Shown here piece after piece: positions 1-20,000 of a stretch of 20,000 bases of DNA. This DNA is from an uncultured virus (IMG/VR IMGVR_UViG_3300012001_000011) (Duplodnaviria > Heunggongvirae > Uroviricota > Caudoviricetes): the IMG/VR virus record IMGVR_UViG_3300012001_000011, one strand, 5' to 3'. The position numbers and the translations under genes are program-made. The notes under the pieces were generated by a model. It was given only the letters and a program-made list of their open reading frames with translations. It was not told where the DNA came from and did no database searches. Position 1 is the stretch's first letter. Each line of letters opens with the position of its first letter.

Positions 1-237
1 ATGTGGGGCGCGACAACGAAACGGTACGCTCACTGTGGGCACCGCCACCACGTTGACGAAAAGGAATATGCCGGCATGTCTGTCGCGCAGCACCCGACGC
101 TTGCGGCCCGTGATGCGCACGCCTCACGCGGCGGCTGGATATCGGATCGCGCCGCCAACGTGGTCACGTACCACAAGCGCTTCGGCAAGGTCGGGCAGAC
201 GGTAGTCTGCCCTGAGATGTTCGAGGACGCTGCATGA
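1..237 (+). CDS. C-terminal part of a phage calcineurin-like metallophosphoesterase (5'-truncated by the window)
   Basis: GHRHH (GHxH) motif followed by PTLAARDAHASRGGW, recalled as typical of this phage family; stop overlaps the next ATG (ATGA). Confidence 0.6.
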   Translation: MWGATTKRYAHCGHRHHVDEKEYAGMSVAQHPTLAARDAHASRGGWISDRAANVVTYHKRFGKVGQTVVCPEMFEDAA

Positions 238-419
238 CCATTCGCCCCTGCCGCTGCGGCCAAATACCGCAGATTACCGAGACAACGGTAAAGCAAATCC
301 ACATGATCCGCGTCAAGTGCGCGTGCGGCGAGCAGGGCGCGGCGCTGCTGTATACGAAGCCAGAAGACCGGGCGCGAATGGTGCAGGCGGCTTGGGATGG
401 GTGGAATCTCGGTGCATAG
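234..419 (+). CDS. Small Lar-like zinc-ribbon protein, 61 aa
   Basis: PCRCG ... VKCACG ... AWDGWN, i.e. two Cys pairs plus the terminal WN of the Lar family; ATGA coupling. Confidence 0.65.
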   Translation: MTIRPCRCGQIPQITETTVKQIHMIRVKCACGEQGAALLYTKPEDRARMVQAAWDGWNLGA

Positions 420-677
420 CGCGGGTTGTATTTGCGCTTTACAGCCTACGTGGCGTTTTCGTTGAAAATACAGCGCTAAGTGTTTGTTTTGTGGCGGTCT
501 ATACAGTGGTTTTGTGTGGGTATTGTATAATGCTAGATTCGCTGTTAAGCGCATGATTCCATTCACAAAAGAGCTATCTCAGCATGCTTTCTACTGCAAA
601 TATAAGGGTTAGAAAGTAGCCTTACTGGCTGCATGGCGTTGGCAAAGTTTACTAATATTCGTTGAATATTTTACGAA
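420..677. other. Candidate attP region
   Basis: AT-rich gap just downstream of int, between convergent phage genes; inverted repeats AATATTC-gtt-GAATATT (654-670) and CTTTCTA..TAGAAAG (587-616). Confidence 0.5.
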
Positions 678-1781
678 TTACTTTGCCGTGATGACCTGAT
701 AACCCTGCCCGCGCATGTCGTCGTATTTCGCTGTCATCGAGGCGTTTTTGTGCCCCATCATCGACTGTGCAAACGCGGCGCCAAACTCGGCCTTAAACAG
801 CCGTTCGGCTAGGCTGCGAATCTCGTGGAAGGTTGGCGGCGTCCTGCCCTCTGCTGCCGTGATCTTGGCTGATGCCACCGCCTCTTGAAACGCATTCGAC
901 AGGCCATTTCCCGGTATTTTATCGCCGGGCCGTGCCGTCCCTCGGTGCATCGTGTGGTGGACCATATGCCGGCTCACGACCAGATCGCGGCATTCCTGTA
1001 TCGCCTCGCCTATCGACACGCCGACGACTGCCAATCGAATATTGACGTCCAATTGCAGCTTGATTTCGCCCTGACTCTTTTCTTGCGCCACATGCAAATA
1101 TCCGTCGCGTTGGTCGGCGAACTTCATGCTTGCGATGTCGCCCCGGCGCTGGCCGGTCACAAGGGCCAGCAGCATAGCTCGTTGCAGCCATACTGGCGCG
1201 CAGGCTCGGATTGCATGGAACTGCTCAAGAGTCAGGCGTTCGCGCCGCACAGAGCGGCTGGCGGTGTATGTGGCGCTTACCGGGTTTTTCCCCTGCTCGA
1301 TCAAGCCTTGGGTCTCGGCCATGCGGAAAACGTCCCGCATCCTGGCGCGCATGCCGACAGCCGACGACGAGCCGCTTTCCTGCTCGACCGCTTCCAGCAA
1401 CGTAGCCGCGTGCGCCGTGCCAATCTCGGATAGCCGCATCCATGCGCAATCTGCTGCGGCTATCCGCTTGAGATAGCCGGAAGCGTTGCGCAGCGTGTTT
1501 GGCGCAGGGTCGGTCTTGCTGCTCCACAGTTCCTTGTAGATCGGCACCCACTCGGCTAACGTGTAATCCTTCTTGCCCGTCAGCCAGTCAACCAGCGAGG
1601 ACGGCTTGCGATTAGCGATTGCGGCATTGCCCGACCGCGCCTCGGCAAACGCCTTCGCCTTGTCTCGGCCTAGTCCTAGTGACCGCTTACTTTCAGGGTC
1701 AATGAAATAGAAGTATCCCGCCGTGTTTTGATACAGGTTCGGCGGGAACCCGCTGTTCTTTGCCAATCGCTTCCTGCCCAT
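678..1781 (-). CDS. int: Lambda-type tyrosine integrase with N-terminal arm-binding domain, 367 aa
   Basis: N-terminal MGRKR..PPNLY..GYFYF.DP; catalytic R (TGQRRGDI), HEIR, MGH and KY. Confidence 0.97.
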   Translation of the reverse strand: MGRKRLAKNSGFPPNLYQNTAGYFYFIDPESKRSLGLGRDKAKAFAEARSGNAAIANRKPSSLVDWLTGKKDYTLAEWVPIYKELWSSKTDPAPNTLRNASGYLKRIAAADCAWMRLSEIGTAHAATLLEAVEQESGSSSAVGMRARMRDVFRMAETQGLIEQGKNPVSATYTASRSVRRERLTLEQFHAIRACAPVWLQRAMLLALVTGQRRGDIASMKFADQRDGYLHVAQEKSQGEIKLQLDVNIRLAVVGVSIGEAIQECRDLVVSRHMVHHTMHRGTARPGDKIPGNGLSNAFQEAVASAKITAAEGRTPPTFHEIRSLAERLFKAEFGAAFAQSMMGHKNASMTAKYDDMRGQGYQVITAK

Positions 1782-1963
1782 TAATCACTCACGTATTCTG
1801 CTGTCGGCTTGACTTGCCAAGCGCGGCCTACCTTCTTCGGTTGCGGCTGAATGCGGCCTTCGTGCACCCATTTCAGCAGCGTGTTTTGGTGCGGTACCTT
1901 GGAAAACATCGTTGCGGCCCACTCGGGCAGCGTGATGTATCGCGGCTTAATTGTCGTCGTCAT
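1781..1963 (-). CDS. xis: Excisionase, 60 aa
   Basis: YITLPEWA..P...TL.KW...GRI.P.PKKVGR.W.V...AEY lambda Xis-like pattern; TAATG coupling to int. Confidence 0.92.
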   Translation of the reverse strand: MTTTIKPRYITLPEWAATMFSKVPHQNTLLKWVHEGRIQPQPKKVGRAWQVKPTAEYVSD

Positions 1964-2136
1964 TCCCGCCTCTCCTTATCTTCCCCATCCTGCCCCGGCC
2001 CGTCATCAGTCGCGCAGCCGCAGCACGCCACCGGCTTGTGGCACAGTCCGCACATTGGCGGGGGCTTGGTGAATATGCGCTCCCAGGCTGTCGGCGGGAT
2101 GACTCCAGGGCGGCGCGCGCTTCCTTTTCCGCTCAC
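1960..2136 (-). CDS. Hypothetical protein, 58 aa (GTG start; MSGKGSARRP...CGLCHKPVACCGC)
   Basis: GTGA overlap with the upstream stop at 2133-2136; ATGA overlap with xis. Confidence 0.6.
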   Translation of the reverse strand: MSGKGSARRPGVIPPTAWERIFTKPPPMCGLCHKPVACCGCATDDGPGQDGEDKERRE

Positions 2137-2327
2137 GTCATATCCTTCGGGTCGTTGTCGTGCGCTTTCAAAAGCATGCGGGGCGCGTTCGGTTCGGATG
2201 GCGGCATAGACTGGCAAATGGCGATGCACTTTGCGTGACTTAGCGTCGGCCAGTTGTGCAGCGTGTGCGTGCCAGTTCGCATGTCAAGCGTCACCGTGAT
2301 GAAGCGCCCCTGCTGACGATCATCCAT
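2133..2327 (-). CDS. Hypothetical protein, 64 aa (MDDRQQGRFITVTLD...)
   Basis: ATG at 2327 overlaps the end of the 748-aa gene (ATGGATGA); purine-rich RBS upstream. Confidence 0.6.
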   Translation of the reverse strand: MDDRQQGRFITVTLDMRTGTHTLHNWPTLSHAKCIAICQSMPPSEPNAPRMLLKAHDNDPKDMT

Positions 2328-4566
2328 TCTCTTCCCCCTTATGTGTAGCCGAAGCGGAGATAGCATCGTTTGCTTTCTTCCATACAAGGCACCATGCGCA
2401 TGGCTTTCCGGCCTTATCGCCATTGTCGCTATCCCATATTCCCGGCACGCTATGCGAGTGTCCGGGCGCGTCGCCATTCCGATTCAAGTGACGTTTCGGT
2501 ATTTCGCGCATGACGGCGGTAAGCAATGCCCGCCAGTGCGCCGCATCCCGCTCAAGCGCAGCTATCGACTTGCCATCAACGCCCATGGCAACGAACAGCG
2601 ATTCGGCATCGGTGAATACGCCTAGCAACGGATCATCCACCGCGCCCGCTTGCTCGACCGTCTCGGGCTTGGCCTGCTCGGCTCCGCAATTACATGGCCC
2701 TTTTTTTCCGCCAATGCAGAGCAGTGCATGACCTCCCCAATCCCCACCACCTGTCTCGGGCTTGGCCTGCTCGCCGCAAACGCCGCACGGAGAATTCCCC
2801 GGCGCTGGCGATCCTTCGCAGCCGACGCATTGCGATGGCTTTGCCTGCTCGGTTGCTGGCTGAGCCAGAAGTTCGCGGATATCTTCAAAAGCATCTGTTA
2901 CTTTATCGTCTTCATCCTCGAATATATCCATATCGTTGAGAATATCGCCCATGTGATTCATGGCTTCGTAAATCCCTTCAAGGGTATCGCGTGGAACATT
3001 CATCACACCACCCTTCTCGGCTATGGGCGTAGCCGGGGCAGCACGGACCGCAGCGAGGCATTCGTTCCAGCCTGCCAGATAGTCTCGATTCGCGCACATC
3101 GACATACTCAGCGGCTCCACATCCACTGCCATCCCTGCCCCTACTGGCGCTGGGCGGGCAGCACGAAATAGCGACACCACAGCGGCGGCACGATGTATGC
3201 CCGCCAGGAATGCAACTTTTTCCGGAATCGTATTAGCTGGGTTGCATTGCAGCGCTAGAACGGCGCTGTGAATCTCTGCGATATCCGGCGCATCCTCGGA
3301 AGGCGCTGGGACGCGAATCGCCGCATCGCTCCCGCCTTGCCTGCACAGCAGGCCATATGCGCGGGCGTAGACTTGCATCTGGTCGTCAGCGTAGTGATTG
3401 CGCGATCCCTCGGAGGCTTGTGGGAATGACTGCCAAGGTGTCGGCAATTCCGGCAGCGCGCTCAACTCTTGCACCTGGTCGGCGCTCTGACTCGTGGCGG
3501 GGTGGGTGTAGAGCGGCGTAAGTTCGCTACTCAAAGTTGGCTCGTAACCCGCCTTCCAGCGCCGTGCTGCTTCGATGTCGCCAAACCAAATACGGCAGTT
3601 GCCATCTGGTGCGAAAACCGCCCAAGCAACTGGATCGCTTGCCTGAGCAGGCATTGCTGCGGGAGGGGTGGCTAGAGCAGCGGCATAGTCGCTGTAGAGA
3701 ACATATTCGCCGTCGTCATCGCCTATCATGTTTGCGCGACCATGATCTTCGTAAATCGAGAAGCGTTCTACAGGCACGGCGCTCTGGCTTGCCCCTGTAG
3801 GAGCGGCAAGGGCGGCAAGCAATTTATTGATGGCATCTTCTTTGGTATCGCCAAATCCAGCGGGGGAAATTTGGAGATCAATGAAATCAGGCCAAACTGC
3901 GCAGATAGCGTCACCATCGCGGAATACTCGTGGCGCAAATGGTTGAGCTGCGTGCAGTGCATACATTAGGCGTCGCTCTACTAAATCTCGCAGGCGATCA
4001 TCGGTTGTATCCACCAGTGCTTCTTCGAGTCCTTCGGCTTGAGCAGCCTCAAAACACCCGACTACCTCGATAATCGCCTTGAGCAGCGCATCGCTCGGCG
4101 CAGCTACTGTAGGAGAGGTGGCATTGATGATGTCGAGCAGCGAATCGACACGAGTGCGCAACTGAAAAATCCAGCGACGCGCCTGCGCCATATCGAGCGG
4201 CATACTGTGGTCGCTCGGCGCAGCGCTGCTACTGTCTGCCTCGCTCGGCTTGGCCTGCTCGCCCACGTAGCACACGCAAGGCGATCCGCTGCGCGCTGGG
4301 CAATCTGTATCGTGAGGCTTGGCCTGCTCTTGCGCAGGGGCGCGGAGGTTCCAGGCGGCGATTGCTTCGCTTATCGCCTCTTCCTTGCTCGATAGCCAGC
4401 CGTCAACCGTCAGTGCGTTCGGCCCTCGCGCCTCGCAATCGCCGCACTCGATATAGGCGCTGTGGAAGTTGTCCGGCTGCACGGAATACGCGTCCGTGCT
4501 CAGGTTCGTGCCGCCGCAATGCAGACATGGCAGCAGCTCGGTGCTTGTTGGTGCGTGGGATTTCAT
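2320..4566 (-). CDS. Mosaic early accessory protein, 748 aa: N-terminal Lar zinc ribbon plus Ead/Ea22-like modules
   Basis: LLPCLHCGG...IECGDCEARGP...AIAAWNLRA at the N-terminus; DPVAW..TPLYTHP, GEYVLYSDY, LAGWNECLAA and ERDAAHWRAL modules. Confidence 0.85.
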   Translation of the reverse strand: MKSHAPTSTELLPCLHCGGTNLSTDAYSVQPDNFHSAYIECGDCEARGPNALTVDGWLSSKEEAISEAIAAWNLRAPAQEQAKPHDTDCPARSGSPCVCYVGEQAKPSEADSSSAAPSDHSMPLDMAQARRWIFQLRTRVDSLLDIINATSPTVAAPSDALLKAIIEVVGCFEAAQAEGLEEALVDTTDDRLRDLVERRLMYALHAAQPFAPRVFRDGDAICAVWPDFIDLQISPAGFGDTKEDAINKLLAALAAPTGASQSAVPVERFSIYEDHGRANMIGDDDGEYVLYSDYAAALATPPAAMPAQASDPVAWAVFAPDGNCRIWFGDIEAARRWKAGYEPTLSSELTPLYTHPATSQSADQVQELSALPELPTPWQSFPQASEGSRNHYADDQMQVYARAYGLLCRQGGSDAAIRVPAPSEDAPDIAEIHSAVLALQCNPANTIPEKVAFLAGIHRAAAVVSLFRAARPAPVGAGMAVDVEPLSMSMCANRDYLAGWNECLAAVRAAPATPIAEKGGVMNVPRDTLEGIYEAMNHMGDILNDMDIFEDEDDKVTDAFEDIRELLAQPATEQAKPSQCVGCEGSPAPGNSPCGVCGEQAKPETGGGDWGGHALLCIGGKKGPCNCGAEQAKPETVEQAGAVDDPLLGVFTDAESLFVAMGVDGKSIAALERDAAHWRALLTAVMREIPKRHLNRNGDAPGHSHSVPGIWDSDNGDKAGKPCAWCLVWKKANDAISASATHKGEENG
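2660..4329. repeat. Dispersed 14-21 bp repeat GGCTT(G/T)GCCTGCTC encoding EQAKP, 5 copies
   Basis: Copies at 2660-2680 and 2753-2773 (21 bp identical), 2837-2851, 4247-4261 and 4316-4329. Confidence 0.9.
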
Positions 4567-4766
4567 GCGGTTTCCTTATGTGTATCAGTTCCATCAAGAT
4601 TCTTTCCGCAGCAGTAGGTCCGCCATTTTGGATTCCACCAACTGAGGCATTTGGGGCACTCCCATTTTTCAATGGTCCTGTCCGGGCACCCGCAGTTGCG
4701 CGCTTGCTCGCGTGTGTCGTACCCTCGCTCGCAGCCGGGGCACTGGTGGATAGTCTTGGCCTTCAT
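4563..4766 (-). CDS. Cys-rich zinc-finger-like protein, 67 aa
   Basis: CPGC...C.C...CPKC...CC; ATGA coupling on both sides. Confidence 0.7.
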   Translation of the reverse strand: MKAKTIHQCPGCERGYDTREQARNCGCPDRTIEKWECPKCLSWWNPKWRTYCCGKNLDGTDTHKETA

Positions 4767-5029
4767 GCTGCCGTCAGGTATGTGTTGCCGCCCTCGCGTT
4801 TAACGCGCTGACCGATTGACAGGATTGCGGCAGCGGAAGCCTTGAGGGTCTTGCCCATGTAGTTCTGGCGCAGCAGCTTCGATGCGCAGATGATGCCAAC
4901 ATTCAGGATTTCGCCACACTCACTCTCAAGACCAACGGCGCGAGTCAGATTAGTTTTGCCGCAGCAGTCGCAAACTGGATAGTCCGTGTTGCCGAGAACT
5001 TTGTACTTTGCGCCCTTAGTCAGTTCCAT
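4763..5029 (-). CDS. Hypothetical zinc-binding protein, 88 aa
   Basis: CDCCGK...VGIICA; RBS AAGGGGAAG; own promoter upstream. Confidence 0.8.
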   Translation of the reverse strand: MELTKGAKYKVLGNTDYPVCDCCGKTNLTRAVGLESECGEILNVGIICASKLLRQNYMGKTLKASAAAILSIGQRVKREGGNTYLTAA

Positions 5030-5065
5030 TTTCTTCCCCTTGTTCGTTGTTTGATTCGATGAATA

Positions 5066-5134
5066 AGTGTAACGCGTTTAATCAGCATCGACAAGCTTTA
5101 TTCGCGTTACTTTTAATGCCGTGTATAATCGGCA
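5066..5134. promoter_or_regulatory. Divergent promoter pair with inverted-repeat operator
   Basis: Leftward TTGTCG(5094-5089)-17 bp-TACACT(5071-5066); rightward TATAAT (5124-5129); inverted repeat GTAACGCG (5069-5076)/CGCGTTAC (5103-5110). Confidence 0.65.
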
Positions 5135-5135
5135 C

Positions 5136-5300
5136 ATGGAAAACGAAAAACGCTCACGCGGACGGCCCGCCAAACCGCCCGAAGAACTCATGGTCAACTT
5201 CTCTGTGCGCATGACGCCTGCCCAGCGGGATAAGGTGAAGGCAAACGGCATGGACTGGCTACGCAAGCTCATTGATCGGGCGAAGTCGAAACCGGAGTAG
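5136..5300 (+). CDS. Small ribbon-helix-helix-like DNA-binding protein, 54 aa (not in the ORF track)
   Basis: MENEKRSRGRPAKPPEELMVNFSVRMTPAQRDKVKANGMDWLRKLIDRAKSKPE: RGRP hook, alternating beta strand and two helices; ATG 6 nt after TATAAT. Confidence 0.75.
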   Translation: MENEKRSRGRPAKPPEELMVNFSVRMTPAQRDKVKANGMDWLRKLIDRAKSKPE

Positions 5301-5712
5301 GGGCGGCGGCTAACATGGCGGCGTAGCACAGTCGCGCACGATGGGCGGCCTGCTGGCATCCTGACATTGCCTCGTACTTTTCCATTTCTTCGCCGGGCAC
5401 GAAACCCCATTCCGGGCGCGACTCGAAGCCGGCTATGACCATATCCTCGGTCGGCGCGATTGGCACCAGCACGTAGCCCTCTGCCGCCCCATGCAAGCAC
5501 GCGCCCTGGCACTCCACCGTCCGCAAGTGCATCTTGGCAGCGAGGCGCGCGTCGTCGCGCTCTTGGGTCAGTTGCTCGATTTGCGCGATGAGGGCGAGGA
5601 TGGCAGCGCGGCACTCGGCCTCGTTATTCACCTCAAGCCATGCATCGATCTCGCCCTTCTTGCCACGGACCGCTAAAAGAAACTCTGCCTGCTCTATGCT
5701 AATTTCACTCAT
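5269..5712 (-). CDS. Ead/Ea22-like early protein
   Basis: AILALIAQIEQL coiled coil, GYVLVPIAPTEDM and YAAMLAAAP motifs; start chosen at MSEI (RBS AAGGA). Confidence 0.75.
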   Translation of the reverse strand: MSEISIEQAEFLLAVRGKKGEIDAWLEVNNEAECRAAILALIAQIEQLTQERDDARLAAKMHLRTVECQGACLHGAAEGYVLVPIAPTEDMVIAGFESRPEWGFVPGEEMEKYEAMSGCQQAAHRARLCYAAMLAAAPTPVSTSPDQ

Positions 5713-5938
5713 CATCATCATCCTTGGTTGCGATCCGCAATTGGCGCGGGTCGGATTTCGTTAAAACGTAGATATAGCCGTGCCCACTTGGCGCGCGGTC
5801 CTCGCAATCGGGCAAGTCCAGGCGCTTAGCGATTTGCGCTGCCTCCTTGCATTCGCTGGTGCGCTCGCGCTCAAAGATGCATCCCTCGCACTCATGATGC
5901 GACTCGGCTGCGGTAAAGTGGGCGGCACTGGCTTTCAC
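5705..5938 (-). CDS. Cys-rich hypothetical protein, 77 aa
   Basis: CEGCIF...C...C pattern; GTGA coupling to ninB. Confidence 0.7.
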   Translation of the reverse strand: MKASAAHFTAAESHHECEGCIFERERTSECKEAAQIAKRLDLPDCEDRAPSGHGYIYVLTKSDPRQLRIATKDDDDE

Positions 5939-6366
5939 TCCTTGAACTCCACGCCAGCCTGCGCGCCAAAAGCGGCAAGGTACTCGATAAACTGCGCTGC
6001 CATCGCCACAGAAAAGCGGCGCGTCTGCACGCCAAGCTGTACGACACCGGAGCCGTCAAGGCTTGGCACAACCCGCCCCTGGTCGTTGAACGGATCAGGC
6101 TTGCCGGTCCCGCGTGCGTCCTCACGCATCACACGCACGAACGCATCGACCAGCAGGCGTTTCCACGTTTCGATGTCCACCATCTCGCCCATGAACGGCA
6201 TGACCTTGGCGATTTCACCGATCATTGCATGGTATTTTTCTTCCTGCACCCGCTTCTTTACCGGCTCCGAAAACACGGCCATCCATCCATCAGGTGCTTC
6301 CATGCAAAAGGCGGCGGCGTTTCGTCGGGCCTGCTCATGCACAAAGAAGAATGGCCGACGAGTCAT
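5935..6366 (-). CDS. ninB: NinB/Orf recombination mediator
   Basis: ARRNA...APDG..V..EP.K..Q..KYHAMIGEIA...E.WKRLLVDAF...VVPSLDG.GVVQLGVQTRRFS...FIEYL.AFGA..GVEF. Confidence 0.9.
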   Translation of the reverse strand: MTRRPFFFVHEQARRNAAAFCMEAPDGWMAVFSEPVKKRVQEEKYHAMIGEIAKVMPFMGEMVDIETWKRLLVDAFVRVMREDARGTGKPDPFNDQGRVVPSLDGSGVVQLGVQTRRFSVAMAAQFIEYLAAFGAQAGVEFKE

Positions 6367-7652
6367 GCTTCGAACGCCGCAACGGCTTCCGGCGACAGCG
6401 CCACGAAGCGAGTCAAGCGCTCAATCCATTGCGGCATAGTCAGTCCGAAATCGAAGCCAACAGCGGCAATCTCAATGTCGGTCGGGTCCAAATCGTCGGC
6501 CAGCGCGTCGGCCAAGTCCGTGATACTCGGCTCCGGCGCAACCAGATCGGCGGCGGCTTGCGAATGCAGATCCTGCAACCGCACGCGCTCAGCCTCGCGC
6601 GCCGCGTTAAACTCGGCATTCATCAGCAGGGCGGGGCCGTGGTCGTCTTCACGGCGTGCGGCGTCCTGCTGTGCTTTCAGCGCAGCCGCATCCCGCGCAT
6701 CTGCCGCCGCCTGTTGCTCGGCCAGCTTGCGGGACTGCTCGGCCATCAGATCGGCCTGTGCGTCGATCTTGGCTTGCGCTTCCTCTTGCTGGGCCAGAAT
6801 GGCGGCTTGCTGCTGCGCGGCGAGGTCAGCAAGGCGCTTGGCTTCCGCAGCCTGCTCGGCGGCTACACGGTCGTTTTCGGCGGCGACACGGGCATTTTCG
6901 ATGCGCTCAGCTTCGATGCGGGCCAGTTCGGCGATGCGGGATTGCTCGGCGGCTAGGGCGGCGGCTTCGGCTTGCTGGCGAGCCGTCAACAGGTCGCGCA
7001 GCTTCAACAACGAAGCGGCCAGCGTATCGGCAGCGCGCGCCGCGTCTTCCTCGTAGATCGCGGGATCAGCGGCCCAGCCGTCCCACTCGGTCAGCACGTC
7101 AGCCAGTTCGGCGGCGCTCGCATGGGCATGGACGACCGGCAGCATAGCGAGAACGGAAATCAGAGCATTGACACGCTCTTGACGCTCGCGCTCTGCGGCG
7201 ATCTTGGCCTGCTTGATGGCTTCCTTGCGACCTTCCTCGGACTTGATGGCATCATCGAACATCGCTTCATATGGGGCGGCATCGCCGGCAAGCGTCTTGT
7301 ATTCAGAATCAAGCAATTTCCCGATCATGAGGATTGGTGCCTTACGTTCGACGCGAGCCTTTTCGCCGTCAATGCGCACATCATCGCGGAATGCGGCGCG
7401 GTACTTGACGGCGACGGCCATGCCTGCGGTCGTGGATATGTCAACATACTTGTGCGGCTCGTCGTACAGCCTGTCATCCTTGAAGTGGATCAGCGCGGCT
7501 TCCGCCTTGAGCGCGTCAAACTTCGTGCGGAATGGCTTGAAGACTTCCGCAACGTAGCGCGCTGGGTCGAGCGTGATCAGTTCAAGGGCGCCAACTTGGG
7601 ACGGCTCGGCAGCAGCCAGGGCCGTGCTTTCAATTGCGGTGGTAGCGTTCAT
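6363..7652 (-). CDS. Ala/Glu/Gln-rich coiled-coil phage protein, 429 aa
   Basis: EKARVERKAPIL.IGK.LDSE motif and a long heptad region; typical neighbour of recombination genes. Confidence 0.85.
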   Translation of the reverse strand: MNATTAIESTALAAAEPSQVGALELITLDPARYVAEVFKPFRTKFDALKAEAALIHFKDDRLYDEPHKYVDISTTAGMAVAVKYRAAFRDDVRIDGEKARVERKAPILMIGKLLDSEYKTLAGDAAPYEAMFDDAIKSEEGRKEAIKQAKIAAERERQERVNALISVLAMLPVVHAHASAAELADVLTEWDGWAADPAIYEEDAARAADTLAASLLKLRDLLTARQQAEAAALAAEQSRIAELARIEAERIENARVAAENDRVAAEQAAEAKRLADLAAQQQAAILAQQEEAQAKIDAQADLMAEQSRKLAEQQAAADARDAAALKAQQDAARREDDHGPALLMNAEFNAAREAERVRLQDLHSQAAADLVAPEPSITDLADALADDLDPTDIEIAAVGFDFGLTMPQWIERLTRFVALSPEAVAAFEA

Positions 7653-7694
7653 TATTTCCCCTTCGTTTTAGTTGTTGTGTTATGTGAAATATTT

Positions 7695-8165
7695 TCAAAA
7701 AGGTATGTCGTCATCCATGTCCGTGAAGTTCGGCGCATGCTTCGGTGTAGGGCGCTGCTGCTGCGCAGGCTTGGCCTGGTTGCGAGGCTGTGCCGCTGGT
7801 GCGCTATTGCCCTGTCCTTGATCGCCAGTTGGCCGGCTATCCAGCATTTGCAGGTTTTCCGCGATGATGCTGGTCGCGTACTTTTCAACACCGTCCTTGT
7901 CCGTGTACTTGCGGGTTTGCAAGCGGCCTTCGACGTAGACCGAGCTACCATTTTTCAGGTACTGCCCGACGATTTCAGCCAGGCGACCGAAAAACGAAAT
8001 ACGGTGCCATTCGGTTTCTTCCTTCATGTCGCCCGTGTTTTTGTCTTTCCACTTGGAGGTGGTCGCTACGGCGATATTTGCCACGGCATCACCCGACGGC
8101 TGGTAGCGGATTTCAGGGTCGCGCCCCAGGTTGCCTAATACGATGACTTTGTTGACCGATGCCAT
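7695..8165 (-). CDS. ssb: Single-stranded DNA-binding protein
   Basis: [18 protein letters not shown]...ETEWHR...[11 protein letters not shown]...DDIPF. Confidence 0.98.
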
Positions 8166-8168
8166 GAT

Positions 8169-8822
8169 TTATGCCGCCTCTTTATGTTCGTAGTTGATAA
8201 TTGCAACTTGGTTTGCGAGGTATTCGCGCGCGGCGATTACCTTCGATTTCATTTTTTCTTCGATGGCGCGGTCACGCGTGATACGGGTCAGGGTGATGCG
8301 CAGCGATGGGTTGATGTGCTCCACATCGTGCAAGTCCTGCTGTTCGTACCGGCACAGTTCGCTAGGCGTCGAAACGAGGCAGTAAGCAACCTCGAATTCT
8401 TCGATATCCCACAGCCACATGTAGGCGCGGCCCTGGTAGTCGTAGCCGGATTTCTTGGCGATATCAGCAACGTCCTCGGAGGTAGCGGGGAACGTGTCAA
8501 GGCTCCATGCGTTCTTGATGTCGATAATCAACTTGCCCGGCACGATGATGTCCGGCTCGCCCGTGATCCAGTCGTTCGTGCGGCGCTCGGCATTCTTTTC
8601 GTAGCGCGTGAAAAAGACTTCGTTGTACAGATCGATTGCCGCGTCTTCACACTGGATGCCCTTGTCGAAATACTTGGACTGGATCATCTTGTGGTAGGCG
8701 TAGACGTACTCTTTTGCCAAGCCCTTGATGAACGTCTTGGCCGACACTGACAGGCCATCAGCGCCCTTACCGTCGCCCATTATTTCGGCAATCGCGCTAG
8801 CGCGGAAGTGGAAGCTATTCAT
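8169..8822 (-). CDS. YqaJ/lambda-exonuclease-like PD-(D/E)xK nuclease
   Basis: GIQCE..AIDLY; GEPDII..IIDIKN; YDYQGRAYMWL; lies between erf and ssb. Confidence 0.85.
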   Translation of the reverse strand: MNSFHFRASAIAEIMGDGKGADGLSVSAKTFIKGLAKEYVYAYHKMIQSKYFDKGIQCEDAAIDLYNEVFFTRYEKNAERRTNDWITGEPDIIVPGKLIIDIKNAWSLDTFPATSEDVADIAKKSGYDYQGRAYMWLWDIEEFEVAYCLVSTPSELCRYEQQDLHDVEHINPSLRITLTRITRDRAIEEKMKSKVIAAREYLANQVAIINYEHKEAA

Positions 8823-9574
8823 GCTGCCGCCAGTTCTTTTTCAGCGTCGGCCAGAACGGTTTCCTGATCGGGCGTCAGCAGGAAGTTTTTGCGCACGTCG
8901 GCGGGCAGATAGCCATCGTTCTTGACGGCCGCAATGGCGTTGTCGAAGCGCTTGCCGTTGATGGTTGACTTCTGAACCGGCTTAGCCTCGCGCTCGGGCG
9001 CAGCGCTGCGCCCGTCATCGTCCGCTTCTTTTGCCGCAAGGCCGCACGAGCCCAGCAGGGTATAGCGCTGCAAGTAGGTGATGGTCGATGCAATCTGCTG
9101 GATCGCGTTTTTCTTGCCCGAGTTATCAGGCGGCGATTCCATGGACGTAGACTTGCTGTAGCCCATGTTGTGCGTCAGCGTGCAAGTCACCTTGATCATG
9201 CCGCTATCAGGCTGCTCGGTATCCCAGTCGTGGCTGATGCCGTTTTCCGCCAGCAGGCCGATGACAGCCTCGCAGATGGCGCCAAGCGTCGCATGGTTGT
9301 AGTTCGTGCCGCTGAACGACACGTTCTTATCCTTGTAGATGCTCGGCGCGTTCTTCTTGAATTCAGCCATGGCCCGCACGTATGCTTGGCGCGCTTCGTT
9401 CGCCTGCTGGCGCTCCATCAAATCCATGAACTTGCTGATTTCTTCGATGCTTGCGCCGCGCTGCGTGACCATGCTCAGCAACTCCATCGGGGTCGTTGCA
9501 AGTTGCTGCATTGGTTGCGCCCGCATTGCACCGGCCTGCTGCTGGTGCTCGATAATTTCCATTCCGTCGCTCAT
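8819..9574 (-). CDS. erf: ERF-family single-strand annealing recombinase, 251 aa
   Basis: YNHATL...LAENGIS...VTCTLTH..G...KNAIQQIASTITYLQRYTL...DDDG; start at 9574 after AGGAG. Confidence 0.92.
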   Translation of the reverse strand: MSDGMEIIEHQQQAGAMRAQPMQQLATTPMELLSMVTQRGASIEEISKFMDLMERQQANEARQAYVRAMAEFKKNAPSIYKDKNVSFSGTNYNHATLGAICEAVIGLLAENGISHDWDTEQPDSGMIKVTCTLTHNMGYSKSTSMESPPDNSGKKNAIQQIASTITYLQRYTLLGSCGLAAKEADDDGRSAAPEREAKPVQKSTINGKRFDNAIAAVKNDGYLPADVRKNFLLTPDQETVLADAEKELAAA

Positions 9575-9575
9575 G

Positions 9576-9800
9576 TCATTCTCCTTTTTGTTTAATCTCG
9601 TCATACCCGACCATCGCGTTAAGCCGCGCCTCGGGCGATTCCTGCGCCGGCTGGCACTTCTGCGCCTGCTCCATAGCGCGCCGGTCGAGCTCGTCCTGGT
9701 GCTGCGCGCCGAACATAATTGCCATGACTGCCAAGAGGGTCAGCAGGACCACGAGGAATGCCATCAGGCCGGGCAGGGCTGCTTGTTCGCGGCGGGTCAT
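9576..9800 (-). CDS. Single-TM hypothetical protein, 74 aa (MTRREQAALPGLMAFLVV...)
   Basis: Hydrophobic segment; ATGA coupling at 9797-9800. Confidence 0.65.
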   Translation of the reverse strand: MTRREQAALPGLMAFLVVLLTLLAVMAIMFGAQHQDELDRRAMEQAQKCQPAQESPEARLNAMVGYDEIKQKGE

Positions 9801-9871
9801 GATGCGCTCCACCAAATAGCAACTAAAACGATCCAAGGCGCGAGGCAGGCGGCGTATTTGAGGGTGGTCAT
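9797..9871 (-). CDS. 24-aa hydrophobic micropeptide MTTLKYAACLAPWIVLVAIWWSAS
   Basis: ATGA overlaps at both ends (9868-9871 and 9797-9800). Confidence 0.5.
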   Translation of the reverse strand: MTTLKYAACLAPWIVLVAIWWSAS

Positions 9872-10122
9872 TTGGCACGCTCGGAAAGCATGGCATCGGC
9901 ATATTCGTAGGCAGCAAATGCTACTTGCTCCTTCGGCGTGCGCCCTGATGCGATTGCGTTTTGCAGGGCATGTTCGCGCGCATCGTAGTCGGAAAATGAT
10001 GCGCAAAGTCCGTTGAGCGCCTTGGCCGCAAAGTAGTCCCGCATAGACAGGCCCATCTCACCATTGTTCAATCCGTGCGCCTCGGTTGCCGGGAATGCTG
10101 GCATGTTATCGGCGGCGCTCAC
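9868..10122 (-). CDS. Conserved phage protein of the PAFP...RDYFAAKA...AY..ADAML family, 84 aa
   Basis: Signature motifs present; GTGA coupling. Confidence 0.85.
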   Translation of the reverse strand: MSAADNMPAFPATEAHGLNNGEMGLSMRDYFAAKALNGLCASFSDYDAREHALQNAIASGRTPKEQVAFAAYEYADAMLSERAK

Positions 10123-10328
10123 AGCACCCTCGCCATCATCGTTGCCGACACTTCGCGGCGCTCCAGCTCGTCGCAGTAGATGATCACGGCGACGCCATCA
10201 GCGCGCGGCATTGCTTCGCGCAGCTCGTCGTCAGTCATCAGGCTGGCGCGGCGCTTGAGTTCGTGGCGGACCAGGTAATTGCCAGCAGCCCAAAGCAGGG
10301 CGATGGCTAAGAGGAAAAGGACGATCAT
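10119..10328 (-). CDS. Hypothetical protein with N-terminal hydrophobic anchor, 69 aa
   Basis: RBS AAGGAG; coupled to the next gene. Confidence 0.7.
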   Translation of the reverse strand: MIVLFLLAIALLWAAGNYLVRHELKRRASLMTDDELREAMPRADGVAVIIYCDELERREVSATMMARVL

Positions 10329-10447
10329 GTGTTTCTCCTTGGTTATTGGGCCAAAAGGGGCGGGCCACTCCGCTGGAAATACCGGTTGATGGGATATTCC
10401 GCAGCCCGCTTCGTTTGGTGACTGCGTAACGTGCAGTCAGGCGGTTA

Positions 10448-10639
10448 TTAGGCGAACGGCGAGTGCTTCGACGGGCGCGCGCTGGCCGACTTCTTGAAAA
10501 GCGCGTTGCTCAATTTCCTGACCATTTTTGCTGCATCGACTGCCATAGCGTATTGAGCTTCGGCGCTTGGTTGTGCCATTGGAATCGAGGTGCGGCGCTT
10601 TGCTCGGGCAGTACCACGGGCTACTTTCATCGTCTTCAT
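10448..10639 (-). CDS. Basic 63-aa protein with Arg-rich motif, candidate N-like antiterminator
   Basis: RBS AAGGAG; ARGTARAKRR near the N-terminus; function is inferred. Confidence 0.55.
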   Translation of the reverse strand: MKTMKVARGTARAKRRTSIPMAQPSAEAQYAMAVDAAKMVRKLSNALFKKSASARPSKHSPFA

Positions 10640-11028
10640 GTGCTTTCTCCTTGTTTGAATTAGGTGCCGGTCTGTTCCCGACTGTCAGGTGCGCTGTATC
10701 TTTACGCGGAACTTTCCGCACCATTCCCCGCGTGTGGCTATCGGGCTACTTTCATCGTTACGAACTTGCCGGCTCAAACTTCACCGGGATCTTCGTGACG
10801 GGTACTAGCCGTCAAAATCCAGTCATGCGATAACCACAGGGGAGGCGGCTGGCGTGTGCGATGCCGTCTGTACGGCTATGGCTCTGCCTCTAGGCTCGAC
10901 CACATGCAACCAACCACCTCCACTCTGGTGACTCCTTACGGGAGTCATTCGGCCAATATCGCTAGCAAGCGGATTACACCGTTATCTCGGGGCTGGTCGT
11001 GTCGGGAGCCACCCGTATCGGCACGAAG
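10640..11028 (-). ncRNA. Candidate structured leader RNA
   Basis: 12-bp stem 10841-10852/10910-10921 with G-U pairs possible only on the minus strand, plus hairpins 10796-10814, 10863-10876, 10929-10947 and 10666-10682. Confidence 0.45.
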
Positions 11029-11256
11029 TCAGGTGCCGCGCTGATCAAACAAAATCTTGAAGAGAAAATAAATCAGTACATACCCGACCGCGATGCAGGC
11101 CCACAGAAGCAGCCCAGCAGCCACGCCGATCCACATGGGCAGCGTCACAAGCCACCAGGGCGCTGACGCTAGCAAGGGCATGCCGATGGCCTTGAGCACG
11201 GTTAGCACTGCGCCGACGGTGAAAAAGATCGAGCCGAAGTTGTTGCGGGCGCTCAT
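11029..11256 (-). CDS. Small two-TM membrane protein, 75 aa
   Basis: VLTVLKAIG...PWWLVTLPMW motif; ATGA coupling at 11253-11256. Confidence 0.75.
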   Translation of the reverse strand: MSARNNFGSIFFTVGAVLTVLKAIGMPLLASAPWWLVTLPMWIGVAAGLLLWACIAVGYVLIYFLFKILFDQRGT

Positions 11257-11516
11257 GCTGCTACCCGAAACTCGTTGTGCCACTGGTGACGCTCAGCGCG
11301 GAACTCGCTGTTCTGCTGCCGCGCTTCCCGTGCCAGTTGCGCATCCACGCACTCAGCCATGGACAGCAGCGTGTTGACCGGGAAAATGTCGATCAGGTTG
11401 ATTGCGCTGTCGGCAGCGGTTACGCGGGTGATCACGCACTCGTCAGCGTCACGGGTGCCGAGCAGGTTCAGCAGCACGCCGTCGTGGTTGTAGTGGCGGA
11501 GGGTGAAGGCGGTCAT
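11253..11516 (-). CDS. Hypothetical protein, 87 aa
   Basis: ATGA coupling on both sides. Confidence 0.7.
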   Translation of the reverse strand: MTAFTLRHYNHDGVLLNLLGTRDADECVITRVTAADSAINLIDIFPVNTLLSMAECVDAQLAREARQQNSEFRAERHQWHNEFRVAA

Positions 11517-12121
11517 GCTGGCACCAGCTCACATTTAGCGCATACGCGGCGCAGTTCTTTTTCTTGAGCATCCCCTGCGGCAGCCCGTGCGGCAGCCCAT
11601 GCGGCACCCCGTGCGGCATCCCCTGCGGCAGCCCATGCGGCAGAAGATGCGGCACCCCGTGCGGCATCCCCTGCGGCAGCCCATGCGGCAGAAGATGCGG
11701 CAGCCCGTGCGGCAGCCCATGCGGCATCCCATGCGGCAGCCCATGCGGCATCCCCTGCGGCAGCCCATGCGGCAGCCCGTGCGGCAGCCCGTGCGGCAGC
11801 CCATGCGGCATCCCGTTCTTGCTGGCTCGCCTCGCCGTTCGCAAAGCGCTCAGCAACATCCAGCGCATCCGTGCTTCGCTTATCGGTCATTAGGTGTTGA
11901 ACCTGCCGTGCGCACCAGACTGCGAACAGGCGGATTTCCTTGTCTCGGCCTTGCACAGCACGAAGGCACCACAGCGCATCATCCAAGCCATTGCTATCGA
12001 GAATTTGCACAATGCTGACCGGCTCGTCGTCAGCCTTTGTCTTGCACAGCGTGCGCAGTAGTTTTTCCCAGCCTGAGTGGCATGGCGAATGCTCGCGGAT
12101 TTCGTTCAGGGTAGTTTTCAT
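11513..12121 (-). CDS. Imm5-like domain protein with Ala-rich tetrapeptide repeats, 202 aa
   Basis: MKTTLNEIREHSPC..GW..LL; RLFAVWCARQV..DALDVAERFANGE; repeats AAWA/AARA/AAGD; start at 12121 after AAGGA. Confidence 0.8.
   Translation of the reverse strand: MKTTLNEIREHSPCHSGWEKLLRTLCKTKADDEPVSIVQILDSNGLDDALWCLRAVQGRDKEIRLFAVWCARQVQHLMTDKRSTDALDVAERFANGEASQQERDAAWAAARAAARAAAWAAAGDAAWAAAWDAAWAAARAAASSAAWAAAGDAARGAASSAAWAAAGDAARGAAWAAARAAAGDAQEKELRRVCAKCELVPA
11568..11814. repeat. 12-bp tandem repeat GCA-N5-TGCG, 20 units
   Basis: Read directly from the sequence; units 4-7 are duplicated exactly as units 8-11 (48-bp higher-order repeat). Confidence 0.97.
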
Positions 12122-12129
12122 GTCCGTCC

Positions 12130-12282
12130 TTATCGTGCGCACTCGGCGCTTTGTGCAAACCACCCAAGCTGCCGGCGAATCTCGGCAGGCGAGGGTGGCG
12201 GCGTCTTGACCTTCGGGGCCGTCCAGCGAGCCTGCGTAAAGGCCCTGAAGGCTTCTTTTGGCGGGTGGCTGAGGGTAGTCAT
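12130..12282 (-). CDS. 50-aa protein MTTLSHPPKEAFRAF...PPPSPAEIRRQLGW (not in the ORF track)
   Basis: ATGA coupling to the antirepressor stop; PPPS.EEIRRQLGW motif recalled from Oxalobacteraceae small proteins. Confidence 0.75.
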   Translation of the reverse strand: MTTLSHPPKEAFRAFTQARWTAPKVKTPPPSPAEIRRQLGWFAQSAECAR

Positions 12283-12995
12283 TTGGCGCTCGCATCGGCA
12301 GGAGAATATTTGCGGACCAAAAACACTTGACCCGCGCCCGTCACCATCGCGGTAAATGTCGGATGCTTGGCGCCCTTGCTGTCAACAAACGGCTCCTGCT
12401 CGTTGACCGTGAAATATTCGCGGTCGATGTACTTCTGATACGGCAGGTTGCTTTGCATCAAAATGCCGTCGTCGCGCATCTTCTTGAAAAGCTTGTTGCG
12501 CCCGATGCCGATGGTCTTGGCAATTTTTTCGATGTGGCACACGCCGTCGATTGAGCGGATGGCTTCGGCGAAGGCAACCTTCGGCGCGTCAGCAGCAACC
12601 CGAGCGGTAAGCGCCAGCTTGGCCTCGAACTGCTCGGCCCATGCGCGGGCGGCGATGGCGGGGTTGGTGAAGTCGGGCAGGGTTACGGACGATCCGACCT
12701 CAAGCTCTGCCATGCGGTCGTAGACTTTCGCCTGCACTGGATACGACTCAGACATCACCATCAGTGACGCCTCGCGCTTCGGCAGGCGATAGCATGGGTA
12801 CGATTGGCCGTTCTGCGCATGAATGTAGGTGTCGGAAAATTTTCCGCTACCCTCACCAAGCACGCGAGCAACTTTTTTCATGAAGTCGGCATGTGCCATC
12901 TCTGGCTTGCCAGCATCCCGCATCGAATTGATGAGCGCGACCAACTCCAGGCTCGTCATCGTCGCAACGCCGACCATCAGGTCACGGGAACCCAT
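12279..12995 (-). CDS. Phage antirepressor (Rha-like N-domain plus KilAC/ANT C-domain)
   Basis: TMTSLEL...H.DFMKK...QNGQSYPCYRLPKREA; LPDFTNPA.AARAWAEQ; APKVAF...IGRNKLF..MR...NLPYQKY...VTGAGQ. Confidence 0.92.
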   Translation of the reverse strand: MGSRDLMVGVATMTSLELVALINSMRDAGKPEMAHADFMKKVARVLGEGSGKFSDTYIHAQNGQSYPCYRLPKREASLMVMSESYPVQAKVYDRMAELEVGSSVTLPDFTNPAIAARAWAEQFEAKLALTARVAADAPKVAFAEAIRSIDGVCHIEKIAKTIGIGRNKLFKKMRDDGILMQSNLPYQKYIDREYFTVNEQEPFVDSKGAKHPTFTAMVTGAGQVFLVRKYSPADASAK

Positions 12996-13135
12996 TACGC
13001 AACCACCTTCGCGCCAAACGAAAAACTGGCAAATGCGGCTATAGGCGCAACCGGCGCGGCGAAATCGAAAGCTGGCACTGGCTCACCGGCTTGTTGCGCT
13101 GCTGCTGCGAGTGCTGCTAATTCGGCTGCTGACAT
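12995..13135 (-). CDS. 46-aa Ala-rich first gene of the PL operon (not in the ORF track)
   Basis: RBS AGGAG; MSAAELAALAAAAQQAGEPVPAFDFAAPVAPIAAFASFSFGAKVVA; TAATG coupling to the antirepressor. Confidence 0.6.
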   Translation of the reverse strand: MSAAELAALAAAAQQAGEPVPAFDFAAPVAPIAAFASFSFGAKVVA

Positions 13136-13171
13136 GATTGGCTCCTGTGTGATTGGTGAGGCAATGAACAC

Positions 13172-13233
13172 AGTATCAGGCTAAACCTTAAAACATGCAA
13201 GGCCTAACCTGAAATATTTTTCAGGTTAAGCCT
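13172..13233 (-). promoter_or_regulatory. PL promoter with operators OL1-3
   Basis: TTGCAT(13200-13195)-17 bp-GATACT(13177-13172); AGGCTAAACCT 13178-13188, AGGCCTAACCT 13200-13210, AGGTTAAGCCT 13223-13233. Confidence 0.88.
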
Positions 13234-13700
13234 AAATTTTCTGATACTATTCTTCTGTCGCTGGGATTTGGGGCGACCGCTGGCCTTGCACAAAGCAACA
13301 GGGGGTCAGGGAAAGGCAGAACTGCTACCTGGTAATGCGGGGGGGCGAAGTTTGAGATCTGCACGCGGAGGCGAAGAGAGAACCGCGAACTGAAAGTCTG
13401 TCGGATGGTGCCTCGCGTACGCGCTGTACGAGTCGAGCTAACGCCTGAAGGTGTAGAAGCCACGCGCTTGCGCTCGCACGTGTATTAGTTATGGTTACGG
13501 GGTTAGGGGCAAGAAAAAAGATAACAATAAAAGAAGGAAAAATATACCTGCGAACGAAGTTCGCCAGCGTCGCGAAGCGATGCGGGGAAGCAACCGAAGG
13601 GCGCAGCGAAGCGAAGGCAGTACTTGTTCGGTGTATAGATAACAGTAGAGCCGCCACATAGGTTTAGAGCATGCTGTATCTAATACGCGAGGCGCGAGCC

Positions 13701-13709
13701 TGTGGATAA
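13701..13709 (-). promoter_or_regulatory. Perfect DnaA-box sequence TTATCCACA
   Basis: TGTGGATAA on the + strand; function unproven. Confidence 0.4.
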
Positions 13710-13730
13710 CGTTGGATGCCCGACTTGGGC

Positions 13731-13755
13731 AAAGAAAAGCCCCGGCTGGCGGGGC
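13731..13755 (-). terminator. Rho-independent terminator
   Basis: GCCCCG-ccagc-CGGGGC followed by TTTTCTTT on the minus strand. Confidence 0.8.
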
Positions 13756-13771
13756 GTAGGGGATGATGATG

Positions 13772-14023
13772 ATGGGAAATATTGAAGAGTTAGGTCCAGA
13801 ATTCTCCAGCGAAGACTTTGTGAGGGCAATGTTCAACGTCGTCGTTGCCATGGTTCGCAAGTCTGGCGCTCAAGAATTCAGGATGAAGGTCGAGAACGGC
13901 CATGGAGATTTCGTGTGGGTAGATTCAAGCTTGTCGCCCGATCATGGCGTCCACTGGCTTACTGCGGCGGCGGCACCACTACCGATCGCTGCGACTCAGG
14001 AATCCGCGCATGAGCCTGTTTAG
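13772..14023 (+). CDS. Possible hypothetical protein (MGNIEELGPEF...), overlapping the next gene convergently
   Basis: Protein-like N-terminal 60 aa; GGGGA upstream; start uncertain among four tandem ATGs. Confidence 0.4.
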   Translation: MGNIEELGPEFSSEDFVRAMFNVVVAMVRKSGAQEFRMKVENGHGDFVWVDSSLSPDHGVHWLTAAAAPLPIAATQESAHEPV

Positions 14024-14288
14024 CGGCGGCTTTAGTGGCGTGGTAATTTGCCATATCAGTGCCAATTTGCCGAGCTGTCGGCCATTGCGCAGCATCAATC
14101 GACGGCGTGCTACTTGACAATGCAAGCTCGACCGGAAAGCCCGCATCAATGTTGGATACCATGGCTTTTCGCCAGTTGTTCAACACCTTGCTGGCGCGGT
14201 GGACTGTATCTGCATTCTGGTCGCACTTGCGAATTGCGTCCTCGTGCGCCTTCAATGTGGCTTGATATTCTTCAATTTCGGATGCCAT
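13959..14288 (-). CDS. Accessory hypothetical protein, 109 aa
   Basis: Helical composition; purine-rich RBS; TACAAT (14354-14349) and a leader hairpin upstream. Confidence 0.75.
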   Translation of the reverse strand: MASEIEEYQATLKAHEDAIRKCDQNADTVHRASKVLNNWRKAMVSNIDAGFPVELALSSSTPSIDAAQWPTARQIGTDMANYHATKAAAKQAHARIPESQRSVVVPPPQ

Positions 14289-14439
14289 AGTTTCTCTTTC
14301 ATAGTTGGTGGACGCGCCCGTAGCCGGGAAGCAGGCGGGCGCGCTTCATTGTAGCTAGAAAGATATTGTTATAGCGGGGAAGTTTAGAGCATTACCGCGA
14401 GGCTGCGGGCGCTGTAGGGCTGCCGTGGGCGTAGGTGTT

Positions 14440-14462
14440 AAAAAGCCCGCTCGGGGCGGGCT
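14440..14462 (-). terminator. Rho-independent terminator
   Basis: AGCCCGC-cccga-GCGGGCT followed by TTTT, just after the 303-aa gene. Confidence 0.85.
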
Positions 14463-14468
14463 GGGATG

Positions 14469-15380
14469 CTACTCGGGGGCTGGCGCGAACAAAGTTGACT
14501 GATGCCCAATGTGATGCTCCAGCACCTCAACAACATGGTATGTTGTCTCAATCCTCGCCCCGCGCTCATGCTGAATAATCTTCATCCTCACACGGATGCG
14601 GTCGCCTTTCCCAAATCTTGCGACGCCGCTGCCGATCTTCGCCAGAAAATCCTGGTCCTCCATGAATGCGTAAAATGTTTGGCCGTTATTGAGCTTCCAC
14701 TTATTATCATCCTTGAAAGTAACGGATTCGATCAGGCATACTTGCTCGATTACATTTGAATTCAGTTCGACTGAGCTTTCGTCGTACGAGAACCATTCAG
14801 ACTCATCTTTGGTGACGACCGCCTCCGGCGTAGCGGTTCGGCCCGCTGCGAACACGTCGATTCCATCTTGCATCAGTGGGCGAATCACCTGGTGAAGCGA
14901 TTTCCTGACCACCTTATCTTGCCAAAGTTTTCCCGTTTCCAGGTCGATAACTAGGCGCTCGATTATTTCATCCTGGACAATGGTGAGAACTGCATTATTG
15001 TTTTCATACTCAATCTTCGATGGCTTGCGCCCCTTCAAGCGCTTCAGCAATCCAATCAGACCGCTGCCGCCAACTAGGCCGAGAGCTGTAAGGACTGTCA
15101 ACAGGTTTGCTGTAGCGGTCGGCCCTTGGCCGGCAAGCAGGGATGTGATTTGCTCATAGATCGTATGAACTGCTGAAAGATCGACCCCGAATGAGCCGCC
15201 CTTAAAAGTCCCTTTCACATTGACCTGCACGTCCGCCTTATCGCCATAAAGCGAGTGGCTGGCAGCCTTGATCATATCGGAGAGGGCAAGTAGCGCTGGC
15301 GCCAGCTCACGGACATCCATTTCGTGCGTCACGAGCGCCGGGCCGTCATACTTGATTGAGAATTTTGTTGATGTAGTCAT
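14469..15380 (-). CDS. Accessory protein of unknown function, 303 aa
   Basis: I.YDGPAL..HEMDVRELAPALL...GSF N-domain; KWKL...D..FL.KI....RF.KGD.I.V C-domain; own terminator. Confidence 0.88.
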   Translation of the reverse strand: MTTSTKFSIKYDGPALVTHEMDVRELAPALLALSDMIKAASHSLYGDKADVQVNVKGTFKGGSFGVDLSAVHTIYEQITSLLAGQGPTATANLLTVLTALGLVGGSGLIGLLKRLKGRKPSKIEYENNNAVLTIVQDEIIERLVIDLETGKLWQDKVVRKSLHQVIRPLMQDGIDVFAAGRTATPEAVVTKDESEWFSYDESSVELNSNVIEQVCLIESVTFKDDNKWKLNNGQTFYAFMEDQDFLAKIGSGVARFGKGDRIRVRMKIIQHERGARIETTYHVVEVLEHHIGHQSTLFAPAPE

Positions 15381-15528
15381 GCGCCAATTTTACCAAGATA
15401 CCGTGAAAATAAGCTGAATTTCTTGCAATTTAGATCCCGGCCGCACACCTCCCGCAGCCGCTCCCCGCGCCTACATGGGCGCCAGTTGTAAACTTTTTGA
15501 TGTTGATGTACAGTACGCAAAGTGGTAG

Positions 15529-15552
15529 GCGGGCCGGCTCACACCGACCCGC
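15529..15552 (-). terminator. Hairpin (probable terminator) after the 31-aa peptide gene
   Basis: GCGGGTCGG-tgtgag-CCGGCCCGC; weak U-tract. Confidence 0.5.
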
Positions 15553-15558
15553 TTCCCG

Positions 15559-15654
15559 CTAGGAGGAAAGCCAACTTATGAGCGCGTGCAAAATTGCCGC
15601 GAGTGCCCACAAGTTGATTTCCACCTTCACTACTTTGGTTGCAAACTTAAACAT
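15559..15654 (-). CDS. 31-aa hydrophobic peptide MFKFATKVVKVEINLWALAAILHALISWLSS (not in the ORF track)
   Basis: AAGG RBS, structured leader, TAAAAT at 15713-15708 and a 3' hairpin. Confidence 0.55.
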   Translation of the reverse strand: MFKFATKVVKVEINLWALAAILHALISWLSS

Positions 15655-15747
15655 GGCAAACGCCTTGTTGTCGTCGGCAGGCCTGCCAACTGGTTGAGGG
15701 TTGGCTGATTTTATAGTCCCTGTGCCAGGGACTAGGCATCATCGATC

Positions 15748-15990
15748 TGCAGACCGTTGATACCACCAAGCCGAGCGCAATCTATGGATTGCGTTTCGGT
15801 ACTTGGTTGAGCTTGAATTGATTGAGGTAGCCCAGCATCGCGGCTTGCATTACCCGCCATCCAGCGGGACGGCTCGACGGTCGCAATGTTGGACCTCTTT
15901 CAATTCGCACCACAAGCGGGTTAGCTGCCCGCACACCGAGTGCTACCTCGGATTCTTGCCCCCCCGCGCCCACCTGGGCGGGGAGTATTT
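15748..15990 (+). ncRNA. Candidate structured RNA
   Basis: Outer stem 15748-15760/15874-15885 enclosing hairpins, followed by three more hairpins; G-U pairs favour the + strand. Confidence 0.4.
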
Positions 15991-16007
15991 ATTTCATGGC
16001 GTGCGTT

Positions 16008-16556
16008 TTACTGCTTGATGAATGTTGCGTTATCGATCAGCTTGCCCGACACGGGATCGAAAAACGAATTGATCTGGAATGCTCGTTTTGCGGGCGTACT
16101 CCCATCAAATTCCTGGAATGGGCCTGCAATATGCAGATTGCTCCCGCTGATATTGAACGAAGTGTAACTTGTGGTTTGTGAGATGAGGTCTAGCGCCGTC
16201 ATTTGTGCGGTCGGGTCACTAGACTGAACGTTAATACCGCCTATCAAAAAAGTTCCGCTTACATTGTCTGTCATAACATACCCACCAGTGTTTCCGGTGA
16301 GGATGATGCAGCTTTCGAGTTTGTAGGCGTATGTGTTTGCGGCAAAGGTAACTGTCTGACGCGTGCCTGGCGCCCCTGATAAGCTAAGACCGCAGGCGCT
16401 CCCCGTCGGGTGGCTATCGCTGGCCGCAATCCAAGTCCCCTCGAGAACGGTTTTCGACGGTGCAGGGGCGGGTGCAACACTTCCTGAATCGCTGCTACCG
16501 CCTCCGCCACAGCCAACAAGTGCCGTCATGGACAGAGCAAGAATAATATTTTTCAT
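16008..16556 (-). CDS. Lipoprotein, 182 aa
   Basis: MKNIILALSMTALVG-C lipobox, Gly/Ser/Pro linker, LEGTW beta-rich domain; start at 16556. Confidence 0.85.
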   Translation of the reverse strand: MKNIILALSMTALVGCGGGGSSDSGSVAPAPAPSKTVLEGTWIAASDSHPTGSACGLSLSGAPGTRQTVTFAANTYAYKLESCIILTGNTGGYVMTDNVSGTFLIGGINVQSSDPTAQMTALDLISQTTSYTSFNISGSNLHIAGPFQEFDGSTPAKRAFQINSFFDPVSGKLIDNATFIKQ

Positions 16557-16570
16557 TTTTGGTTTTCTTT

Positions 16571-16895
16571 GTTCGGCAAGAGCGTGCCGTGTCGCCCCGT
16601 TGATTATTTGGAATGGGCTACTGTTTGGCAGTGCACTTTGCCCCAGTTGTCGTATGGTAGTTGCAGATGTATTCCTTGCCCTTGCAGGTTGCCGTCCATG
16701 TATGCGTGCCGCCAATCCCGGCCGTCTCATTCGTTATGCTTATATCGTTTGGCGAGCAGCCGATTTGCCCCGATGTAAAGTCGCGCGATATTCTTGGGCT
16801 CGTGCAGCCTGAGAGGATGAGTGCAGTGGCGAACAGTGTAAAGCGAGCAATTTTCATTGTGAGTCCAGTTCGGCATGAGGGCGTGCCGTTGCGCC
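16571..16895 (-). repeat. Duplicated intergenic hairpin element
   Basis: GGCGCAACGGCACGCCCTCATGCCGAAC (16895-16868) and GGCGACACGGCACGCTCTTGCCGAAC (16596-16571). Confidence 0.7.
16618..16857 (-). CDS. Small Cys-containing lipoprotein, 79 aa
   Basis: ILSG-C lipobox; four further Cys residues. Confidence 0.85.
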   Translation of the reverse strand: MKIARFTLFATALILSGCTSPRISRDFTSGQIGCSPNDISITNETAGIGGTHTWTATCKGKEYICNYHTTTGAKCTAKQ

Positions 16896-16898
16896 TTT

Positions 16899-17627
16899 TT
16901 ACAGCCCACCTGTGCCACTTCGATCCCGCACGCGACCGATGACTGTGATGTGCTCGTTGGCCAGATCGGTCGAAACCTCTTCGTCCTTATATGAAGGGTT
17001 CACGCTTCGCAGTATGACGGTCCCGTCTAGGCGGCGACTTAGGTACTTGACGCGCAACTCGTCGCCGTAGCGAATCGCGTAGAGCTTACCGTCAACGATG
17101 TTTGTTTCATCAGTGTTGACTAGGATGGTATCGCGAGGATAGAGCATGGGTACCATGCTATCGCCAGACACACGGAATCGACGCACCCTCTCAGGGTTGA
17201 TCTTGTACTTCTGAAACCAACTCAGGCGGTAGGTGGCTGGCTCTTCATCCTCGATCAGCTCGTATTGCGCAGTGCGACCATTCCCTCCTGAAAATTCAAT
17301 GCGCGACTCAGGGACGAAAACAACATCATCTGGCGGGGGATCATCTGGGTGAAGTGCTGTTACCAATGACTTAACGTTCGCACTCGGGCTGGCACGACCA
17401 TCATCGCCGGCCCTCACCAATCCGCCGCGCGAAGCCTCTCCCATTAGTTCTGAGAGCGAGATGTCAAGGCGTTTAGCAAGAGCGGCGAGCTTTGCGGCTT
17501 CTGGCATCCCTTTGCCACGCTCCCAGTCCGAGATGTTGACTGACTTGATGCCCCATATGTCGGCAATTTGTTGCTGAGTCAGCCCCAGTTCCTTCCGACG
17601 ATTTCTAAGTATTTGGTGAAATTTCAT
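16899..17627 (-). CDS. cI: CI-like repressor (XRE HTH plus S24 peptidase)
   Basis: LRNRRKELGLTQQQIA...ISDWERG HTH; VSGDSM.P catalytic Ser and RVKYL Lys; VIGRV end. Confidence 0.96.
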   Translation of the reverse strand: MKFHQILRNRRKELGLTQQQIADIWGIKSVNISDWERGKGMPEAAKLAALAKRLDISLSELMGEASRGGLVRAGDDGRASPSANVKSLVTALHPDDPPPDDVVFVPESRIEFSGGNGRTAQYELIEDEEPATYRLSWFQKYKINPERVRRFRVSGDSMVPMLYPRDTILVNTDETNIVDGKLYAIRYGDELRVKYLSRRLDGTVILRSVNPSYKDEEVSTDLANEHITVIGRVRDRSGTGGL

Positions 17628-17700
17628 AAGGCAAAGCCTATCAAAAATAATTTAGGTTAATCCTTGACTTTGTATTAGGTTTAACCTGATACTGTGACCT
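17628..17700. promoter_or_regulatory. PR/PRM switch with operators OR1-3
   Basis: PR TTGACT(17664-17669)-18 bp-GATACT(17688-17693); PRM TG-A-TAGGCT (17643-17635); AGGCAAAGCCT 17629-17639, AGGTTAATCCT 17654-17664, AGGTTTAACCT 17677-17687. Confidence 0.88.
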
Positions 17701-17955
17701 ATGAACACTCAAATCAAAGAAGCGATGGATAGAGCCGGCGGAGTCGCTGTCGTTGCGGCGCACTTCAAAATTAGTCCGGTATCTGTGTACGAATGGATCA
17801 AGCGCGGACTCGTTCCTGCTGACAAGTGCCCAGAAATTGAAAAACTTTCTGGCGGTGCTGCTCGGTGCGAAGACATGAATAACCGTGTTGATTGGGCCTA
17901 CTTGCGCCTAGCAATAGAGACCAAGCGTACCCGCCGCCCACCAGCGCCGCCTTGA
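17701..17955 (+). CDS. cro: Cro/YdaS-like repressor
   Basis: AGG...VA....IS..SV.EW..RG.VP..KC..IE..SGG...CE......DWAYLR; divergent from cI. Confidence 0.92.
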   Translation: MNTQIKEAMDRAGGVAVVAAHFKISPVSVYEWIKRGLVPADKCPEIEKLSGGAARCEDMNNRVDWAYLRLAIETKRTRRPPAPP

Positions 17956-18013
17956 CCTTCATTAGACATCGCCACTAGCAGCACGTTCACCGCAGGCCTA
18001 ACCGAGACATCAC

Positions 18014-18334
18014 ATGCAAACCGAAGCCCTGTATCAAGCCGTACTAGCCGCCATCACCCAGCATGAGGCCAGCAACGACCCAGCGGAAGTTGCTCGCCTG
18101 CTGACGAACATCCTGGTTGCCTTCGCCACCTTGGTGCGCGGCCCTGATCCGGTTGTTCAATCGGTCGCGGCCACAGCTATCGACTTTCCACCGCCAGTAG
18201 GCGCTATTGCTGGTTATTGGGTATCGATCCTCGGTAGCCGGCGGCCAATCTGGATAGAGACGCCGCTGCGTGCTCAAGCGCCACAGCCTGAAGTTCAAGT
18301 AGCGTCGGATTCACAAGCGGAACGTGAGTGCTGA
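18014..18334 (+). CDS. Possible hypothetical protein, 106 aa
   Basis: Follows cro with a weak GAGA RBS; 3' part overlaps an antisense gene. Confidence 0.4.
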   Translation: MQTEALYQAVLAAITQHEASNDPAEVARLLTNILVAFATLVRGPDPVVQSVAATAIDFPPPVGAIAGYWVSILGSRRPIWIETPLRAQAPQPEVQVASDSQAEREC

Positions 18335-18419
18335 TTGTGACGTGTCCGTCATCAATTTGATATGTCGCATCAAGCCTGACGCCGCCGTTTTCGGCAGAAA
18401 GTCTGATTGTTGAAGTCAT
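18204..18419 (-). CDS. Leftward hypothetical protein, 71 aa
   Basis: RBS AAGGA; extended -10 TG-T-TAGATT (18464-18456). Confidence 0.65.
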   Translation of the reverse strand: MTSTIRLSAENGGVRLDATYQIDDGHVTISTHVPLVNPTLLELQAVALEHAAASLSRLAAGYRGSIPNNQQ

Positions 18420-18540
18420 GGGGAGTTCCTTCGTAAGTTGTTGAGTGGAATTGACAATCTAACACGCTGGGATTTCCCGCCCTAATTTAAATAAATAGCA
18501 ACACGTAACACCATTCCTGTAATCCAAAAAGGAGCAACAC

Positions 18541-18792
18541 ATGAAACAAGATCGTACCCGTCATATCGCAGTGAAAAGCCTGTTCCGCGCAGATCAATTT
18601 GTCGAGTTCAAACAGGAGTGCGAAGAAAGCGATGTATCGCTGAGCCGTACCTTAAGCGATCTCGCTGACTACTGGATGGCATGGAAGAAGTATCTCAAAT
18701 CCAACAACGTAGTGGAATGCCCAGGACCAGCACAGAACATGGCCATGTTTCCCGCTTTCCGTGGCGGTACTCCGTTTCCACAGTTGGTTTGA
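18541..18792 (+). CDS. RHH-like protein at the CII position, 83 aa
   Basis: RBS AAGGAG; IAVKSLF strand followed by two helices (..SLSRTLSDLA). Confidence 0.7.
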   Translation: MKQDRTRHIAVKSLFRADQFVEFKQECEESDVSLSRTLSDLADYWMAWKKYLKSNNVVECPGPAQNMAMFPAFRGGTPFPQLV

Positions 18793-18843
18793 TGCGATAC
18801 GTCGGCAGCAAACGAATAGCCAATAGATCCGCTTGGAGTTTTT

Positions 18844-19047
18844 ATGACCGCCAAAAGCGACGTTGAAAAATCTGCATTTCTCTGGCGCTCACTTACTCTG
18901 AAGGCAAAAAAAATGCCGGAGGGTGATGCCAAGAAGGCCATCAACAAGGCGGCAAGTAATGCACTCCGGACGATGGGTAAGGCGGTAGATGCCGCCGAGT
19001 CCCGCGAGGCCTGGGAGTCAAAGAAAGTTGCCAAACCGGAGCGCTGA
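18844..19047 (+). CDS. Basic hypothetical protein, 67 aa
   Basis: RBS GGAG; Lys/Ala-rich helical sequence. Confidence 0.7.
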   Translation: MTAKSDVEKSAFLWRSLTLKAKKMPEGDAKKAINKAASNALRTMGKAVDAAESREAWESKKVAKPER

Positions 19048-19114
19048 CGCCTCCCCACCAATAAATGATCGCACGCCGCCACAGCGCGGCTTTGATCAAA
19101 GACAGGAGAAATGT

Positions 19115-19348
19115 ATGACCGAATACAACCCGAATGGCCTGCTGGATGCGCTTAGCGCAAAGCTGCTGGCAAAGAACGATGCGGCGCTGGCTCGCGCGCT
19201 GGATATCGCCCCGCCTAACCTGAGTAAGCTGCGCGGGCACAAAATGCCCGTTGGCGACTCCTTCATCCTGCGCCTGCTTGACCGCGAGATCATGACCCTG
19301 CCAGAAATTCGCGCGTTCGTGCCGTCGCCTTATGTGGGTGCCGCATGA
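19115..19348 (+). CDS. XRE-like HTH protein, 77 aa
   Basis: YNPNGLLD.L..KL..KNDAALAR.L.IAPP.LSKLR family recalled from Oxalobacteraceae; RBS AGGAG. Confidence 0.85.
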   Translation: MTEYNPNGLLDALSAKLLAKNDAALARALDIAPPNLSKLRGHKMPVGDSFILRLLDREIMTLPEIRAFVPSPYVGAA

Positions 19349-20000
19349 CTGCCGCCGTGATCAAGAAGGCCAAGCCAAAGGCTGCGAAACCATACTCGCT
19401 GCCAGCCGGCCACGCCCTGGTGCTGCGCACTTGCAGCGAGAACATGCTCGCTCATGGTGATTTTGAATGGCCGAAGGTCGGCGGCGTAGCGACGGCACTG
19501 GATTGGGCGCCGACAAACAAATGTGGCAAAGGTTTGCATGGCTGGCTGTACGGGCAAGGCGACCACGAAGCCGCAACGCACCTTGGCAAAACCGCTAAGT
19601 GGCTGGTGGTCGAAGTTCCCGAGGCTGGAATCATCATGTTCGGTGGGAAGTGCAAATTTCAAAGCGGGACCGTGCGATTCATCGGTGCCAAGGCTGACGC
19701 AGCGGCATTCCTGATTGCCCACGAGCCGCGCGCTGCAAACGTGGCCGTGATCGGCGCAACGCTGGTCGTTGGTGACGGAATGGCATGCATGGTCGGGGCG
19801 CTCGGCACCGCCACGGCAGGCTACAGAGGCACCGCCACGGCAGGCGACAGCGGCACCGCCACGGCAGGCTACAGAGGCACCGCCACGGCAGGCTACAGCG
19901 GCACCGCCACGGCAGGCTACAGAGGCACCGCCACGGCAGGCGACAGCGGCACCGCCACGGCAGGCGACAGCGGCACCGCCACGGCAGGCGACAGCGGCAC
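19345..20000 (+). CDS. Ice-nucleation-protein (InaZ)-like protein, 3'-truncated by the window (not in the ORF track)
   Basis: Open from ATG 19345 (ATGA coupling) to the window end: ...ALVLRTCSENMLAHGDFEWP...CGKGLHGWLYGQG...AKWLVVEV...KF...V.FIG...AAAFL, then GTATAG(Y/D)(R/S) repeats. Confidence 0.85.
   Translation, partial: MTAAVIKKAKPKAAKPYSLPAGHALVLRTCSENMLAHGDFEWPKVGGVATALDWAPTNKCGKGLHGWLYGQGDHEAATHLGKTAKWLVVEVPEAGIIMFGGKCKFQSGTVRFIGAKADAAAFLIAHEPRAANVAVIGATLVVGDGMACMVGALGTATAGYRGTATAGDSGTATAGYRGTATAGYSGTATAGYRGTATAGDSGTATAGDSGTATAGDSG
19804..20000 (+). repeat. 24-bp tandem repeat GGCACCGCCACGGCAGGC(T/G)ACAG(A/C), at least 8 units
   Basis: Variable dipeptides in order YR, DS, YR, YS, YR, DS, DS, DS; continues past the window edge. 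Confidence 0.97.

What the first reader, a model, noticed from the sequence alone, without database searches (positions are those of the whole stretch)
19345..20000. Phage early gene resembling bacterial ice-nucleation protein (InaZ N-domain plus TxT octapeptide repeats)
Seen: an ORF absent from the ORF track translates to MTAAVIKKAKPKAAKPYSLPAGHALVLRTCSENMLAHGDFEWPKVGGVATALDWAPTNKCGKGLHGWLYGQGDHEAATHLGKTAKWLVVEVPEAGIIMFGGKCKFQSGTVRFIGAKADAAAFLIAH, then at least 8 GTATAG(Y/D)(R/S) repeats. Recalled: Pseudomonas syringae InaZ begins approximately KALVLRTCANNM..H..LIWP..G....W......GL.GLLWG.G.......ARWIVCEV.....I......VKF....V..VG....A..FI, and its repeats are AGYGSTxT octapeptides forming a beta-solenoid. 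Both parts match colinearly (AGYRGTAT vs AGYGSTxT, with TxT retained). Inference: a phage relative or progenitor of ice nucleators in the lytic early operon, with no signal peptide. It could bind ice, or more likely be an enzyme-like domain (CGxGLH) on a variable solenoid. Related phage proteins probably already exist in databases as hypotheticals.
Basis: partly seen in the sequence, partly recalled or inferred. Interest (0 to 1): 0.85.

Follow-up and report, generated by a model that had tools for sequence, protein, structure and literature searches.

The report
Phage mini ice-nucleation-like protein with shuffling repeats
The window ends inside a temperate-phage early gene whose three parts are all related to bacterial ice-nucleation proteins, and whose 24-base repeats change in number and order between almost identical phages; the family is large and already catalogued, but nobody knows what it does.

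Summary
It ends in 8 perfect 24-bp units (GTATAG + YR/DS/YS), cut by the window end.

It belongs to PHROG 18079 / Pfam DUF7666, a family with 2065 clusters at 50% identity. Named members are Bbp36 of Bordetella phage BPP-1, whose repeat is annotated "VR2", and Burkholderia phage Mica gp52, annotated "ice nucleation protein".

I fetched a real 873-aa ice-nucleation protein (INP) and tested the resemblance.
- N-domain: hhalign prob 99.6, E 2e-24.
- C-terminal cap: prob 96, E 4e-9.
- Both INP ends hit only phrog_18079.
- The phage octapeptides fail Pfam's INP repeat model, so this is a homologue, not an INP.

AlphaFold2 (pLDDT 92.8) gives a beta-solenoid with a strand every 8 residues.

The array is hypervariable. 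Two 12.7-kb contigs differ only by one unit. Within most arrays the first 18 nt of every unit are identical, and 2-5 "cassettes" are shuffled.

The N-domain looks remotely related to the T4 RIIB C-terminal domain, sharing a C-x-x-G-L-H motif, and has an ADP-ribosyltransferase-like fold. Both are leads only.

Function is inferred: a dispensable early factor in phage-host conflict. A natural role in ice nucleation is unlikely.

The parts
19345..20000 (+). 5' part (218 codons) of the INP-like gene; the window ends inside its repeat array
   Evidence: ORF list; phrog_18079 E 2.6e-81; P0003 has identical residues over the last 125 aa before the array and carries the complete C-terminus
19345..19410 (+). 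Lys/Ala-rich N-terminal tail (aa 1-22); no signal peptide
   Evidence: Sequence; mean hydropathy of the first 30 aa is 0.18; not conserved in alignment A1
19411..19719 (+). N-domain (aa 23-125). Matches Pfam DUF7666 below its cut-off and is homologous to the INP N-domain. Family-invariant residues include R28, C60-G-x-G-L-H65-G and K104
   Evidence: Pfam 23.2 bits against a cut-off of 27; hhalign to INP prob 99.6; invariant columns; model pLDDT about 90
19720..19803 (+). Short helix and degenerate first solenoid turns (aa 126-153), including the most hydrophobic stretch (aa 133-151)
   Evidence: Model of P0003 has strands at 139-142 and 147-150; Kyte-Doolittle maximum 1.85 at aa 133-151
19804..19995 (+). 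Eight 24-bp units: an 18-nt invariant core followed by TACAGA, GACAGC or TACAGC. They encode GTATAG + YR/DS/YS
19996..20000 (+). First 5 nt of a ninth unit, cut by the window end
19115..19348 (+). Upstream small HTH-like ORF whose stop overlaps the start of the INP-like gene (ATGA), suggesting co-transcription and translational coupling
   Evidence: phrog_3642 E 8e-4; sequence
17701..17955 (+). Cro-like regulator, first gene of the rightward early operon
   Evidence: phrog_35 E 1.8e-11
17623..17693 (+). Two sigma-70-like promoter matches upstream of the cro-like gene. No + strand terminator-like site lies between here and the window end
   Evidence: Consensus scan only
16899..17627 (-). CI-like repressor with an S24 peptidase part, divergent from the early operon
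   Evidence: phrog_4 E 2e-43, phrog_6201 E 9e-22

Best explanation
The ORF is the first two thirds of a small cytoplasmically made protein of a temperate, lambda-like phage found in a soil metagenome. With its missing 3' end it would be roughly 260-330 aa. It belongs to the family catalogued as PHROG 18079 / Pfam DUF7666, whose named examples are Bbp36 (VR2) of Bordetella phage BPP-1 and the 'ice nucleation protein' of Burkholderia phage Mica.

Shown here:
(1) The protein has three modules: a ~100-aa N-domain, an array of 8-residue units, and a ~45-aa C-terminal cap. The cap is seen in relatives and in a contig end of the source run. The N-domain and the cap are homologous to the matching parts of bacterial ice-nucleation proteins. 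The units resemble the INP repeats but fail Pfam's model for them.
(2) The units are predicted to form a beta-solenoid with one strand per unit, so two units make one 16-residue turn as in INPs. The invariant T-A-T-A lies in the strands and the two variable residues lie in the turns.
(3) The array is a hypervariable cassette region. Within an array the first 18 nt of every unit are kept identical, even at synonymous sites. Only the last 6 nt differ, among 2-5 unit types. Near-identical phages differ in the number and order of units.

Inferred:
- Slippage or unequal recombination between the identical cores expands, contracts and reshuffles the units. This changes the length of the solenoid and the pattern of residues along its two edges.
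- The N-domain, with its invariant C-x-x-G-L-H, is a remote relative of the C-terminal domain of T4 RIIB and has an ADP-ribosyltransferase-like fold.
- The protein is a dispensable early accessory factor in phage-host conflict (counter-defence or host takeover). Its solenoid surface is kept diverse by selection.
- Ice nucleation is probably not its natural role.
For: Family membership: phrog_18079 E 2.6e-81. Phage relatives are Bbp36 with its annotated VR2, Mica gp52 and D14O. 3328 relatives among 8000 scored candidates. 2065 / 1461 / 258 representatives at E<=1e-3 / 1e-10 / 1e-30.

INP homology: BLASTP of the N-domains gives 37% over 103 aa, E 1e-17. Each INP end hits only phrog_18079, at E 1.7e-20 (N) and 1.2e-4 (C). 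hhalign gives prob 99.6 / E 1.9e-24 for the N-domain and prob 96.0 / E 3.9e-9 for the cap. The phage-only profile A3 finds 2 places in 401 genomes, one of which is the INP N-terminus at E 7.2e-29. Family members carry STQTAG, STLTGG and R-coil-like units.

Hypervariability: L001 and L003 show 0 mismatches over 12.7 kb and a single gap of one 24-nt unit. 433 pairs of relatives have >=97% identical flanks but different arrays. In 12 of 15 arrays all 18 core positions are invariant, while the cores differ between loci. The window and P0003 have identical N-domains but different arrays.

Early, accessory position: the gene lies downstream of the cro-like gene and is start/stop-coupled to an HTH ORF. 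No neighbour gene is shared in >=4 of 21 loci. bbp36 is reported as non-essential and not tropism-related in PMC2884959, passages seen. RIIB is an anti-RexAB factor of unclear mechanism according to preprint 10.1101/2023.05.28.542683, passages seen.
Against: No experiment or expression data bear on function.

The Pfam DUF7666 match of the window ORF is below the curated cut-off: 23.2 against 27 bits.

The phage octapeptides do not hit the INP repeat model at E<=1, and neither did the genome G001 that carries a phage-type gene.

The RIIB link covers only 54 of 114 columns. It is not significant against T4 RIIB alone (prob 3.9).

The invariant C60, G61 and H65 are absent from the INP, so anything they do is not shared with INPs.

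The array in the window is a short-read assembly product of uncertain length. Differences between arrays of metagenomic contigs could in part be assembly errors.

Selection for diversity is inferred from the pattern, not measured.
Confidence: 0.72

Rival explanations
1. It is a working ice-nucleating or ice-binding protein, a lysogenic-conversion factor that gives the host frost-related activity. The Mica genome announcement suggested this.
Against: The relatives listed have only 4-23 units, which is 2-12 turns, against 65 turns in the P. borealis INP (PMC10727499). Individual small solenoids are not expected to nucleate at high temperature; this is established knowledge, not tested here. The INP repeat model is not matched. 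Many relatives are named from Pseudomonas aeruginosa, Acinetobacter and Bordetella phages. Here the gene sits in the lytic early operon, not in a lysogen-expressed position. Rapid shuffling of the turn residues has no obvious use for ice.
Confidence: 0.08
2. It is a cell-envelope protein. The N-domain anchors it to the membrane, as proposed for INPs. The variable solenoid is displayed there as a changeable surface, for superinfection exclusion or receptor masking.
For: The INP N-domain is described as the outer-membrane anchor in PMC10727499, passage seen. The T4 record annotates RIIB as a 'membrane integrity protector'. Repeat-number variation is typical of surface proteins (general knowledge).
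Against: There is no signal peptide or lipobox. The only hydrophobic stretch is modelled as solenoid strands. The export route of INPs is itself unknown. The gene is in the lytic early operon here.
Confidence: 0.15
3. The N-domain is an active NAD-using enzyme (an ADP-ribosyltransferase or similar), and the solenoid is its variable targeting or oligomerising arm.
Confidence: 0.2
4. The resemblance to INPs is convergent low-complexity similarity of Gly/Thr/Ala repeats, not common descent.
For: The repeat-to-repeat BLAST hits rest on biased composition. PF00818 is not matched.
Against: The non-repetitive N-domain and C-cap match on their own, with three independent methods and a whole-genome specificity check.
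Confidence: 0.02
5. The variation is made by a diversity-generating retroelement, as for the tropism gene of BPP-1.
For: BPP-1 carries both a DGR and VR2.
Against: Variation is by whole-unit gain, loss and replacement, not scattered substitutions. No second copy of the core that could serve as a template lies in the 20 kb. None of the 20 window ORFs scanned against PHROGs is a reverse transcriptase. The family occurs in many unrelated phage contexts.
Confidence: 0.02

Closest known systems
Bbp36 with variable region 2 (VR2) of Bordetella phages BPP-1/BMP-1/BIP-1
   Same: Same family: tblastn 51-52% identity over aa 22-150. The architecture is the same. Its 24-bp units give GTATAG+YR/ES/EK, 14 units in the NC_005357 record. 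The literature describes a 24-bp element (a 19-bp repeat plus one of three 5-bp spacers) repeated 9-20 times depending on the isolate, non-essential and not tied to tropism (PMC2884959, passages seen).
   Different: Different phage type and host. BPP-1 is a Rauchvirus with a DGR, whereas the window is a lambda-like temperate phage from soil. The cassette sets differ (YR/DS/YS here). The primary paper (Liu et al. 2004, PMC344406) is not held, so I have not seen its own data.
Bacterial ice-nucleation proteins (InaZ/InaK/InaA type; Pfam PF00818)
   Same: Homologous N-domain and C-terminal cap. The middle part is built of 8-residue half-turns with a Thr-x-Thr strand and an A/G-G turn, and is predicted to form a beta-solenoid with 16 residues per turn. 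Cap positions D194 and Y218 are conserved in the phage family. I align them by eye with the INP cap residues D1208 and Y1230, whose triple mutant with F1204 abolishes activity (PMC10727499).
   Different: It is 3-5 times smaller. The unit is 8 residues, not 16. The PF00818 model is not matched. There is no ~50-residue flexible linker. I did not see the alternating WO / SxLT / tyrosine-ladder pattern or a distinct R-coil block in the GTATAG type. The phage-invariant C60, G61 and H65 are L, E and V in the INP. The arrays are hypervariable. The gene is phage-borne and early.
Burkholderia phage Mica gp52, annotated 'ice nucleation protein'
   Same: Same family: 52.6% identity over aa 16-150, E 6e-41. 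It is the one place in print I found where a member is linked to INPs (PMC7883832). The GenBank note cites BLASTP to Swiss-Prot Q47879 at E 4e-10.
   Different: Mica is a P2-like myophage. Its array has only 4 units. The published statement is one sentence proposing a virulence role, without domain analysis.
T4 RIIB (C-terminal domain)
   Same: It shares the invariant Cys-x-x-Gly-Leu-His motif and the following strand. Profile-profile prob 86.9, E 4.2e-6, well above shuffled controls. 11 of the 50 best BFVD structural rows are RIIB-type. Both are early, dispensable phage proteins.
   Different: Only about half of the domain aligns. RIIB has an N-terminal HTH-like part and no solenoid or cap. 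Its partner rIIA has no counterpart here. The link is remote and unproven.
Mycobacteriophage Tweety gp54-type tetrapeptide-repeat proteins
   Same: This is another phage ORF class with in-frame short tandem repeats in which some positions are fixed and others vary. The Tweety authors already compared it with VR2. A protein of that style, with AAxx repeats, lies in this same window at 11513-12295.
   Different: The sequences are unrelated. The unit is 12 bp, not 24 bp. It is thought to be unstructured rather than a solenoid.

Membership tests
PHROG 18079 / Bbp36-VR2 family | N-domain and array match the family profile | tested here: met
   phrog_18079 E 2.6e-81, aa 9-211 on profile positions 7-209 of 251
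PHROG 18079 / Bbp36-VR2 family | In-frame 24-bp tandem units with an invariant core and a few alternative ends | tested here: met
   8 units, 3 types, 18-nt core invariant. BPP-1, Mica and D14O show the same pattern
PHROG 18079 / Bbp36-VR2 family | Conserved C-terminal cap (GEIRIxxWD...RYR...GEDG...Y) | tested here: inconclusive
   It lies beyond the window end. It is present in P0003, which has an identical N-domain. A contig end in run X1 reads into AKGEIRIKYW by my hand translation
Pfam DUF7666 (PF24703) | Score at or above the gathering cut-off of 27 bits | tested here: not met
   23.2 bits for the ORF and 25.5 for the N-domain alone. Close relatives pass, for example P0001 at 35.2 and P0010 at 38.8. 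16 of the 17 members of A2 match at E<=10
Bacterial ice-nucleation protein (PF00818 type) | Repeats match the Ice_nucleation model | tested here: not met
   No hit at E<=1 for the window ORF or for P0001, P0003, P0010, P0020. Only sub-threshold hits in 2 of 12 other family members: P0121 at 21.3 bits and P0267 at 19.6 bits, cut-off 27
Bacterial ice-nucleation protein (PF00818 type) | INP-type N-terminal domain | tested here: met
Bacterial ice-nucleation protein (PF00818 type) | INP-type C-terminal cap | tested here: met
   Met for the family, not for the truncated window ORF: hhalign prob 96.0, E 3.9e-9, and phrog_18079 E 1.2e-4 with the INP's last 54 aa
Bacterial ice-nucleation protein (PF00818 type) | Dozens of 16-residue turns, with R-coils and a flexible linker after the N-domain | tested here: not met
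   4-23 eight-residue units in the 120 listed relatives. The N-domain runs straight into the solenoid in the model. INP anatomy is taken from PMC10727499
Bacterial ice-nucleation protein (PF00818 type) | Ice-nucleation activity | not testable with these tools
   Needs droplet-freezing assays
ADP-ribosyltransferase fold superfamily | Fold similarity to solved members | tested here: inconclusive
ADP-ribosyltransferase fold superfamily | Catalytic motif (H-Y-E or R-S-E) and NAD binding | not tested
   No residue-level superposition was available. R28, H65 and E90 are conserved, but their roles are unknown
T4 RIIB C-terminal domain | Profile and fold similarity, including the C-x-x-G-L-H motif | tested here: inconclusive
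   hhalign prob 86.9, E 4.2e-6, over 54 columns. Shuffle control best score 15.7 against 39.8. Prob 3.9 against T4 RIIB alone. 11 of 50 BFVD rows are RIIB-type
DGR variable protein | Template repeat, reverse transcriptase and adenine-directed substitutions | tested here: not met
   No second copy of the core in the window. No RT among the 20 ORFs scanned. Changes are whole-unit events

The most novel reading that the evidence does not exclude
Bacterial ice-nucleation proteins are domesticated offshoots of this large phage family. On this reading an early phage conflict protein had an RIIB-like C-x-x-G-L-H domain, a recombination-shuffled octapeptide solenoid and a cap. It was captured by a few plant-associated Gammaproteobacteria, lost the Cys/His motif, paired two octapeptide types (STQTAG-like and SxLT-like, both found separately in the phage family) into 16-residue turns, and expanded them. 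In the phages, the array is a retroelement-independent diversity generator that rewrites a binding surface by cassette shuffling, in an arms race with host defences.
Probability: 0.3. Interest if true: 0.85.

Novelty: new member of a known kind. Interest (0 to 1): 0.6.

Why it matters
The gene itself is one more member of a catalogued but uncharacterised phage family. The surrounding facts are worth more than the gene.

(1) INPs have been treated as a small, isolated bacterial family, now also known in fungi. Two current INP papers that I searched contain the word 'phage' 0 times. Here all three INP modules turn up in a family with about 2000 clusters at 50% identity. Some members carry the exact STQTAG motif or R-coil-like units. 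This makes the origin of INPs, and the function of their poorly understood N-domain, directly testable.

(2) VR2 of BPP-1 has reportedly had no known role since it was described in 2002-2004 (PMC2884959). The data here show that the phenomenon is general, follows a strict rule (invariant 18-nt core, 2-5 cassettes), and is fast: one unit change against zero substitutions in 12.7 kb.

(3) A possible link between DUF7666, the INP N-domain and RIIB would connect three proteins of unknown mechanism.

All functional statements remain inference.

Tried and rejected
Looking for the source record
- No whole genome is held for the window.
- Megablast of 18000-20000 against 50,697 phage records found nothing.
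- An exact 47-nt search of IMG/VR found nothing.

Sequence searches that gave nothing
- NCBIfam: 0 families.
- PDB by sequence: 0 hits with the ORF. With profile A2 there was one chance-level hit to a ribosomal protein, E 0.79.

First attempts to reach an INP
- The search for homologous proteins with 'longer' lengths and region 1-150 found only 2 phage-type proteins among 711 candidates, at E<=0.01 and again at E<=10. The word index did not bring up INPs.
- PF00818 in 401 genomes of the class of G001: 0 hits.
- The route that worked: OprF to find a Pseudomonadaceae handle, then PF00818 in that family.

Other blanks
- ESM Atlas: best score 0.81, unnamed clusters, nothing usable.
- Conserved neighbours: none shared by >=4 of 21 loci within 3 kb. 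The largest cluster covers 3 loci and is the cro-like gene.
- Genome-contig scan: only 3 loci from 547 pattern hits.
- Foldseek against the PDB: no match at E<=0.001 for either model.
- Sequencing runs: no RNA holder is listed. The contigs show no indel or joint rows across the array because they break inside it.

Tools not available

Literature
- DUF7666 / PF24703: 0 papers.
- Searches combining 'ice nucleation protein' with phage or prophage terms returned only the Mica note as relevant.
- Liu et al. 2004 (PMC344406) is not held.
- No supplements were opened.
- Earlier findings of this scan: nothing by sequence.

Ideas rejected
- DGR-driven variation.
- Convergent low-complexity similarity.
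- The other open frames through the repeat. They are open only because the repeat has no stops.

Tree
- INP groups with P0160 and P0142 (support 0.83) inside a clade of 11 (support 0.87) among 164 N-domains. With one INP and no outgroup, this cannot show that INPs arose within the phage family.
Full report
**What is in the window**

The 20-kb window is part of a lambda-like temperate phage or prophage. PHROG scans of 20 ORFs give:
- an integrase (678-1781, -);
- a leftward block with Erf-like annealing protein, exonuclease, SSB and NinB;
- an Ant-like anti-repressor;
- a CI-like repressor with an S24 part (16899-17627, -);
- a divergent Cro-like gene (17701-17955, +).

Two promoter-like sites precede the cro-like gene. 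No terminator-like site follows on the + strand up to the window end (consensus matches only). After three small ORFs without PHROG matches comes a 77-aa HTH-like ORF (19115-19348). Its stop overlaps the ATG of the ORF in question (ATGA).

That ORF runs from 19345 to the end of the window: 218 codons, open at the 3' end. From 19804 it consists of eight perfect 24-bp units plus 5 nt of a ninth. The first 18 nt of each unit are identical, and only positions 19 (T/G) and 24 (A/C) vary, giving GTATAG followed by YR, DS or YS. By chance 0.03 copies of the core are expected.

**Where the window comes from, and its missing end**

No genome is held for the window, and it is not in the phage or IMG/VR collections. 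Public runs from one soil-metagenome study hold it. Their contigs break inside the array. Repeat unitigs have much higher depth than the flanks: up to 147 against 11 in X1, and 310 against 56 in X2. So the true copy number is uncertain and probably larger than a few.

One X1 contig leaves the array at 19846 and continues into letters that I translate as AKGEIRIKYW. This is the start of the C-terminal part of database protein P0003. P0003 has 230 aa, its last 125 residues before the array are identical to the window's, and its array reads YR DS YR AK. The gene's missing end is therefore the family's usual cap.

**Family**

- The ORF matches PHROG 18079 (unknown function) at E 2.6e-81.
- It matches Pfam DUF7666 only below the cut-off, 23.2 against 27 bits.
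- tblastn finds 8 phage records, at 51-57% identity over the N-domain: Bbp36 of Bordetella phages BPP-1/BMP-1/BIP-1, where the repeat is annotated "variable region 2; VR2"; Burkholderia phage Mica gp52, annotated "ice nucleation protein" on a BLASTP hit to Swiss-Prot Q47879; and a Pseudomonas phage D14O protein labelled FliK.
- 44 IMG/VR loci encode relatives, and many of those contigs end in the repeat.
- The big protein collection has 3328 relatives among 8000 scored candidates. Those listed are 225-380 aa long and are named from P. aeruginosa, Paraburkholderia, Cupriavidus and Acinetobacter, as DUF7666, "Ice nucleation protein" or "S-antigen".
- A profile of 16 phage N-domains finds 2065 clusters at 50% identity with E<=0.001.

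A paper on mycobacteriophage Tweety summarises VR2 (PMC2884959, passages seen). It describes a 24-bp element (a 19-bp repeat plus one of three 5-bp spacers) repeated 9-20 times depending on the isolate. It gives the role as unknown, the gene as non-essential, and no link to tropism. The primary paper is not held.

**Testing the ice-nucleation resemblance**

I needed an authentic INP from a tool. The word-indexed search did not bring one up. I therefore found a Pseudomonadaceae genome handle with the OprF family and searched 401 genomes of that family with Pfam's Ice_nucleation model. Three genomes matched, two of them above the cut-off. G423 has an intact 873-aa INP (L061:3323-5944; PF00818 E 2.7e-211).

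Results:
- Window aa 23-123 against INP aa 5-105 gives 37% identity, E 1e-17.
- The INP's first 110 aa hit one PHROG out of 38,880, phrog_18079, at E 1.7e-20 on profile positions 19-124. Its last 54 aa hit the same PHROG alone, at E 1.2e-4 on positions 201-250.
- hhalign of a 40-sequence family alignment gives prob 99.6, E 1.9e-24 for the N-domain, and prob 96.0, E 3.9e-9 for the cap.
- As a specificity check, a profile of phage N-domains only (A3) was run over the six frames of the same 401 genomes. It found exactly two places: a phage-type gene (E 7.6e-47) and the N-terminus of the INP (E 7.2e-29).

The flanking modules are therefore homologous beyond reasonable doubt.

The repeats are a different matter. 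They align to INP repeats at 43-53% identity without gaps, but that is biased composition. Neither the window ORF nor four full-length relatives reach PF00818 at E<=1. Pfam in turn does not recognise the INP N-domain as DUF7666.

So the protein is a homologue of INPs with the same three-part plan. It is not a member of the INP family as that family is defined.

**Intermediate forms**

The family is not limited to GTATAG. Among the 150 best representatives, 71 have a clear 8-residue array by a crude periodicity test. Their motifs include GTATAG (31), STLTGG, ATVTGG, GTSTSG, STNTGG and, in P0229, STQTAG, which is the INP Thr-x-Thr motif itself. The other 79 showed no array by that test. Some of them are short fragments.

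- STLTGG-type members resemble the second half of the INP turn, and two of them give sub-threshold PF00818 hits (2 of 12 examined).
- In a quick tree of 164 N-domains the INP groups with P0160 and P0142 (support 0.83) inside a clade of 11 (support 0.87).
- P0160 has TGRDSIV-type units that look like INP R-coils.
- With a single INP and no outgroup this does not settle the direction of descent.

**Structure**

AlphaFold2 on P0003 with the family alignment gives pLDDT 92.8 and pTM 0.82. The model has:
- an alpha/beta N-domain (strands 23-30, 48-50, 64-68, 85-92, 97-114; helices 116-132);
- short strands every eight residues from 139 to 182;
- two hairpins for the cap.

**Hypervariability**

- L001 and L003 come from two different metagenome records. 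They align over 12,726 and 12,750 nt with 0 mismatches and a single 24-nt gap: 12 against 13 units.
- Among 120 relatives, 433 pairs have >=97% identical 125-aa flanks but different arrays. Examples with 100% identical N and C flanks differ by unit number, order, or replacement of a single unit such as NW by YK, which needs three base changes at once.
- At the DNA level, in 12 of 15 arrays all 18 core positions are invariant within the array, including third-codon positions. The other three arrays have one or two variable core positions. Cores differ between loci at synonymous sites. Variation is confined to the last 6 nt, with 2-5 unit types per array.

This is concerted evolution of the core together with maintained diversity of the ends. 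The simplest mechanism, which is inferred, is slippage or unequal recombination between identical cores. It is not DGR-like: there is no template copy, no RT, and the changes are whole-unit events. Part of the array differences between short-read contigs could be assembly error. The L001/L003 case and the isolate-to-isolate variation reported for BMP-1 argue that the phenomenon is real.

**The N-domain**

In the phage family L27, R28, F40, W42, D53, W54, C60, G61, G63, L64, H65, G66, K104 and G114 are invariant in 40 sequences. The INP keeps R28, C30, K104 and the glycines, but has L, E and V in place of C60, G61 and H65.

Folded alone, the N-domain has pLDDT 88.7. Its best solved-structure rows are dominated by ADP-ribosyltransferase-fold proteins, about 36 of 50 by my reading of the titles:
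- then PARPs, Tpt1, DarT, ParT, pertussis, diphtheria and LT toxins.

Against predicted viral structures, the whole model matches DUF7666 proteins best (E 6e-14). Eleven of the 50 best rows are RIIB-type proteins, with about 100-120 aligned columns and E 4e-3 to 3e-2. Foldseek does not say which part of the model these rows cover. The profile comparison below places the match in the N-domain.

I followed this up:
- T4 RIIB alone is not significant against the N-domain profile (prob 3.9). The alignment does place RIIB's C-S-R-G-L-H on the family's C-G-x-G-L-H.
- With an alignment of seven diverse RIIB C-domains, in which C, G, L and H are invariant, hhalign gives prob 86.9, E 4.2e-6 over 54 columns.
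- Forty column-shuffled controls reach at most score 15.7 against 39.8 for the real alignment. The reversed alignment scores 10.6.

RIIB is an early, dispensable anti-RexAB factor whose mechanism is described as unclear. It is toxic on expression and is sensed by a gasdermin defence system (preprint 10.1101/2023.05.28.542683, passages seen). I treat the RIIB link as probable but unproven.

**Context and function**

No neighbouring gene is shared by four or more of 21 loci. In BPP-1, Mica, D14O and the window the gene sits among early, regulatory or replication genes, but in different arrangements. It behaves as a free-standing accessory module.

- There is no signal peptide. The one hydrophobic stretch (aa 133-151, hydropathy 1.85) is modelled as the first solenoid strands.
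- Two representatives carry an N-terminal A1S_2505-type phage domain.
- One contig carries three tandem paralogues.

Putting this together, my best reading is a dispensable early protein used in phage-host conflict. It would have a conserved RIIB-like (possibly ART-like) head and a solenoid whose length and edge residues are rapidly reshuffled. That role is inference from position, dispensability, remote similarity and the variation pattern.

A natural ice role seems unlikely, for three reasons: the solenoid is short, many hosts are animal-associated, and here the gene is placed in the lytic operon. Ice binding in vitro is possible and easy to test.

**Novelty**

The family, its repeat (VR2) and even the label "ice nucleation protein" are already on record. 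The window's gene is therefore a new member of a known, uncharacterised kind.

Within the held library I did not find the following in print:
- the three-module homology to INPs;
- the intermediate repeat types;
- the strict core-and-cassette rule of the arrays;
- the link to RIIB.

Two INP papers contain 'phage' 0 times. Subscription journals and supplements were not seen.

Noticed in passing
window 11513-12295 (-), repeat at 11568-11814: A second in-frame tandem-repeat ORF lies in the same phage. It has a 12-nt unit x20.6 (also read as 48 nt x5.1), giving AAxx tetrapeptides (AAWA, AARA, AAGD, AASS, AARG...). The ORF matches phrog_18326 (unknown function). This is the Tweety gp54 style of repeat that the Tweety paper compared with VR2. 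Here both kinds sit in one genome.
   Followed up: partly
L063 (G790) 560-1414 (+) and 1444-2445 (+): In a Pseudomonadaceae genome the phage-type gene has STLTGGxx units (333 aa). It is directly preceded by a 284-aa pentapeptide-repeat protein (ANLSD/ANLRG), which is another solenoid-forming repeat protein.
   Followed up: no
P0121 and P0222 (database proteins): These are fusions of an N-terminal A1S_2505-family phage domain (NF049995, phrog_2072; unknown function) to the DUF7666-solenoid-cap protein. NCBIfam's YdhT model weakly matches the solenoid-plus-cap end of P0121, at E 4e-6 and 26.5 bits against a cut-off of 300.
   Followed up: partly
L049 / G002:C100 (6.1-kb contig of an Alcaligenaceae MAG): Three DUF7666 matches lie in tandem on one short contig, of which at least two are full paralogues with arrays.
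   Followed up: no
IMG/VR loci L002, L009, L013, L017, L018, L027-L044: Many viral contigs begin or end inside this repeat. Three contigs have it at both ends (L018/L035, L009/L039, L028/L029). The array is therefore a common assembly breakpoint, and in circular assemblies it is the place where the circle is cut.
   Followed up: no
L062 (G682:C1:2995000-3004000): A second Pseudomonadaceae genome has INP repeats split over several short open frames of 66-298 aa. It is apparently a disrupted INP gene. Its N-domain was not found by the phage profile.
   Followed up: no
BFVD hit Q2Z0Y1, Pseudomonas phage EL: A 327-aa protein of a lytic jumbo phage matches 95 columns of the model at 50% identity and rmsd 0.6. 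The module is therefore not confined to temperate phages. tblastn had not listed it.
   Followed up: no
window 2320-4566 (-): A 748-aa ORF next to the integrase has only a short Lar-like restriction-alleviation match at its N-terminus (aa 3-85, E 2.6e-9). The rest is unassigned.
   Followed up: no
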